Shown here in pieces: positions 1 to 64,000 of a stretch of 64,000 nucleotides of DNA. Where the stretch lies: the NCBI GenBank assembly GCA_964453855.1, contig CAYVRN010000003.1, positions 7,604 through 71,603 of the forward strand, read 5' to 3'. The translations under genes and the position numbers were made by a program. The notes under the pieces are model-generated. The model saw only the letters and a list, made by a program, of their open reading frames with translations, made no database searches and was not told where the DNA came from. The stretch comes from an uncultured Rhodobacterales bacterium (GTDB taxonomy: Bacteria; Pseudomonadota; Alphaproteobacteria; Rhodobacterales; Rhodobacteraceae). The stretch's first letter is position 1, and the number at the start of each line of letters is the position of its first letter.

Positions 1-77
1 GCTCAACTGGTTCTATATGTGGCAGCCACATGCAACGCCTGACGACCGACGTGATTATGCGCGATTGGTGACAAATC

Positions 78-692
78 TTACCTTGAACGGGTGTTCGGCG
101 ATCTAAATGTCTTTTTAGTACGGGGTTTACCGCGCCCCTCTATTTGGATTGCCTTGTACTCTCCCGGCTGCAGCCCGTCGATAGACCACTCGTCAATTTG
201 ACATCTAATAAGTCTTAACGTGGGGTGGCCTACGGCTGCGGTCATGCGTCTGACCTGTCTGTTTTTGCCTTCTGTCAATGTCAGCGAGATCCACATATCT
301 GGAACTGTTACCCTTTCACGGATCGGGGGATTGCGATCCCAAAGATCGGGTGGTTGGGCAATGTACTCTGCTTTGGCTGGACGCGTTTTGCCGTCTTTCA
401 AGACAACGCCCGTACGCAGTTGATCCATTGTTTCTTCATCGGGGATGCCTTCAACCTGCACCCAATAGATTTTCTCTTTCCCAAATTTCGGATTGGATAA
501 ATAGGCTTGAAGCTTTCCGTCATCAGTCAGCAGCATCAGTCCTTCACTGTCGCGGTCCAGTCTGCCTGCCGGATATACATTCGGTATATTTATGTACTCT
601 GACAAGGTCTGGCGCGGCGATCCAGCCGTTCCTTTGTCAGTGAATTGCGGAAGCACACCGTATGGTTTGTTGAATAGAACAAGTGTGCTCAT
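78..692 (-). CDS. rluE: 23S rRNA pseudouridine synthase RluE (RsuA/RluE family)
   Basis: Track ORF 78..755 trimmed to the internal ATG at 690-692, which avoids overlap with the upstream kinase stop at 722. VLFNKPYGVLPQFTD, AGRLDRDSEGLMLLT (catalytic Asp) and PRNPPIRER closely match E. coli RluE as I remember it. Confidence 0.85.
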   Translation of the reverse strand: MSTLVLFNKPYGVLPQFTDKGTAGSPRQTLSEYINIPNVYPAGRLDRDSEGLMLLTDDGKLQAYLSNPKFGKEKIYWVQVEGIPDEETMDQLRTGVVLKDGKTRPAKAEYIAQPPDLWDRNPPIRERVTVPDMWISLTLTEGKNRQVRRMTAAVGHPTLRLIRCQIDEWSIDGLQPGEYKAIQIEGRGKPRTKKTFRSPNTRSR

Positions 693-721
693 TGTGACAG
701 CCTTTGGTAAAGTCCATGAAA

Positions 722-3271
722 CTATAAGAGGTGGTTTGGTGGGGCAATCCAGCAACTGATCATCTCGTCCAACCGTTTTAATTCGACGGGTTTCGAAAGA
801 TAATCTGACATCCCTGCCGCAAAGCTTTTGCGATCTTCGCCCTGCAGTGCGTTTGCAGTGATCGCCACAATCGGGGTTTGTGAAGCTTGCCTTGCACGCT
901 CCTCGGCCCGAATTTTTGCGGTCATTTCAAAACCGTCCATAACTGGCATGTGGCAATCTGCAAGGACCAAATCATAAGTGCCAGCCCTCCAAGTCTTAAA
1001 TCCCTGAGAGCCGTCGTTGGCAATGGTTATGTTGGTATAACCTAGCACTTGGAGCTGACGTTGGATGACTTTTTGGTTCACCAAATTATCTTCGACAAGA
1101 AGGATTGGGTTATCCTTGAGACGCGGCTTCTCGAATTGAGCCGGAGTTTGCGAACTTGTGTTCGGCGCTTCTTGAACTGACAAACCAGAAAACTTCGCGA
1201 TTGACGCCAGCATGTCGGATATCTTCAATGGATATTTTCGCAGGATATGAGTTTTTTCGTCCTCCAGCGCCGCATGCTCTGTGACGTTTTTCAGAAACAC
1301 AATGCACTTTCGGGCAGGGTCACTGACGCGTAAAGCTCCCATACTTTCCAGTGTTTCTTCATCGGTTTCACAGGAAATTAAGGAAATTTGCGCGTTGTTA
1401 TTGTCGCCAGATAGGATCTTGTCAGCCGCAGCGACCGTCCGACACGCTGTATGCGCCATGCCTTTGATATCCAGGATATTCTGCCATGTGCGAGTGGTCG
1501 GATGCTCGTTTTGCAAGGACAAGACTTTGAGGCCGGCTAGATCAACTGCATGGATTTCACCCGTCAGGGGGCGGAGTGGCAGGCTTAGCGTAAAGTTACT
1601 GCCTTGGCCCAACGCGCTCTCAACCGAAAGCTCACCGCCCATTAGGTCAGCCAGACTTTTTGATATTGCCAGTCCCAGTCCTGTGCCACCAAACCTGCGC
1701 GTTGTGTTTTCCTCGGCTTGCGTAAACGGCCGGAACAATCGAGATTGAACCTCTTTTGTCATTCCTATTCCGTTGTCTTTTACGCAAATTTCCAAATGTG
1801 AATTGTCGGTTTGTTTTACGCTCAGAATGACTTTGCCTGTTTTCCCGTCATTTTTTGCTGAAGCTGAGAATTTGATGCCGTTCGAGACCAAATTGTTTAG
1901 GATTTGTTTAAGCCGAATTGAATCAGCCTCAACCCACTCGGGGACATCGGTGTCAAGATGCAGCGACAGAAATACATCCCTGTCCTGCGCGAAGACGTTA
2001 TATGTCTCTATGACATCGTCCAAAAGGGGTATTAGAGCAACTGGGTGTTCTTCCCGGTTGAGGTGGCCAGCCTCGATTTTCGAGGTGTCCAGAATGTCAT
2101 CGATAATGCGCATCAGGCTGGACGACGATTCCTGAATTGTATTGATCATCTGTTTCGATGACGGCGGTAGGTCTTGGATTGAAAGCAACTCGACCATGCC
2201 CAAAATACCATTCATTTTAGTGCGGATTTCGTGGCTCATGTTTGCCAGAAACTCTGACTTTGCACGGCTCGCGGCAACAGCTCTTTCTTTTTCCTGAATA
2301 AGGGTCGTACGGTGCGTGATATCAAGGTGGGTTCCTACCAGCCTTTTCTCACCCGCGCTGTTTTCAAGGAAATGTGCACGGGATAAGATGTTGACCCATT
2401 CCCCGTTTTTATGGTGCATGCGGAATTCAGTATCAAAAGCGTCACTTTCCCCTTTCAGGTATGCCTCGACTTCGTTTAACACGCGCTCTCGGTCGTCGGG
2501 ATGAACCAGCCTTTCCCAAGTACCAAGAACTTGTTCCAATTCATCCTGGCGGTAGCCCAACATTTCGCACCAGCGAGGAGAGTAGTAGACATGGTTATTG
2601 GTCATATCCCAATCCCAAAGTCCGTCATTGGCCCCTTGGAATGCTAAAGACAGGCGCTCCTCGGCGCGTTTGCATGCATCAAGATCTTCACGCGCTCGAC
2701 CTAGCATAGTGAACAAAGCATTATTCAGGGCATGCAGGCTGAACAGTGACATCACCATCGCGAACAGCAAGACCAAGCCTTGATTGATCCAAGATGCGGG
2801 CTGCGTAATGAGAAGATTTGTATCTACAGGTGCGGAAAGTGTGCCGTTGACGAACAACAGCCCAGCGGAACCAAACAAGACCACTACAACCACGAAAATT
2901 ATCGTTGCAAAGCGCGGCCCTGCAAATATCAACGCAATTGAGGGTAGTACCCCAAGTAATGCGCTGTTGGCATATATCCCAAATTGAAAGAGATTGGCGG
3001 CTGATAACAAAAGAATTGCCGAAAGAAGAATAAGACCAAGGTGCGCGGTGGAGAGGCGTTTTTGAAAAGTGTAAACAACAACGCCAAGATAGGCGACAGC
3101 CACTTGGACAATCATGGCATTGGTAAAGCCGTTTTCAACATAAGCCAGATATATTGCGGCATAAAAGAAAACCCCCGCCAATGCAGCAAGAGTGACCACA
3201 TGAAGCAAAAACTTTCGGCGGACCGGTTCAAGAAAAATCGTCAGATCGTTTTTGTCGTTCACGTCAGTCAC
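722..3271 (-). CDS. Hybrid sensor histidine kinase / response regulator (multi-TM N-terminus, PAS, HisKA, HATPase, degenerate receiver-like linker, C-terminal REC)
   Basis: H-box FLANMSHEIRTKMNGILG. ATPase G-boxes DNGIGM and GGTGLGLAISKSL. C-terminal receiver ILLVEDNLVNQ...DLVLADCHMPVMDG...SKP. PAS-like LWDWDM...YYSPRW. The start at 3271 is GTG with no obvious SD, so the start is uncertain. Confidence 0.85.
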   Translation of the reverse strand: MTDVNDKNDLTIFLEPVRRKFLLHVVTLAALAGVFFYAAIYLAYVENGFTNAMIVQVAVAYLGVVVYTFQKRLSTAHLGLILLSAILLLSAANLFQFGIYANSALLGVLPSIALIFAGPRFATIIFVVVVVLFGSAGLLFVNGTLSAPVDTNLLITQPASWINQGLVLLFAMVMSLFSLHALNNALFTMLGRAREDLDACKRAEERLSLAFQGANDGLWDWDMTNNHVYYSPRWCEMLGYRQDELEQVLGTWERLVHPDDRERVLNEVEAYLKGESDAFDTEFRMHHKNGEWVNILSRAHFLENSAGEKRLVGTHLDITHRTTLIQEKERAVAASRAKSEFLANMSHEIRTKMNGILGMVELLSIQDLPPSSKQMINTIQESSSSLMRIIDDILDTSKIEAGHLNREEHPVALIPLLDDVIETYNVFAQDRDVFLSLHLDTDVPEWVEADSIRLKQILNNLVSNGIKFSASAKNDGKTGKVILSVKQTDNSHLEICVKDNGIGMTKEVQSRLFRPFTQAEENTTRRFGGTGLGLAISKSLADLMGGELSVESALGQGSNFTLSLPLRPLTGEIHAVDLAGLKVLSLQNEHPTTRTWQNILDIKGMAHTACRTVAAADKILSGDNNNAQISLISCETDEETLESMGALRVSDPARKCIVFLKNVTEHAALEDEKTHILRKYPLKISDMLASIAKFSGLSVQEAPNTSSQTPAQFEKPRLKDNPILLVEDNLVNQKVIQRQLQVLGYTNITIANDGSQGFKTWRAGTYDLVLADCHMPVMDGFEMTAKIRAEERARQASQTPIVAITANALQGEDRKSFAAGMSDYLSKPVELKRLDEMISCWIAPPNHLL

Positions 3272-3384
3272 ACCGAATTGCGTATACTAAACCCTAGCGT
3301 TCAATTGATATTGCATGCAATGATCAGACCAGCCAGATGTAATCTTAACGCAAAATGGTGTGACTTATTATTAGCGTGAAACCT

Positions 3385-4461
3385 TTAGGTTTCGTAGTCC
3401 ACAATGACAGATTTTGTAATTGGATAGGACTGGCAAGACAGGACATATCCTTTTTCGACCTCATAGTCTTCGAGACCGTGGTTAGTGATCATCTCGACTT
3501 CACCTTCCAGAACGCGACACTTGCAGGTCGAGCATACACCGGCTTTGCAGGCATGCGGCGCATCCATGCTGTTTTCCAATGCGGCCTCCAGAATGGTTTG
3601 GCCGCGCTTCATTTCAAAACTACGGCTTTCCCCATCAAGTTTAACAACGATGTCCGTGCTGTCGCCTGACTGAGCCGCGTTTTTGGAAATGGCGCGTTTT
3701 TTTGCACGTCCGGTCTGTGCAGAGGCAAATAATTCAAACTTGATCTGCTCTTTGGTGAGACCGTGTTTGGTCAGCGCATCTCGGATACCCAGCATCATTG
3801 GCTCGGGGCCGCAGATCAATGCAAGATCAATGGATTTGATATCGATCCAGCCTTCGAACAGTTGGTCACATTTCTCTGGTGTAACTAGGCCGGTAAATAG
3901 ATCGATGTCCTGTGCATCCTGCTCAAGGATGTGGATGATCGAAAGTCGCCCCATGTATTTGCTTTTCAGGTCTTCCAGCTGCTCGCGAAACATGATCGAG
4001 GCGACATTTTTATTCGCATAAACCAAGGTGAACTGAGAAAGAGGTTCACGCACCAAAACGGTTCTTATGATCGATAGAACCGGCGTAATCCCGGAGCCTC
4101 CGGCAAAACCAAGATAGTTCTTGGACTTCTCTGGCTCGATCGGCGTCACGAAGGTGCCCATTGGCGGCATTGCTTCAACCGTATCGCCAGCTTTCAATTC
4201 TTCATTTACCCAAGTCGAATAGGCGCCGCCTTCAACACGTTTTATTCCCACTTGAAGCAGCCCATCGTCCTTACCGGCGCAAATCGAGTACGAGCGGCGC
4301 AATTCTTCACCGTCGAATTCGCGGCGGAAGGTCAGGTATTGGCCCTGCTTGAAGTTCATGAAAAGTTCGCTGTCGTCAGAAGACGGAGTTAGCGTAAGGA
4401 TCACCGCATCGCGGATTGTTTTGTTCACGTCTGTGACGGTCAGAGTATGGAAACGCGACAT
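3385..4461 (-). CDS. paaE: Phenylacetyl-CoA 1,2-epoxidase reductase subunit PaaE (FNR-like plus plant-type 2Fe-2S)
   Basis: Trimmed to ATG 4459-4461 (MSRFHTLTV...). The upstream extension overlaps paaD. FAD/NAD motifs RSYSI and GGSGITP. C-terminal CxxxxCxxC (CKAGVCSTCKC) ferredoxin. Last gene of the paaABCDE order. Confidence 0.85.
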   Translation of the reverse strand: MSRFHTLTVTDVNKTIRDAVILTLTPSSDDSELFMNFKQGQYLTFRREFDGEELRRSYSICAGKDDGLLQVGIKRVEGGAYSTWVNEELKAGDTVEAMPPMGTFVTPIEPEKSKNYLGFAGGSGITPVLSIIRTVLVREPLSQFTLVYANKNVASIMFREQLEDLKSKYMGRLSIIHILEQDAQDIDLFTGLVTPEKCDQLFEGWIDIKSIDLALICGPEPMMLGIRDALTKHGLTKEQIKFELFASAQTGRAKKRAISKNAAQSGDSTDIVVKLDGESRSFEMKRGQTILEAALENSMDAPHACKAGVCSTCKCRVLEGEVEMITNHGLEDYEVEKGYVLSCQSYPITKSVIVDYET

Positions 4462-4471
4462 TGGGTTCCTC

Positions 4472-4933
4472 TTAGATACATTTAAAATAGTCGAAGGGCT
4501 CAAGGCACTCTTTGCAACGCCAATGGGCTTTGCAGGGCGTCGATCCGAACTGGCTGATTTTTTCAAGATGAGAGCCGCCGCAATGCGGGCATCGTTGCGG
4601 GCCACCGGAAGGTTGTGGTGGGGCGATGCCGTACTGTTCCAGCTTCGCCTTGCCACTTTCGGTCAGCCAATCGGTGGTCCACGCAGGAGACAGCTGACGC
4701 TTGAGTTTCAGCTTTTCGATACCGTTGTTCCGTAGTGCTGTTTCGATCTCCATATTGATCAGGCTGGTCGCTGGGCAACCGGAGTAGGTTGGGGTGACGG
4801 TGACCTCTAGCGTGTCACCATTCCAACCAACATTCCGAATAATGCCTAGATCGACTAACGATATCACGGGGATCTCTGGGTCTGGTACGGCTTCTAGCCA
4901 ATCCCAAACTTGCTCCACGGAAACATTGGTCAT
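4472..4933 (-). CDS. paaD: Phenylacetyl-CoA epoxidase subunit PaaD
   Basis: 153 aa. VWDWLEAVPDPEIPVISLVDLGIIR (DUF59-like) plus a C-terminal Cys cluster CPHCGG...CKECLEPF. Position between paaC and paaE. Confidence 0.8.
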   Translation of the reverse strand: MTNVSVEQVWDWLEAVPDPEIPVISLVDLGIIRNVGWNGDTLEVTVTPTYSGCPATSLINMEIETALRNNGIEKLKLKRQLSPAWTTDWLTESGKAKLEQYGIAPPQPSGGPQRCPHCGGSHLEKISQFGSTPCKAHWRCKECLEPFDYFKCI

Positions 4934-4934
4934 C

Positions 4935-5696
4935 TTACCACGTTGCCCCAGGATAGGCGCGCTGCAGCCATTGCATTTCAGTTAGCATATGTCCCAAGTG
5001 CTCAGTGTGGCACACGCCATTACGGCCGCCCTTATGAAAGAACAGATCCTGTGGGATATCCAATGTAGCTTCGTTTAGAACCCGAGTGACAAGATCATAG
5101 AATTCGTCTTTCAAAGATTCCGGATGAACGGCTACTCCCGCTTCGGCCAAGATATCATCTGCTTCGTCCGTGGCAAAAATTTCACCAACATACGGCCAGA
5201 GATATTCCAAAGCCTTTTGCATGCGCGCGTGGCTTTCTTCGGTTCCATCGCCCAAACCCACTACAGTGTCTGCCGAGCGTTCAACGTGGTAAGCAGCTTC
5301 TTTCGAGGCTTTTTCAGCTATGGCTGCGACCCGTTCATCGGACGATTTCGCCAAACGCGGCAGATAAATCGACTGCCATGCATCAAACAGGAACTGGCGC
5401 ATCAAAGTCCGGCCAAAGTCGCCGTTCGGCAATTCGACCAAAAGCAGATTGCGAAAATCCCACGCATCTCGCAGAAAAGCCAGATTATCGGCTGTTTTGC
5501 CTTCTTCCTGAACTTCAGCAGCTAAACCCAGCCAAAACTGGGTCTGACCAATTAGGTCAAGCGCTGTGTTCGCCAGGGCGATGTCTTCTTCTAGTACCGG
5601 TGCGTGGCCACACCATTCGGAAACGCGATGCCCTAAAACCAAGGTGTTATCACCCATTCTTAAAGCAAAACGCTCGAGCGCTTCTTTAAGGTCCAT
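4935..5696 (-). CDS. paaC: Phenylacetyl-CoA epoxidase structural subunit PaaC
   Basis: 253 aa. LRMGDNTLVLGHRVSEWCGHAPVLEEDIALANTALDLIGQ is typical of PaaC. 1-nt TAATG overlap with the paaB stop. Confidence 0.8.
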   Translation of the reverse strand: MDLKEALERFALRMGDNTLVLGHRVSEWCGHAPVLEEDIALANTALDLIGQTQFWLGLAAEVQEEGKTADNLAFLRDAWDFRNLLLVELPNGDFGRTLMRQFLFDAWQSIYLPRLAKSSDERVAAIAEKASKEAAYHVERSADTVVGLGDGTEESHARMQKALEYLWPYVGEIFATDEADDILAEAGVAVHPESLKDEFYDLVTRVLNEATLDIPQDLFFHKGGRNGVCHTEHLGHMLTEMQWLQRAYPGATW

Positions 5697-5980
5697 TACA
5701 TCGCCCCCACTTCGTCAGGGATGTTGAAGAATGTGGGGTGGCGATAGACCTTGCTGTTTGACGGATCATACAGCGGACCTTTCGCATCTGGATCGCTCGC
5801 TGCAATATTCTTGGCTTCAATCACCCAGATCGAAACACCTTCATTGCGACGCGTGTAAACGTCTCGGGCATTCTTGATCGCCATTTCGGCATCCGGCGCA
5901 TGAAGCGAGCCGACGTGACGATGGCTCATACCATGCTGACCGCGGATAAAGATTTCCCAAAGGGGCCATTCATTGCTCAT
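5696..5980 (-). CDS. paaB: Phenylacetyl-CoA epoxidase subunit PaaB
   Basis: 94 aa. WPLWEIFIRGQHGMSHRHVGSLHAPD is the conserved PaaB core. AGGAGA SD upstream. Confidence 0.85.
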   Translation of the reverse strand: MSNEWPLWEIFIRGQHGMSHRHVGSLHAPDAEMAIKNARDVYTRRNEGVSIWVIEAKNIAASDPDAKGPLYDPSNSKVYRHPTFFNIPDEVGAM

Positions 5981-5992
5981 ATCAGTCTCTCC

Positions 5993-6985
5993 TTATTCTG
6001 CTGCCACTTTACGAGCCGCTTTTTTACGGGCGTGCTCCAGAAGACCGTCACGCACCCAAGCGCCGTCTTCCCATGCTTTCACGCGGGCATTCATTCGATC
6101 GACGTTGCAGGGGCCTTTGCCCTTAAGCACAGCGAAGAATTCGGACCAGTCTGGGTCCGAGAAGTCATAATGGCCGCGCTCTTCATTCCATTTGATGTTG
6201 GCGTCAGGCAGATCGAGACCCAGGTATTCGATTTGCGGCACAGTCTGATCCACGAATTGCTGACGCAGTTCATCGTTGGATTTGATTTTGATTTTCCAGG
6301 CCATCGATTGTTCCGAATGAACGCTTTCACTGTCCGATGGGCCAAACATCATTAGGGCAGGGTACCACAGGCGATTTACAGCATCCTGTGCCTGTTTCTT
6401 TTGCTCAGGCGTGCCAAAGGCCATAGCCATGATCGCGCTGTATCCTTGACGCGCGTGGAAGCTTTCTTCCTTGCAGATGCGGATCATCGCTCGGCTGTAT
6501 GGGCCATAAGACGTGCGCTGAAGAGCCACTTGGTTGATGATTGCGGCCCCGTCAACCAGCCAACCGACTGCACCGATGTCGGCCCAGTTCAGAGTCGGAT
6601 AATTGAAGATTGATGAGTACTTCATGCGTCCTTCGTGCAGACGACGGATCAGTTCATCGCGGCTTACGCCCAAAGTTTCGGCGGCCGAGTAGAGATACAG
6701 ACCATGACCCGCTTCGTCTTGGACCTTGGCCAATAGGATCGCTTTGCGTTCGAGTGTCGGCGCACGAGTTATCCAGTTGCCTTCTGGCAATTGTCCGACG
6801 ACTTCAGAGTGTGCGTGCTGACCGATTTGGCGGATCAGGGTTGCGCGGTAGTCATCGGGCATCCAGTCGCGGGGCTCAATCTTAATATCGCGGTCAATCT
6901 TGTCCTGAAAAACCCGCTCTTCTTCGGTCATGTCTTCAACGGCTTTTACCCCTGATGACGCTGTTTTTACCATTTGCGCATACAT
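5993..6985 (-). CDS. paaA: Phenylacetyl-CoA epoxidase catalytic (di-iron) subunit PaaA
   Basis: 330 aa. Ferritin-like di-iron motifs ([17 protein letters not shown]). AGGAGA SD. First of the paaABCDE order. Confidence 0.9.
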
Positions 6986-6997
6986 CGGCTGTTCTCC

Positions 6998-8200
6998 TTA
7001 TACACGTTCCAAAATTATCGCGGTGCCCTGGCCGACACCCACACACATGGTGCACAGTGCGTAACGCCCGCCTGTGCGTTGAAGTTGATAAGCGGCGGTT
7101 AAGACCAACCGCGCGCCTGACATGCCCAAAGGGTGTCCCAGAGCAATTGCCCCGCCATTCGGGTTCACATGTGCAGCGTCGTCTGCCACGCCAAGCTCTC
7201 TAAGCGTCGCTAGGCCTTGGCTGGCAAAAGCTTCGTTTAACTCGATCACATCCATCTGTTCGATGGTCAGGCCAGCCTTGGCCAGCACTTTTCGGGTTGC
7301 CGGTACAGGTCCGATTCCCATGACCCTCGGCTCAACCCCTGCAGCTTGCATAGCGACGATGCGCGCCATCGGCTTTAATCCGTTCCTGGACATGCCTTCT
7401 TCGGACGCCAACAGGATGGCCGCAGCGCCATCGTTCACACCCGAGGCATTCCCTGCGGTCACACTAAGCTCCGGTCCATTCACGCCGCGCAACTTTGCAA
7501 GCATAGTCGCATCGGTTCCGGGGCGCGGATGTTCGTCTGCGTCAACGATAATTGGGTCCGCTTTGCGCTGTGGCACACTGACTGCAGTGATTTCGTCCGA
7601 AAAAAGTCCAGCCTCATGGGCTGCTTTCCAACGCGCCTGGGAACGGGCTGCGAATGCGTCCTGATCTTCGCGACTGATGTTGTAATCTGCGGCCACGTTA
7701 TCAGCCGTTTGTGGCATCGAATCCGTGCCATACATCTTTTCCATTGTCGGATTCACGAAGCGCCAGCCAATGGTCGTGTCGTAAACCGCATTGGATCGTG
7801 TAAATGCAGATGTCGCTTTGGGCATCACAAACGGTGCGCGGCTCATGCTTTCCACGCCGCCTGCAATCGCCAGATCGTAATCGCCCGCTTTTATTCCGCG
7901 CGAGGCCATGCCAACAGCATCCATGCCCGATGCACAAAGCCGGTTGATCGTTGTGCCCGGTACGCTGGTTGGAAGACCCGCCAGCAAAGCTGCCATGCGC
8001 GCAACATTCCGGTTGTCTTCGCCGGCCTGGTTGGCCGAGCCGTAAATCACGTCATCAATGCTGGCCCAGTCGACCTGAGGGTTTCGGTCCACCAGCGCCT
8101 TAATTGGCAGGGCCGCCAAATCATCTGCACGAATTGAAGATAAGGCGCCTCCGTAGCGTCCGATGGGCGTGCGCGTGGCGTCGCAAATGAATGCATGCAT
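6998..8200 (-). CDS. paaJ: 3-oxoadipyl-CoA / 3-oxo-5,6-dehydrosuberyl-CoA thiolase
   Basis: Trimmed to ATG 8198-8200 (MHAFICDATRTPIGRYGG), preceded by AAGGAAG. Thiolase signatures NRLCASGMDAV, NEAFASQ, GGAIALGHPLGMSGARL and CVGVGQG. Directly upstream of paaA. Confidence 0.85.
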   Translation of the reverse strand: MHAFICDATRTPIGRYGGALSSIRADDLAALPIKALVDRNPQVDWASIDDVIYGSANQAGEDNRNVARMAALLAGLPTSVPGTTINRLCASGMDAVGMASRGIKAGDYDLAIAGGVESMSRAPFVMPKATSAFTRSNAVYDTTIGWRFVNPTMEKMYGTDSMPQTADNVAADYNISREDQDAFAARSQARWKAAHEAGLFSDEITAVSVPQRKADPIIVDADEHPRPGTDATMLAKLRGVNGPELSVTAGNASGVNDGAAAILLASEEGMSRNGLKPMARIVAMQAAGVEPRVMGIGPVPATRKVLAKAGLTIEQMDVIELNEAFASQGLATLRELGVADDAAHVNPNGGAIALGHPLGMSGARLVLTAAYQLQRTGGRYALCTMCVGVGQGTAIILERV

Positions 8201-8219
8201 GATTGCTTCCTTATTCCTG

Positions 8220-8233
8220 ACCGCACGGTCGGT
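8220..8233 (-). promoter_or_regulatory. Candidate TetR/PaaR-type operator (ACCG-N2-CG-N2-CGGT) in front of paaJ-paaABCDE
   Basis: The minus strand reads ACCGACCGTGCGGT, 19 nt upstream of the paaJ ATG and just 5' of its SD. It fits the ACCGNNCGNNCGGT core I recall for Corynebacterium PaaR sites. Confidence 0.3.
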
Positions 8234-8314
8234 ATAAGGTCGAAAGTTGATTCGGCGCAAGATAAATGTTACGAAAAAATAATTTTTAGCTGGATTTGGT
8301 AACGCAATACTGAC

Positions 8315-8857
8315 CTAAAGCGGCATTCCTGACAATTGGGCAACCAGTTCGGCCGTTTTGCGAACCTCGAATTTCGCCAATAACCGCGTTCGGTATATTT
8401 CGATTGTTCGATGAGAAAGTCCGAGTTCGCGGCCAATCTCTTTGGAAGAGAGGCCCTGGCACGTCATCGCCGCCACCTGTTTTTCGCGTATTGTTAAATT
8501 TACAACCCTGCGTGTTTCTGAAAGGTCCGAAAAGGACCAGATCGACTGTCTAAACGGGTCTTCCGGTGTGAGCGACTGTCCACGCACTCGGCACCAAAAC
8601 TGCTCACCGCTTAGGCGTTTCATGATCCGCTCATCATCATAACGGCCGGTCCGTCGCATGGTTTCGACACCTACTAAGGCGATACGGTCATAATCGCTCT
8701 GTGACGGATACAATTCACGCAATGGGCGGTGGTTGTAATAATCTGTGGTCTCTCCAAACATCTCGGCAAACCGTGAGTTCACACGTTTGAGAATTCTGTT
8801 TTCCGCAAATGCCAAACCGATAGGTGCATGCATGAATGAGAGGGTTTCTATGTCCAT
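8315..8857 (-). CDS. PAS-domain / LuxR-type HTH transcriptional regulator
   Basis: 180 aa. N-terminal PAS-like region (NSRFAEMFG...FWCRVRGQ). C-terminal LuxR HTH LTIREKQVAAMTCQGLSSKEIGRELGLSHRTIEIYRTRLLAKF. Confidence 0.8.
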   Translation of the reverse strand: MDIETLSFMHAPIGLAFAENRILKRVNSRFAEMFGETTDYYNHRPLRELYPSQSDYDRIALVGVETMRRTGRYDDERIMKRLSGEQFWCRVRGQSLTPEDPFRQSIWSFSDLSETRRVVNLTIREKQVAAMTCQGLSSKEIGRELGLSHRTIEIYRTRLLAKFEVRKTAELVAQLSGMPL

Positions 8858-8966
8858 ATTCCTGTTTCTACTCGAATAATGTGCGCGTGAGTAGTTCTAC
8901 GGATTGTCGCTGGGCAAAAATCCAATCAATCTGTTCCTATCATATTTGTAACGTGAGGGGGGCAGC

Positions 8967-10496
8967 ATGAATCCTGCCAATTGGCTATATCGAAGTGCAC
9001 GCTTGACACCCGAGGCACCGGCCTTGCTTAAGGGGCAGGCCGTTGTTGCCAACTACCAAGAATTTGACCGTCGCGCAGCCAGAATTGGGTCACATCTTTC
9101 TAGGACATTGGGCATAAAATCAGGCGATCGTGTTGCCGTCTTCATGAAGAATTCCACCGAATATTTAGAGGCTCTTTATGGTATCTGGTATTGCGGGGCT
9201 GTCGCCGTTCCAATCAACGCAAAGCTACACGTGAAGGAAGCGGCTTGGATCATTGAAAACGCGGGCGCTAAGCTGGCGTTTGTGTCAAACGATATTGCCC
9301 TTGAATTGCCGGCTCTAGCGTCAGAAACGCTTGAAGGGGTTGTGGCCATCGAAACCAGTGACTGGATTGCGATGTTTGAAGCAGAGCCTTTTTCCAGTCC
9401 CGCCGCTATCGCAGCAGACGAGCTGATTTGGCTATTCTATACCTCTGGTACGACTGGCAAGCCGAAAGGTGTTATGATCACAGCCGGAAATTTAACGCAT
9501 ATGACTTTGGCCTATTTTTCGGATGTCGATGAGGTCAGACCCGAAGATGCCATTCTGTATGCAGCCCCCATGAGCCACGGTGCAGGCATTTATAATTTTA
9601 TGCATGTCATCAAAGGGGCACGGCATGTGGTGCCGGAAAGCAGTGGATTCGAACCGGCGGAGATTTTTGATCTGGCATCTAAGGTTCAAAATGTCTCGAT
9701 GTTTGCGGCTCCAACAATGGTCAAGCGCTTGGTAGATGTTGCAAGGGTTTCAGGACAGACAGGGGATGGCATCAAAACCGTCACATATGCGGGTGGGCCC
9801 ATGTACTTGTCGGATATTCAAGAGGCGGTAGACGTCTTGGGGGATCGATTTGTTCAGATATACGGGCAAGGAGAATGCCCGATGGGGATCACGGCTTTGG
9901 AGCGAAAATTTGTCTCAAACCGAACACATCCCCGCTGGAGGGAACGTCTTGGATCGGTTGGCGTTGCGCAGTCTCCAGTGCTGGTGGACATCTTTGATGA
10001 AATGGGATGTCCGCTGCCTGCCGGAGAAATTGGCGAGATCGTTGTAAAAGGTCCGACCGTTATGAAGGGTTACTGGAACAATCCTGAGGCAACCAAAAAG
10101 ACGATCAAAGACGGATGGCTCTGGACGGGTGACATGGGCGCGATGGACGAAGATGGCTTTGTCACCATGCATGATCGCTCAAAAGATATGATTATCTCGG
10201 GTGGGTCAAACATATATCCGCGTGAAGTTGAGGAGGTTCTTTTAGAGCATGCGGGCGTTTCAGAGGTGGCCGTGGTCGGCAAAAAACACCCCGAATGGGG
10301 CGAGGTTGTCGTAGCGTTTGTGGTTCCGTCAGCGCTTGGGGTCGAAGCAGCCACGCTTGATGCCTATTGCGTCGAAAATATCGCACGATTTAAGCGCCCC
10401 AAGGAATACAGACTGGTCACCGGCCTACCCAAAAACAATTATGGAAAAGTCCTTAAAACCGAATTGCGTGGATTGCTTTCGGAGGAGGTGGAATAG
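8967..10496 (+). CDS. AMP-dependent acyl-CoA synthetase/ligase (FadD-like class I adenylate-forming enzyme)
   Basis: 509 aa. AMP-binding motif LFYTSGTTGKPKGV. WTGDMG...DRSKDMIISGGSNIYPREVE. C-terminal NYGKV. GAGGGGGG SD. Divergent from the PAS-LuxR gene. Confidence 0.85.
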   Translation: MNPANWLYRSARLTPEAPALLKGQAVVANYQEFDRRAARIGSHLSRTLGIKSGDRVAVFMKNSTEYLEALYGIWYCGAVAVPINAKLHVKEAAWIIENAGAKLAFVSNDIALELPALASETLEGVVAIETSDWIAMFEAEPFSSPAAIAADELIWLFYTSGTTGKPKGVMITAGNLTHMTLAYFSDVDEVRPEDAILYAAPMSHGAGIYNFMHVIKGARHVVPESSGFEPAEIFDLASKVQNVSMFAAPTMVKRLVDVARVSGQTGDGIKTVTYAGGPMYLSDIQEAVDVLGDRFVQIYGQGECPMGITALERKFVSNRTHPRWRERLGSVGVAQSPVLVDIFDEMGCPLPAGEIGEIVVKGPTVMKGYWNNPEATKKTIKDGWLWTGDMGAMDEDGFVTMHDRSKDMIISGGSNIYPREVEEVLLEHAGVSEVAVVGKKHPEWGEVVVAFVVPSALGVEAATLDAYCVENIARFKRPKEYRLVTGLPKNNYGKVLKTELRGLLSEEVE

Positions 10497-10523
10497 GATT
10501 TTGTCGTAGATCGGCTGTGCGGT

Positions 10524-11510
10524 CTAGTGGCGATCGGGCGTGCCGGTCCGAAGTTCTTGCAGCAAGGCTGCCATTCCGCTTAGCGCGGCATAGTCATCAT
10601 CAACTGACCAGATTTTGAACTGGTGCATGAAGTCGCTGAAACGACCTTTCGATGAAAAGGCTTCGCAAAAGCCTTGTTCTGTAAGGTAGGGCGTGACAGC
10701 TCGTGCAACGCCCCCGACAAGATAGATGCCTCCAAACGGCAATGTGGTTAGTGCAAGGTTGCCGCAGACATTCCCCAAAGTTTTGGAAAAAAAGGCGACC
10801 GTTTCCACAGCAAGCGGGTCCTGCCCATTGGCGCAGAATTCCATAATTTCTGGTGCATTCTTGCGCATATTGCTGCCGGAACGTTTGGCCAACCAGCTGT
10901 ATATATGGCTTAATCCGCGGCCGGACAGTGCATCTTCGACTGAGCAAAAGCCATATTCTGATGCAAAATTGGAGGAGAACTCGCTCGTTAGCGTGTCTGA
11001 TGTGGGCAGGTTAATATGGCCAGCTTCGCCCGGCGGAACCAGTGTCACGGAAGACGCGCGATACACGGGGGCAGCGTTAAAACCGGTGCCCACGCCTACG
11101 ACCAATCGTGCCGCTTGGGGCCCCGCGTCTTGGCCGTCTTTTACTAGAATACATTGGGTTTCATTCAGGTGACCCACAGCGTGACCCTGAGCTTGAAGAT
11201 CGTTGATAACCGAAGCAATCCGCGCCCCCGTCGCACGTGTCAAAAGTTCTCGGTCCACAGTCCAATTAAGGTTGGTCAAAGTACCCTTACCGTCACGCAC
11301 CGGTCCTGCAATCGCGGCACAGGCAGCGTCTGGTATCAGATCTGGGTAGCTTTCCAAATATTTTACAAGAACCGCCTCAAGACCCGAATAATCGGCATTC
11401 TTGAACCGTTGAATGCTGTCAGCGCGAACCGCAGCGCCATCTGCCAAAGCCACGCGCGTGTTTGTGCCGCCGATATCGGCCATAATTGATAGGCTGCTTT
11501 GCTCTGTCAT
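10524..11510 (-). CDS. glk: Glucokinase
   Basis: 328 aa. ADIGGTNTRVAL ATP-binding motif, VGVGTGFN and YLVGGVA are typical of the proteobacterial Glk family. Confidence 0.8.
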   Translation of the reverse strand: MTEQSSLSIMADIGGTNTRVALADGAAVRADSIQRFKNADYSGLEAVLVKYLESYPDLIPDAACAAIAGPVRDGKGTLTNLNWTVDRELLTRATGARIASVINDLQAQGHAVGHLNETQCILVKDGQDAGPQAARLVVGVGTGFNAAPVYRASSVTLVPPGEAGHINLPTSDTLTSEFSSNFASEYGFCSVEDALSGRGLSHIYSWLAKRSGSNMRKNAPEIMEFCANGQDPLAVETVAFFSKTLGNVCGNLALTTLPFGGIYLVGGVARAVTPYLTEQGFCEAFSSKGRFSDFMHQFKIWSVDDDYAALSGMAALLQELRTGTPDRH

Positions 11511-11600
11511 AATCGGATCCCGTGCGGTGTTAGCGCTAAACTTTGCGGCGTGATACGCTGATGTAAAAGATTGAGCAAGATAGACGTGCTTGATTTAGTG

Positions 11601-11631
11601 AAAATTAAAAGGCCGAGCAGTTTGCTCGGCC
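11601..11631 (-). terminator. Rho-independent terminator after the methyl-THF operon
   Basis: Perfect 9-bp stem GGCCGAGCA/TGCTCGGCC with a 3-nt loop (11611-11631). On the minus strand it is followed by TTTTAATTTT. Confidence 0.75.
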
Positions 11632-11658
11632 AGTTTGTTAATCTAGTCTAGATGGGGG

Positions 11659-12735
11659 TTAGCCGCGGCGGCGGCGTCCACCTCCTCGACGGCCGCGTCC
11701 ACCTTCTCCGCCACTGCTTGAGGCGCTGTTAAACGCGATCCAAGCTGCGCCACCGTCGTCGTTGTTGGTCAGGAAGTTTGCCGCGCGGATGGCTTCCATT
11801 TCCTTGCCGGCACGGGCTTTGGTCGACCCAAGGCCAAACATGATGCAGAAAGCTTCGTCATCCATATCCGCTGGCAGGATAATGCCAGCCGCTTCGACTT
11901 CAGCGCGTTTTTCGGCGATTTTGGTTGGTCCGACGGGCAGGGCGATCGGGTTCATAATCGCCGAGGTCATACCTGTGGCCATTGCCATCGGCAGGAAGGC
12001 ATTGTTGATGCCATGGCGATTTGGCAGACCGAACGAAATGTTGGATGCGCCGCAGGTGGTGTTGACGCCTAGTTCGTTGCGAAGTCGGCGGTTCAGTTCG
12101 AAGACCTGCAGTCCTGCAGTGCCCATGGCGCCAATGGGCATGACCAGAGGGTCAACAACGATGTCGTGAGCGGGAATGCCAAAATCGGCCGCGCGCTCGA
12201 CGATCTTTTTTGCTACCGCAAAACGAACTTCGGGGTCTTCCGAGATGCCGGTATCGTCGTTCGAAATCGCGACAACCGGTACATTGTATTTCTTCACGAG
12301 TGGCAGAACCAGCTCCAAGCGTTCTTCCTCGCCGGTGACCGAGTTCAACAACGGGCGACCTTCGGCTGCTTCAAGGCCAGCCTCAAGTGCACCAGGAACC
12401 GAGGAGTCAATGCAAAGTGGCGTGTCGGTCACAGCTTGAACTGTTTTGACCAGATGGCGCATCAGATCAGGTTCAACAAAGTTGTTGTCAGCGTAGCGGG
12501 GGTCCTCGGCCATTTTGTTTGAGAAAACAGCGCCCGAGTTGATGTCCAGAATGCCTGCGCCTGCTGCGACCTGCGCGAGTGCATCAGACTCAACGCGGCT
12601 AAAATCGCCTGCTTCAAGTTCAGCGTTCAAGACTTTGCGTCCGGTGGGGTTGATGCGCTCTCCGATAACGGTGAAGGGTTGGTCGAAACCGATAATGGTG
12701 GTTTTGGATTTGGACTCGACGATCGTGCGGGTCAT
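11659..12735 (-). CDS. Stand-alone pterin-binding methyltetrahydrofolate:corrinoid methyltransferase module (MetH pterin-domain / MeTr-like) with Gly/Arg-rich C-terminal tail
   Basis: 358 aa. VIGERINPTGRK, GILDINSG, CIDSS and ISFGLPNR are typical of pterin-binding (DHPS-like) MeTr domains. The tail is SSGGEGGRGRRGGGRRRRG. AAGGAA SD. Confidence 0.75.
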   Translation of the reverse strand: MTRTIVESKSKTTIIGFDQPFTVIGERINPTGRKVLNAELEAGDFSRVESDALAQVAAGAGILDINSGAVFSNKMAEDPRYADNNFVEPDLMRHLVKTVQAVTDTPLCIDSSVPGALEAGLEAAEGRPLLNSVTGEEERLELVLPLVKKYNVPVVAISNDDTGISEDPEVRFAVAKKIVERAADFGIPAHDIVVDPLVMPIGAMGTAGLQVFELNRRLRNELGVNTTCGASNISFGLPNRHGINNAFLPMAMATGMTSAIMNPIALPVGPTKIAEKRAEVEAAGIILPADMDDEAFCIMFGLGSTKARAGKEMEAIRAANFLTNNDDGGAAWIAFNSASSSGGEGGRGRRGGGRRRRG

Positions 12736-12750
12736 AGCAGTTCCTTAGAT

Positions 12751-13674
12751 TTAAGCTGCGGGTACGGCTGAAGAGCCGCCGTTGGCAATGGCCCAGTTGG
12801 CATTGGTTTTGATGCCACCAAGTGGGAAGAAATGGACGTTGGTGATGTTGAAATCGGGGTTGGCTGCTTTGTGAGCGGCCAGTTCCGAAATAACGTCGTT
12901 GGGTTCATAGGGCAAAAGCAGTTTCGAAACATCCATAGCCCGCTTTTGAAGGACCTTCAACGAAGGGCCGACACCGCAAGCAATTGCGAATTTGATCAAG
13001 GTTTGCAATTTTGCCGGTCCGGCAATGCCAATATGGATCGGAAGATCCACTCCCGCGGCTTTAACGCCGTTAGCCCAATCGATAATCGGCTTAGTGTCGA
13101 ATGCGAATTGGGTTGCAAGAGCCATTTTGGCTTCAGTGCGCTCGCTGAATTTTTGTTTCCACTGAAGAGCTTCGTCAACGTTTTTCATGCTTCCATCAGG
13201 GTCGATGTCCTTGTTGCCTTCGGGGTGACCTGCGACGTGCAAACGCTCAAATCCTGCTTTGTCAAACAAGCCGGTTTCAAGAAGTTGCATCGAGCTGTGG
13301 AAGTCTCCGTGAGGCTTTTCAACGCCACCAGCCAACATCAGCGCCTGCTTTACATCAGCCTCGCCCTGATAGCGGGCGATCCAGTCACCCAGTGTGGCTT
13401 CGTCTTTAATAATGCGCGCGGGAAAGTGCGGCATGACGCGGAAGCCATCGTTATTCAGGCGTTTTGCGGTGGCCACCATATCTTCAATCGGGGTGCCTTC
13501 GATGTGCGCGATGTAGACGCGAGTGCCTTCGGGAAGCAGCGCGCGAAAGTCTTCGACTTTTTCGGCTGTGCGGGGCATTACTTCGATCGAGTAGTCTTTC
13601 AGGAAGGCCTCGACATTCGGGTCAACCGTCTGTGCGGTCGGGGTTTCTTTTTTTCCAAAGCTGAAAAGTGCCAT
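12751..13674 (-). CDS. metF: Methylenetetrahydrofolate reductase-like protein
   Basis: 307 aa. MetF-like TIM-barrel pattern (YSIEVMP, YIAHIEG, MLAGG, HVAGHPEG, FFPLGG). AGGAGG SD. Operon with the methyl-THF methyltransferase. Symbol given at family level only. Confidence 0.7.
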   Translation of the reverse strand: MALFSFGKKETPTAQTVDPNVEAFLKDYSIEVMPRTAEKVEDFRALLPEGTRVYIAHIEGTPIEDMVATAKRLNNDGFRVMPHFPARIIKDEATLGDWIARYQGEADVKQALMLAGGVEKPHGDFHSSMQLLETGLFDKAGFERLHVAGHPEGNKDIDPDGSMKNVDEALQWKQKFSERTEAKMALATQFAFDTKPIIDWANGVKAAGVDLPIHIGIAGPAKLQTLIKFAIACGVGPSLKVLQKRAMDVSKLLLPYEPNDVISELAAHKAANPDFNITNVHFFPLGGIKTNANWAIANGGSSAVPAA

Positions 13675-13699
13675 TGCGTGGCCTCCTGGTGAAAACGGG

Positions 13700-13996
13700 T
13701 CAGGCCCGTCCGTCGTTTGCGATCAATTGTTTAATGCGGTCCTGGTCGTATTCCGCGTCGATTCTGGCAGCTTCGCTTTCGGCGATTTCACTAGGGTCAC
13801 CGTCTACTTCATAGGGGGCGGCTTTCCGCCATTCTGCCAAATATGCGTCTGTATCAGAAGCACCGGTTTTCATGGCCGCGCGGTCGATTGCCTGTTCAAA
13901 GCGTTCGGGTAGCTGCTTTTTTGCACCTCGGCGACCTTTGCCGACAATTACCTGTGCCGGGATATCTCTCCAATAGACGATCGTCACATCTGGCAT
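13700..13996 (-). CDS. Small conserved protein, 'virulence factor' domain (PF13769-like), function unknown
   Basis: 98 aa starting MPDVTIVYWRDIPAQVIVGKGRRGAKKQLPERF. GAGGA SD. First gene of the metF-like operon. The family call is from memory of annotations in alphaproteobacteria. Confidence 0.5.
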   Translation of the reverse strand: MPDVTIVYWRDIPAQVIVGKGRRGAKKQLPERFEQAIDRAAMKTGASDTDAYLAEWRKAAPYEVDGDPSEIAESEAARIDAEYDQDRIKQLIANDGRA

Positions 13997-14159
13997 GTCT
14001 GATTCCTCATTGAGTGTTGCCTCTAACTAATGGATTGATTTGGGGTGTTGCGATCCAATTTCGACAATTCCACCACTTGCAGCGACCCTGTTACACACTC
14101 TTGCAAGTCCACCCTTCTGCACATAGCATGAGGCTAACTTGAAATGGAGGGCGTAACCA

Positions 14160-15272
14160 ATGGCGCCCAAGCGTCCCGAAGGTGCGGGCGCATTCCCAAT
14201 ACCGGTTGAGAGCCCCGCGCCGACCCAACCAGATCCGTCTGCTTTATACGCTGCGCTGGATCTGGGCACGAACAGCTGTCGCATGCTGATTGCCCAACCC
14301 AAGGGCAGTCAGTTTCACGTCGTGGACAGCTTCTCAAAAACAGTGCAACTGGGGGCCGGTCTTGAGAAAACTGGTAAACTTAGCCGGTCGTCGATGTACC
14401 GGACCGTTCAGGCATTGCGTATTTGTCAGCAAAAGTTGAAGCGCCATAATGTCCAAAGGATGCGGCTTGTTGCGACGGAAGCTTGTCGTCGCGCCAGCAA
14501 TGCGCGGCAATTTATTCGTCAGGTCAAGCGTGAAGCAGGGCTGCAGCTGGAAATCATCCAACCCGAGGAAGAAGCGCGTTTGGCGGTCATTTCCTGTGCT
14601 CCTTTGGTGAGCACTAAGACCGAGCAATTGCTTATTGTTGATATTGGAGGCGGATCGACCGAATTGGTTTGGATAGATCTGACCAATGTGCCGCCTATTG
14701 ATCGACCATCGGCAATCATGCGCTTGCACGCTGGCTTTCATACGGGCGACAGCCCTTTTCCCAGCGCCAAGGTCGTTGATTGGATCTCGGTGCCCCTGGG
14801 GGTTGCGACTTTACGTGATCAATTTCACGACGTGGAAGATGACTCTGCCAGATTTGCTTTAATGAGCTGGTATTTCGAAGAAAATCTGATGAATTTTTCG
14901 CCTTATGATCGAGAACAAGTAAAAGACGGGTTCCAGATCATTGGGACATCCGGAACAATCACGACGGTCGCGGCCAGCCACTTGGGGCTAAAGCGGTATG
15001 ACAGAACAAAAGTTGACGGTTTGCGGATGACCTCTGAACAGATTGACACTGTTATTCGCGATTATTTGACGCTAGGACCTACAGGACGGCGCAAAGACCC
15101 GCGCATCGGGCGCGACAGGCAGGCCCTGATTATGTCTGGTTCGGCTATCCTTCAGGCGTTAATGCGGTGTTGGCCGACCGACAGGCTGTCGGTCGCTGAT
15201 CGCGGACTGCGCGAGGGGTTGCTATACGCACAAATGAGCGCAGACGGCGTTCTTGAACATGGACCGTACTGA
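14160..15272 (+). CDS. ppx: Exopolyphosphatase / guanosine pentaphosphate phosphohydrolase family (Ppx/GppA)
   Basis: 370 aa. [14 protein letters not shown] and [15 protein letters not shown] phosphate motifs. GGAGGG SD 9 nt upstream of ATG 14160. Confidence 0.8.
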
Positions 15273-15282
15273 CGGAACTCTT

Positions 15283-15999
15283 ATGACGAAGAAAAAGAAC
15301 TCATCAGGTCGCGGACAGCGGGATTTGACGGTCAAAGTAAAGACCGCGCGTGGGCGAAAATTAAGCTCAACCCGCTGGCTGCAAAGGCAATTAAATGATC
15401 CCTACGTCGCTCGCGCGAAAGCCGAAGGCTATCGTGGTCGTGCGGCGTTCAAGATCATGGAACTGGATGACAAATTCCGGTTCCTAGTCCCCGGAGCTCG
15501 CGTGGTTGACCTTGGCTGTGCACCAGGTGGCTGGCTTCAGATCGCCGTGAAGCGGGTAAATGCTTTGGGCGAGAAGCAGGGTAAAAATATCGGACGTGTT
15601 CTGGGCATAGACCTGCAAGAGGTGGAACCCCTAGCAGGTACAGAAGTTTATCAGTTGGATTTCATGGAGGATGATGCAGACCTGAAGGTAAAGGAATGGC
15701 TTGGCGGCAATGCTGATGTTGTGATGTCTGACATGGCAGCCGCTTCATCCGGTCACAAACAAACGGATCACCTTCGGATTATTGCCCTCTGCGAAGCCGC
15801 TGCCTATTTTGCGTTCGACGTCCTAGAAGAGGGCGGCACGTTTGTTGCCAAGGTTCTTGCTGGGGGTGCCGAAGGTGATTTGCAGAAACTGCTGAAACAG
15901 AAGTTTGTTAAAGTGGCGAATGTAAAGCCGCCATCTTCGCGTTCTGATAGCTCTGAAAAATTTGTCATCGCCACGGGTTTCAAGGGCAACCTCGACTAA
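15283..15999 (+). CDS. rlmE: 23S rRNA (uridine2552-2'-O)-methyltransferase RlmE/FtsJ
   Basis: Trimmed to ATG 15283 ([15 protein letters not shown]...). The earlier ATG 15253 overlaps ppx. [32 protein letters not shown] and VMSDMA motifs. Confidence 0.85.
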
Positions 16000-16067
16000 A
16001 ATAATCGATCTTGAAGCCCATCATAATATTCCGTATATGGAATGTGAATTATTGAAAGGCAGCGAGA

Positions 16068-17039
16068 ATGACCGCACAAAATCCGCATGAAGGCGGGCAA
16101 CGCTTGCAAAATTTTCCAGTGACGTTCTTTGCTGTGATTATGGGGCTTTCAGGAATTACGCTCGCATTTCATGCAGGTGCAGTGGAATATCCAGTTCTTG
16201 AGCAGGCCAATGTTGTTTCGCTATGGATAACGACCTTAGCGTTTGGCCTGATCTCTCTGGTTTATGCTGTGAAAGCTGCAAAGCATTTCTCTCATGTCAA
16301 AGCCGAGTGGCAGCATCCTGTGCGTTTGGCCTTTTTTCCAGCCATCTCAATATCGGCGTTACTTGTCATTCTGGCGTGGTTGGGCCACGTCGGCGACGCT
16401 GTTCGCCCATTTTTCTTCGTCGCTGCTGGAATGCAAATTGTGCTGACTTTGGCCGTTATCTCAGGGTGGATCGGTCATAGGGCCTTTCAGCATGGACAAC
16501 TTTCGCCTGCTTGGTTCATTCCCGCCGTGGGCAATGTACTTGTGCCGCTTATCGGCATTCCACTGGGCTATGTTGATTTGTCCTGGTTCTTCTTTTCTTT
16601 CGGTATGATTTTTTGGATTATTCTTCTCACCCTCGTGGTCAATCGTCTGGTTTTCCACGATCCGTTGCCCGGCAAATTGCAGCCGACGCTTGTTATTCTA
16701 ATCGCACCGCCAGCAATCGGGTTTGTGGCTTGGATTGCACTTGTTGGTTTTGACCCATTTGCGCGTGTTTTGGCTAATGTGGCATTTGTGTTCGCCTTGA
16801 TCGTTTCGGTTCAAATTCCAAAGCTTGTCAAACTACCCTTTGCCATGTCTTTCTGGGCGCTGAGCTTCCCGTTGGCTGCATTGACCATTGCCAGCTTCAG
16901 ATATGGAGCGGCCTCTCAAACGGCGTTGTTCACATACCTAGGAACGGCTCTGTTGTTCCTTTTGACCGGAGTCATCGTGGGGCTTATACTGCGCACGTTG
17001 CGCGCGGCACATGCGGGCAAGATCTGTGTGCCAGAATAA
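16068..17039 (+). CDS. TehA/SLAC1/Mae1-family anion channel-transporter
   Basis: 323 aa, about 10 predicted TM helices. NFPVTFFAVIMGLSG start and FWALSFPLAA near the C-terminus are typical of the TDT/TehA family. Confidence 0.65.
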   Translation: MTAQNPHEGGQRLQNFPVTFFAVIMGLSGITLAFHAGAVEYPVLEQANVVSLWITTLAFGLISLVYAVKAAKHFSHVKAEWQHPVRLAFFPAISISALLVILAWLGHVGDAVRPFFFVAAGMQIVLTLAVISGWIGHRAFQHGQLSPAWFIPAVGNVLVPLIGIPLGYVDLSWFFFSFGMIFWIILLTLVVNRLVFHDPLPGKLQPTLVILIAPPAIGFVAWIALVGFDPFARVLANVAFVFALIVSVQIPKLVKLPFAMSFWALSFPLAALTIASFRYGAASQTALFTYLGTALLFLLTGVIVGLILRTLRAAHAGKICVPE

Positions 17040-17055
17040 CAGGGCTGCTTGACAT

Positions 17056-17080
17056 TTGAATTGGAACTCCACCAATTCAA
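17056..17080 (+). promoter_or_regulatory. Perfect 9-bp inverted repeat (TTGAATTGG-N7-CCAATTCAA) abutting the EamA-family start codon
   Basis: Read directly. The stem ends 3 nt before ATG 17084. No U-tract follows, and no SD is visible for the downstream gene. Confidence 0.5.
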
Positions 17081-17083
17081 CCT

Positions 17084-17980
17084 ATGAAAAGAAAAACCCA
17101 AATGGACGCTTTTGGGGCGTCATCAATGGTTGCATTCGCTTTGCTGCTTGCGGCCAATCAAGTGGTCATAAAGCTGACAAACGATGGATTTCAGCCTGTG
17201 TTTCAAACAGGCATTCGATCGGTTGTGGGCGCGACAGCTTTGCTTATTTGGATGCGCTTTAAAGGCATTCCCTTGCGCATTGAAACGGGGACATTTGGTT
17301 CTGGCTTACTATTGGGCGGACTCTTTGCAGGAGAATTCCTGTGTCTGTTTATAGCGCTTGATCTTACGACAGTGGCGCGAAGCTCGATTATTTTTTATTC
17401 GATGCCTGTGTGGCTTTCGTTGCTTGGGCACTTTCTGTTGCCCGCAGAGCGGGTCAGCAAAGTAAAGGGTTTTGGGCTTTTGTTGGCAATGGTTGGCGTC
17501 GTTATCGCCGTTGCTGGCAGAGGGGCTGCCGGCGATGAGGCTTCTTTTCTTGGCGATATGTTGGCTCTGATTGCGGCTATGTGCTGGGCGGGAATTGCAT
17601 TGACAGCGCGCATCACGCCAATCGCCCATGTGCGAATTGAAATGCAATTGATGTGGCAGCTCGTCGTGTCGGCTGTCGTTTTGCTACTTCTATCTCTTTT
17701 CTTCGGCCCAATGTTAAGAGACTTTTCAACAATCCATGTGATCTCGGTTTTAGGGCAGGGTGTGGTCGTAGTTTTCGCGGCGTTTCTTTTTTGGTTTTGG
17801 CTGATCAAAACTTACCCAGCCTCAAGCGTGGCTTCATTTAGCTTTCTATCGCCGGTCTTTGGCGTGTTGTTGGGCTGGCTGCTGTTGGGCGAAAAAATCG
17901 GACCAGGCGCAATTGCCGCGTTGGGTTGCGTGGCCGTAGGGCTTGTTATGATCAACTGGCCCACGAGATCTGGCGGCTAG
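17084..17980 (+). CDS. DMT-superfamily (EamA-like) transporter
   Basis: 298 aa, 10 hydrophobic segments, two EamA-like halves. The stop overlaps the convergent selO stop by 4 nt. Confidence 0.7.
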   Translation: MKRKTQMDAFGASSMVAFALLLAANQVVIKLTNDGFQPVFQTGIRSVVGATALLIWMRFKGIPLRIETGTFGSGLLLGGLFAGEFLCLFIALDLTTVARSSIIFYSMPVWLSLLGHFLLPAERVSKVKGFGLLLAMVGVVIAVAGRGAAGDEASFLGDMLALIAAMCWAGIALTARITPIAHVRIEMQLMWQLVVSAVVLLLLSLFFGPMLRDFSTIHVISVLGQGVVVVFAAFLFWFWLIKTYPASSVASFSFLSPVFGVLLGWLLLGEKIGPGAIAALGCVAVGLVMINWPTRSGG

Positions 17981-19401
17981 GTTCCGCAGAAGGTTTCGCG
18001 GACGACTTCGTCGGGCGTTGGTGGCTTGCGAAGGTGGGCATTTTTGCTCACGCTTTCAAATGGCGTTGAATAAGCTCTTAACATTTCCTCAAACGCGGAC
18101 ATATCCCCCGCAACCGCGCTTGTTATCATATGTTCGATGCGGTGGTTTCTTGGAATAAGGCAAGGGTTGGCTGAATGCATGAGTTTTACAGGATCAGGTT
18201 CGTCTGCAATGCGGGTTTTCCAAGAAACCTCCCATTCGTCATACTGTGTTGGATCTATAAATTGATCCCTTGCACTGCCTTCTGCCAAAGCGCGAAATGT
18301 ATTCGTGAAGTCTGCCTCCTGTTCGGCCATAATTTGCAGCAGATTTTCCAGCAAGGCTTGATCCTCGGGGCGGTCGGTCGTTATTCCGATTTTAGCCTTG
18401 AAAACTCGTTGCCATTCAGCCCGAAGCAATTTCGGCATTGAGTGGACTACTTCCGTGTAGGTTTCAACGGCCGCATCTTGATCCGGTTCTAAAATGAGCA
18501 GCGAAGACGCGAGTTGGGCTACATTCCAAACAAGTATTTCTGGTTGCCGCATGTAGGCATAGCGGCCCATTCTGTCGATTGAACTGTAGACCGTTGCGGG
18601 ATGATAGCTGTCCATAAACGCGCATGGGCCGTAATCAATGGTTTCGCCAGAGATTGAAGTATTGTCAGTGTTCATCACACCGTGAATGAACCCAACGCCC
18701 ATCCACCTACTGACCAAGGCGACTTGTCGTTCAATGACCCGATGCAAAAACTCAAGCGGCGTTGAAGTGTTAGGGTAATGGCGCGTGACCGCATATTCAA
18801 GCAGTGCTCTAACGGCCTCGGCGTCGCCACGCGCTGCGAAGTATTGAAATGTGCCTATCCGAAGATGGCTTGCTGCCACCCGTGTAAGGACTGCCCCCGG
18901 AACACCGCCTTCTTGTCGAAGGATCGTTTCGCCGGTTGTCGCTGCCGCCAAAGCGCGCGTTGTGGGAATTCCAAGTGCATGCATCGCTTCGGAAACCACA
19001 TATTCTCTTAGAACGGGGCCTAGCCAAGCGCGACCGTCGCCTCCCCGCGAAAAGGGCGTTCGACCCGATCCTTTCAATTGAATATCACGTTGCCTTCCGT
19101 TTTGGTCAGTCAATTCCCCCAAAAGAACAGCACGACCATCCCCGAGACTAGGAACGAAATTGCCAAACTGGTGCCCTGCATATGCTTGCGCGATTGGTTC
19201 GGCGCCGTCCGGCAGGCTGCTTCCCGAAAAAATTTTTCCAAGCTCAATTGGGTCATCGTACCCTTTTATGCCAAGTTCGTCCGCAAGCGGTGAATTGAAG
19301 GCAACCAAATTGGCAGATTGCGCAGGGGCCGGTAGAATCTTGGAAAATAGCCTTTCGGGCAGGGAAACATAGGTATTTTTAAACGGTATATTGAGCGTCA
19401 T
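17977..19401 (-). CDS. selO: Protein adenylyltransferase SelO (YdiU family)
   Basis: 474 aa. AQAYAGHQFGNFVPSLGDGRAVLLGE, KGSGRTPFSR and HGVMNTDNTSISGETIDYGP match the SelO/YdiU pseudokinase-fold core. Confidence 0.85.
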   Translation of the reverse strand: MTLNIPFKNTYVSLPERLFSKILPAPAQSANLVAFNSPLADELGIKGYDDPIELGKIFSGSSLPDGAEPIAQAYAGHQFGNFVPSLGDGRAVLLGELTDQNGRQRDIQLKGSGRTPFSRGGDGRAWLGPVLREYVVSEAMHALGIPTTRALAAATTGETILRQEGGVPGAVLTRVAASHLRIGTFQYFAARGDAEAVRALLEYAVTRHYPNTSTPLEFLHRVIERQVALVSRWMGVGFIHGVMNTDNTSISGETIDYGPCAFMDSYHPATVYSSIDRMGRYAYMRQPEILVWNVAQLASSLLILEPDQDAAVETYTEVVHSMPKLLRAEWQRVFKAKIGITTDRPEDQALLENLLQIMAEQEADFTNTFRALAEGSARDQFIDPTQYDEWEVSWKTRIADEPDPVKLMHSANPCLIPRNHRIEHMITSAVAGDMSAFEEMLRAYSTPFESVSKNAHLRKPPTPDEVVRETFCGT

Positions 19402-20342
19402 TACAATCGGGCCAATCGTTCCGTCAGAAGATCGAAAAATCCGTTCGCATCAATATCACCAATGAAATGGGCGTTGGCGTTCCGGTCTGTTACCCCCCAC
19501 CAGTCGGCGACGGTCATCCCGCGTGTCAAAGCCGAGCCAGTCTCGATTTCTACGTTGATCTGGCGTCCTGAAAATAGTTCGGGTTGGATCAAATAGGCCG
19601 TGACGCACGGGTCATGCAGGGGCGCGCCATCAGAGCCGTATTTCTCTTTATCGAATCGTTCGAAGAAATCAGTCATCTGTGCAACTGCCCTCCCAACGGG
19701 GCTGCCGATTGCGCGAAACGCATCGTTTCGGGCTTTGGTGACCAGCGCCTTGTGGGTAACGTCCAAAGGCATCACAGTAATCGGAGCGCCACAGGCAAAC
19801 ACAACAGCGGCGGCTTCGGGATCAACGTAAATGTTAAACTCCGCAGCGGGAGTTATATTGCCAACTTCGAAATAGGCACCGCCCATCAATACAATCTCTT
19901 GAACGCGTGATGCGATGTCAGGGGCTTTACGCAATGCCATTGCAATATTGGTCAACGGTCCCAGAGGACACAGAGTTACCGTGTTACTAGGTTGCTCGCG
20001 CACAGTCCGGATAATAAAATCGACGGCGTGATCTGGCTGAAGCGGCATCTTTGGGTCCGGCAAGTCAGGCCCGTCCAGCCCCGTTTTTCCGTGTACGTGT
20101 TCTGCCGTTACTAAAGGGTGCACCAGCGGGTGACTGCATCCGGCATAAACTGGAATATCTGTTCTGCCGGCCAGTTCGCAGACGATGCGGGCGTTTTTCT
20201 GGGTGAGATCAAGAGGTACATTGCCAGCAACAGCAGTGATCCCAAGCACGTCAATTTCTTCGGGCGAGGCAAGCGCCAGAAGAATGGCCACAGCATCATC
20301 TTGCCCTGGGTCGGTATCGATTATGATTTTTCGTGCTGTCAT
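19401..20342 (-). CDS. Nucleoside hydrolase (IUNH family)
   Basis: Trimmed to ATG 20340-20342 (MTARKIIIDTDPGQDDAVAILLAL, the DxDxxxDD fingerprint). The TAA stop overlaps the selO ATG by 1 nt. Confidence 0.85.
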   Translation of the reverse strand: MTARKIIIDTDPGQDDAVAILLALASPEEIDVLGITAVAGNVPLDLTQKNARIVCELAGRTDIPVYAGCSHPLVHPLVTAEHVHGKTGLDGPDLPDPKMPLQPDHAVDFIIRTVREQPSNTVTLCPLGPLTNIAMALRKAPDIASRVQEIVLMGGAYFEVGNITPAAEFNIYVDPEAAAVVFACGAPITVMPLDVTHKALVTKARNDAFRAIGSPVGRAVAQMTDFFERFDKEKYGSDGAPLHDPCVTAYLIQPELFSGRQINVEIETGSALTRGMTVADWWGVTDRNANAHFIGDIDANGFFDLLTERLARL

Positions 20343-20411
20343 CTGCTTGCGGCCTTCTGCGTCACATTGCCAAGAGAACTTAAGTTGCATTGCAGTGCAA
20401 GCAACCATTCA

Positions 20412-20449
20412 GCAAAAAGATAACCGCCGCAGCCTAAGGGCTACGACGG
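20412..20449 (-). terminator. Rho-independent terminator after the Fe(III)-binding protein gene
   Basis: The minus strand reads CCGUCGUAGCC-cuua-GGCUGCGGCGG (11-bp stem including two G-U pairs), followed by UUAUCUUUUU. Confidence 0.6.
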
Positions 20450-20470
20450 CTGTCCTTGCGAATTTCGTTT

Positions 20471-21472
20471 TTAGCCGTCGAAATCGACTTCTTCGGTAAG
20501 CCGCAGCGCGGTTGAACGGTGCTGTGCAAGCGTCATGAGGTTCACGTCATCTGCGGTGAATGTTCCCCAGCTTTCCACCAACACATCTGCGTTGCTACCG
20601 GGGGCGATGGGGTATTCATAATTTTCTTTTGCGTAGATTCCCTGCGCCTCTTGGGACGTTAAGAATTCCATCAACGTGATGGCGTTGTCGCGGTTGGGGG
20701 CGTGTTTTGCCAAGGCGACGCCTGAAATATTCACATGTGTTCCAGCATTTTCGAAAGTCGGGAACAGGACATTTACATAATTCGCCCATTCCGCTTGCTC
20801 GGGATCGGACAGCATTTCACCCATGTAATAAGTATTGCCAATTGAGATATCGCACTCGCCTGCCCAAATTGCCTTCACTTGCGCTCGGTCGTTGCCTTGT
20901 GGTTTCCGAGCGAGGTTTTCTTTTACGCCTTCCAGCCAAGCTTTGGCACCTTCTTCACCGTGATGGTGTACCATCGCCGAGGTTAAGGCGACGTTGTAAG
21001 CGTGTGTGCCCGAGCGTGTGCAAATGCGCCCTTTCCATTTTTCCGATGCGAGATCTTCGTAGGTGGAAACCTCTCCTTCCGCGACACGATCCTTTGAGGC
21101 ATAGACGATGCGTGCGCGTGTCGTCAGACCGTACCAATTACCGTCTGGGTCGCGGTATTCTGAAGGGACGTTCGCCAGCAATGCTTCCGTTTCAACTGGC
21201 TGTGTCAGGCCTTCGTTAACGACAGCTGCAAGGCGAGAGATATCGACGGTAAAGATCAGGTCAGCTGGTGATCGACGTCCTTCAGCCTTTAGGCGCTCCA
21301 CCATACCTTTTTCAAGATAGGCGACGTTGACATCGATGCCGGTCTTTTCGGTGAATGCATCTGTCAGCGGAGCGATGAGTTCCGGCTGACGGTATGAATA
21401 TACGTTCACCTCATCCGCAACGGCGGGGGTGGCCAGAACCGTGGCGACGAGAGCGGTTTTAACAATGCGCAT
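20471..21472 (-). CDS. Fe(III) ABC-transporter periplasmic substrate-binding protein (FbpA/AfuA-like)
   Basis: 333 aa. Signal peptide MRIVKTALVATVLATPAVA. VNVYSYRQPELI start of the mature protein and TYYMG are typical of ferric-binding proteins. GAGGA SD. Confidence 0.75.
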   Translation of the reverse strand: MRIVKTALVATVLATPAVADEVNVYSYRQPELIAPLTDAFTEKTGIDVNVAYLEKGMVERLKAEGRRSPADLIFTVDISRLAAVVNEGLTQPVETEALLANVPSEYRDPDGNWYGLTTRARIVYASKDRVAEGEVSTYEDLASEKWKGRICTRSGTHAYNVALTSAMVHHHGEEGAKAWLEGVKENLARKPQGNDRAQVKAIWAGECDISIGNTYYMGEMLSDPEQAEWANYVNVLFPTFENAGTHVNISGVALAKHAPNRDNAITLMEFLTSQEAQGIYAKENYEYPIAPGSNADVLVESWGTFTADDVNLMTLAQHRSTALRLTEEVDFDG

Positions 21473-21547
21473 TTTGATTCCTCAGCTTTTCAGTACGGCT
21501 AATATAAAGCCGACAAAAACAGTCAGGTCAATACCTGATTAAAATAT

Positions 21548-22375
21548 TCAGGTACTTTTCGCGGCCTTGTCAACTTGTCTGATTTCATTCCATATGGCGT
21601 CCATTTCCTCCAGTGACGACTGGTCCGGAGTTTTTCCACGAAGCCTGAGCTGGTCTTCTATATACTCGAAACGGCGTACAAATTTAGAATTGGCGCGGCG
21701 CAATGCTGCCTCGGGATCGATCTTCAGATGCCGCGCAAGATTTGCCATGACAAACAGCAGATCCCCCATTTCCTCTTCGATTTCATCGGCAGTAAGGTCA
21801 TCTTTGGCTTCGACCAGTTCGTCTGCCTCCTCCTTGATCTTGTCCAGAACCATAGTCGTTTCCGGCCAATCGAACCCGACACGCGCAGCGCGCTTTTGCA
21901 GCTTCAACGCCCGCAAAAGGGCAGGCAATCCTTTTGCGACCCCGTCCAATGTGCCCTGCTGTTTCTTTCCTGCCCGTTCCGCTGCCTTGATCGTTTCCCA
22001 GTCGCGGGTTTGCTGTTCTGCTGACTTTTCCCGATTTTCATCGCCGAACACATGAGGATGCCGTGCTACCATTTTGTCCGACATTGTATCCGCGACTTCA
22101 TCAAACTTAAAATATCCGGCTTCTTCGGCCATCTGAGCGTGAAAAACTGATTGGAATAACAAATCCCCAAGTTCACCTTTCAGTTCGTCCCAGTCCTGCC
22201 GGTCAATGGCATCCGCGACTTCATAAGCTTCTTCTATTGTATAGGGTGCGATGGTGGCAAAGGTCTGTTCGATATCCCAAGGGCAACCACTTTCTGGATT
22301 GCGCAGCCTACGCATGATTTCAAGAAGCCTGGGCATGCCGCCGTGGGGATTGTGTATCAGGTCATTGTTCTGCAT
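21548..22375 (-). CDS. mazG: Nucleoside triphosphate pyrophosphohydrolase MazG
   Basis: Trimmed to ATG 22373-22375 (MQNNDLI...). RRLRNPESGCPWDIEQTF, tandem MazG EExxE motifs (EEAYEV, EELGDLLF, EEMGDLLF). Confidence 0.85.
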   Translation of the reverse strand: MQNNDLIHNPHGGMPRLLEIMRRLRNPESGCPWDIEQTFATIAPYTIEEAYEVADAIDRQDWDELKGELGDLLFQSVFHAQMAEEAGYFKFDEVADTMSDKMVARHPHVFGDENREKSAEQQTRDWETIKAAERAGKKQQGTLDGVAKGLPALLRALKLQKRAARVGFDWPETTMVLDKIKEEADELVEAKDDLTADEIEEEMGDLLFVMANLARHLKIDPEAALRRANSKFVRRFEYIEDQLRLRGKTPDQSSLEEMDAIWNEIRQVDKAAKST

Positions 22376-22437
22376 TGCTTGCCGTCCATAATTGGGATTG
22401 GATGCAGACTGAACACTGCGCGTGAAGGAGTCCACCC

Positions 22438-23601
22438 ATGGCGGTTGTAAATAGAATTGCAGGATTTTCCGACGATCTGAAAGAGTGGCGTCGCCATTTG
22501 CACATGAACCCCGAACTTGGGTTGGATTGTCACCGCACCGCATCGTTTGTAGTCGACCGCCTGAAAGAGTTTGGCGTTGACGAAATTCATGAAGGGATAG
22601 CTAGCAGCGGCGTCGTTGCCGTGATCCACGGTGTGGGGCATGGGCCGGTAACCGGCCTGCGTGCCGATATGGATGCCCTGCCAATGGAGGAAAAGACCGG
22701 TGCAGAATGGGCATCAACGGTGCCGGGGCGCATGCATGCCTGTGGTCATGACGGTCATACAACTATGTTGCTCGGGGCTGCTCGGTATCTGTCCGAGACA
22801 AGAAACTTCTCGGGCAAAGTTGTTTTGATCTTCCAGCCCGCCGAAGAAACTATCGGTGGCGGGCGGATCATGGTGGAGGAAGGCATTATGGACCGGTTCG
22901 GTGTTGAAGAAGTCTATGCTCTTCACACGGACCCGTTTAATGACGAAGGCGTTTTTTCGACTTGTACGGGCGGTCTTATGGCGGCGGTCGATGATTGGAC
23001 CATCAGAGTCACAGGCGTAGGGGGGCACGGAGCTTATCCCCACGCTTGTGTAGACCCGATTCCTCCGGCTTTGACAATTGCACAAGGACTTCAGACGATT
23101 GTCGCGCGCAACACGCCTGCAAGCGAACCCTTAGTGATATCCGTGACACAGTTTCATTCCGGCAGCGCCTCAAACATTATTCCAGATGCCGCTATGATTA
23201 ATGGAACAACGCGCAGTTTCTCGCCAGAACTTCGTGATATGGCCGAAGAACGGATCAGGGCCATTTCCAGGGCTCAGGCCTCTGCATATGGGGTTCAGGT
23301 CGATGTGGACTACGACCGTAGTTATCCCGCGACGGTTAATCATGCTAACCAAACGAACTTTGCTGCGACGATTGCTGCCTCGGTAGTTGGTGAGGCAAAG
23401 GTAGACACAAATATGACGCCTGAAATGGGGGCTGAGGATTTCTCTTACATGCTTGAAGCACGCCCAGGTTCATTTCTGTTTTTGGGGCAAGGGAAGGGGG
23501 CGTCGGTCCACCATCCCGAGTTTGACTTTAACGATGACGTTGCTCCAGTCGGGGCATCTTTTTTCGCGCGCCTAATCGAAACCAGACATGCTTTGAAGTG
23601 A
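22438..23601 (+). CDS. M20-family amidohydrolase (hippurate hydrolase / N-acyl-amino-acid amidohydrolase-like)
   Basis: 387 aa. WRRHLHMNPELG, RADMDALP, MHACGHDGHT and FQPAEE metal-ligand motifs. GAAGGAG SD. Confidence 0.8.
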   Translation: MAVVNRIAGFSDDLKEWRRHLHMNPELGLDCHRTASFVVDRLKEFGVDEIHEGIASSGVVAVIHGVGHGPVTGLRADMDALPMEEKTGAEWASTVPGRMHACGHDGHTTMLLGAARYLSETRNFSGKVVLIFQPAEETIGGGRIMVEEGIMDRFGVEEVYALHTDPFNDEGVFSTCTGGLMAAVDDWTIRVTGVGGHGAYPHACVDPIPPALTIAQGLQTIVARNTPASEPLVISVTQFHSGSASNIIPDAAMINGTTRSFSPELRDMAEERIRAISRAQASAYGVQVDVDYDRSYPATVNHANQTNFAATIAASVVGEAKVDTNMTPEMGAEDFSYMLEARPGSFLFLGQGKGASVHHPEFDFNDDVAPVGASFFARLIETRHALK

Positions 23602-23660
23602 TCGCTTGCATTGTTTTGAAAATCTGCGAAATTTGATCAAATTTACCCTGCGAGGAACCA

Positions 23661-24629
23661 ATGTCTCTTGAAGGCGCAAAACATCAAGTTGATCAGGCAT
23701 TTACACGTGACGATGTAAGAGGGCCTAGCTTTGAAAATACGTTTGGAGGAGCAGTTTCGTTTCTTCGGCGTCGTTACACGAAGGATCTTTCCGAGATTGA
23801 CATCTGTGTTACTGGGGTGGGTTTTGACCAGTCCGTGACAAACCGCCCCGGGACAAGATTAGGTCCGCGCGCGATCCGCGAGGCAAGCACCCTTCAACCT
23901 TTCGATCCGCCTTATGGATGGGATTATGACCCCTTCACCGAGTTGGCGATCGCAGACTACGGCGATCTAGCGTTTGATTATGCAAGGGTCAGCGAGTTTC
24001 CAGACGCTTTGACAAACCACATTCGGGGAATTCTGGCGACCGATACGGCGTCGGTCGCGCTGGGAGGAGATCACTATATTTCCTTCCCGATCCTCAAGGC
24101 CTATGCCGAGAAATACGGACCCATGGCGTTAATTCATTTCGATGCTCATTCCGACACATGGCAAGATGATGATTTTGACCGCATTGATCATGGGACGATG
24201 TTCTATAAGGCGGTGAAGCTTGGTCTGATTGATGTTGAGCGGTCGGTACAAATTGGCATTCGAACCACAAATCCCGACACGATGGGGATAACTACATTGG
24301 ATGCTCGATTTGTACATGAACACGGTCCAGCTCAGACAGCGCGTCGTGTGAAAGAAATCGTTGGCGATGTACCGGCTTATCTGACCTTCGATATCGATTG
24401 TTTAGACCCAGCTTTCGCACCTGGGACCGGAACACCTGTTTGGGGTGGGCTGTCGAGCGGGCAGGCGGCAATCATTCTTCGTGATCTTGCTGGCATTAAT
24501 TTAAAAGGCGGGGATGTGGTGGAAGTATCGCCTCCGTTTGATACTACAGGCGCAACCGCCATTGCAGGGGCTCATGTTGCGGTCGAGATCATCAGTCTCT
24601 GGGGTTGGAAAAACCGTCAAGCCAGTTAG
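23661..24629 (+). CDS. Ureohydrolase-family enzyme (agmatinase / guanidino-acid hydrolase-like)
   Basis: 322 aa. Mn-ligand motifs GGDHYISFP, HFDAHSDT, TFDIDCLDPAFAPGTGTP and SPPFD. Confidence 0.8.
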   Translation: MSLEGAKHQVDQAFTRDDVRGPSFENTFGGAVSFLRRRYTKDLSEIDICVTGVGFDQSVTNRPGTRLGPRAIREASTLQPFDPPYGWDYDPFTELAIADYGDLAFDYARVSEFPDALTNHIRGILATDTASVALGGDHYISFPILKAYAEKYGPMALIHFDAHSDTWQDDDFDRIDHGTMFYKAVKLGLIDVERSVQIGIRTTNPDTMGITTLDARFVHEHGPAQTARRVKEIVGDVPAYLTFDIDCLDPAFAPGTGTPVWGGLSSGQAAIILRDLAGINLKGGDVVEVSPPFDTTGATAIAGAHVAVEIISLWGWKNRQAS

Positions 24630-24709
24630 CTGTTTCCATAAAAAGTATGTATTCACATGAAAAACTGAATTGGAGAGCTACGTCTTAGAAAGCCTCCGAG
24701 AGAAAGTTC

Positions 24710-25114
24710 ATGAAGTTTATAGTTATTTTAATCTTTGCGGTTGTTGTTTTTGCAATCTGGGTGCGTGTGGCTCCGTCACATCCACAACGTTGGAACGTAG
24801 CGTTGGACGACCCACAGGATAGGGTGATGGCACATGGTGTGGTGCGTATTGTTCCGGGCGGAGAGAAGTATTTTGGCGAGCTGGATAAGATTATCCGAGA
24901 TACAGAACGCACATCGCACCTAGCCGGAACGCTTGAAGAAGGTATGGTCACTTATGTCACCCGTTCGAAGCTTTGGGGATTTCCTGACTATGCAACGGTT
25001 TGGGTATCCGAACAGGATTTAGTCATCCACTCAAGGCTACGCTTTGGAGGTGGAGACATGGGCGTGAATCGTGCCCGTGTTGACAATTGGTTATCAAAAC
25101 TTCCAGCCTCTTGA
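24710..25114 (+). CDS. DUF1499-family protein (N-terminal membrane anchor)
   Basis: 134 aa. Hydrophobic N-terminus. GFPDYATVWV and GDMGVNRARV resemble DUF1499 signatures (family call from memory). Confidence 0.5.
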   Translation: MKFIVILIFAVVVFAIWVRVAPSHPQRWNVALDDPQDRVMAHGVVRIVPGGEKYFGELDKIIRDTERTSHLAGTLEEGMVTYVTRSKLWGFPDYATVWVSEQDLVIHSRLRFGGGDMGVNRARVDNWLSKLPAS

Positions 25115-25144
25115 CCCGCCTGCGCGGATAGGGGAAGGAAAGCT

Positions 25145-26194
25145 ATGGTTCCGATAGAAAAACTTGAGCAGATTTCGCAACGCTTTCAGTATCTCGAGGC
25201 AGCAATGTCCGAGGGTGGGGGGGATATCGCAGCGTTGGGCAAAGAATATTCTGATTTGCGCCCCGTTGTCGAACAGATCACTGCATATCGGAAACTGCTG
25301 GCCGATATCGAAGAGACCGAGGCCTTGTTGGAAGATCTGGATATGCGTGAACTGGCTGAAGAAGAATTGCCAGAGCTGAAGAAAAAGCTTCCGGAAGTGG
25401 AAAAAGCGCTTCAGATCGCGCTACTTCCGAAAGACGCCGCTGATGCCCGCCCTGCAATGATCGAAATCCGCCCGGGTACTGGCGGGGAAGAGGCTGCGCT
25501 TTTCGCAGGTGACCTGTTGCGTATGTATCAAAGATACTCTGAAGCGCGCGGTTGGAAGTTCAACGTCATCGAGGAAAGCTACACAGAGATCGGCGGTATT
25601 AAAGAAGCGGTTATCAACGTACAGGGTGAAGGTGTGTTCGCGCGCCTCAAGTACGAAAGTGGCGTACATCGGGTGCAAAGGGTTCCCGAAACCGAAAGCG
25701 GCGGGCGTATTCATACATCGGCCGCGACAGTTGCAGTACTGCCAGAAGCGCAAGATGTTGATATCCGAATTGATGCCAATGACATTCGCATCGACACAAT
25801 GCGCAGTTCAGGCGCAGGTGGTCAGCACGTCAACACAACTGACTCGGCAGTGCGGATCACCCACTTGCCGACCGGTTTGGTGGTGACCAGTTCTGAGAAA
25901 TCGCAGCACCGAAACCGCGAAATTGCGATGCAGGTTCTTAAGACCCGATTGTATGACATGGAGCGCCAAAAGGTTCATGATCAACGCTCTGCGGATCGCA
26001 AGGCTCAGGTTGGGTCAGGCGATCGAAGCGAGCGCATTCGCACTTACAACTTCCCTCAGGGTCGTATGACGGACCACCGGATAAATCTGACGCTCTATAA
26101 GCTTGACCAGATTATGCAGGGCGATCTGGATGAAATCATTGACGCGCTGATTTCCGAAACTCAGGCAAATCAATTGGCAGAGATGGAAGGATGA
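25145..26194 (+). CDS. prfA: Peptide chain release factor 1
   Basis: 349 aa. PET tripeptide ([14 protein letters not shown]) and GGQ motif ([24 protein letters not shown]). Confidence 0.95.
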
Positions 26195-27024
26195 CCGCCC
26201 AATCAGCGCTTGTTGCTGCTGTTCATTCACTAAAAGCCGCAGGTGTCGATGACCCAGCCCGTGATGCGCGAAGGTTGCTATGCCATGCCTTGGATATAGA
26301 CAGCAGTCGCTTAACGCTCGCGCTGGGTGAAGAAATGACCAAGGATGCCAAGAAGCTTTTTGGCGACTTGATAACGCGGCGCATTACACGCGAGCCGGTA
26401 TCGCAGATTTTGGGGTATCGCGATTTCTATGGCCAGCGGTTTGAAGTGACACGTGATGTGCTTGATCCTCGCCCGGAGACGGAAACCTTAGTTGAAACCG
26501 TCCTTGGGTTGGACTTTCAAACAATTTTGGATATTGGCACCGGCTCAGGCTGCATCTTGCTGTCATTACTAGCTACCCGCGTAGGGTCTACTGGTATGGG
26601 TGTTGATGTATCACAGTCGGCGTTGACAGTTGCAAAGCGCAACGCGCAAGCTCTGGGACTTTTAGAGAGAGTAGAGTTTGCCCACTCTAATTGGTTCGAG
26701 GCGGTTGAGGGTCTGTTTGATGTAATCGTTTCTAACCCGCCTTACATCGACGAAAAAGAATGGGAAACGCTAGAACCGGAGCCCAAAGATTGGGAACCTA
26801 AACTTGCTTTGACCCCTGGCGTGGATGGACTGGCACCCTACCGAGTGATTGCCGCAGTTGCGCCTAGGCATCTGACCAAAGATGGGTGGTTGGCGGTTGA
26901 AATCGGGTGGCGACAGGGGGATGCGGTTAAAGATATCTTCGAAGACAGCGGATTCTCGGATGTCCGTGTGATTCAGGATTTGGGTGGTCGAGATCGCGTC
27001 GTTGCTGGGTGCTTTCACGCTTAA
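26191..27024 (+). CDS. prmC: Release-factor glutamine N5-methyltransferase PrmC (HemK)
   Basis: 277 aa. ATGA overlap with the prfA stop. SAM motif [10 protein letters not shown] and catalytic NPPY (VSNPPYI). Confidence 0.9.
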
Positions 27025-27255
27025 CCGTTGCAAAAAAGCCCATTTTATAGGGAATGGCCGTTAAAATTGGCAGGTTTGTCTGAATTTTAACTTGTACTGA
27101 ATAAATCTTCATGTTTTTTGGGGCTACCTGATGCAAGCGCGCCAAATTCTTGATGCGGCATCCTGTGACTAACCACAAAACACTACGGTAATATCGTTCA
27201 GGCGCACAGCTAGAGCGGTCCTAGAAAAAGCCACAAAGGCTGGAATAATAAGCAC

Positions 27256-27816
27256 ATGAGATCTTCGAAATCCCGTTCTCGGTCGAAATCCAACCGAAAT
27301 AACAATCGCTCGGTCGGTAATGTCATTAATCGCGTTTTCGATAGCTCAGGTCCTGAGGGCAAAGTGCGTGGCACCCCTCAGCAGATCATTGAAAAATACA
27401 ATCAGCTCGCCCGTGATGCTCAGTTGGGCAACGATCGTGTGGCGACTGAAAACTTCCAACAGCACGCTGAACATTACCTGAGACTTCTGAGCGAAGCTCA
27501 GAAAGAAATGGAAGCCCGCCGCGAGCAGCAAGAAAAAGAAAACCGGGAACGTCAGGCTGAGCGCGATCGCGAACGTGGGCAACGCCAAGACAGGGAGCAA
27601 GTCGAGGCCACAGAGCATCCGCAAGTGGCGTATATTGACCCAGCCGAACAGGATCAGCCCGAGATCATTTCCGACGAGACATCTGAAAACAGCGGTTTGG
27701 TCGAGACGCCTGAAGAGGCACCCAAACCGAAGCGCGCTCGCAAACCTGCAAAACCACGTGCTAAAAAAGTGGTGGATGCTCCGGCGGAAGCGGCCGAAAA
27801 ATCGGTAGCGGAGTAA
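27256..27816 (+). CDS. DUF4167-family protein (basic, low-complexity termini, charged coiled middle)
   Basis: 186 aa. SGPEGKVRGTPQQIIEKYNQLARDAQLGNDRVATENFQQHAEHY matches the conserved DUF4167 core as I recall it. N-terminus is Ser/Arg-rich and the C-terminus is Lys/Pro-rich. Confidence 0.6.
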   Translation: MRSSKSRSRSKSNRNNNRSVGNVINRVFDSSGPEGKVRGTPQQIIEKYNQLARDAQLGNDRVATENFQQHAEHYLRLLSEAQKEMEARREQQEKENRERQAERDRERGQRQDREQVEATEHPQVAYIDPAEQDQPEIISDETSENSGLVETPEEAPKPKRARKPAKPRAKKVVDAPAEAAEKSVAE

Positions 27817-27820
27817 TAGT

Positions 27821-28663
27821 TTAGGCGCGGGCCACTTCCCGCGCCAAAGCGCAAAAACCTTCTACCGAGATTTGCTCTGCACGATCTGTTGGCTTCAGGC
27901 CTGCTGCCATAAGACGGTCTTCTATGTCTGGAGCCACTGATTTTAGAGACGCCCTCAGCATTTTCCGCCTTTGGTTAAAAGCAGCGGCCACAACCCGCGA
28001 GAGAACCTCAGCGTTCGCTTCAAAGCGGGGTTCTTTTAGAGCGGTCAAATGCACGACGGCTGAGGAAACCTTGGGCTGTGGCGAAAACGCCTCTGGTGGA
28101 AGGTTGATCACGATCTTAGCATCACTGCGCCATTGGGCTAAAACGGCAAGCCTGCCATAGGCTTTGTTACCCGGGGTCGCAACAATCCGCTCGGCGACCT
28201 CCTTTTGGAACATAAGTGTTAAGGACTGCCAGAATGGCGGCCAGACTTTTGGGGTAAGCCAACGGACCAACAGTTCGGTCCCGACGTTATAGGGCAAATT
28301 AGCTGCAACCCTGATTGGGGGGGTGAGATGGGCCAACGCGTCGATTTCAAGGGCATCTCCCAAGAGAACTTCAAGCTTGTTTGGGTAAGCCTCGGAAATC
28401 TCCTGCAGGGCAGGAATGCACCGGTCATCTTTTTCAATAGCCAAAACCCTACGCGCACCTTCCGCAAGAAGTCCGCGCGTTAAGCCACCTGGACCGGGCC
28501 CAATTTCAAGGACATCGCATATTGAAAGATCACCTGCCTGCCGCGCAATTTTTGCCGTTAAATTCAAGTCGAGCAGAAAATTTTGACCCAAAGACTTCCG
28601 CGCGGACAATTCGTATTTCGAAATGACCTCTCGTAAAGGGGGAAGGGCGTCTATTGCTGACAT
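27821..28663 (-). CDS. rsmA: 16S rRNA (adenine1518/1519-N6)-dimethyltransferase RsmA/KsgA
   Basis: 280 aa. [22 protein letters not shown] and ANLPYNV motifs. Confidence 0.9.
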
Positions 28664-29628
28664 CTTTGAGCTCCAAGTGTTGACGCCATGCGCAATGCTT
28701 CGATGAGCGATTGTGGATTAGCCTTGCCAGTTCCGGCTATGTCAAAAGCCGTTCCATGATCGGGTGACGTTCGGACGAATGGAAGACCCAGCGTCACATT
28801 TACTCCGCGATCGAAGTCGAGCGTTTTAATCGGAATTAGAGCCTGATCATGATACATACATATGGCCGCATCATACGTTGCGCGTGCACGAGCATGAAAC
28901 ATCGTATCTGCGGGCAGAGGGCCCGTTAGATGCATGCCGTCCATGGTCAGGCGTTCGATTAGAGGGCGAATAAGCGCGTCATCCTCAAGACCCATGGCGC
29001 CACCTTCACCTGCATGAGGGTTCAGTCCGGCAATCGCAACACGCGGTTTCTGGATTCCGAAATCACGGACCAGTGCTTCGCGTGTTACGCGAATGCAAGT
29101 CTCTAACAAGTCTTCGGTCAGGCGGTTAGGAACTTCACTAATAGGAATATGAATCGTCGCCGGAACAACCCGGAGCTTGTCGCTTGCAAGCATCATGACC
29201 ACATCGCAGTTTCCTCCCAAAGCGGCCAGAAATTCCGTGTGGCCGGGATATTGAAATGCAGCTCCGTCCTTCAAAGCCTTTTTGTTAATTGGATTGGTGC
29301 AAACCGAGCTTGCTTGTCCACTTTTTGCAAATTCGACGGCCATTTCGATTGACCGGATGACGCCTAATGCATGTTTGGGATTGGCACGACCCGGAGTATT
29401 AGGGCCATTAAATTGCATAGGCAAAACCGGCAGTGCTGTTTTACATATAGCGCGGGCTTGATCCGGATTTGCGATCACTTGATGTGGGACTTGCCCGGGA
29501 AGATGGGATGGATCACCAATCGAAAAGAAGGAAATCTCATCTCGCAGCTCTCTCCAAGCTTTTTCCGTGATTTCTGGTCCAACGCCCGCAGGTTCACCGC
29601 ATGTTAACGCCACTGGCGGGATCGTCAT
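28651..29628 (-). CDS. pdxA: 4-hydroxythreonine-4-phosphate dehydrogenase
   Basis: 325 aa. [36 protein letters not shown] and [14 protein letters not shown] motifs. ATGA overlap with the surA-like stop. Confidence 0.9.
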
Positions 29629-30830
29629 GGATAGATGATCCTCGCAGAGGCCTTCATCGATTCAAGTAACGAATTGGCGCGTGCGTTCAGCTTTTCGTTT
29701 TGTATACGGGTTCGAACCTCATCTCTGGAAACCGACTGGTTCGCGGTAGAAGTGCGGCTACACAGCATAACCAGTGATTTCTGGGCGCTGCCATCTGCAG
29801 TTATTCTTGTCTCGATCAAGCTTTCACCGGCGTCCAATCTCGCCAACCACAAAGCGTCGCTGTTTGGAATGTCGCTTGGTGGACGTGACATAATTGAAAG
29901 CGTCGCATTGTTCAGATTTTGCGAGAGGCCGTAAAGATCGTCGCAGCGAATTGCTCGGTCAGCAATATCGACGAGCTCTGCGGTGACCCCTTCGGTGTCC
30001 GCCACGCTTAACAAAGCATATTCAACGCTGGAATATCTGGCGCTGGTCGGCGCAGATTCGTTTAGACCGCGCATTTGGAAAATTGCAATAGCGTTGGGTA
30101 GTTCCAAAGGCTCGCTTACTTGGCCGTTTTCAAGCGGCAAGAGCACGGGGCGCAATGCCGGTGGCAGATTGGAAAGTGCAATCCAATCTAGCTTACCACC
30201 ATCGGATCGGCTTCCGGCGACCGAAAACTGACGTGCTGCATCAGAGAATTCATCAAAAGAACGGATTTTCGCGATATCCGCCGCGAGCTTTCTGATTTCT
30301 TCTTCCTGACCCTCTATAAGGGGTAGAACGATTTCCGAAATCAGAATTTGAAGATTTGTGTTTTCCGAAGTTGCAGACAGAGCAGCGTCAATCTCGGACT
30401 CTGAAACGCCGACGGACCCAGCGTAGCGCTGGCGCATCAACGTTTGCCAAACGAGATTGGTCGTCAGGAAATCCCGTAATGTTTCTGTAGCAACACCTTT
30501 ACCTGCAAGCATTGAAAGTACGCCGTCCAACGACTGCCCATTTCGAGCGGCGAAATCTTCAAATGCTTTAGATATCTGTTCATCGGTTGTAACGAGCCCT
30601 GCTTCGGCTGCAGATGCAACCTTAAGGCGGTCACCAATCAATCCGTCTTGGGCCTGTTGCGCTAAGTCGCCTCGTACGCCTAGCGCATCCATCAGGCGCC
30701 GTCTTTGATCAAGTTCATATTTTGTGATGATCTGATCATTCACGATGATGACAGGATCAAACAACCCTTGCGCGGAGGCGGGCTGCGCGAGTTGAATAAT
30801 GGCAAGAAAGATGAAGCCTAGTAGTCGCAT
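29625..30830 (-). CDS. SurA-like periplasmic chaperone (SurA N-terminal domain protein)
   Basis: 401 aa. Signal peptide MRLLGFIFLAIIQLAQPASA. The position between lptD and pdxA mirrors E. coli lptD-surA-pdxA-rsmA. I could not confirm parvulin motifs by eye. Confidence 0.65.
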   Translation of the reverse strand: MRLLGFIFLAIIQLAQPASAQGLFDPVIIVNDQIITKYELDQRRRLMDALGVRGDLAQQAQDGLIGDRLKVASAAEAGLVTTDEQISKAFEDFAARNGQSLDGVLSMLAGKGVATETLRDFLTTNLVWQTLMRQRYAGSVGVSESEIDAALSATSENTNLQILISEIVLPLIEGQEEEIRKLAADIAKIRSFDEFSDAARQFSVAGSRSDGGKLDWIALSNLPPALRPVLLPLENGQVSEPLELPNAIAIFQMRGLNESAPTSARYSSVEYALLSVADTEGVTAELVDIADRAIRCDDLYGLSQNLNNATLSIMSRPPSDIPNSDALWLARLDAGESLIETRITADGSAQKSLVMLCSRTSTANQSVSRDEVRTRIQNEKLNARANSLLESMKASARIIYP

Positions 30831-30844
30831 TACGAAGATCCTTC

Positions 30845-32965
30845 CTAACTACCACATGTGCGTATGATATCAGAGCCGCTTCGTCCAGCACCGAAACCGC
30901 GCAACCCGATTCTGAAATCATAATCGGTGCTGGGATCAACTGTAGAAGAGACTGTAAACCGACGCGAGGCAGACAAGAGCATGTCGATACACTCGTTTCC
31001 GTATTCAAGCCCAACGCCTGCGCGGACAACGCGTTCTGCGGCAAGGTCGTACTGCCAGTCAAACAGCCCTGACCAGTTGCGGTTGAGGTCAATCTTGGTG
31101 GAGAGATTGATCTCGGAAAGAACCTCACTTCGACCTTCGTCCAGATCGGTGTTCAACCAAAGATGTGTAGCGGTAACGTCGATCCAATCGTTATCCCAAG
31201 TCAGTCGATTTTCAGCTTTGCTAAAGGAAAAGTTTTCATCGAATATCCCGCGAGACAACAATTGAACCCCGTTCGGCGTCAAAAGTTGACCGGCGATCAA
31301 CCAGTCTGATTTTGTCCCCATTAGACCGCTGGTGCGGCTAAGGTCAGAGTCAGCTTGCTGCCTAACTACTTGTCCACATTGCAGCGTGGTCTTTACGCCA
31401 TTGTTCTGAAGCATGCTCCACCGTGTCCCGTAGGCAAGCCGAACGCCTTCTTCGACACGGTCAGCTGCTGGAAAGCGCGAGAAATCCAAAAGGTTTGCTT
31501 CGTCGAATTCTACGCGGGTGCTTTCCTCGTTCGTTAGTTGGGTTGCGGTCTCCGACCAAGCTATCTGCGCCACGGGTTCAAGAATAAAACGTGCATTTTC
31601 AGTGGTTTTTCCAAGTGGCCAGCGCATGCTAGCATAGGCCGCAGGAGTGGCATTGATAACCCGTTGATCCACGGTATTATCTTGGGCAATCGCTGATGCA
31701 CCAATTTCAAACTGTGCGTGCAGGTCAGTAAGAAAACCGTTTTCGTATACATCACTGCGTACCCATTCGGCGTTTGCTCGCGTTCTTGAAACATCGCGCC
31801 CATTTACGTTTTCGTTCGAATAACGATAGTGTGCGTGTGCTTCAGCATTCAAGCGAAGTTCGCCGCCCCAAAAGGCATTTGGAAGACGTTTTTGGTAGGT
31901 TGTTTCGAGTAAAACAGTTGGTTGCGTCGCATTTTTTTCGGTTTCACGGAGTGTTTGAAAATGGATGAAGTCGCCGTGGATCATCAAATTTCGCTCAACG
32001 CGGGCTGCAGAGATTGCCGAGTCTAATCGGTCTTTCCCCGAATATCCGTAATCCAAAAGGTAAGAGGTGTCGGATGTGGCTTCAACATCATAAGATAAGC
32101 GATATCCTAAAGGTAAGGATGTGCTGCCATTGGCAAAAACATAGTACCGAGTGGCTCCAGGGGAAAGTGCGTCTCGGCTGAACGCCCCTTGTACAAATAG
32201 ATTACCTTCGACAAATTTTTGCCGGTGCGTGTATTCTAAGGTCGTTGTTTCGGCAGAAAGATATGGAGTGATCGTCACATCTCGATGATCTCCCAAAGTC
32301 AGGAAGTAAGGCACCTTTATTCCAATACCGAGCAATGTGTTACTGCGACCCGAGGGCACAAGAAAACCGTTGCTGCGCTTTAGAGTGGGGTCAGGCATCC
32401 GTAGTCGTGGCACAACAGCGACGGGCATATCCAGAACAAGAAATTGGGCCTCCGAGAAATATAGCTGCCGCGTTTCGGCATCATGGACCACTTCCTTCGC
32501 GCGGATTTGCCAGATCGGAGGGGAGTCATCTCCGCAAATGTTGCACGACGTTGCGGCTACTTTATAAAGCTGCGTGTATCGCCCCTCGCTTCGACTGAGC
32601 TCAACCGCAGCAAGTTGCAGTTGTTTTTCCAACACCAAACGCGCGCCGCTCATTACCCCTTCAAGCAGCTCTGGATCAAGTTCGGCAGCTTCTGCTTGAA
32701 ACTCGGTACCTGTTTGCTGATCGAAAAGAAATATGGGGCCGGTAATAACAAGCGTGTCACTGGTCTGAGAATAAACAACTTTGGTAGCCGTAAACTTCAG
32801 GTCCGTGTGAAAAGCCTCGACATTTCCGTCGGCCACAAGATTGCCGTTCGCATCAAGGTACATTTGATCGGCAATTAGAACGGCTGTCTGTGCCGAAACA
32901 CCTGAAGCCGAAAAAACCAGAAGAGTGGCTACAAGGATCGTTAGTAAATTGCGAAGGACAGTCAT
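30845..32965 (-). CDS. lptD: LPS-assembly outer-membrane protein LptD
   Basis: Trimmed to ATG 32963-32965 (MTVLRNLLTILVATLLVFSASGVSAQ signal peptide). This ATG overlaps the lptG TGA (ATGA). About 700-aa beta-rich protein upstream of surA. Confidence 0.8.
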   Translation of the reverse strand: MTVLRNLLTILVATLLVFSASGVSAQTAVLIADQMYLDANGNLVADGNVEAFHTDLKFTATKVVYSQTSDTLVITGPIFLFDQQTGTEFQAEAAELDPELLEGVMSGARLVLEKQLQLAAVELSRSEGRYTQLYKVAATSCNICGDDSPPIWQIRAKEVVHDAETRQLYFSEAQFLVLDMPVAVVPRLRMPDPTLKRSNGFLVPSGRSNTLLGIGIKVPYFLTLGDHRDVTITPYLSAETTTLEYTHRQKFVEGNLFVQGAFSRDALSPGATRYYVFANGSTSLPLGYRLSYDVEATSDTSYLLDYGYSGKDRLDSAISAARVERNLMIHGDFIHFQTLRETEKNATQPTVLLETTYQKRLPNAFWGGELRLNAEAHAHYRYSNENVNGRDVSRTRANAEWVRSDVYENGFLTDLHAQFEIGASAIAQDNTVDQRVINATPAAYASMRWPLGKTTENARFILEPVAQIAWSETATQLTNEESTRVEFDEANLLDFSRFPAADRVEEGVRLAYGTRWSMLQNNGVKTTLQCGQVVRQQADSDLSRTSGLMGTKSDWLIAGQLLTPNGVQLLSRGIFDENFSFSKAENRLTWDNDWIDVTATHLWLNTDLDEGRSEVLSEINLSTKIDLNRNWSGLFDWQYDLAAERVVRAGVGLEYGNECIDMLLSASRRFTVSSTVDPSTDYDFRIGLRGFGAGRSGSDIIRTCGS

Positions 32966-34059
32966 CCGTCCTCCATGTGTAAAATGATCCCCAAAGACAA
33001 CAGGATACCCGCAACCGGCGGGGTCCAAGCAGCCCAAAAAATTGGGATTTGCCCGTTGTCCCCCAGAATTTGCGCAAAATTTCGGATAAAATAAAGTCCG
33101 AAGGCAAGCAGAACTGCAAATAAGACCATCAGGCCTGTTTGTCCGAAACGGCTATGGCGCATTGTAAAGCCGGCTCCGATCAGAACCATTGTCGCAAGAA
33201 ATAAGGGTCTTGCAAGTTCCATTTGAAACCAAACCTGATGACGGCGTGCGGAAAAGCCCGCATCTTCCAATGCTCGAATGTGCGCGGGTAGATCCCACAA
33301 GGATATCAAGCTGGGTTCTCCTAGTCGTTCGGATAGGCTTTCGCGGGTTAGCGAAGACGGAACTCTAAGCGACTGGAAGCTGGAAGCATTCAGCTCAGGA
33401 TTTACGCCCGAGACAAGCGGCCACGCTTTTGCATTCGATAATTGCCAATAGCCGTTCTCCAGACGTGCACTGGCAGCTTCCACTCGTCGGATGGGTCCTC
33501 CGCCTTGCGCGAAAGTAATAAAGGAGACGCGATAGAGCTCAGAACCGTCCGAGTTAGCCCCTTCTGCGCGAATGACGGTTTGTCCAGTGGGGCTACCTTG
33601 GCGCAACCAAAGCCCTTCCTTTGAAATCGAGAATACGTTGATCTCGCCAGTTCGATAGCTGGAAATCAGCGTTTCGTGACGATGGGTGGACGCTGCGACG
33701 ATTGGGTTCAAAATCGTTATTATTCCAACTCCAAGAATTAGCATTGCAATAAAGGGGGCCCATATTGCGCTTAGGGCCGATCGACCAACAGAACGCGTAA
33801 CCACTAGTTCCGAGCTTCGAGAGAGGTTTAGGAAAAGGGCCAACGCTGCGAGTACAGCGATAAGAGGCATGATAATATACATGCTTTTGGGAGAGGTCAG
33901 TAGCGTAAGGCCGACAGCTTCGGACAGTGAGACTGTGCCTGGCTCGAAACGTTGGGCTTCCTCAATTAGATCAATTAATCCTAAAAGGAAGAAGAATCCT
34001 AAGGTTAGCCCAGAAAAGTATAAGAGGAATTTGCGGGCAAAATAGAAATGTAACTTCAT
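32962..34059 (-). CDS. lptG: LPS export ABC permease LptG
   Basis: 365 aa. YjgP/YjgQ-family topology (3 TM, periplasmic beta-jellyroll, 3 TM). ATGA overlap with the lptF stop. Confidence 0.8.
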   Translation of the reverse strand: MKLHFYFARKFLLYFSGLTLGFFFLLGLIDLIEEAQRFEPGTVSLSEAVGLTLLTSPKSMYIIMPLIAVLAALALFLNLSRSSELVVTRSVGRSALSAIWAPFIAMLILGVGIITILNPIVAASTHRHETLISSYRTGEINVFSISKEGLWLRQGSPTGQTVIRAEGANSDGSELYRVSFITFAQGGGPIRRVEAASARLENGYWQLSNAKAWPLVSGVNPELNASSFQSLRVPSSLTRESLSERLGEPSLISLWDLPAHIRALEDAGFSARRHQVWFQMELARPLFLATMVLIGAGFTMRHSRFGQTGLMVLFAVLLAFGLYFIRNFAQILGDNGQIPIFWAAWTPPVAGILLSLGIILHMEDG

Positions 34060-35177
34060 GCTTCCCTCCGAATGCGAGAGCGGAGCCGGAAGTTATCAGC
34101 GGTTACCGTTTGTTGTACGATATAAACGATAAGCCCTGCTAATGGCGACAAATACATCATCCACCAATTTGCCGGATCAGCACGCACGGGATCAGAAGAC
34201 GCGCTTTCGATAAATTTAAGGGCGATCAACATAAACAGCCCGATCACAATATACCTTCCAGGGCCGAAACGGCTAAAACTACCTTGAAGCATTGTGCTAC
34301 AGGTGACCAATGCAATGACCCAGCAAAATAGAGCCTGTGCAAACCGCCCATGTGCTTGCTCCATGATGCGGCCAAGCGAGGCGTTGGATTTTTCGTGTGC
34401 GGTCACCGTTTTTAAAAGCAGGTCTGATGTCGACATATGTGCGATGTTGGGGCGGGACGAACCAACACTGCCGATCATGCCGCCAACGTCATAGGTAAAG
34501 TCTCTGAAATTCGTTACGGATAAACGGCCGTCGGCGCTCAGAGATTGGGCCATACCGTCAATCATCACCAGTTTTGTTCCAATTTCTTCTTTGACTAGAA
34601 AGGCCTCTGATGCGGTAAACACAGTGCTGCCTGCAGGCGTCCGATGATCCGATAGAAAGACGTCTTCAAGGATGCCCTCGGGCGTAATTTCTCGAATGTA
34701 AAAGGTGATCCCGCGCGTTGGATGCAAAAAGGTTCCATCCGTCAAAAGCTTGGCCGTTACACTTTGAGAGATTTCCTGTGTGCGAATTTGCAGCAGCTCC
34801 ATCGACCTAGGAACCAGAAAATGGGTCAGCGCGGACATGATCAGGGCCACAATAAACCCAAAGACTAAGAAAGGTCGTGCCAAGCGCCAGGGTGAGAATC
34901 CTGTGGTCTGCAATACCACCATTTCACTTTCCGTGATCAGTCTATTGCAGACGTAAGCGACCGCCGAAAACTCGGCCAATGGCAAAGCAGTTCTAATGAC
35001 GTTCGGAAGCGAAAGTATCGAAAACTCAAGAAAAACAAGAGCTGTGTGCCCGCTGCCGATCAATGTGTCGAATAGCACCACTGCACGGTTGATCCAGTAG
35101 ATCGAAACCAGCACCAACGAGAAAAACCCGAAGAGCACCAAAAGTTGTGCAAGTATATATCTATCTGATCTGCCCAA
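34056..35177 (-). CDS. lptF: LPS export ABC permease LptF
   Basis: 373 aa. Starts (TTG)GRSDRYILAQLL, typical of LptF. Divergent from pepA-holC, as in E. coli. Confidence 0.8.
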   Translation of the reverse strand: MGRSDRYILAQLLVLFGFFSLVLVSIYWINRAVVLFDTLIGSGHTALVFLEFSILSLPNVIRTALPLAEFSAVAYVCNRLITESEMVVLQTTGFSPWRLARPFLVFGFIVALIMSALTHFLVPRSMELLQIRTQEISQSVTAKLLTDGTFLHPTRGITFYIREITPEGILEDVFLSDHRTPAGSTVFTASEAFLVKEEIGTKLVMIDGMAQSLSADGRLSVTNFRDFTYDVGGMIGSVGSSRPNIAHMSTSDLLLKTVTAHEKSNASLGRIMEQAHGRFAQALFCWVIALVTCSTMLQGSFSRFGPGRYIVIGLFMLIALKFIESASSDPVRADPANWWMMYLSPLAGLIVYIVQQTVTADNFRLRSRIRREA

Positions 35178-35308
35178 AAGCCTCGTTCCGAAAAGGGCTT
35201 CGTTTCAAACAATTTAGACCAAACATTGGCTGGGGAAAACTGCTATCTGGCTAATTTGTGGTTGTCAGGCTAGGACTCGCTTAATGGCAAATATCAGGAG
35301 CGCGTATC

Positions 35309-36787
35309 ATGACCTCAGTTACCAGTATAGAATTTCGTGAAATTGACCTGGATGCGCTTGCAAAAGCAGAGGGACGTGTCGCTATTTTCGTTCCGGAAGA
35401 GGGCACGCTTAGCAGAGTAGCACGCCGCATCAATAAGCTTACACGCGGCGCCGTTCTCCGGGTTCTGGAAAGTGAGCGGTTCGCCAAGGCTAAAGATGCT
35501 GATGTGGTGACGATCTCTTATCCGCACGGCATGATCAGCGAGGCTGTGGATATTGTCAAACTGCCAAAGCGACCAGATGTAGGCACGGCCCGAAAAGCTG
35601 GCGCAGAGCTGGCCAAATTAGGTGCCGGGCTTGATAGTAACCTGATTTTGACCACAGCAGGTATCAGTAAAAATGCCGAACAGGTCATCGCAGGAATCGC
35701 CATGCGTGCATATTCTTTCACTGATCATAAGACGGCTGAAGAAAAGGCGGCAGGGTCTGTTACGGTGATGACGCAGGACCCGCAAGTACTTCAAGAAGCT
35801 TGTCAGCCCGTACTGGCGGTCGCAAACGGCGTTTTCACCACCCGAGATCTGGTTAGCGAACCTGCCAATGTTCTGACGACGACCGAGTTCGCAGGTCGAG
35901 TCGCAGCGCTCAAAAATCTTGGGCTCGAGATTGAAATCCTAAATGAGGACGAACTTGCGGAACTGGGAATGCGCGCTTTGTTGTGTGTGGGGCAGGGCAG
36001 TGTTAGCCCATCGAAAGTCGCAATCATGCATTGGAAAGGTGGCGAGCCTGAAGACGCCCCGCTCGCTTTGGTCGGGAAAGGTGTAGTCTTTGATACGGGC
36101 GGAATTAGCATCAAACCTGCGGCTGGTATGGAAGAGATGACTATGGACATGGGCGGAGCCGCTGTGGTCGCGGGTGTCATGCAAACTTTGGCAATGCGCA
36201 AAGCAAAAGCCAATGTCGTCGGCTTAATCGGACTTGTGGAAAACATGCCGTCAGGCAATGCCTATCGCCCTGGTGACGTTCTCAAGTCGATGAAGGGTGA
36301 CACGATTGAGGTTATTTCAACAGATGCCGAGGGTCGTTTGGTACTTTGTGATGTGATGTGGTACGCACAGGAGCGCTTCAAACCTATTGGCATGATTGAT
36401 TTGGCAACACTGACTGGCGCAATCATCATCGGTTTAGGACATGATTTTGCGGGAGTTTTTTCGAACAACGACGATTTTGCGGACACTTTCCTTAAAGCCG
36501 CATCTGCCGAAGGCGAGGGCGCATGGCGGATGCCGCTTGGCAAAGGCTATAACGCCCAGATTGACTCGCCGATTGCAGATATGAAAAACACAGGTGGGCG
36601 AGCCGCGGGCTCATGTACAGCGGCTGAGTTTCTTCATCGCTTCGTAAAAGAAGAAACCCCTTGGATTCACATTGATATCGCAGGCGTTGCGTCGGTTGCC
36701 AAGCCAACTTCGCTGGCTCCTAAGGGGGCAACGGGCTGGGGGGTCATGGCGCTGGATCGCATGATCCGCGATATGTTCGAAGGCTGA
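35309..36787 (+). CDS. pepA: Leucyl aminopeptidase (M17)
   Basis: 492 aa. GKGVVFDTGGISIKP and the NTDAEGRL-type motif (ISTDAEGRLVLCD), LATLTGA. Confidence 0.9.
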   Translation: MTSVTSIEFREIDLDALAKAEGRVAIFVPEEGTLSRVARRINKLTRGAVLRVLESERFAKAKDADVVTISYPHGMISEAVDIVKLPKRPDVGTARKAGAELAKLGAGLDSNLILTTAGISKNAEQVIAGIAMRAYSFTDHKTAEEKAAGSVTVMTQDPQVLQEACQPVLAVANGVFTTRDLVSEPANVLTTTEFAGRVAALKNLGLEIEILNEDELAELGMRALLCVGQGSVSPSKVAIMHWKGGEPEDAPLALVGKGVVFDTGGISIKPAAGMEEMTMDMGGAAVVAGVMQTLAMRKAKANVVGLIGLVENMPSGNAYRPGDVLKSMKGDTIEVISTDAEGRLVLCDVMWYAQERFKPIGMIDLATLTGAIIIGLGHDFAGVFSNNDDFADTFLKAASAEGEGAWRMPLGKGYNAQIDSPIADMKNTGGRAAGSCTAAEFLHRFVKEETPWIHIDIAGVASVAKPTSLAPKGATGWGVMALDRMIRDMFEG

Positions 36788-37248
36788 TGGGTGAGGCGTA
36801 TTTCTATCATCTGACAAGGCGTCCGCTTGAGGCGGCGCTTCCTATGTTGTTGTCAAAATCGCTTGAAGCAGGATGGCGCGTGTACGTCAGGGGCACCTCT
36901 GCGGAAAAATTGCGTGCCCTTGATGAAAAGCTTTGGCTTGGCGCGGACGAAGGGTTTTTACCCCATGGGTTAGAGGGGCAAGATCACGAGGCGGACCAGC
37001 CAATTCTTATCGGAGAGAGTTCGGAGGCGTCAAAAAACGGAGCGGTGTGTTTGATATGCATTGATGGTGCACCGGTAGCAAGTCGTGAGGTCAATCAGCT
37101 TGAACGCGTTTGTGTGGTTTTCGACGGCAATGATCCAAAATCCTTGCAGCACGCGAGAACTCAGTGGAAAGCGCTTGTCGATGCGGGGTGTCGTGCTCAG
37201 TATTGGTCGGAAGAAAGCGGAAACTGGCAGAAGAAAGCAGAAAGGTAG
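36787..37248 (+). CDS. holC: DNA polymerase III chi subunit
   Basis: 153 aa. The start overlaps the pepA TGA by 1 nt. FYHLTRRPLE...FLPHG resembles HolC. Conserved pepA-holC synteny. Confidence 0.75.
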   Translation: MGEAYFYHLTRRPLEAALPMLLSKSLEAGWRVYVRGTSAEKLRALDEKLWLGADEGFLPHGLEGQDHEADQPILIGESSEASKNGAVCLICIDGAPVASREVNQLERVCVVFDGNDPKSLQHARTQWKALVDAGCRAQYWSEESGNWQKKAER

Positions 37249-37251
37249 CCA

Positions 37252-37830
37252 TCAACGGCTTAGGATCATGCGGTTTTGTGATATCTCGACCCTGCTAAAC
37301 CTTTGCAGATAGCTCATGCCAAGTAACGATACCCCAAGGTTAGCTTGTGTGACGGAAACGCCAATATTTTGATCTGTGTATGGACCTAACGATACAGTTT
37401 TCACTCTGGAAAATGCGGTTTTAATAGGACCATTGGCGGTATCTGCCCGACCTAGAAACACCAGTTTTTCGGGATCAAGCCCAACCCGTTGGGCATCTTC
37501 CGAGGTCAACACCACCTGTGTGGCGCCGGTATCGACCATAAACCGAACGGACGCATCGTTGAGTGACAAAATAGCGTAAAAGTGGCCATCGGGAGCGCGA
37601 GGAAGTTCGATGCTGCCATCCGCTACGATTGTTTGATTGGGTAGGGTTGTGCGGCGAATATCTTCCCACAGGCCAACAGCTGCAATCGCTCCTAGAAAGA
37701 TTAACCCCCAAAGGGCTGCCATTTGGGTAAGGTTCCCAAGCTGATGTCGATTTCGGACAAAAAACCAGCCACCTACTGCGGCTAGAAGCAACCCAAGATA
37801 GAGCAATGAGGCGATCTGATCTGCATTCAT
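37252..37830 (-). CDS. Membrane-anchored retropepsin-like aspartic protease (TIGR02281 family)
   Basis: 192 aa. Two N-terminal TM segments, catalytic VDTGAT and LLGMSYL motifs. Confidence 0.7.
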   Translation of the reverse strand: MNADQIASLLYLGLLLAAVGGWFFVRNRHQLGNLTQMAALWGLIFLGAIAAVGLWEDIRRTTLPNQTIVADGSIELPRAPDGHFYAILSLNDASVRFMVDTGATQVVLTSEDAQRVGLDPEKLVFLGRADTANGPIKTAFSRVKTVSLGPYTDQNIGVSVTQANLGVSLLGMSYLQRFSRVEISQNRMILSR

Positions 37831-37855
37831 TCCCCATCGCCCTTCGACTGCTATT

Positions 37856-38467
37856 TCAGAAGTTCCAAGTGATCGAGTTTAAGCCGTTGATCATAAACTG
37901 GATGCTTAACGCCGCCAATAGCATACCTAGAAGTCGGGTGGCGACTTCGATCCCTGTATGTCCTAGCAACCGCTCTAAAAAGCCGGCGGAAAGAAAGAAA
38001 AGGAAAACGATCAATATCACGCTGAGTGCGACTGCTACGACGGCCAGAGTGTCGACCATCGAATTTGCTTGCCCCATCAGCAGGATCATTGTGGCAATTG
38101 CGCCCGGTCCTGCAATTAAGGGTGTGGCAAGCGGGAAAACCGATGGATCTGGCATATCCGAAACTTTGTCTTCTCGCCGTTTGGTCCGACGTTCGAAAAG
38201 CATATCCAACGCTGTGAGGAATAGCAGTACGCCACCAGCGATTTGGAATGCAGGCATGGATATTCCAATGAAACCAAGCACTGCTTCGCCGAATAAAGCG
38301 AACGCCAAAAGGATTGTCGCGCCGATCAACGATGCGCGCACTGCAACACCGCGACGATGCTGGGCATTGGCACCTTTGGTTAATGCAACGAACAATGGTG
38401 TTAAGCCAATTGGGTCGATAACCACAAATAGTGTGGTGAATGCCGTTATTAAAAATCCTGTATCCAA
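37856..38467 (-). CDS. MarC-family (UPF0056/NAAT) integral membrane protein
   Basis: 203 aa, 6 hydrophobic segments. VVIDPIGLTPLF and LIAGPGAI are typical of MarC. TTG start. Confidence 0.7.
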   Translation of the reverse strand: MDTGFLITAFTTLFVVIDPIGLTPLFVALTKGANAQHRRGVAVRASLIGATILLAFALFGEAVLGFIGISMPAFQIAGGVLLFLTALDMLFERRTKRREDKVSDMPDPSVFPLATPLIAGPGAIATMILLMGQANSMVDTLAVVAVALSVILIVFLFFLSAGFLERLLGHTGIEVATRLLGMLLAALSIQFMINGLNSITWNF

Positions 38468-38534
38468 GGCGTGACCTTCATTTTGGCTTTAGGAGAGACG
38501 TGATAATCGACTATCGCTTAATGCGCTTTTGCGA

Positions 38535-40391
38535 TCAAGCGGGGTTCTCGACTTCGTCAAGGCGCTCTTGGGCTTCTATCCACAACACTTCAGCCCGCTC
38601 CATCGCTTCGGTGACCTCGGCGTATTTCTTGTTCCAGACGTCCAAGTCGCCCTTTTTCGCGTCGCTGTATAATTCGGGATCCGCCAGTTTAGATGAAAGC
38701 TTTTCCTCCATTTCGGCCAGTTTTGCCACGCGGTCTTCGCATTTTCGAACCTCGGCACGCAATGCCAAAAGCTTTTCCCTTGGTGCCCGTTTAGGTTTGG
38801 CTTCTGCCGCTTTCGCCGTTGTCTCAGGTTTACCCACTGCCAAAAGGAAGCGCCGGTAGGCCTCGAGATCGTCGTCAAAGGGTTCAACTGTCCCGTTCGA
38901 AACCAGCCAAAGACGATCAGCAACAAGAGACAACAGATGCATGTCGTGACTAACCAGCACAACTGCGCCGGTGTATTCGTTCAACGCTTCCATCAAAGCC
39001 TCACGGCTTTCGATGTCTAGGTGGTTTGTAGGCTCATCCAGAATCAGCAGATGGGGTGCATCCAAAGTTGCCAACAACAGAGACAACCGTGCTTTTTGAC
39101 CACCCGAAAGACGGCCAACTTCGGTTTCAGCCTGATCGACTCCTAGACCGAAGCCAGCAAGGATTGAGCGCAGTTGCGTTGGAGCCGTGTCGGGTCGCTC
39201 GCGTCGCAGGTGCTGCAACGGGGTTTCATCTATGTGTAACTCGTCTACCTGATGCTGGGCGAAATAGCCGACCCTCAATTTGCCGGCAGTTGCCATATGC
39301 CCAGCCATCTTTTCTAAACGGCCGGAAAGCAGTTTCGATAGGGTGGATTTTCCTTGGCCGTTTTTCCCCAAAAGGGCGATCCGATCATCTTGGTCAATCC
39401 GCAGGTTTAAGCCTTTCAGAACAGGTTTATCGCCATAGCCGACCACACCTCCTTCGATATTGATGATCGGTGGAGACAGAGCTTCGGGTGTTGGAAATGA
39501 GAACTTACGACGGGCGGCCTCTTCCGGTGCGGCAACCATGTCCATTTTTTCGATCATCTTCAAACGGCTTTGCGCCTGTTTGGCTTTCGAGGCTTTGTAG
39601 CGGAACCGGTCCACGAAACTTTGCAAATGGTCTTTGCGTGCCTGCTGCTTTTTCGCAGTTGCGGCAAGAATGGCCCGCTGCTCGGCCCGTTGACGCGCGA
39701 ACTGATCGTAAGACCCAGTCCAGTATGTTAGCCCTCGCTCTTCAAGATGCAAAATTCCGCCAACGGCGCGGTTCAATAAATCACGGTCGTGACTGATGAT
39801 AATCACGGTGTGAGGATATTTTGCCAAATAGGTTTCCAACCACAGCGCGCCTTCCAAATCCAGATAATTGGTCGGTTCGTCCAGCAACAACAGATCGGGC
39901 TGAGAAAACAGAACGCCGGCCAAAGCAACGCGCATGCGCCAACCACCTGAAAAATCCGAGCAGGGGCGCTTTTGGTCGTCATCGTCGAATCCAAGACCCT
40001 TTAGGATAGAAGATGCACGCGCTTCTGCTGACCAAGCATCAATATCTGTCAGACGTGTTTGAATTTCTGCGATTCTGTGGGGGTCTGTGGCTGTATCGGC
40101 TTCGGCAATCAAGGCTGAGCGCTCCACATCCGCTTGTAGAACCGTATCCAAAAGCGAAGTCTCTGACGACGGGACTTCTTGTGCGACTCCGCCGATACGT
40201 GCCCCACGCGGCACCGAAATTGAACCGCTTTCAAGAGCAAGCTCTCCGCGGATTAGTCGAAACAGAGTTGTCTTACCCGCACCGTTTGCGCCCACCAAGC
40301 CAACTTTATGTCCGGTTGGAATAATGGCTGACGCCGCTTCGAAAAGTGGACGGCCTTCGATGGCAAATGAGATCGCTTCAATCTTTAACAT
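38535..40391 (-). CDS. ABC-F family ATPase (two ABC domains, C-terminal coiled-coil; Uup/YheS-like)
   Basis: Trimmed to ATG 40389-40391 (MLKIEAISF...). Walker A twice (GANGAGKTT, GKNGQGKST), signatures twice (FSGGWRMR, LSGGQKAR). No TM domain. Confidence 0.85.
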   Translation of the reverse strand: MLKIEAISFAIEGRPLFEAASAIIPTGHKVGLVGANGAGKTTLFRLIRGELALESGSISVPRGARIGGVAQEVPSSETSLLDTVLQADVERSALIAEADTATDPHRIAEIQTRLTDIDAWSAEARASSILKGLGFDDDDQKRPCSDFSGGWRMRVALAGVLFSQPDLLLLDEPTNYLDLEGALWLETYLAKYPHTVIIISHDRDLLNRAVGGILHLEERGLTYWTGSYDQFARQRAEQRAILAATAKKQQARKDHLQSFVDRFRYKASKAKQAQSRLKMIEKMDMVAAPEEAARRKFSFPTPEALSPPIINIEGGVVGYGDKPVLKGLNLRIDQDDRIALLGKNGQGKSTLSKLLSGRLEKMAGHMATAGKLRVGYFAQHQVDELHIDETPLQHLRRERPDTAPTQLRSILAGFGLGVDQAETEVGRLSGGQKARLSLLLATLDAPHLLILDEPTNHLDIESREALMEALNEYTGAVVLVSHDMHLLSLVADRLWLVSNGTVEPFDDDLEAYRRFLLAVGKPETTAKAAEAKPKRAPREKLLALRAEVRKCEDRVAKLAEMEEKLSSKLADPELYSDAKKGDLDVWNKKYAEVTEAMERAEVLWIEAQERLDEVENPA

Positions 40392-40500
40392 AAAGGGGAA
40401 GTGGCAGAGGGCAGGGGTACTGTCAATTGACGATACCTTATCTAACAAACCGCTTGCTGATTTCCTGCTGGCCGATTACCGCAACCCAAAGGATTTACAT

Positions 40501-41676
40501 ATGGCGGAAACTTCGACACCACCAAAACTCTTAACCCTGATCCTTTTGACGGGGCTCAGCGTTTTAGCGACAAACATGTTTTTGCCGTCACTGAAACCCA
40601 TCTCGGAAGAATTTGGTGTTTCGATGGCGACGGCCTCTTTGTCGTTGGGAGTGTATTTGGCGATTACCGCTGTTCTTCAGCTGATAATGGGTCCGCTTTC
40701 GGATTTGATCGGGCGCAGGCCAGTTGTGATGCTCGGGCTCGCGATATTCTCTGTGGCCTCGATGGGATGCCTGTTTTCCTCAAATTACACGGTGTTTTTA
40801 GCGTTCAGAATTCTTCAGGGCGCGGTCGCAAGCGGAATGATTTTAAGCCGTGCCATCGTGCGAGACACGACAAGCGGCGCCGAAACCGTTCGAGTATTGG
40901 GCGTCATCGGAACTGCCATGGCTCTTGCACCAATGTTGGGTCCCGTTTTGGGAGGAGTCCTGGACCAGGCGTTTGGCTGGCGGGCCAACTTCGTTGCATA
41001 TACGATATTTGGTGTTTTGATGTTCTGGATATGCTTGCGAGACTTGCATGAGACAAATACCGCGCCTTCGTCCAGCTTTTGGGCTCAGTTTAGAACCTAT
41101 CCGACCTTGCTAAAATCTGGGCGATTTTGGGCTTGGACCTTGTGTTTGTCCAGCGGCATTGGCGGTTTTTATCTGTTTATTTCAGGCGTTCCGAGTGTTG
41201 CTGCGCATTATAGGTTAAGTCCTGCAATTACAGGGGCTGGTATCGGAATAATTTCTGCTGGCTTCATGGCTGGCAACCTGATTGTAGCACGTAGTAAAAC
41301 CGAGGGCATGCTTCTGATTGCCTTGGGTCGTTGGCTTGCGGTTGCCGGGCCGTTCGCTGCACTCATCGCTATTTGGTCGGGCTTTGATAGTCCCGCAGTC
41401 CTTTTTGCTGGTGCGATTTTTGTGGGCTTTGGCAATGGGTTGACACTTCCTGGTGCTAATGCGGGCGTGATGTCGGTTAATCCGCGTCTTTCGGGTAGTG
41501 CTGCCGGGTTGTCCGGCTCGGCAACGGTGGTGGTCGGAGCAATTGTGACGCCCCTTTCCGCCCATTTTGCATCAGGGGAAGGAGGGATGTATCGGTTGCT
41601 AATGCTTATTGTCGGCATCAAGGTTATCAGCCTTTTGACCGTGCTTTATTTGTGGCGGACGGCCAGTTCCGACTAG
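40501..41676 (+). CDS. MFS transporter (Bcr/CflA-like drug efflux subfamily)
   Basis: Trimmed to ATG 40501 (MAETSTPPKLLTLILLTGLSVL...), 12 hydrophobic segments. GPLSDLIGRRPV is MFS motif A. The track extension to 40087 is antisense to the ABC-F gene. Confidence 0.8.
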   Translation: MAETSTPPKLLTLILLTGLSVLATNMFLPSLKPISEEFGVSMATASLSLGVYLAITAVLQLIMGPLSDLIGRRPVVMLGLAIFSVASMGCLFSSNYTVFLAFRILQGAVASGMILSRAIVRDTTSGAETVRVLGVIGTAMALAPMLGPVLGGVLDQAFGWRANFVAYTIFGVLMFWICLRDLHETNTAPSSSFWAQFRTYPTLLKSGRFWAWTLCLSSGIGGFYLFISGVPSVAAHYRLSPAITGAGIGIISAGFMAGNLIVARSKTEGMLLIALGRWLAVAGPFAALIAIWSGFDSPAVLFAGAIFVGFGNGLTLPGANAGVMSVNPRLSGSAAGLSGSATVVVGAIVTPLSAHFASGEGGMYRLLMLIVGIKVISLLTVLYLWRTASSD

Positions 41677-41789
41677 AAAACTAGAGAGTTCAACTAAATA
41701 CCGGCAGATACCACTAGCGGCTTTTCAAAGCGGCAAGGGCGTGCTAGGGCGCGGCCAGAATTCATCTCTGTAAAGCAAGGAGCCCGACA

Positions 41790-42212
41790 ATGGCGCTGGA
41801 ACGCACTTTTTCGATCATCAAACCTGATGCAACCCGCCGCAACCTGACCGGCGCGATTAACGCGAAATTCGAAGAAGCTGGTCTTCGTATTGTAGCGCAG
41901 AAGCGCATTCACCTGACCAAAGCGCAGGCGGGCGAGTTCTACGCCGTGCACAAAGAGCGCCCCTTCTACGACGAACTGTGTGAATTCATGGCGTCGGCGC
42001 CTATCGTTGCTCAGGTTCTGGAAGGCGAAGGTGCGATTGCAAAAAACCGCGAAGTTATGGGCGCAACCAACCCTGCGGACGCAGCGCCTGGAACCATTCG
42101 TGCGGAATTCGCTGAATCTGTTGGCGAAAACTCGGTTCACGGTTCGGATGCGCCGGAAACGGCTGCGGTTGAAATCGCGTATTTCTTCTCGGGTCTTGAG
42201 CTGGTTGGCTAA
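41790..42212 (+). CDS. ndk: Nucleoside diphosphate kinase
   Basis: 140 aa. [11 protein letters not shown] and NSVHGSD (active-site His). AAGGAG SD. Confidence 0.95.
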
Positions 42213-42249
42213 GGACTCGCGACGAATTAAGGTCGCTGTGACATTCTTT

Positions 42250-42285
42250 GGGGCGGTTGCTTAGGCAGCCGCCCTTTTTCGGTTT
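42250..42285 (+). terminator. Rho-independent terminator after ndk
   Basis: GGGCGGUUGC-uuag-GCAGCCGCCC stem (one G-U/mismatch), followed by UUUUUCGGUUU. Confidence 0.7.
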
Positions 42286-42293
42286 GGCGGGGT

Positions 42294-43112
42294 TTATATC
42301 CCCATTGGTAAGCCGCCTGTTACGGGTAAGGCGATGCCAGTGATGTAGGCCGAACCGTAACCTGCCAGGTAAGCAACGGTTTTGGCAACGTCTTCGGGTT
42401 GACCGGCATCGCGAAGGGCCACAGCCTCGTAGCGTTCTGCTTTGATCTGATCCACACTGACGCCTCGCGCGGAAGCGATCCGTTCATTTGCCGCAGTGTG
42501 CATATCGGTTGCGATGTATCCCGGCGCGACAAGATTGCACAGGATTCCATATTTGCCGAATTCCGCGGCCAGTGTTTTGGTCATGCCCAGCAGCCCGTGC
42601 TTTGATGCGGTGTAGGCACCGAAGCCTTCTCGTGCGGCAAGGCTTGAAATTGAACCGATGTTAATGATCCGGCCCCAACCATTTTTCTGCATGCTGGGAA
42701 TTGCTGCTTGGCACAGCAGCATCGGACCCAAAACATTGATGCGGAAGCTTTGGTCCCATTGATCAGCGGTTGTATTCAAAAACGGACCCGTGCCTGCCAG
42801 CGTGCCTGCATTGTTGACCAATATGTCGATTGATCCGAAAGAGCTGATTGTCGTGGCAGTCGCCTTGGCGATTTGTTGTGTGTCAGTAACATCCAGCGGT
42901 AGGGGTAGGGCATTGCCACCATTGCTGGTAATCTCAGCGGCGAGGTCTTCCAATAACCTAATGCGGTCTGTGCCATCCTCGTTTTGCCCGGGCATGTCAG
43001 TCACCACAACATTCGCACCATCTTTTGCTAGGCGTTTTGCGCAAGCCCGACCAATTCCATTGAGTGTAGACGCACCTGTGATCAACGCTGTTTTTCCCTT
43101 GAGCTCTGGCAT
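42294..43112 (-). CDS. Short-chain dehydrogenase/reductase (SDR)
   Basis: Trimmed to ATG 43110-43112 (MPELKGKTALITGAS...). TGxxxGIG cofactor motif, NNAG, catalytic YTASK. Confidence 0.85.
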   Translation of the reverse strand: MPELKGKTALITGASTLNGIGRACAKRLAKDGANVVVTDMPGQNEDGTDRIRLLEDLAAEITSNGGNALPLPLDVTDTQQIAKATATTISSFGSIDILVNNAGTLAGTGPFLNTTADQWDQSFRINVLGPMLLCQAAIPSMQKNGWGRIINIGSISSLAAREGFGAYTASKHGLLGMTKTLAAEFGKYGILCNLVAPGYIATDMHTAANERIASARGVSVDQIKAERYEAVALRDAGQPEDVAKTVAYLAGYGSAYITGIALPVTGGLPMGI

Positions 43113-43263
43113 GTCGGTCCCCTGTGTAAATATGGCTTTTCTATAGGTACTAATGAACGGGTGGGGTTCATAGCGCTTTCCCGACATGCCATGTGCAAAT
43201 TACGCTCTGGCACCTGACAGCCCTGCATGGCAAAACAACTACGAACACTGAACGGAGCGCGAT

Positions 43264-46065
43264 ATGACCACTACTTTCGGCAAGGGTTGCCATCTGCATC
43301 TGATAGACGGCTCGGCGTTTATCTTTCGCGCATATCACGCGTTACCGCCTTTGACCCGAAAGTCTGATGGATTGCCAGTCGGGGCAGTTGCCGGTTTCTG
43401 CAACATGCTCCACCGCTATGTCGAGGGTAACACAGGGCCTGATGCCCCGACTCATGTGGCGGTAATTTTTGACTATTCGGGCAAGTCATTCCGAAATGAC
43501 ATGTACGACCAGTACAAAGCCAACCGCCCCCCTGCACCCGAGGATCTGGTACCTCAATTCCCTTTAACCCGTGAAGCAACCAAAGCCTTTAACATCGCCT
43601 GTGAAGAGGTCGAGGGATATGAGGCCGATGACATCATCGCAACCTTGGCCGTTCAAGCGCGCGAGGCGGGTGGGCGCTGTACGATCATCAGTTCAGACAA
43701 GGACCTGATGCAGTTGGTCGGCGACGGCGTGGAAATGCTGGATGCGATGAAGAACAAACGCATCGGGCGCGACGGAGTAATGGAAAAATTCGGTGTTGGC
43801 CCCGAGCGTGTTGTGGATGTTCAGGCTTTGGCGGGCGACTCGGTGGATAATGTGCCGGGCGCGCCGGGGATCGGGATCAAGACTGCGGCGCTTTTGATAA
43901 ACGAATTCGGCACGCTAGAAGAACTTCTGGACCGTGCCCAGGAAGTCCCGCAGCCCAAGCGACGCCAGACTCTGATTGAAAATCGCGCGCAGATCGAGTT
44001 GTCGAAGCGACTGGTTTCTCTGGATTGCAACACGCCGTTGGATTTCACCTTAGATGACCTCGAGGTCAAAGAACCTGATCCAGTAGTGCTGCTGAAGTTC
44101 CTCTCGGAAATGGAGTTCCGCACTTTGACAAAGCGGATCGCGGATCAGGCTGGCGTCGAGGCACCAGTCATTGAAGACACAAATACCGCTTCAGATGCAC
44201 CGGTTGCGAAAGAGGCGGTGCCATTCGATACCGACAGTTATGAGTGTGTAAATACGATTGAGGCGCTGCAACGCTGGATAGATCGGATCAATTATGTCGG
44301 TCACGTCGCTGTGGACACTGAAACCACCGGTCTGGACGAGATGGTGGCCGATCTTGTCGGCATTTCGCTGTGCGTCGATGCGGGGCAGGCCTGTTATATC
44401 CCACTAACCCATAAAAAGGGTGCGTCGGATGATCTTTTCGGTTCGGAAGAACTGGTGGACGGTCAGTTGCCTTTGCCAGTCGTGCTTGATGCCCTAAAAC
44501 CCGTTCTAGAAAGTAATGCGGTTCTGAAAATCGGTCAAAACATGAAATATGACGCCAAGATTTTCAGTCGCTATGGCGTGGACGTGGCGCCGTTCGATGA
44601 CACGATGCTGATGAGCTACGCTTTACATGCCGGATTGCACGGGCACGGGATGGACGCTCTATCAGAACGCTATTTGCACCACACACCAATCCCGATCAAA
44701 TCACTGCTTGGAACTGGCAAGTCTGCCATCACATTTGATCGCGTGCCGTTGAATGAAGCGGTGAACTATGCGGCTGAGGATGCGGATATCACACTGCGGC
44801 TATGGGAACTGCTAAAGCCTCAGTTGCATAGTGCCCATGTCACACGCGTTTACGAACGCCTCGAACGTCCTTTGGTGCAAGTGTTGGCGCAAATGGAAAT
44901 GCACGGGATCAAAGTGGACCGCGACACGCTCAGCCGCATGTCTAATGCCTTTGCCCAGAAAATGGCGGGGCTAGAATCCGAGCTATACGACCTTGCGGGG
45001 CACGAGTTTAACGTGCAGTCACCAGCGCAGGTGGGCAGCATTCTGTTTGACGAAATGGCGCTGGAAGGCGGTAAAAAAACCAAGACAGGCCAGTGGTCGA
45101 CCCCTGCCGATGTGCTGGAAGACCTTGCGACTGAGCATGAATTTGCAGCTCGAGTGCTTGACTATCGTCAGTTGGCCAAGCTGAAATCGACCTATACTGA
45201 CGCTTTGCAGGGCCATATCAACTCTGAAACGGGGCGGGTGCACACTTCTTACATTCAATCGGGGGCATCCACCGGTCGTCTGGCCTCGACCGATCCGAAC
45301 CTGCAGAACATTCCGGTGCGATCAGAAGAAGGGCGGCGTATTCGTGAGGCTTTTATCTCGGATACGGGAAAAACATTGGTTTCTCTCGACTATTCCCAGA
45401 TTGAACTTCGCATTCTGGCCCATGTGGCTGGCATTGAAACTCTGAAACAGGCGTTCCGTGATGGGCATGACATTCACGCGATGACAGCGTCAGAAATGTT
45501 CGACGTGCCACTAGATGAAATGACCGGCGACATCCGCCGTCAGGCCAAGGCGATTAACTTTGGTGTCATCTATGGGATCAGCGGGTTCGGTCTGGCGCGC
45601 AATTTGCGGATTCCTAGGGCCGAGGCGCAGGGCTTTATCGACCGATATTTCGAACGCTTCCCCGGTATTCGGGCTTATATGGATGAAACGGTTGCCTTTG
45701 CGAAAGAGCATAATCGCGTTCAAACTTTGTTTGGTCGTGTCATCCATACGCCCGAGATCAATGCAAAAGGACCGGGAGCCGGATTTGCCAAACGTGCGGC
45801 GATCAACGCGCCTATTCAGGGTACTGCGGCAGATATCATCCGACGTGCGATGATCCGGATGCCAGAGGCGATTTCTGGGCTACCTGCCAAAATGTTGTTG
45901 CAGGTCCATGACGAACTTATCTTCGAGGTTGAAGATGGTGCTGCGGATGATCTGATTGATATCGCGCGTGGTGTGATGGAAGGCGCAGCGGAACCCGTGA
46001 TCAAGCTGGATGTGCCGTTGGTGGTTGACGCAGGCCAAGGCGCGAATTGGGCTGAGGCGCATTAA
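43264..46065 (+). CDS. polA: DNA polymerase I
   Basis: 933 aa. 5'-nuclease N-terminus (LIDGSAFIFRAYHA), 3'-5' exo domain (VAVDTETTGLD), pol motifs DYSQIELR, RRQAKAINFGVIYG and QVHDELIFE. Confidence 0.95.
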   Translation: MTTTFGKGCHLHLIDGSAFIFRAYHALPPLTRKSDGLPVGAVAGFCNMLHRYVEGNTGPDAPTHVAVIFDYSGKSFRNDMYDQYKANRPPAPEDLVPQFPLTREATKAFNIACEEVEGYEADDIIATLAVQAREAGGRCTIISSDKDLMQLVGDGVEMLDAMKNKRIGRDGVMEKFGVGPERVVDVQALAGDSVDNVPGAPGIGIKTAALLINEFGTLEELLDRAQEVPQPKRRQTLIENRAQIELSKRLVSLDCNTPLDFTLDDLEVKEPDPVVLLKFLSEMEFRTLTKRIADQAGVEAPVIEDTNTASDAPVAKEAVPFDTDSYECVNTIEALQRWIDRINYVGHVAVDTETTGLDEMVADLVGISLCVDAGQACYIPLTHKKGASDDLFGSEELVDGQLPLPVVLDALKPVLESNAVLKIGQNMKYDAKIFSRYGVDVAPFDDTMLMSYALHAGLHGHGMDALSERYLHHTPIPIKSLLGTGKSAITFDRVPLNEAVNYAAEDADITLRLWELLKPQLHSAHVTRVYERLERPLVQVLAQMEMHGIKVDRDTLSRMSNAFAQKMAGLESELYDLAGHEFNVQSPAQVGSILFDEMALEGGKKTKTGQWSTPADVLEDLATEHEFAARVLDYRQLAKLKSTYTDALQGHINSETGRVHTSYIQSGASTGRLASTDPNLQNIPVRSEEGRRIREAFISDTGKTLVSLDYSQIELRILAHVAGIETLKQAFRDGHDIHAMTASEMFDVPLDEMTGDIRRQAKAINFGVIYGISGFGLARNLRIPRAEAQGFIDRYFERFPGIRAYMDETVAFAKEHNRVQTLFGRVIHTPEINAKGPGAGFAKRAAINAPIQGTAADIIRRAMIRMPEAISGLPAKMLLQVHDELIFEVEDGAADDLIDIARGVMEGAAEPVIKLDVPLVVDAGQGANWAEAH

Positions 46066-46391
46066 TGCCACACGCGGATTTAAAATACTCGGCTGATTTG
46101 CAGATTGATGCGGGTTTGATCCTGCTTCGTATCGAGGAGTGTATCAATACGCATGATGCGGGGGCAGGGGCATGCAAGGGGGGCGCCTATCGGGCTGAAG
46201 TGTTTCACCATACACATTTGTTGGTCGAAATATCGCTGTTACCAAAACCGCATAGAAATGCCGAGTTCACTATCGCTCTAAGAGATGATTTGGAGCAGGT
46301 CATTAAGTCATGTTTGAACCAACCCTGTGCTTTTTCATTAGCGCTAAGTTATTCGGACGCGTTTTATATAACGAACCGGTTTGAACCCTAA
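46065..46391 (+). CDS. 5-carboxymethyl-2-hydroxymuconate isomerase-family (tautomerase-superfamily) protein
   Basis: 108 aa. Starts MPH (catalytic Pro1 after Met removal). The overall pattern resembles HpcD/HpaF. 1-nt TAATG overlap with the polA stop. Confidence 0.55.
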   Translation: MPHADLKYSADLQIDAGLILLRIEECINTHDAGAGACKGGAYRAEVFHHTHLLVEISLLPKPHRNAEFTIALRDDLEQVIKSCLNQPCAFSLALSYSDAFYITNRFEP

Positions 46392-46588
46392 TTGTTGTTG
46401 GGCGCGGCGATATAGGCAATTTCACTTACGGTCATATTTGCTAAGAAGATCGGCGATCCGTGGATCACCAAGACTTGCATGACTGCATGAGTTGGTATAC
46501 AACGGCATACAACAATGTTGGGCTTGATACATTTGAACCAGATGTTCGGCCTGACTGGACTTTCAGACACTAACGCGCAGGAACTGTC

Positions 46589-49378
46589 ATGAGCTTATAC
46601 ACAGACTATCTCGCTGAGATTGAAACCCGTAAAGAACAAGGGCTTAGCCCGAAGCCGATCGATGATGGCGCGCTCTTGGCCGAAATCATCGCGCAAATCA
46701 AAGATAGCGAAAACGCGCATCGTGACGACTCGCTCAATCATTTCATCTACAACACGCTTCCGGGCACAACGAGCGCCGCAGGGGAAAAAGCTGCGTTTCT
46801 AAAAGAGATTATTCTAGGCAACGAAGTTGTGGCCGAGATATCGGTCGCGTTTGCATTTGAACTGCTGTCACACATGAAGGGCGGTCCGTCGATAGACGTT
46901 CTTCTCGATCTGGCACTGGGCGACGATGCGGGTATCGCGGCGCAAGCGGCAGACGTGCTGAAAACTCAAGTCTATCTGTACGAAGCAGACATGGCGCGTT
47001 TGGGCGAAGCATATAATGCTGGCAATGCTGTCGCCAAAGACCTGTTGGAAAGCTATGCACAGGCCGAATTCTTCACCAAACTGCCTGATATCGACGAAGA
47101 AATCGAGATCGTGACCTATATTGCCGCAGAAGGCGATATCTCGACTGACCTTCTGTCGCCAGGCAACCAAGCGCATAGCCGAGCAGACCGCGAGCTTCAT
47201 GGCAAGTGTATGATCTCGCCAAGTGCACAGGAAGAGATTCAGGCTCTGAAATTGCAGCACCCCGGCAAGCAAGTCATGCTGATTGCGGAGAAAGGCACGA
47301 TGGGCGTCGGTTCGTCGCGCATGTCAGGTGTGAACAACGTGGCGCTTTGGACCGGTAAGCAGGCATCACCGTATGTTCCTTTTGTGAACTATGCCCCGAT
47401 TGTCGGCGGTACAAACGGTATTTCGCCGATTTTCCTGACAACCGTAGGCGTGACCGGCGGCATCGGTCTGGATCTGAAAAACTGGGTCAAGAAAACAGAT
47501 GCTGACGGAAAGCCGATCCTGAACAACGACGGAAATGCGATCCTTGAGCAGGTGTATTCTGTGGCGACAGGTACGGTTTTGAAGATCAACACCAAGACGC
47601 ACAAACTACTTAGCGAAGATGGAGAAGAGCTTGTGGACGTCTCATCGTCGTTCACACCGCAAAAAGTCGAATTCATGAAGGCGGGTGGCTCTTACGCGAT
47701 TGTCTTTGGTAAGAAACTACAGACATTCGCAGCTGAAACTCTTGGTGTCGAAGCTAAGCCAGTTTTTGCTCCATCGAAGATTGTGACCAACGAAGGTCAG
47801 GGCCTCACAGCTGTTGAAAAAATCTTTAACAAAAATGCTCTTGGCGTTCCCGAAGGTACGGTCATGCATGCAGGCTCGGATGCACGTGTTCAGGTCAACA
47901 TTGTGGGTTCACAAGACACCACCGGCTTGATGACCATGCAAGAGCTAGAGTCGATGGCGGCAACCGTCGTGTCTCCCGCCGTGGATGGCGCCTATCAGTC
48001 TGGCTGTCACACTGCATCGGTTTGGGATTTGAAAGCTCAGGCGAATACGCCACGTTTGATGAAGTTCATGAACGATTTCGGTCTCATCACCGGCCGTGAT
48101 CCGAAGGAACAGTATCACCCGATGACGGACGTGATCCATAAGGTTCTGAACGACATTACCGTTTCAGATTGGGACATCATCATAGGTGGCGACAGCCACA
48201 CCCGTATGTCGAAAGGCGTGGCCTTCGGTGCAGACTCGGGTACCGTTGCACTGGCCTTGGCCACGGGTGAGGCCTCGATGCCAATTCCTGAATCGGTCAA
48301 AGTGACCTTCAAAGGAAAAATGGCTGATCACATGGACTTCCGTGATGTTGTTCATGCTACGCAGGCGCAGATGTTGGCGCAACACGGCGATAACGTGTTC
48401 CAAGGCCGCGTGATCGAAGTGCACATCGGCACTTTGTTGGCAGACCAAGCGTTCACATTTACTGACTGGACTGCCGAGATGAAGGCGAAAGCTTCGGTCT
48501 GTATTTCGAATGACGAAACTCTAATCGGATCTTTGGAACTGGCGAAAAGCCGCATTCAGATCATGATCGATGCGGGTATGGACAATGAAAAGCAGATGCT
48601 AGCCGGTCTGATCGCTAAGGCTGATGCTCGGATTGCGGAAATCAAATCTGGTGAAAATCCAGCTTTAACTCCAGACGACAACGCAAAATACTACGCTGAA
48701 GTTGTGGTTGATCTGGACCAGATCGTTGAGCCGATGATAGCTGATCCAGATGTCAACAACATCGACGTTTCCAAGCGCTATACTCACGACACCATTCGCC
48801 CGATCTCGTACTACAAGGCCGAGAAGAAGGTTGATTTGGGCTTTGTCGGATCTTGCATGGTTCACAAGGGTGATATCAAGATCGTGGCCCAGATGCTGCG
48901 CAACATTGAAGCGTTGAATGGAAGTGTTGAATTCAAGGCACCGCTAGTGGTCACCGCCCCAACCTACAATATCATCAACGAATTGAAGGAAGAGGGCGAC
49001 TGGGAAGTCCTGCAGAAATATTCGGGTTTCGAGTTCGACGATGCGGCACCAAAAACCGCAGCACGCACCGAGTACGAGAACATTCTCTACCTAGAGCGTC
49101 CGGGTTGTAACCTTTGCATGGGTAACCAGGAAAAAGCCGCTAAAGGTGATACAGTTCTGGCAACCTCGACCCGCTTGTTCCAAGGCCGCGTTGTGGCTGA
49201 CTTGCCAGAGAAGAAGGGCGAGTCGCTACTGGGATCGACACCTGTTGTGGTTCTGTCGGCTATTCTGGGGCGCACCCCAACGCTGGACGAATACAAATCA
49301 GCCGTCGAAGGTATCGACCTGACTAAATTTGCACCGCCTAAGGAAATTCCGGCGACGTCACGTTCAGTTCATTTCTAA
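46589..49378 (+). CDS. acnB: Aconitate hydratase B-type (aconitase 2 / 2-methylisocitrate dehydratase)
   Basis: 929 aa. The N-terminal HEAT-like domain aligns by eye with E. coli AcnB (..RKEQGLSPKPIDD..). Swivel domain precedes the catalytic domains. Cys ligand contexts GSCM and PGCNLCMGNQ. Confidence 0.8.
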   Translation: MSLYTDYLAEIETRKEQGLSPKPIDDGALLAEIIAQIKDSENAHRDDSLNHFIYNTLPGTTSAAGEKAAFLKEIILGNEVVAEISVAFAFELLSHMKGGPSIDVLLDLALGDDAGIAAQAADVLKTQVYLYEADMARLGEAYNAGNAVAKDLLESYAQAEFFTKLPDIDEEIEIVTYIAAEGDISTDLLSPGNQAHSRADRELHGKCMISPSAQEEIQALKLQHPGKQVMLIAEKGTMGVGSSRMSGVNNVALWTGKQASPYVPFVNYAPIVGGTNGISPIFLTTVGVTGGIGLDLKNWVKKTDADGKPILNNDGNAILEQVYSVATGTVLKINTKTHKLLSEDGEELVDVSSSFTPQKVEFMKAGGSYAIVFGKKLQTFAAETLGVEAKPVFAPSKIVTNEGQGLTAVEKIFNKNALGVPEGTVMHAGSDARVQVNIVGSQDTTGLMTMQELESMAATVVSPAVDGAYQSGCHTASVWDLKAQANTPRLMKFMNDFGLITGRDPKEQYHPMTDVIHKVLNDITVSDWDIIIGGDSHTRMSKGVAFGADSGTVALALATGEASMPIPESVKVTFKGKMADHMDFRDVVHATQAQMLAQHGDNVFQGRVIEVHIGTLLADQAFTFTDWTAEMKAKASVCISNDETLIGSLELAKSRIQIMIDAGMDNEKQMLAGLIAKADARIAEIKSGENPALTPDDNAKYYAEVVVDLDQIVEPMIADPDVNNIDVSKRYTHDTIRPISYYKAEKKVDLGFVGSCMVHKGDIKIVAQMLRNIEALNGSVEFKAPLVVTAPTYNIINELKEEGDWEVLQKYSGFEFDDAAPKTAARTEYENILYLERPGCNLCMGNQEKAAKGDTVLATSTRLFQGRVVADLPEKKGESLLGSTPVVVLSAILGRTPTLDEYKSAVEGIDLTKFAPPKEIPATSRSVHF

Positions 49379-49395
49379 GTCGCTTTGACTAGACG

Positions 49396-49429
49396 AAGGG
49401 CGTCACCGTTGGTGGCGCCCTTTTCGTTT
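49396..49429 (+). terminator. Rho-independent terminator after acnB
   Basis: GGGCGUCACC-guu-GGUGGCGCCC (10-bp stem with one G-U), followed by UUUUCGUUU. Confidence 0.75.
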
Positions 49430-49434
49430 GGCGG

Positions 49435-49764
49435 CTATGATCGTTTTTCGACCACACCGATCTTGTTCAGAATATGCTCGATCCCTGAATGTGGGTTTTG
49501 AACAGAGGCTTTGATCTGATCAAAACGTTGGCGCAGGCGGTCTTTTTCTTCTCCCTGACAGTCATTCCACTTACGGCCTTGAAGCCCCATGACCAGCGCG
49601 TAATACCCTATGAAATGTGGCTTGGCTCCGCTTTGAAGCAGTTTTGTATAGGCCTGGTCCGGTCCTAATGCGATCAGGGTTTCCGCGTCGGCAATGCCTG
49701 CACGGGCGAATTCCTGTTCGCTTGCGGGACCAAGGTTGCGGATTCAGGAAACGGGCGTGCTCAT
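49435..49764 (-). pseudogene. TfoX/Sxy C-terminal-domain protein gene interrupted by an in-frame TGA at codon 7
   Basis: Manual translation gives MSTPVS*IRNLGPASEQEFARAGIADAETLIALGPDQAYTKLLQSGAKPHFIGYYALVMGLQGRKWNDCQGEEKDRL... The NLGP..E..L...GI helix-hairpin-helix pattern is typical of TfoX_C. The only stop is TGA at 49744-49746. It is absent from the ORF track because no ATG/GTG/TTG ORF of 60 aa or more remains. Confidence 0.7.
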
Positions 49765-49819
49765 AGCTCAGTTGTAAGCAAGCGACCAGGGCTTGTCAGC
49801 CGGCTTGTATCGTAAGGTT

Positions 49820-50308
49820 TCAAATAGCCAGCAAAATAATGGTCGCCAAACCCCACAAGGTCATCTGATAATGCGTGTTCTGGCCTTCGTAGTGACAAAA
49901 CCAATAGCAAAACCAGTTACCTGCAATCAGAAATCCGGCCCAAGTGCTTGTAAAGAAAAGTGCGCCCATAATAGCAAGTCCCTTGGCGAACTGCACGTCG
50001 GAGCCTGTAAACAATGCGATCACCATCATCACCGTCGCAGCCCAAAGAACAGCGACAGCGATAACTTCCCACAGAACGATCAGCCGAAACAGAAACCTTT
50101 GTACGTTCGAGTTCGAAATCCTTCGGTGCGCTACATCGACATAGGCTTCCGGATATTCCTCGCGCATACGGGTCATATCCAAAACCTGCGACGTGAAGGC
50201 ACAGTTTAGGTTGGGCTTAAAAATGTTTTCGTAAACGCCGATTGTAAGCCACGCGGTGATAAACAACACAGCGGCAGATTGGGCTAAAAGCAAAGCAAAC
50301 TCATGCAT
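49820..50308 (-). CDS. DUF2165-family small integral membrane protein
   Basis: 162 aa, 4 hydrophobic segments. The family call is from memory of the ENIFKPNLN...V..M motif context. Confidence 0.45.
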   Translation of the reverse strand: MHEFALLLAQSAAVLFITAWLTIGVYENIFKPNLNCAFTSQVLDMTRMREEYPEAYVDVAHRRISNSNVQRFLFRLIVLWEVIAVAVLWAATVMMVIALFTGSDVQFAKGLAIMGALFFTSTWAGFLIAGNWFCYWFCHYEGQNTHYQMTLWGLATIILLAI

Positions 50309-50343
50309 AACCAGTTTTTCTCTTCATCGCGCGGCTCATTGCA

Positions 50344-51231
50344 TCAAGCAGGCAGACGCACGCCTTCGACGCCGTCAGATGCGGTGACCGAACAGCAGAT
50401 GCTGGATAGGGTTCGCGGCAATTCGTATGGCCACGGAGTTCCCCTATGTAGGGTCGCGCGTTGATCCCAGATCAACACATCCCCGACCGACCATTTGTGT
50501 GAATATGTAAACTCCGGCTGTGTGCAAAAGTCCATCAGTTCGTCTAACAGGGCTAGGCTTTCGGCATCATCATACCCATCCACTTTGTAAGCATGGCTGG
50601 CGATATACAGTGCCTCGCGCCCGTTGACGGGATTGGGCCAAACGGCTTTCCAATGCGTCGCCGGCCATTTGTGAAACATCGGCTGTTTAGCGAGTTCTGG
50701 CGAGATTTTGGCGCGCGAGATCGCATAATGGTGCCAGATACCACGATCCCTGATCCGCGCCTTCAAGTCTTCCGGCATCGCTGCCCATGCTGCGCGGGTC
50801 GAGGCCAGTTCAGTCGCTCCGCCTTGGTCTGTGACCACGCGACCGACAAGGATATTTGTGAGCGAAGGTGTGGGAATGAAGGTGCTGTCGGCGTGCCAAA
50901 GGAAGTTCGATTCCAGCTGCAAACGCTGCATGTCCATGGTGCCGTCCTGAAGCGATTTATCGATCGCTTGGTTCGTCACTTTTGGGATTTCAAACGCTTC
51001 TCCTGCTTTTCGTTCATCGGCTTTACGGTCTTCAATCGGCCCAAAGGCTTGGGCGAGCTTCAAATGGTCATCGTCGGAAAAATCCTGCGTCCGAAACAAC
51101 AGCGCGGAATGTTCCTCGAACAGCGCACGCAGTTCGCCGAAGCGGCCCGACCCTACGATATCGGCAAGGGGTAGGCCCGTGACTTCGACGCCGAAAGTGG
51201 ATGTTAGCGGGGTGGTTTTCAGTTCAGTCAT
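50344..51231 (-). CDS. TauD/TfdA-family Fe(II)/2-oxoglutarate-dependent dioxygenase
   Basis: Trimmed to ATG 51229-51231 (MTELKTTPLTSTFGVEVTG). HADSTF (HxD facial triad), WDQRATLHRG (distal His/Arg). AAGGA SD inside the upstream gene end. Confidence 0.8.
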   Translation of the reverse strand: MTELKTTPLTSTFGVEVTGLPLADIVGSGRFGELRALFEEHSALLFRTQDFSDDDHLKLAQAFGPIEDRKADERKAGEAFEIPKVTNQAIDKSLQDGTMDMQRLQLESNFLWHADSTFIPTPSLTNILVGRVVTDQGGATELASTRAAWAAMPEDLKARIRDRGIWHHYAISRAKISPELAKQPMFHKWPATHWKAVWPNPVNGREALYIASHAYKVDGYDDAESLALLDELMDFCTQPEFTYSHKWSVGDVLIWDQRATLHRGTPWPYELPRTLSSICCSVTASDGVEGVRLPA

Positions 51232-51235
51232 GATC

Positions 51236-52648
51236 CTATCCTTTGACGACTGCTTTTGCTTCGATTTCATCGGCGCTCAGGTCTTTGACTAAAGCCCAAG
51301 CTGCGGATTTGGAGCTGTTTAACAGCCCCTTGGGGTCCAGTCGTTTTTTCCAAGCAAGATGTGTGTAATCCGCGTTATGTAGACCACCGCCCTCGATCAC
51401 GTTCACATGGGCGTCGTAGACGATGAACCCGTGTTGGCGGTAGGTTTCGTTGATCTGATCTAGCCGATCTTGATCCGTGAACCAGATGATCGGTAGATCG
51501 ATCGACTGCAACTTCCCGTCAAAGCGCGCGAATTCGTGGTGCATCCAGACGTCATCTCCAATCACTTCGCGCAATGCCACAATGGCTTCGACGTCTGAAA
51601 CATCTGCCACCCCAATCTGCTGATACGTCGCCGATCGATCTGCTTTCAGCACCTGCAATGTCGTGTGGTTATAGGCAAACTCGAATGCATGCGGAATATT
51701 TGCAGCAACTCGTTCCGCTTCAGTGACGTGCAAATGAACGATGCCGCCATATTCGGCAACCAGGGCTTTGTAAGCCTCAAGGTCTTCGGGCGGGATATAG
51801 CACACCGACAGGTCGCGGCCTTCGGGGATGTGGTCTTTGAGGCGCGGGAAATATCCGGCAATCCGCGCATCGACCACATTCGCCATCTTCGGTGACATGT
51901 CTTTGGACGAGGCCAATGCATAGGTCGCGGCATAGGTTGTTCCGTAATCGTCAAACGTGGCCATGCAAGCCACCCAGTCGTGACTGGGAACGGTGCGCAG
52001 AGTGACCTGAGTGATCGCACCGTTTATCCCCCACGCATGGTGAATTTTCAGAACGTCAGCACCTTCGAATAGGTGTTCTTGCGGTTCGGCTTCGATCGAA
52101 AGCACTTTCAGCGAAATCAGATTGCCCGGTTCGCGCAAAGCGCCAGACGCTAACGACCCGATACCCGACGATCCACCCGCAACGAAGCCGCCAACAGTGG
52201 CTATATCCTGTGTAGACGGGAACATGGCCAGTTCCTGCCCCGATGCCTTCAATGCATTGTTGATATCCAGCATTAGCGCGCCCGCTTCGGCTGTCACATA
52301 GCCATCGCCAATTTCGATGATCCGGTCCATGGCCGTGGTTTCGATAATCAAACCGCCATTTACGGGCACTGCCTGCCCATAGTTGCCGGTTCCGCCACCA
52401 CGAAACACGATCGGCACGTCGGCCTGATAGGCTATCGCCAAGCAGTGTTTCATCTCGTCGCTGGTTTTGGGAACCGCCACCAGATCGCCGAACTCTTTCT
52501 TCAGTTGTTCGTTCAGGATGGGACTGTACCAGAAGAAATCGCGCGAACGCTTTTTCACCAACACAGGTTCGTCTATCACCTGAACCGGGGAAAGCTTCTC
52601 AGCGAAAGCCCCCCAGTCGATGTCGATTTTTCCGGATATGGATGTCAT
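51236..52648 (-). CDS. FAD-binding oxidoreductase (PCMH / FAD_binding_4 type)
   Basis: 470 aa. RGGGTGNYGQAVP and VGGFVAGGSSG are FAD-binding PCMH-fold motifs. ATGA overlap with the upstream amidohydrolase stop. Confidence 0.75.
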   Translation of the reverse strand: MTSISGKIDIDWGAFAEKLSPVQVIDEPVLVKKRSRDFFWYSPILNEQLKKEFGDLVAVPKTSDEMKHCLAIAYQADVPIVFRGGGTGNYGQAVPVNGGLIIETTAMDRIIEIGDGYVTAEAGALMLDINNALKASGQELAMFPSTQDIATVGGFVAGGSSGIGSLASGALREPGNLISLKVLSIEAEPQEHLFEGADVLKIHHAWGINGAITQVTLRTVPSHDWVACMATFDDYGTTYAATYALASSKDMSPKMANVVDARIAGYFPRLKDHIPEGRDLSVCYIPPEDLEAYKALVAEYGGIVHLHVTEAERVAANIPHAFEFAYNHTTLQVLKADRSATYQQIGVADVSDVEAIVALREVIGDDVWMHHEFARFDGKLQSIDLPIIWFTDQDRLDQINETYRQHGFIVYDAHVNVIEGGGLHNADYTHLAWKKRLDPKGLLNSSKSAAWALVKDLSADEIEAKAVVKG

Positions 52649-53892
52649 TCAGAGTCTCCTTGAAAAACAGCCGAAAGAGGCCGCGGAGCCATCACTCCGC
52701 CCAATAGATCGGCTGTTGAATTTGCGTCGAACTGGATGAGATCCCCTATCGCAGCCTCGTCGACTGTTTGAGGTGCAAGTCCAAGCGCCGCTCGGGCGTT
52801 GGTGGTGATCATCGGGAGATAGCGCCCAAACGGCGGATCAAGATGCGCGGCCAGTGTGGCCAGCGCCAAAGTCTGCCTTGGATCAAAGCGACCCAACGGG
52901 CAGAACGCATCACGGACATTATCAGTGCCAATAACCATATTAACCCCAGCTTCCTGAAGCTCTCTGATCCGCGTCAGACCGCGCCGGTCAGGCGTTCCTT
53001 CGGTACGTCCTTGTAGATACAGGTTGGCTGAAGGCAGGCTGACAACGGAAATGCGTGCCTTAGCCAGTTTTTCGGCTAAGCGATCCAGCTCTATCGACGA
53101 TAGGTTCATCAGACTACATGCGTGTCCACAAAGAACTGGCCCCTGAAAGTCCATAGAAATCGCGGTTTCGGCGATAATTGCTAGACCATCCAGACCGTCT
53201 TCAAGTCCTTCATCGACATGGAAATCAAGTGCTAAACCATGTTTTTCTGCCATCTTAAAGGCATTGCGAATGCCAGCTTCGCGCTCTGTCTGGTCGAAAA
53301 CAAAACTGCCCAGAACGCCGCCTTTGTCCGCGATCTGACGAGCGATTCTGTCGGCAGTTGTCAAATCCGCCAGATCTTCGATACCTGTCAGCGGAGCGAT
53401 TTGCATTGTCAGCTTGTCCCGATACTCTTCCTTTAGTTCACAAAGAATTGGCCAAGCCTTTGACGGGGCGCTGTGGTTTGCAGGTTGACCCCAATCGACA
53501 TGCGTGCGGACTGTTCCACAGCCTGAGGAAACCAATTCGTCCAAACCTAGGCTGGCGCGTGCTCGGATATCTTCGGTTGTCCACCCAAGCCGGTCCTTGG
53601 CCTGCGCATCAATCGCCGCCTGAAGATCCCCGCCAACGCCCTCCATCCGCGAAATCGTGTGGCACTTGTCCAGATGCACATGCGCTTCGGTAAATTTGGG
53701 AAGTACGATACGGGCAGGGATATCCGGTTGGGAAGAGGGAAGCATACCCACAACTCTCCCATCTTTGATGACGAGGTCGCCTTGAAGGGCGTCCTGAACC
53801 GACTGCCCGCCAAAGGCGCTAGGTGCATTAATAACCGACAAGGGCACGCGAACGTTTGAAACCGTACCGTCAACGCTGGTGTGATCCTTCAT
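52645..53892 (-). CDS. Amidohydrolase-superfamily deaminase, cytosine/creatinine deaminase (CodA)-like
   Basis: EAHVHLDKCHT (HxH), RTHVDW, FHVDE, CGHACS and GTDNVRD reproduce the CodA metal/catalytic pattern. ATG 53890-53892 chosen. A TTG at 53898 would overlap the upstream stop. Confidence 0.75.
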   Translation of the reverse strand: MKDHTSVDGTVSNVRVPLSVINAPSAFGGQSVQDALQGDLVIKDGRVVGMLPSSQPDIPARIVLPKFTEAHVHLDKCHTISRMEGVGGDLQAAIDAQAKDRLGWTTEDIRARASLGLDELVSSGCGTVRTHVDWGQPANHSAPSKAWPILCELKEEYRDKLTMQIAPLTGIEDLADLTTADRIARQIADKGGVLGSFVFDQTEREAGIRNAFKMAEKHGLALDFHVDEGLEDGLDGLAIIAETAISMDFQGPVLCGHACSLMNLSSIELDRLAEKLAKARISVVSLPSANLYLQGRTEGTPDRRGLTRIRELQEAGVNMVIGTDNVRDAFCPLGRFDPRQTLALATLAAHLDPPFGRYLPMITTNARAALGLAPQTVDEAAIGDLIQFDANSTADLLGGVMAPRPLSAVFQGDSE

Positions 53893-53894
53893 AG

Positions 53895-54680
53895 TCAAGC
53901 CCTGTGGTCGAATTTGGCGAATTCTTTCAGGAATTCTACAAAGTTCCGCGCAGCCGAGCTAAGAAGATGCTCACCTTTTTCAACCGTTGCGGCTGCAGCG
54001 TTACCGCAGGCGCCTGCAAGATGGAGATCATCAATAATCCACGAAGGTCGCGCCGCTTGCCCAGTTAGTCCGATTAAACGGCTGTTTTTTTCCCATTCGT
54101 TCATAGCCGGGATGAAATTTTGAGCGCGGGTCATATCCACTAAGTCTGGTTTAACTGCAAGCATGACGGACGTCTCGCTTTCGCCTGCATGCAGGTCGAT
54201 GGCATAGTCGTCAGCTGCGATTACTCCGCCTACGTCGGCAAAAGCGGACCACGAACATGTCGCCACGATCATGTCATGTGTGATCCGAAGGTCTCGAGCT
54301 GCGATGTCCAGCACGGCGTTATTGCCACCGTGTCCGTTTAGTAATACCAGCCTCTGAATTCCCGTTCGGGCAACGCTGGCTCCGATGTCCCGCAGCGTGG
54401 CTAGCATTGTTTCGGCTGATAAACTCAGAGTTCCAGGGTGACGGTCATGTTCACCACTTTTGGTTATTGTCAGTGTCGGCAGAACCAGAACGCTTTGATC
54501 GGCGTCTAGCAAGGAAAGACCGCGCTCAACTGTAGCCTCGACCAAATCGCGGTCCACGGACAAAGGCAGGTGCGGTCCATGTTGCTCAATGGCACCGATC
54601 GGAACAACTGCGATCGTTCCTTTTGGCAAAGCATGAAAAGCCGATGCGGTTTGATCTGCCCAGTAACCTTGAAAACTCAT
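53895..54680 (-). CDS. Creatininase-family (creatinine amidohydrolase / MftE-like) metallohydrolase
   Basis: 261 aa. PIGAIEQHGPHLPLSVD, LLNGHGGN and DLHAGESETS are the family metal-binding motifs. Weak own SD. The start overlaps the stop of the upstream 26-codon ORF. Confidence 0.8.
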   Translation of the reverse strand: MSFQGYWADQTASAFHALPKGTIAVVPIGAIEQHGPHLPLSVDRDLVEATVERGLSLLDADQSVLVLPTLTITKSGEHDRHPGTLSLSAETMLATLRDIGASVARTGIQRLVLLNGHGGNNAVLDIAARDLRITHDMIVATCSWSAFADVGGVIAADDYAIDLHAGESETSVMLAVKPDLVDMTRAQNFIPAMNEWEKNSRLIGLTGQAARPSWIIDDLHLAGACGNAAAATVEKGEHLLSSAARNFVEFLKEFAKFDHRA

Positions 54681-54757
54681 ATCTCAAACCAACGACTGCT
54701 GGGTGGACACGTTTTTGGGTCCGATAATTGATCGCGTGAATGCACACGTTGAAACAT
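54677..54757 (-). CDS. Candidate 26-aa leader/precursor peptide ORF (MFQRVHSRDQLSDPKTCPPSSRWFEI)
   Basis: ATG 54755-54757 is preceded by AAGGAGGA (54762-54769) plus a 4-nt spacer. The TGA at 54677-54679 overlaps the ATG of the creatininase-family gene (ATGA). Not in the ORF track because it is under 60 aa. Confidence 0.45.
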   Translation of the reverse strand: MFQRVHSRDQLSDPKTCPPSSRWFEI

Positions 54758-54885
54758 GCCGTCCTCCTTGACGAAACGTTGCTACGTGGCCCTGTGATTC
54801 AATCTGTGCCAGAGATATTCCAAAAGGGTTGCAAAGTTTTTCGTGACCCGCAAGTCTTATTTAGTCAAAATAAAAGGTTCACAAT

Positions 54886-55275
54886 ATGAAAGAGTTAACC
54901 CCAAAAAGTCTCAATCCACCTTTAGCCCGATATGCACATGGCGTTGAAATTCCTGCCAGCTGGCGCATCGTCCAAACGTCCGGACAGCTGGGGATTCGCT
55001 TGGATGGGACTATTCCCGCCGACGCCTACGAACAGGCGAAAATCTGTTTTGAAAACATCAGGGAAATCCTGAAAGAGGCGGGTATGTGTGCGGGCGATGT
55101 CTCCCATATATCCGCCTATGTTACAGATCGGGTCCATATGGCAGGATATATGCGTGCGCGAGACGAATTTGTGGGGCCGACAGACCGCTTACCCAGCTCG
55201 ACGCTGTTAATCGTGTCAGGTTTTACGCGGGAAGAATTCAAAGTTGAAGTCGAGGTTCTGGCGGCCGCTCAATAG
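54886..55275 (+). CDS. RidA/YjgF-family reactive-intermediate (enamine/imine) deaminase
   Basis: 129 aa. TSGQLG, the AYVTD-type motif and C-terminal VEVEV are typical of the YjgF/RidA fold. Divergent from the creatininase operon. Confidence 0.75.
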   Translation: MKELTPKSLNPPLARYAHGVEIPASWRIVQTSGQLGIRLDGTIPADAYEQAKICFENIREILKEAGMCAGDVSHISAYVTDRVHMAGYMRARDEFVGPTDRLPSSTLLIVSGFTREEFKVEVEVLAAAQ

Positions 55276-55309
55276 ATATGCGTATCGAAACTTAATTTGA
55301 AAGAACGAG

Positions 55310-55945
55310 TTAGCATCCAGCGTTCGAAGTACCCCAAGGCAAAACAGTTCGGCAAAGCTTGGCCCCTGACAACTGCCCTGAGGTAATGTTTGAGCCGGAA
55401 AGGTCAGCATCCGTTAGATCGGTTGCGTTCAATTTGGTGTTCGTGAAATCGACACCGGTTAGAACTGTTCCGATCAATGCGGCGCTTTCCAAATCGGTTG
55501 CAACCAAAATTGCGTCGCTAAGGTCAGCACCGGATAAGTTTACGCCAATGGCATTTGCGCTGCTTAAATCGGCTTTGCGCAGGTTCGTATTGCTAAGGTT
55601 CGAACCGCTCAGATCAGCCATATAGAAGTTAGATATGAGCAGGTTTGCTTCGGTAAGATTAACGGCCTTAAGTGTGGCCGAGAAAAAGTTTGTTCCCTCC
55701 ATGCTGCCACGAGAGATATCGGCACCTGTTAGTGCGGCGTATGAAAGGTTTGAATAGTCAAGAACAACCCCCGATCGCTGTGCCGCAGATAGTTCAGCAT
55801 AGCTTAGGTCACAGCCTGTGCAGCTGTTTGTCGCCGTTAATACTGCCCAGGCATCTCCGTCAACTGCATTTGCTGTTGTGCCGATCAAAGTGGCGGTGGC
55901 TGCGATGGCAAATGAGTTTGCGATCCGAGCGGGGTTCAATTTCAT
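55310..55945 (-). CDS. Secreted pentapeptide-repeat protein
   Basis: 211 aa. Signal peptide ...IGTTANA|VD. About 30 consecutive A(D/N)LxX pentads (ADLSGSNLSNTNLRKADLSSANAIGVNLSGADLSDA...). Cys pairs at both ends. Confidence 0.8.
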   Translation of the reverse strand: MKLNPARIANSFAIAATATLIGTTANAVDGDAWAVLTATNSCTGCDLSYAELSAAQRSGVVLDYSNLSYAALTGADISRGSMEGTNFFSATLKAVNLTEANLLISNFYMADLSGSNLSNTNLRKADLSSANAIGVNLSGADLSDAILVATDLESAALIGTVLTGVDFTNTKLNATDLTDADLSGSNITSGQLSGAKLCRTVLPWGTSNAGC

Positions 55946-56194
55946 GGCAGCACCTATCGATCATAGAATCCAAGTTTTCCGAAGAAAATGTGAGCTACAA
56001 AAGTGGCGAGAAAATGTACGGATCCTGTCATTTCTAGGGAGCGTTAGAAGGGCATATGAGCGAACACTTAAAATTCAGGCTGCGATATTTCGGCTTGCAG
56101 ACACCTGCCTGTAGATCATCCCGTTATTGAGCGAGCGGCAGAATGAAACATTAAGTGTGATCTTCAAGTATCTGTAATGATGAATGTTTTAATT

Positions 56195-58240
56195 TCACTT
56201 GCGGCGTCTTCGACGGCGTCCCCCGGTTTCAGAATCACCGCCCGCTGTGTTAAAAGACACTGAGGGAAGGGAAACTACCTTGGCAAGCTCAGGAAAAGAC
56301 GCATTGGCGTGCGGGATCGCATTCGCAGCCACGAAATGCTCTTGGAACTTCGGTTCAATCGCAGTTTCGACTTTAGTGATGTTCCGCACTGTCTTTTCGA
56401 TTTCTTGGCGCGATGCCTTGTTACACAGGGCAATGCGGGCACCAGTACCCGCTGCGTTTCCGGCGCTCGACACTTTGTTCAGTGGCGCGTCTGGGATCAT
56501 ACCCAAAACCATAGCATGTTTGGTCGAAATGTGGGCCCCAAACGCGCCGGCCAGAACAACACGATCCACAGTTTCGACACCCATTTCGTCCATCAGCAAC
56601 CGCGCACCTGCAAAAAGGGCAGATTTGGCCAATTGGATTGCCCGAATATCCCCTTGGGTAACCGTAATTCGGGGGCCTCCATCGGCCGTTGCATCGTGGA
56701 TTAAATAGGCGTTGGTACGTCCTTCAGGAAAGCAGCGATCAGTGCCGGTCTGTTCAGCCGACCCGATGAGCCCTGAAGGATCAAGCAGACCTGCCAGACG
56801 CATTTCAGCGACAGCTTCGATAATACCCGATCCGCAGATGCCCGTAATGCCAGTCTGAGCGGTGGCCTCATCGAAGCCTGCGTCGTCGGACCACAGATCG
56901 CAGCCGATGACACGGAACCGCGGTTCTTTGGTGTCTGAGTTTATCTCGATACGCTCAATTGCACCAGGTGCTGCGCGTTGGCCCGAACTAATCTGAGCGC
57001 CTTCAAATGCTGGTCCAGTTGGGGACGAGCAAGCAACAACCCTTGTTTTGTTGCCCAATAATATTTCCGCGTTGGTTCCCACATCTACAATCAGAACCAA
57101 GTCCTCTGATTTGTTGGGCTCTTCCGACAGTGCCACGGCTGCGGCATCGGCACCGACGTGACCTGCGATACAGGGCAGTATATACACACGACCTGCTGCA
57201 TTCATTTTAGTCAGGTCCAAATCTCGGGCGTCGAGAGACATGGATTCAGACGTCGCCAGTGCGAATGGAGCCTGTCCCAGTTCGACGGGGTCTATACCCA
57301 ACAGCAAGTGATGCATGACAGGATTGCAGACGAATACTGCCTCAAGAATCAGCTTTGGGTCGATTTCAGCTTCGGCTGCGATTGTCTCGACCAGCGTGTT
57401 CAGTGCTTCCCGTACGGCGCGGGTCATTTCCTGATCCCCACCGGGGTTCATCATCGAATAGCTGACCCGGCTCATCAAATCTTCGCCATAGCGGATTTGC
57501 GGGTTCATGATTCCTGACGAGGCTTTTACGCTGCCGTCTTGAAGATCACAAAGGTGCGCAGCGATAGTGGTGGAGCCAAGATCAATTGCAAGCCCGTAGA
57601 CACCGCCTTCATGCAGACCTGGCCATACGTCAATTATGCGAGAATGGGCGTCTTGATGCCCACGGTGCACTGCCACAGTAACTTGCCAATTACCTTTGCG
57701 TAGAACGGTTTGTAGTTTGCGTAGGATCGGGGGATCGGCACGTAGGCCTGTAATTTCCCACTGATCTTTCAATGCACGTTCCAGCCGCTCAAGATCGCCC
57801 GTGGGTGAATGCATGTCAGGCTCTTCAACCTCCACGAAATACAAATGTGTCGCAGGATCCATGATGATGTGACGAGCTGTTGCCGCTTTGCGCACGACTT
57901 GCTTGTGCACCTGACTTTCTGGCGGCACGTCAATCACCACATCGCCTTGAACAGCCGCCTGACAGCCCAAGCGACGACCATCAATCAGTCCACGTTTGTC
58001 TTTGTAGCGTTGTTCGACCTTATTCCACTCAGACAGTGCGTCTTGTGCGACCGTTACGCCGTGCTTGGGGAACTCGCCGTAGCTGGGCGTGATCTGGCAT
58101 TTTGAACATATACCCCGACCTCCGCAGACGGAATCCAAATCCACACCTAACTGTCGCGCAGCTGTCAGGATAGGCGTGCCAACAGGAAAACGACCGCGTT
58201 TGCCTGAAGGTGTAAAAACGACAAGAGGGTCTGTGCTCAT
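56195..58240 (-). CDS. [2Fe-2S] ferredoxin / ASKHA-domain protein, RamA- or RACo-like corrinoid reductive activase candidate, with poly-Arg C-terminal tail
   Basis: N-terminal plant-type ferredoxin (CGGRGICSKCQ). Central and C-terminal ASKHA (acetate/sugar kinase-like) region (AIDLGSTTIA, VDVGTNAEI). Tail GGDSETGGRRRRRRK. The start is ATG 58240 or GTG 58252, and neither has a clear SD. Confidence 0.7.
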   Translation of the reverse strand: MSTDPLVVFTPSGKRGRFPVGTPILTAARQLGVDLDSVCGGRGICSKCQITPSYGEFPKHGVTVAQDALSEWNKVEQRYKDKRGLIDGRRLGCQAAVQGDVVIDVPPESQVHKQVVRKAATARHIIMDPATHLYFVEVEEPDMHSPTGDLERLERALKDQWEITGLRADPPILRKLQTVLRKGNWQVTVAVHRGHQDAHSRIIDVWPGLHEGGVYGLAIDLGSTTIAAHLCDLQDGSVKASSGIMNPQIRYGEDLMSRVSYSMMNPGGDQEMTRAVREALNTLVETIAAEAEIDPKLILEAVFVCNPVMHHLLLGIDPVELGQAPFALATSESMSLDARDLDLTKMNAAGRVYILPCIAGHVGADAAAVALSEEPNKSEDLVLIVDVGTNAEILLGNKTRVVACSSPTGPAFEGAQISSGQRAAPGAIERIEINSDTKEPRFRVIGCDLWSDDAGFDEATAQTGITGICGSGIIEAVAEMRLAGLLDPSGLIGSAEQTGTDRCFPEGRTNAYLIHDATADGGPRITVTQGDIRAIQLAKSALFAGARLLMDEMGVETVDRVVLAGAFGAHISTKHAMVLGMIPDAPLNKVSSAGNAAGTGARIALCNKASRQEIEKTVRNITKVETAIEPKFQEHFVAANAIPHANASFPELAKVVSLPSVSFNTAGGDSETGGRRRRRRK

Positions 58241-58365
58241 GAAAGGACTCACGTTTGGGTCGTGTTTCAGCGGATCATAGGAGTAATCCGAACTATAGAA
58301 AGGCCGTGAACGGCATAAATTTGCATTTTGGCGGCATCTTTAGAAAATGCCATTCGCAACAAAGG

Positions 58366-59514
58366 TTAATCTTCGGAGAGCCATGCAAGAATTTCCTGAC
58401 GATTGCCATCCAATCTTGGCGCTGCTGGCCGAATAGTTGAATCGGGCATGTCAGAAATTTTAATGGGATTTCCCGCGCCTTTGTAAGTAGGAAAGCCGTC
58501 CGTGTTAAGGATTTCGACGATCATGTTTCGCGCAAGAATTTGTGGATCTGCCATGACCTGATCTACTGACTGGATCGGACCGGTAGGAATGCCCGCATTT
58601 TCCAGTTTGTCGATCCAATGGGCTTTGGGGAATTCAATAGTGACTGCCTCGATCAACCTTTTCAAAAGCCGCGCGTTTTCGCATCGGTCTGGGTTGGTTT
58701 TAAAGCGTGGATCATCAGCCAGGGGCAGTTGCAGCACATGGCAAAGTTTGACGAATAGCGCGTCGTTGCCAGCCGCGATTACAAACAAGCCATCGCTCGC
58801 GTGGAATGTCTCAAACGGTGTAATTGACGGATGCCTTGCACCTGAAGGCCCCGGAGGCGTCCCATTCACATGAGTCAGAGCAATCGCGTGTTCTAAGATG
58901 GCCAACTGACTGTCGAGCATTGCTACATCAACTTTGCGACCTTGGCCTGTCGACTTTCGCTCAAAAAGTGCTGCCATTACGCCATGCGCCAAAAACATAC
59001 CGGCAACGATATCGCCGATGCTGGCACCTACGCGCACAGGTTCGCGGTCTTTTTCGCCTGTAATGGACATCACGCCACCGCGCGCTTGGACAACCATATC
59101 ATAGGCTGGTCGAAGCATATCAGGACCGCTGTGACCAAAGCCCGAAACAGCTCCGTAAATGAGGCTTGGATGGTTGGATTTTAGAGTATCCCACCCGTAA
59201 CCGAGCTTTTCCATCACGCCGGGGCGATAGTTCTCAAGCAGGACGTCTGCTTTTTTTAGCAGTCTGTCAAAAATGGCCCGATCTTCGGGCAATTTCAGAT
59301 TCAAAGCTATGGATTTCTTGCCATGATTGATCGTCGCGAAATAAGCGCTTTCATTGTCGATGAAAGGCGGAAAAGCCCTCGTATCATCGCCATTTCCCGG
59401 GCGCTCGACTTTAATAACGGTGGCACCAAGGTCGGATAGAAGCATCGAGCAGTAGGGGCCGGCTAAAACATGGGTGAGATCAAGAACGGTAATATCACTT
59501 AATGGCAAAGACAT
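58366..59514 (-). CDS. Family III CoA-transferase (CaiB/BaiF)
   Basis: 382 aa. ITVLDLTHVLAGPYCSMLLSDLGATVIKVE and the conserved Asp context GASIGDIVAG. Confidence 0.8.
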   Translation of the reverse strand: MSLPLSDITVLDLTHVLAGPYCSMLLSDLGATVIKVERPGNGDDTRAFPPFIDNESAYFATINHGKKSIALNLKLPEDRAIFDRLLKKADVLLENYRPGVMEKLGYGWDTLKSNHPSLIYGAVSGFGHSGPDMLRPAYDMVVQARGGVMSITGEKDREPVRVGASIGDIVAGMFLAHGVMAALFERKSTGQGRKVDVAMLDSQLAILEHAIALTHVNGTPPGPSGARHPSITPFETFHASDGLFVIAAGNDALFVKLCHVLQLPLADDPRFKTNPDRCENARLLKRLIEAVTIEFPKAHWIDKLENAGIPTGPIQSVDQVMADPQILARNMIVEILNTDGFPTYKGAGNPIKISDMPDSTIRPAAPRLDGNRQEILAWLSED

Positions 59515-59651
59515 CGGGGCACCTTGAAATTTAGTCTACTTATCGGTTGCGTTAGTTATCATCGCTTTGAGAAGGTGAATACAACCTGATATTGAGATTG
59601 CGTTTTGTCGCGGCAAATAGGGGTTTTCCCTTTGGATGATCCATGTAATAG

Positions 59652-61142
<1,491 letters not shown>

Positions 61143-61145
61143 ATT

Positions 61146-62312
61146 ATGACCCCGGCAGCACGAGTTCAGTCCGCGATTGAAATTTTGGACCAGGTGCTAG
61201 CCGGGGCGCCCACCGAGCAGGCTCTGATCCGTTGGGCGCGTCAAAACAGATTTGCGGGATCAAAAGATCGTGCTGCTGTCCGTGACCATGTATTCGAAGC
61301 AGTGCGTTGCAAGCGCAGTTTTGCTGTGCTCGGAGGGACGCTAACTGGCCGAGGGCTAATGATCGGTCAATTGCGTGAAAAAGGCGAAAACCTCGCTGAA
61401 ATTTTCAACGGCGCCAAATATGGCCCGGGTGAGATTTCCGCGGACGAGCGCGCAGAGTTCGGGATACTCGACCAATCCAAGGCTGCTGTTCGCGTTGATC
61501 TACCAGATTGGATTTGGATGAAGTTTGAAGAATCTCTGAGTGATCAGGCATTTGAAACAGCTCGGTCTCTTCGCCATCGTTCAAAAGTCTTTTTGCGCGT
61601 GAATTTGCGCAAAACCACTCGGCAACAGGCTATTGAGGCTTTGGCAAGCGAGGGGATTGAAGCAACCCCACACGCATTGTCCAAAACTGCGCTTGAGATA
61701 ACTGCAAACCCCAATCTTATCAATCAATCCTCGACCTTCAAGAACGGTCTGATTGAGCTTCAGGATGCGGCATCGCAAGCTGTTTGCGATTTCCTGTCAT
61801 TGCCAAGTTCCGGGCAAATACTTGATTATTGTTCTGGCGGAGGCGGTAAGGCATTGGCAATGTCCGCGGCAACCAATGCGCGAATATTTGCGCACGATGC
61901 CGATCCGCGCAGAATGAGAGACCTGCCAATCCGAGCGAAGCGAGCAGGGGTCTCAATTGAGGTTCAAGAGAAAATCGCAAAGGGTTCACAGTTTGATCTG
62001 GTCCTTTGTGATGTGCCGTGCTCGGGTAGCGGAAGCTGGAGTAGGGCGCCTGATGGTAAGTGGCTGTTAACGAAAGAAAAACTTGAGAGGTTTTTAAGTG
62101 TTCAAGCTAACATTTTGACTGATTGCGCGGCTCTTGTGGCGCCGGCCGGGGAGCTCGCGTATGCGACGTGTTCGGTGCTAGAAGACGAAAACCGGTTTCA
62201 GATCAATAGCTTTTTAGAAACGAATTTAGACTGGCGCTTGGTTGAGGATCGTCAGTTCCTGCCCCTAGATGGCGGGGATGGATTTTACATAGCAAGATTG
62301 ACTCGCGTATAG
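61146..62312 (+). CDS. RsmB/Sun-family RNA (cytosine-C5) methyltransferase
   Basis: 388 aa. SAM motif DYCSGGGGK. Catalytic Cys motifs DVPCSGSG and YATCS. Confidence 0.75.
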   Translation: MTPAARVQSAIEILDQVLAGAPTEQALIRWARQNRFAGSKDRAAVRDHVFEAVRCKRSFAVLGGTLTGRGLMIGQLREKGENLAEIFNGAKYGPGEISADERAEFGILDQSKAAVRVDLPDWIWMKFEESLSDQAFETARSLRHRSKVFLRVNLRKTTRQQAIEALASEGIEATPHALSKTALEITANPNLINQSSTFKNGLIELQDAASQAVCDFLSLPSSGQILDYCSGGGGKALAMSAATNARIFAHDADPRRMRDLPIRAKRAGVSIEVQEKIAKGSQFDLVLCDVPCSGSGSWSRAPDGKWLLTKEKLERFLSVQANILTDCAALVAPAGELAYATCSVLEDENRFQINSFLETNLDWRLVEDRQFLPLDGGDGFYIARLTRV

Positions 62313-62396
62313 GTTGTGTTATTGTGATCCGCGTTTAGGAATGTCTTAACTGTTTTTATCCAAAACAGTCAGGAGCCAAACTAAAAGCAGAGTACT

Positions 62397-64000
62397 ATGG
62401 AGCGATTTTCCGCCCCCGTTTTCAAAATTTCGGTGATATCGGCAGTGATAGGACTGGCGCTTTTAGTTGCTCACGTAGGTGGGAAGCGGGGGCTGTCTTT
62501 TGAATTGGGGCTGTTTGTGAGTGGAACCATCATTCTGTTGATAGTCGCGCATGAGATGTGGATGCGACGGTCCGATGAGACAGATCGTTACCGCCTTCAA
62601 AAGGCAGAGGCTTTAAACCCCGAGCCGGTCGTGGTTTCGGACTTAGATGGTGCCATAGTCTTTGCCAACAATGCTGCAAAAGACTTGTTTGAAGATCGCG
62701 TACCTTTAACGATCGAAAACGCGCTTGGTGCCTTTCTGATATCTGCTAAAACTAAAGTGCTTCTGTTGCCTCGGCGGCTTGCCGAAGAGCATTGGATTAA
62801 AGAATCTCACTCCAATCGCTTGTATGAAGTTGATATAGTCGCACGTTCCTTGAGGAACGGGTTCATCTACTGGCGCATTAGCGTTCGCCAAACTTCGTTG
62901 GATCAACTGACAGTTTCGACTGAAGGAGCGATAAAAGTTTCTATAGGTAGAAATGGGGCGATTTTGTCCGCACCATATGATTTTTACGATTTGTTTGGGG
63001 AACGTCCCATCCGGCTCTCTGCTGTTCTGTCACCTCCAGACATTACAAAAACAGGATTTTATACTCTAAAAACGGCGAGCGGCGAGTTGTCATGTTTTTT
63101 ACTTGTGGGCACAGCCCGTGCTGGAAGGCGCGATATTAATTTGTTTTTGGGACCTTTTGATCCCAAGCAGGGCGGAAATCTCCTGGGATCAGTTCCACTA
63201 GCTATGCTTCGCCTTTCATCTGCGGGGGTGGTACTTGAGGCGACTGACGCTGCTGAAGAAATGCTGGTTCGTTCAGACCTGATTGGAGAGACCGTAGATA
63301 AAATATTTAGCGATGTTGGGCAACCAATTGAGACTTGGTTTGCTCAAACTCTAGACAATCCAGAAGCAAAGCGATCAGAGTTCGCTCGGCTCGCGGCCTC
63401 TGCTGATGAGAAGTATGTCCAGTTGGCTATACAGCAGGTTGAAACCTCTGAGGGTACTCAGATACTGGTGTATCTGACCGATGCGACGGAACTAAAATCG
63501 CTCGAGGCCCAGTTTGTGCAAAGCCAAAAAATGCAAGCGATTGGACAACTGGCGGGCGGTGTAGCACATGATTTCAATAACTTGCTGACAGCGATATCAG
63601 GGCATTGTGATTTGCTTATCCTGCGTCATGGAGAGAGCGATCCCGACTACAGAGACTTGGATCAAATCCGACAAAATTCAAACCGCGCGGCAGCATTGGT
63701 TGGTCAGCTTCTGGCATTTTCGCGCAAACAAACATTGCAGGCTCAATCGTTGGATCTTGAACAAGTCCTTTCAGAGCATACACATCTTCTAAACCGACTT
63801 GTGGGTGAGAAAACACAATTGATCCTGACGCATGGATACAAGATGAAATCTGTCCGTGCCGATAAACGCCAACTAGAGCAAGTGATCATGAACCTGGTGG
63901 TAAATGCCCGTGACGCGATGGGCGGAGTTGGGGAAATCGCCATTACCACAGAAATGAAAATACTTACCGAGCCAGAAATTCGGGATCGGGCGAAGATTCC
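62397..64000 (+). CDS. cckA: CckA-like hybrid histidine kinase, 5' partial (continues past the window end)
   Basis: Not in the ORF track because there is no stop within the window. Manual translation from ATG 62397: two N-terminal TM segments, PAS-like repeats, then H-box QKMQAIGQLAGGVAHDFNNLLTAISGH and N-box QVIMNLVVNARDAM. The symbol is tentative. Confidence 0.7.
   Translation, partial: MERFSAPVFKISVISAVIGLALLVAHVGGKRGLSFELGLFVSGTIILLIVAHEMWMRRSDETDRYRLQKAEALNPEPVVVSDLDGAIVFANNAAKDLFEDRVPLTIENALGAFLISAKTKVLLLPRRLAEEHWIKESHSNRLYEVDIVARSLRNGFIYWRISVRQTSLDQLTVSTEGAIKVSIGRNGAILSAPYDFYDLFGERPIRLSAVLSPPDITKTGFYTLKTASGELSCFLLVGTARAGRRDINLFLGPFDPKQGGNLLGSVPLAMLRLSSAGVVLEATDAAEEMLVRSDLIGETVDKIFSDVGQPIETWFAQTLDNPEAKRSEFARLAASADEKYVQLAIQQVETSEGTQILVYLTDATELKSLEAQFVQSQKMQAIGQLAGGVAHDFNNLLTAISGHCDLLILRHGESDPDYRDLDQIRQNSNRAAALVGQLLAFSRKQTLQAQSLDLEQVLSEHTHLLNRLVGEKTQLILTHGYKMKSVRADKRQLEQVIMNLVVNARDAMGGVGEIAITTEMKILTEPEIRDRAKI

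Follow-up and report, generated by a model that had tools for sequence, protein, structure and literature searches.

Engineered in-frame deletions are standard genetic practice, used to avoid polar effects and to keep downstream genes expressed. Among gene pairs, overlaps of the ATGA and TGATG type support termination-reinitiation coupling (PMC6728339, PMC10666635), and short upstream ORFs with ribosome delivery as their sole role have been proposed as well (PMC12548453). At the RNA level, purine-oxidation operons with genes for dioxygenases and amidohydrolases are under translational control by the xanthine (NMT1-motif) riboswitch, which folds into a small hairpin interrupted by a conserved internal bulge (PMC7373994).

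We have analysed a locus that can be compared with these systems. It lies in a 64,000-nt stretch of DNA from an uncultured Rhodobacterales bacterium (the whole stretch is called the window in the following), in which a 26-codon ORF sits directly ahead of a creatininase-family gene. We consider it likely that the operon once began with a gene for a class-I glutamine-amidotransferase (GATase)-like protein of about 232 aa, that this ORF is the relic of that gene, and that it has been kept as a translational-coupling relay.

The small open reading frame and its operon

The positions of the small ORF, its start signals, the operon and the upstream elements are collected in Table 1.

Table 1. Features at the head of the operon (positions of the window)
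Feature	Position	Strand	Remarks
Small ORF	54677..54757	minus	26 codons plus TGA, MFQRVHSRDQLSDPKTCPPSSRWFEI; putative positional remnant of the first operon gene (class-I GATase-like)
Shine-Dalgarno (SD) of the small ORF	54769-54762	minus	AAGGAGGA; 4 nt (CGGC) ahead of ATG 54757-54755
ATGA junction	54680-54677	minus	small-ORF TGA 54679-54677 overlaps creatininase-family ATG 54680-54678
Creatininase-family amidohydrolase gene	53895..54680	minus	261 aa; PF02633, E = 6.6e-67; probably fed by the small ORF
Cytosine-deaminase/AtzC-like amidohydrolase gene	52645..53898	minus	start either shares bases with the creatininase stop (TTGA) or adjoins it (TGActATG)
FAD_binding_4 oxidase gene	51236..52648	minus	start overlaps the amidohydrolase stop (ATGA)
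TauD/TfdA-family dioxygenase gene	50344..51270	minus	likely true start ATG 51231, 4 nt past the oxidase stop
RidA/YjgF-family gene, divergent	54886..55275	plus	accompanies the leader in related loci
Conserved 5' leader motif	54784..54817	minus	(A)UCUC-UGGC-AC-[short variable hairpin]-A-GG-GCCA-CGU; candidate cis-regulatory RNA
SD hairpin	54759..54774	minus	UCGUC / AAGGAG loop / GACGG; predicted fold
Upstream boxes	54829..54854	minus	CTTGCG (54854-54849), TTTGCAA (54835-54829); position conserved across loci, by eye

The initial annotation of this DNA had pointed to a hidden 26-codon ORF with a near-consensus SD 4 nt before its start, to a TGA overlapping the ATG of the creatininase-family gene, to a feeble SD of that downstream gene and to a spacer of 205 nt, and all four points are borne out by the present analysis. 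The SD/anti-SD pairing of the small ORF is predicted at −11.4 kcal/mol against a background mean of −3.0, while the start of the creatininase-family gene in the window pairs with −2.2 kcal/mol, i.e. at background strength; the stop and start codons overlap in the ATGA of Table 1, and the spacer on the small-ORF side, up to the start of the divergent RidA gene at 54886, measures 205 nt. The ORF also deserves to be called hidden, as its peptide, together with those of four relics in related loci, was looked up in a collection of 15 billion proteins and is absent from it. An NCBIfam search with the small-ORF peptide gave no match either.

Judged from the window alone, an SD followed by a 26-codon open frame is unremarkable; the octamer AAGGAGGA occurs twice in the 64-kb window, with 1.5 copies expected. 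Once genomes are compared, however, the small ORF is clearly beyond chance, because the same SD and ATG position recurs in the related modules and all 13 frames of this kind are open to the overlapping stop, as described below.

The protein encoded next in line belongs to the creatininase family, and falls below both the MftE (129.4 bits versus 172) and the creatininase equivalog cutoffs; the solved structures nearest to it are creatinine amidohydrolases. For the dioxygenase at the far end of the operon, homologues align from residue 14 of the annotated gene. Wherever the contig extends far enough to show it, RidA lies beside the leader, except for the atypical leaders L103 and L199. A search for a dedicated regulator gene adjoining the module found none: the flanks differ between loci, and in the window the neighbours of the module are housekeeping genes.

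Related modules with and without the first gene

The comparison set comprises about 35 related modules, all distinct, from genomes and metagenomes of the Rhodobacterales type. The leader, the SD and the ATG are common to all related modules compared, with the SD and ATG placed about 55–60 nt past the leader motif, and the invariant motif TCTCTGGCACRGA-N5-14-AGGGCC is present in 21 of the 23 close orthologous loci. In 18 distinct sequences, this same ATG opens a PF00117 class-I GATase-like gene of 231–234 aa (MGRRVLLVRHG...); the junction is complete in 17 of them, and in each of these 17 the GATase stop overlaps the start that follows. The GATase is missing from another 13 distinct sequences, where the same SD and ATG open ORFs of only 15–58 codons. 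Every one of these 13 relic ORFs runs open to a stop that overlaps the start of the next gene (ATGA in 10 of them, and GTGA, TTGA and TGATG in one each); over the 17 complete GATase-bearing and the 13 relic-bearing sequences together, the junction is ATGA, GTGA, TTGA, TGATG or TAATG. The relic and the GATase gene are positionally homologous, the deletions have occurred repeatedly and independently, and the frame and the overlap have been preserved while the peptide has not been conserved.

Residual homology to the lost enzyme can still be seen in several relics. A profile of the GATase N-terminus matches the relic of locus L154 with an E value of 1.2e-6 and that of L134 with 0.009, the L004 relic aligns with GATase residues 1–34, and the L002 relic retains GATase residues 78–89, both of these matches being colinear. 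Since different parts of the GATase are retained in L004, L002 and others, the deletion breakpoints vary by locus. The window's own relic scores −1.2 bits against the GATase profile, with no detectable similarity at the protein level, and has no more in common with the GATase than M-x-Q-R-V and, following the start, the bases CGTGTGC. Its assignment as a relic is built on its position, on the common leader, SD and ATG, on CGTGTGC and on the graded series found in its relatives.

In a tree of the creatininase-family proteins, relic-bearing and GATase-bearing loci are interleaved, with L002 next to L001, L004 next to L003, and L134 next to L081 and L145, which indicates at least 6–7 separate losses of the GATase. 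Deletions of the same kind have also reached later genes of the operon. In L108, the creatininase gene is internally deleted to 102 aa and the amidohydrolase gene to 114 aa, and each shortened gene spans from its original start to an ATGA shared with the gene behind it. L109 has lost the creatininase gene altogether, and here the stop of the GATase overlaps with the start of the amidohydrolase gene (TAATG).

The contrast between a preserved frame and an unpreserved peptide is seen between the window and its closest relic, L021. Of 66 aligned bases, the two have 54 in common, and yet no more than 27 of the 66 are read in the same codon phase. The many indels that separate these two, as well as the pair L019 and L020, have a net effect that preserves the phase to the junction, and the relic peptides in general are unalignable past about 5 residues. 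Bases that are alike but are read in different phases mean that the peptide sequence is irrelevant, whereas the open frame is not. The check in related genomes called for by the initial annotation is answered in two ways: the overlapping stop and start are conserved (13/13), but conservation at the amino-acid level is not found, the relics ranging over 15–58 codons and the codon phase being shifted between the window and L021.

The small ORF could alternatively be neutral debris, i.e. a pseudogene fragment that is open by chance and has no role in expression. It is short and its peptide is unconserved, 12 of the 26 alternative frames in the relic spacers (about 46%) are likewise stop-free, and the start has been lost in L015, where an ACG replaces the relic ATG and an in-frame TAG is present. 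The L015 case does mean that the relay can be lost. Nevertheless, the 13 relic ORFs contain no in-frame stop, against 27 stops in the 26 alternative frames, and all of them use the single phase whose end coincides with the following start. The phase-keeping indels of the window/L021 and L019/L020 pairs also count against debris, and the larger L108 relics follow the same rule. The SD is likewise still strong: its mean for the first ORF is −10, and in the relic loci −10.3 kcal/mol. With at least 6–7 independent losses, the probability of such an outcome by chance is roughly (1/3 × 0.46)^6, or about 1e-5, a statistical argument that rests on a number of independent lineages estimated from a simple NJ tree. 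We consider it unlikely, on balance, that the frame is debris.

The first codons and the SD might instead be kept as part of a regulatory RNA structure, with the open frame as a by-product. By eye, CGTGT at codons 4–5 persists in 9 of the 13 relics, and the minimum-energy fold of the window pairs GCCACGU (54790-54784) with ACGUG-GC of codons 3–6; furthermore, the base ahead of CGU varies with the leader, being G with a leader ACGC and A with a leader ACGU. The duplex energies of this putative long-range helix (GCCRCGY with codons 3–6) are only slightly better than those of shuffles (mean z = −0.64). However, the helix is weak on an unfitted alignment, with 77% of cells paired versus 75.6% in shuffles and one covarying pair, and a structure over codons 1–6 cannot explain why the remaining 10–50 codons are stop-free and in phase. 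As a full account of the ORF it appears improbable. Such an RNA structure complements the relay explanation and does not replace it.

Two readings offered by the initial annotation give the peptide itself a role, and both fare badly against the relatives. According to the first, the product of the ORF would be a regulatory leader peptide, with ribosomes stalling at a Pro-Pro pair and re-initiation tuned thereby. The window peptide does contain CPPSS about 9 codons ahead of the junction, and the small ORF is coupled to the next gene by position. Among the 13 canonical relics, though, the Pro-Pro pair is found in the window only and is absent from the closest relic L021 (Pro-Pro pairs also occur in an atypical candidate ORF, that of L153, which stands outside the 13). 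Neither the sequence nor the length of the relics is conserved, homologous bases are read in different phases, as seen against L021, and no arrest motif or regulatory codon run is common to the relics. The spacer contains no terminator-like site either, the only one in a 1-kb scan lying outside it at 55058-55072. A stalling peptide is therefore very improbable.

The second, in which the creatininase/MftE-family enzyme would process the ORF product as the precursor of a RiPP or of a mycofactocin-like compound, is the least credible reading of all, since, although the MftE model is the best NCBIfam match of the downstream enzyme, its score stays under the cutoff, the nearest solved relatives are creatinine amidohydrolases, the relics have no conserved core peptide, a 232-aa GATase occupies this position in most orthologous operons, and the operon partners are small-molecule enzymes. 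The initial annotation had itself remarked that no radical-SAM or RRE partner is present, and this holds among the ORFs scanned, which cover about 37.8–62.3 kb of the window.

We thus return to the relay as the preferred explanation. In this scheme, an internal deletion would have removed the GATase and left the leader, the strong SD with its ATG, the first few codons and the overlapping stop in place. Ribosomes would load at the relic SD, translate a short frame of irrelevant sequence, terminate at the ATGA and then re-initiate on the creatininase-family gene, which in this genome has no usable SD of its own. As the later junctions overlap or nearly abut, the relay could run on down the operon, and any control by the leader at the first SD would thereby still reach the downstream enzymes.

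Expression of the creatininase-family gene is probably fed by translation of the small ORF, as the initial annotation had surmised, because every relic-bearing relative keeps the start signals and the overlap and the creatininase start in the window lacks a usable SD. The dependence need not be the same everywhere. The SD of the downstream gene has a mean of −5.9 kcal/mol in the relic loci, and a good one is retained in several of them (for example, −10.0 in L004 and −10.3 in L022), so that coupling is not always the sole route of initiation.

If the relay is real, translational coupling would carry enough weight to influence the way in which an operon loses its genes: among at least 6–7 independent deletions of the first gene, and others that affect the second and third genes, the only versions seen are those with the start, the phase and the overlapping stop retained. 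What is left behind are 'ghost' ORFs that no gene caller reports. The modules would then provide a natural test, with replicates, of whether some short upstream ORFs serve ribosome delivery and nothing else, and a warning to annotators that operon spacers can conceal obligatory translated relics.

A candidate leader RNA

Upstream of the small ORF sits the conserved leader (UCUCUGGCAC...AGGGCC plus the SD hairpin), the motif of which occurs once in the window with zero copies expected. In a structure-fitted alignment, the inner hairpin is closed by A:U in 17 leaders, by G:C in 10 and by G:U in 2, with loops of varying length. For nearly all of 32 leaders, folding predicts an SD hairpin equivalent to that of the window but with other sequences in its arms, its pairs being again counted on a structure-fitted alignment; MAFFT alignments of the leaders do not hold such short hairpins in register. 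The outer stem is invariant and hence uninformative on covariation, and the leader as a whole is not unusually stable (mean z = +0.2). No family in Rfam 15 matches the leader, whether the spacer and the whole window are searched at an E limit of 10 or 13 related loci at an E limit of 5.

From its sequence conservation and predicted folds, the leader may be a new cis-regulatory RNA. A more far-reaching idea, which we offer tentatively and with some doubt, is that these about 60 nt form a previously undescribed riboswitch-like RNA that would act on translation initiation at the leading ORF of an operon for nitrogen-heterocycle catabolism in marine Rhodobacterales, with the relic ORFs persisting as the only wire that carries this control downstream. 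The putative element would read AUCUC-UGGC-AC-[hairpin]-A-GG-GCCR-CGY, followed by a linker and the SD hairpin, perhaps extending into codons 3–6. It is in any case a concrete candidate for a new regulatory RNA over an uncharacterised catabolic pathway in abundant marine bacteria.

In addition to the leader, the CTTGCG and TTTGCAA boxes may be promoter or operator elements common with the divergent RidA gene. A sigma-70 scan of the spacer gave no promoter-like consensus match. Two protein-binding interpretations of the leader motif were considered and rejected: TGGCAC resembles, by eye, a sigma-54 −24 box, but it lacks the GC required at −12 and is variable in its spacing, and for a LysR-type ATC-N9-GAT box, the interior is more conserved than the ends. 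A literature search on the motif, on creatininase together with riboswitches, on this operon in roseobacters and on coupling-keeping gene remnants found nothing specific.

Comparison with known systems

The leader can be compared with the xanthine riboswitch (PMC7373994). Like this RNA, it is short, is predicted to have two stems, outer and inner, separated by a conserved internal loop, adjoins the SD and occurs in a proteobacterial host, and the genes behind it, for an alpha-ketoglutarate dioxygenase and deaminase-like amidohydrolases, are of classes similar to those under xanthine control. On the other hand, its conserved bases are different, the NMT1 model of Rfam matches it neither in the window nor in the 13 related loci scanned, and its function as an RNA is that of a candidate.

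The likeness to the mycofactocin system (precursor MftA, MftB, MftC and peptidase MftE) is confined to the fact that the downstream enzyme and MftE are both PF02633 proteins. The enzyme of the window falls below the MftE equivalog cutoff, genes for MftB and MftC are absent among the ORFs scanned, there is no conserved precursor, and the operon partners act on small molecules.

With the termination-reinitiation pairs described for many bacterial and archaeal genes (PMC6728339, PMC10666635), the window shares the same 4-nt ATGA overlap, an upstream ORF with a strong SD of its own, a weak downstream SD and later junctions that overlap or nearly abut. It differs in that the upstream partner is no functional gene but a 26-codon remnant, the amino acids of which are free to drift, and in that we infer the coupling here from the arrangement of the genes.

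A further comparison is with the short ORFs proposed to deliver ribosomes, which are discussed in PMC12548453 with reference to mycobacterial ribosome-profiling work. The window ORF is likewise short, has good initiation signals and ends in a stop that overlaps the next start, and as in that account, nothing suggests that the peptide itself matters. What differs is that the window ORF has a traceable origin in an enzyme gene with an internal deletion, and that its upkeep is backed by many independent natural replicates and not by profiling data.

Finally, the only deletions that seem to survive in these operons are those that, like engineered in-frame deletions, keep the frame, the start and the stop. 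Unlike the engineered ones, the relics have arisen naturally and repeatedly, and they are still diverging and yet remain in phase.

The small ORF and its operon in the window

The 26-codon small ORF, its near-consensus SD, its ATG and its ATGA junction with the creatininase-family gene, as described in the initial annotation, were all confirmed on the minus strand (...cgtcAAGGAGGAcggcATGtttcaacgtgtgcat...ttgagatATGAgttttcaaggt; see table). Within the window, however, none of these features exceeds chance (the SD octamer occurs twice versus 1.5 expected), and the case therefore depends on comparison with other genomes.

Features of the small ORF, its leader and the neighbouring genes in the window
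Feature	Coordinates	Strand	Remark
Pentapeptide-repeat protein gene	55310-55945	minus	on far side of RidA
RidA-family gene	54886-55275	plus	divergent from operon
Box CTTGCG	54854-54849	minus	conserved
Box TTTGCAA	54835-54829	minus	conserved
Invariant block AUCUCUGGCAC...AGGGCC(A/G)CG	54817-54784	minus	
Short hairpin around SD	54774-54759	minus	predicted
Small-ORF SD, AAGGAGGA	54769-54762	minus	4 nt before ATG 54757-54755
Small ORF, 26 codons	start ATG 54757-54755	minus	encodes MFQRVHSRDQLSDPKTCPPSSRWFEI
ATGA junction	TGA 54679-54677, ATG 54680-54678	minus	small-ORF stop overlaps creatininase-family start
Creatininase-family gene, 261 aa, PF02633	start ATG 54680-54678	minus	directly follows small ORF
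Cytosine-deaminase/AtzC-like amidohydrolase	52645-53898	minus	same strand as small ORF
FAD_binding_4 oxidase	51236-52648	minus	
TauD-family dioxygenase	50344-51270	minus	
DUF2165 membrane protein gene	49820-50308	minus	next after TauD gene

Counting the ATGA of the small ORF, the reading frames at the operon's first three junctions overlap or nearly abut, and 4 nt separate the oxidase from the dioxygenase gene; the junctions after the creatininase, amidohydrolase and oxidase genes read TTGA (or TGActATG), ATGA and TAGgatcATG, respectively. As listed, the TauD ORF and the oxidase gene share 35 nt (51229-51270, minus strand), and the true TauD start is probably ATG 51231, 4 nt past the oxidase TAG, judging from homologues that align from residue 14. 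The closest solved relatives of the creatininase-family protein are creatinine amidohydrolases, and on NCBIfam it scores below the cutoffs for both the true creatininase model and the MftE model (129 bits versus 172 for the latter). Housekeeping genes (acnB, polA, guaB and rsmB, for example) make up the remaining ORFs scanned in the ~37.8-62.3 kb part of the window, with no regulator, radical-SAM enzyme or RRE protein among them.

Origin of the small ORF

A one-genome-per-species scan with the creatininase-family protein as query gave 23 orthologous loci (59-75% identity), Rhodobacterales in nearly all cases, which have either a spacer and a divergent RidA gene upstream, as in the window, or another gene directly before the creatininase-family gene. 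An invariant leader motif, TCTCTGGCACRGA-N5-14-AGGGCC (once in the window versus 0 expected), is found in 21 of the 23, and in loci of the second class precedes the creatininase-family gene by ~750 nt. Scanning metagenomes with this motif, followed by a profile-HMM filter, added ~20 true instances, two of them (L149 and L190) near-identical to the window. When the window proteins were mapped onto these loci, the constant module proved to be the divergent RidA gene, the leader and then operon genes that vary by locus, comprising some or all of a class-I glutamine-amidotransferase-like gene (GATase), the creatininase-family enzyme, the amidohydrolase, the FAD oxidase and the TauD dioxygenase. 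One short metagenome contig, L103, carries a tRNA match and an inverted amidohydrolase match inside the expected amidohydrolase gene (1632-1775), and may be chimeric or rearranged.

The conserved SD and ATG, which lie ~55-60 nt past the motif, serve in 18 distinct sequences as the start of a GATase gene of 231-234 aa (PF00117 match; N-terminus MGRRVLLVRHG[DNH]EPADDRVV), whose stop overlaps the next start in all 17 with a complete junction, as ATGA but as TAATG in L109. GATase is absent from 13 distinct sequences, the window included, in which the ORF that begins at this SD and ATG has just 15-58 codons. These short ORFs retain the GATase N-terminus to differing extents: ~28 residues in L154 (MGQRELSVCLSDKPFDDHLTTWWGRAG; GATase N-terminus profile match E = 1.2e-6), ~15 in L134 (E = 0.009), an alignment with residues 1-34 in L004, a segment corresponding to residues 78-89 in L002, and only M-F-Q-R-V-H and the bases CGTGTGC in the window and L021. 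On the creatininase tree, short-ORF loci are interleaved with GATase loci (L002 with L001, L004 with L003, L134 by L081 and L145), which implies at least 6-7 separate GATase losses. Thus, from the shared leader, SD and ATG position, the graded GATase remnants and the interleaved tree, comparison of sequences identifies the small ORF as a relic of the first gene in the operon, left by an internal deletion.

The initial annotation had also read the small ORF as the precursor of a mycofactocin-like RiPP, a reading that our analysis does not support, given that there is no conserved core peptide, and no maturase among the ORFs scanned, that the enzyme falls under the MftE threshold, and that a 232-aa enzyme gene holds the small ORF's position in most relatives. 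Its other reading, a leader peptide stalling ribosomes at a Pro-Pro pair, is likewise not supported: among the 13 canonical relics the pair is present in the window alone, relic lengths differ fourfold, codon phases differ, and a scan of the spacer found no terminator-like site.

The conserved leader

The region from RidA to the first ATG is mostly conserved. The element CTTGCG, TTTGCAA, UCUCUGGCAC...AGGGCCRCG (54784-54854, minus strand), together with the SD hairpin, is also present in L001-L022 and in ~20 metagenome loci, next to the divergent RidA gene wherever the contig extends there, save in the atypical L103 and L199. The invariant block can be represented as an outer stem (UGGC/GCCR) without informative variation, a conserved internal loop (AC / A-GG) and an inner hairpin of 3-4 bp with a loop of 3-8 nt. 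On alignments fitted to the structure, which overstate the support, the inner hairpin closes with A:U in 17, G:C in 10 and G:U in 2 sequences, and almost every leader is predicted to form an SD hairpin, the arms of which differ considerably in sequence. The closing-pair states change several times on the tree. The stability of the whole leader is not unusual (mean z = +0.2).

In the minimum-energy fold of the window, GCCACGU is paired with ACGUG-GC in codons 3-6, and the resulting helix, itself weakly supported on an unfitted alignment, would be in switch-like competition with the outer stem. At the third position of codon 3, ~24 sequences have G irrespective of the amino acid (alignment A3, columns 34-40 and 81-88), and A occurs only where the leader reads ACGU rather than ACGC (window 54742-54751 and 54784-54790, minus strand), a pattern of weak statistical support that suggests pairing of GCCRCGY with codons 3-6.

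The main alternative is that the leader is a promoter or operator, acting as DNA; its variable loop and junction lengths, and G:U pairs in the sense orientation only, favour RNA. No matching Rfam family, no conserved regulator gene in the neighbourhoods of the window and related loci, and no description in our literature searches was found. We regard the leader as a candidate cis-regulatory RNA, previously undescribed, with a riboswitch-like function possible but less likely than not.

Retention of the open frame and probable coupled translation

In all 13 relics the frame that opens at the conserved ATG closes with a stop overlapping the next start (ATGA in 10, GTGA, TTGA and TGATG in one each), at a distance from ATG to next start of 2 modulo 3. 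No relic contains an in-frame stop, versus 27 stops in the other two frames of these spacers, where 12 of 26 frames are stop-free. The neutral expectation is ~1/3 x 0.46 per independent lineage, or ~1e-5 for six lineages. There has been time for the relics to decay: L021 and the window, which share one deletion, retain 82% identity across 66 aligned bases and differ by several indels. Their codon phase agrees in just 27 of the 66 columns, yet both ORFs are still open and end on ATGA; it is thus the open frame that is conserved, not the peptide.

The same in-frame rule is seen at other operon positions, where genes have decayed by internal in-frame deletion or been cleanly excised with preservation of the stop/start overlap. 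In L108 (oriented 8081-8730) the creatininase-family and amidohydrolase genes are internally shortened to 102 and 114 aa, each keeping its original start and an ATGA overlap with the following gene; L109 (9620-9640) lacks the creatininase-family gene, and the TAATG overlap joins GATase to the amidohydrolase; in L197 and L103 the first two genes are both lost, leaving relics, 15 and 28 codons long, whose stops fall on the amidohydrolase start. The exception, and sole decayed relic, is L015 (oriented ~3830-4003), where the ancestral ATG is ACG and is followed by an in-frame TAG; an internal ATG there opens a 38-codon frame ending on the ATGA junction.

Two loci have atypical leaders. In L168 (oriented 810-870) the creatininase-family protein may be extended by 7 residues at its N-terminus, since the upstream ATG shares its frame; alternatively, a 10-codon GTG ORF there ends in TGATG. 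In L153 (3317-3410) the canonical SD is lost, and a 20-codon ORF ends on ATGA nonetheless.

Predicted SD/anti-SD pairing of the first ORF averages -10 kcal/mol, GATase or relic alike, versus -5.9 kcal/mol for the gene after a relic. For the creatininase-family gene of the window it is -2.2 kcal/mol, not distinguishable from the background mean of -3.0, so the SD noted earlier as feeble is indeed so. Overlaps of the ATGA and TGATG types support termination-reinitiation coupling (PMC6728339, PMC10666635). Most likely, ribosomes would initiate at the relic's SD, translate through the relic, terminate at the ATGA and re-initiate on the creatininase-family gene, which would depend on this passage. 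The coupling first suggested in the initial annotation gains support from the overlap and open frame in 13 of 13 relics and from the background-level downstream SD in the window. Taken together, we consider it probable, on these comparative grounds, that the small ORF is a relic retained as a translational relay, a finding that differs from both earlier readings and is more interesting than a chance small ORF. Short upstream ORFs serving solely for ribosome delivery have been proposed before (PMC12548453); the present case is unusual in that the ORF's origin can be traced and natural replicates are numerous.
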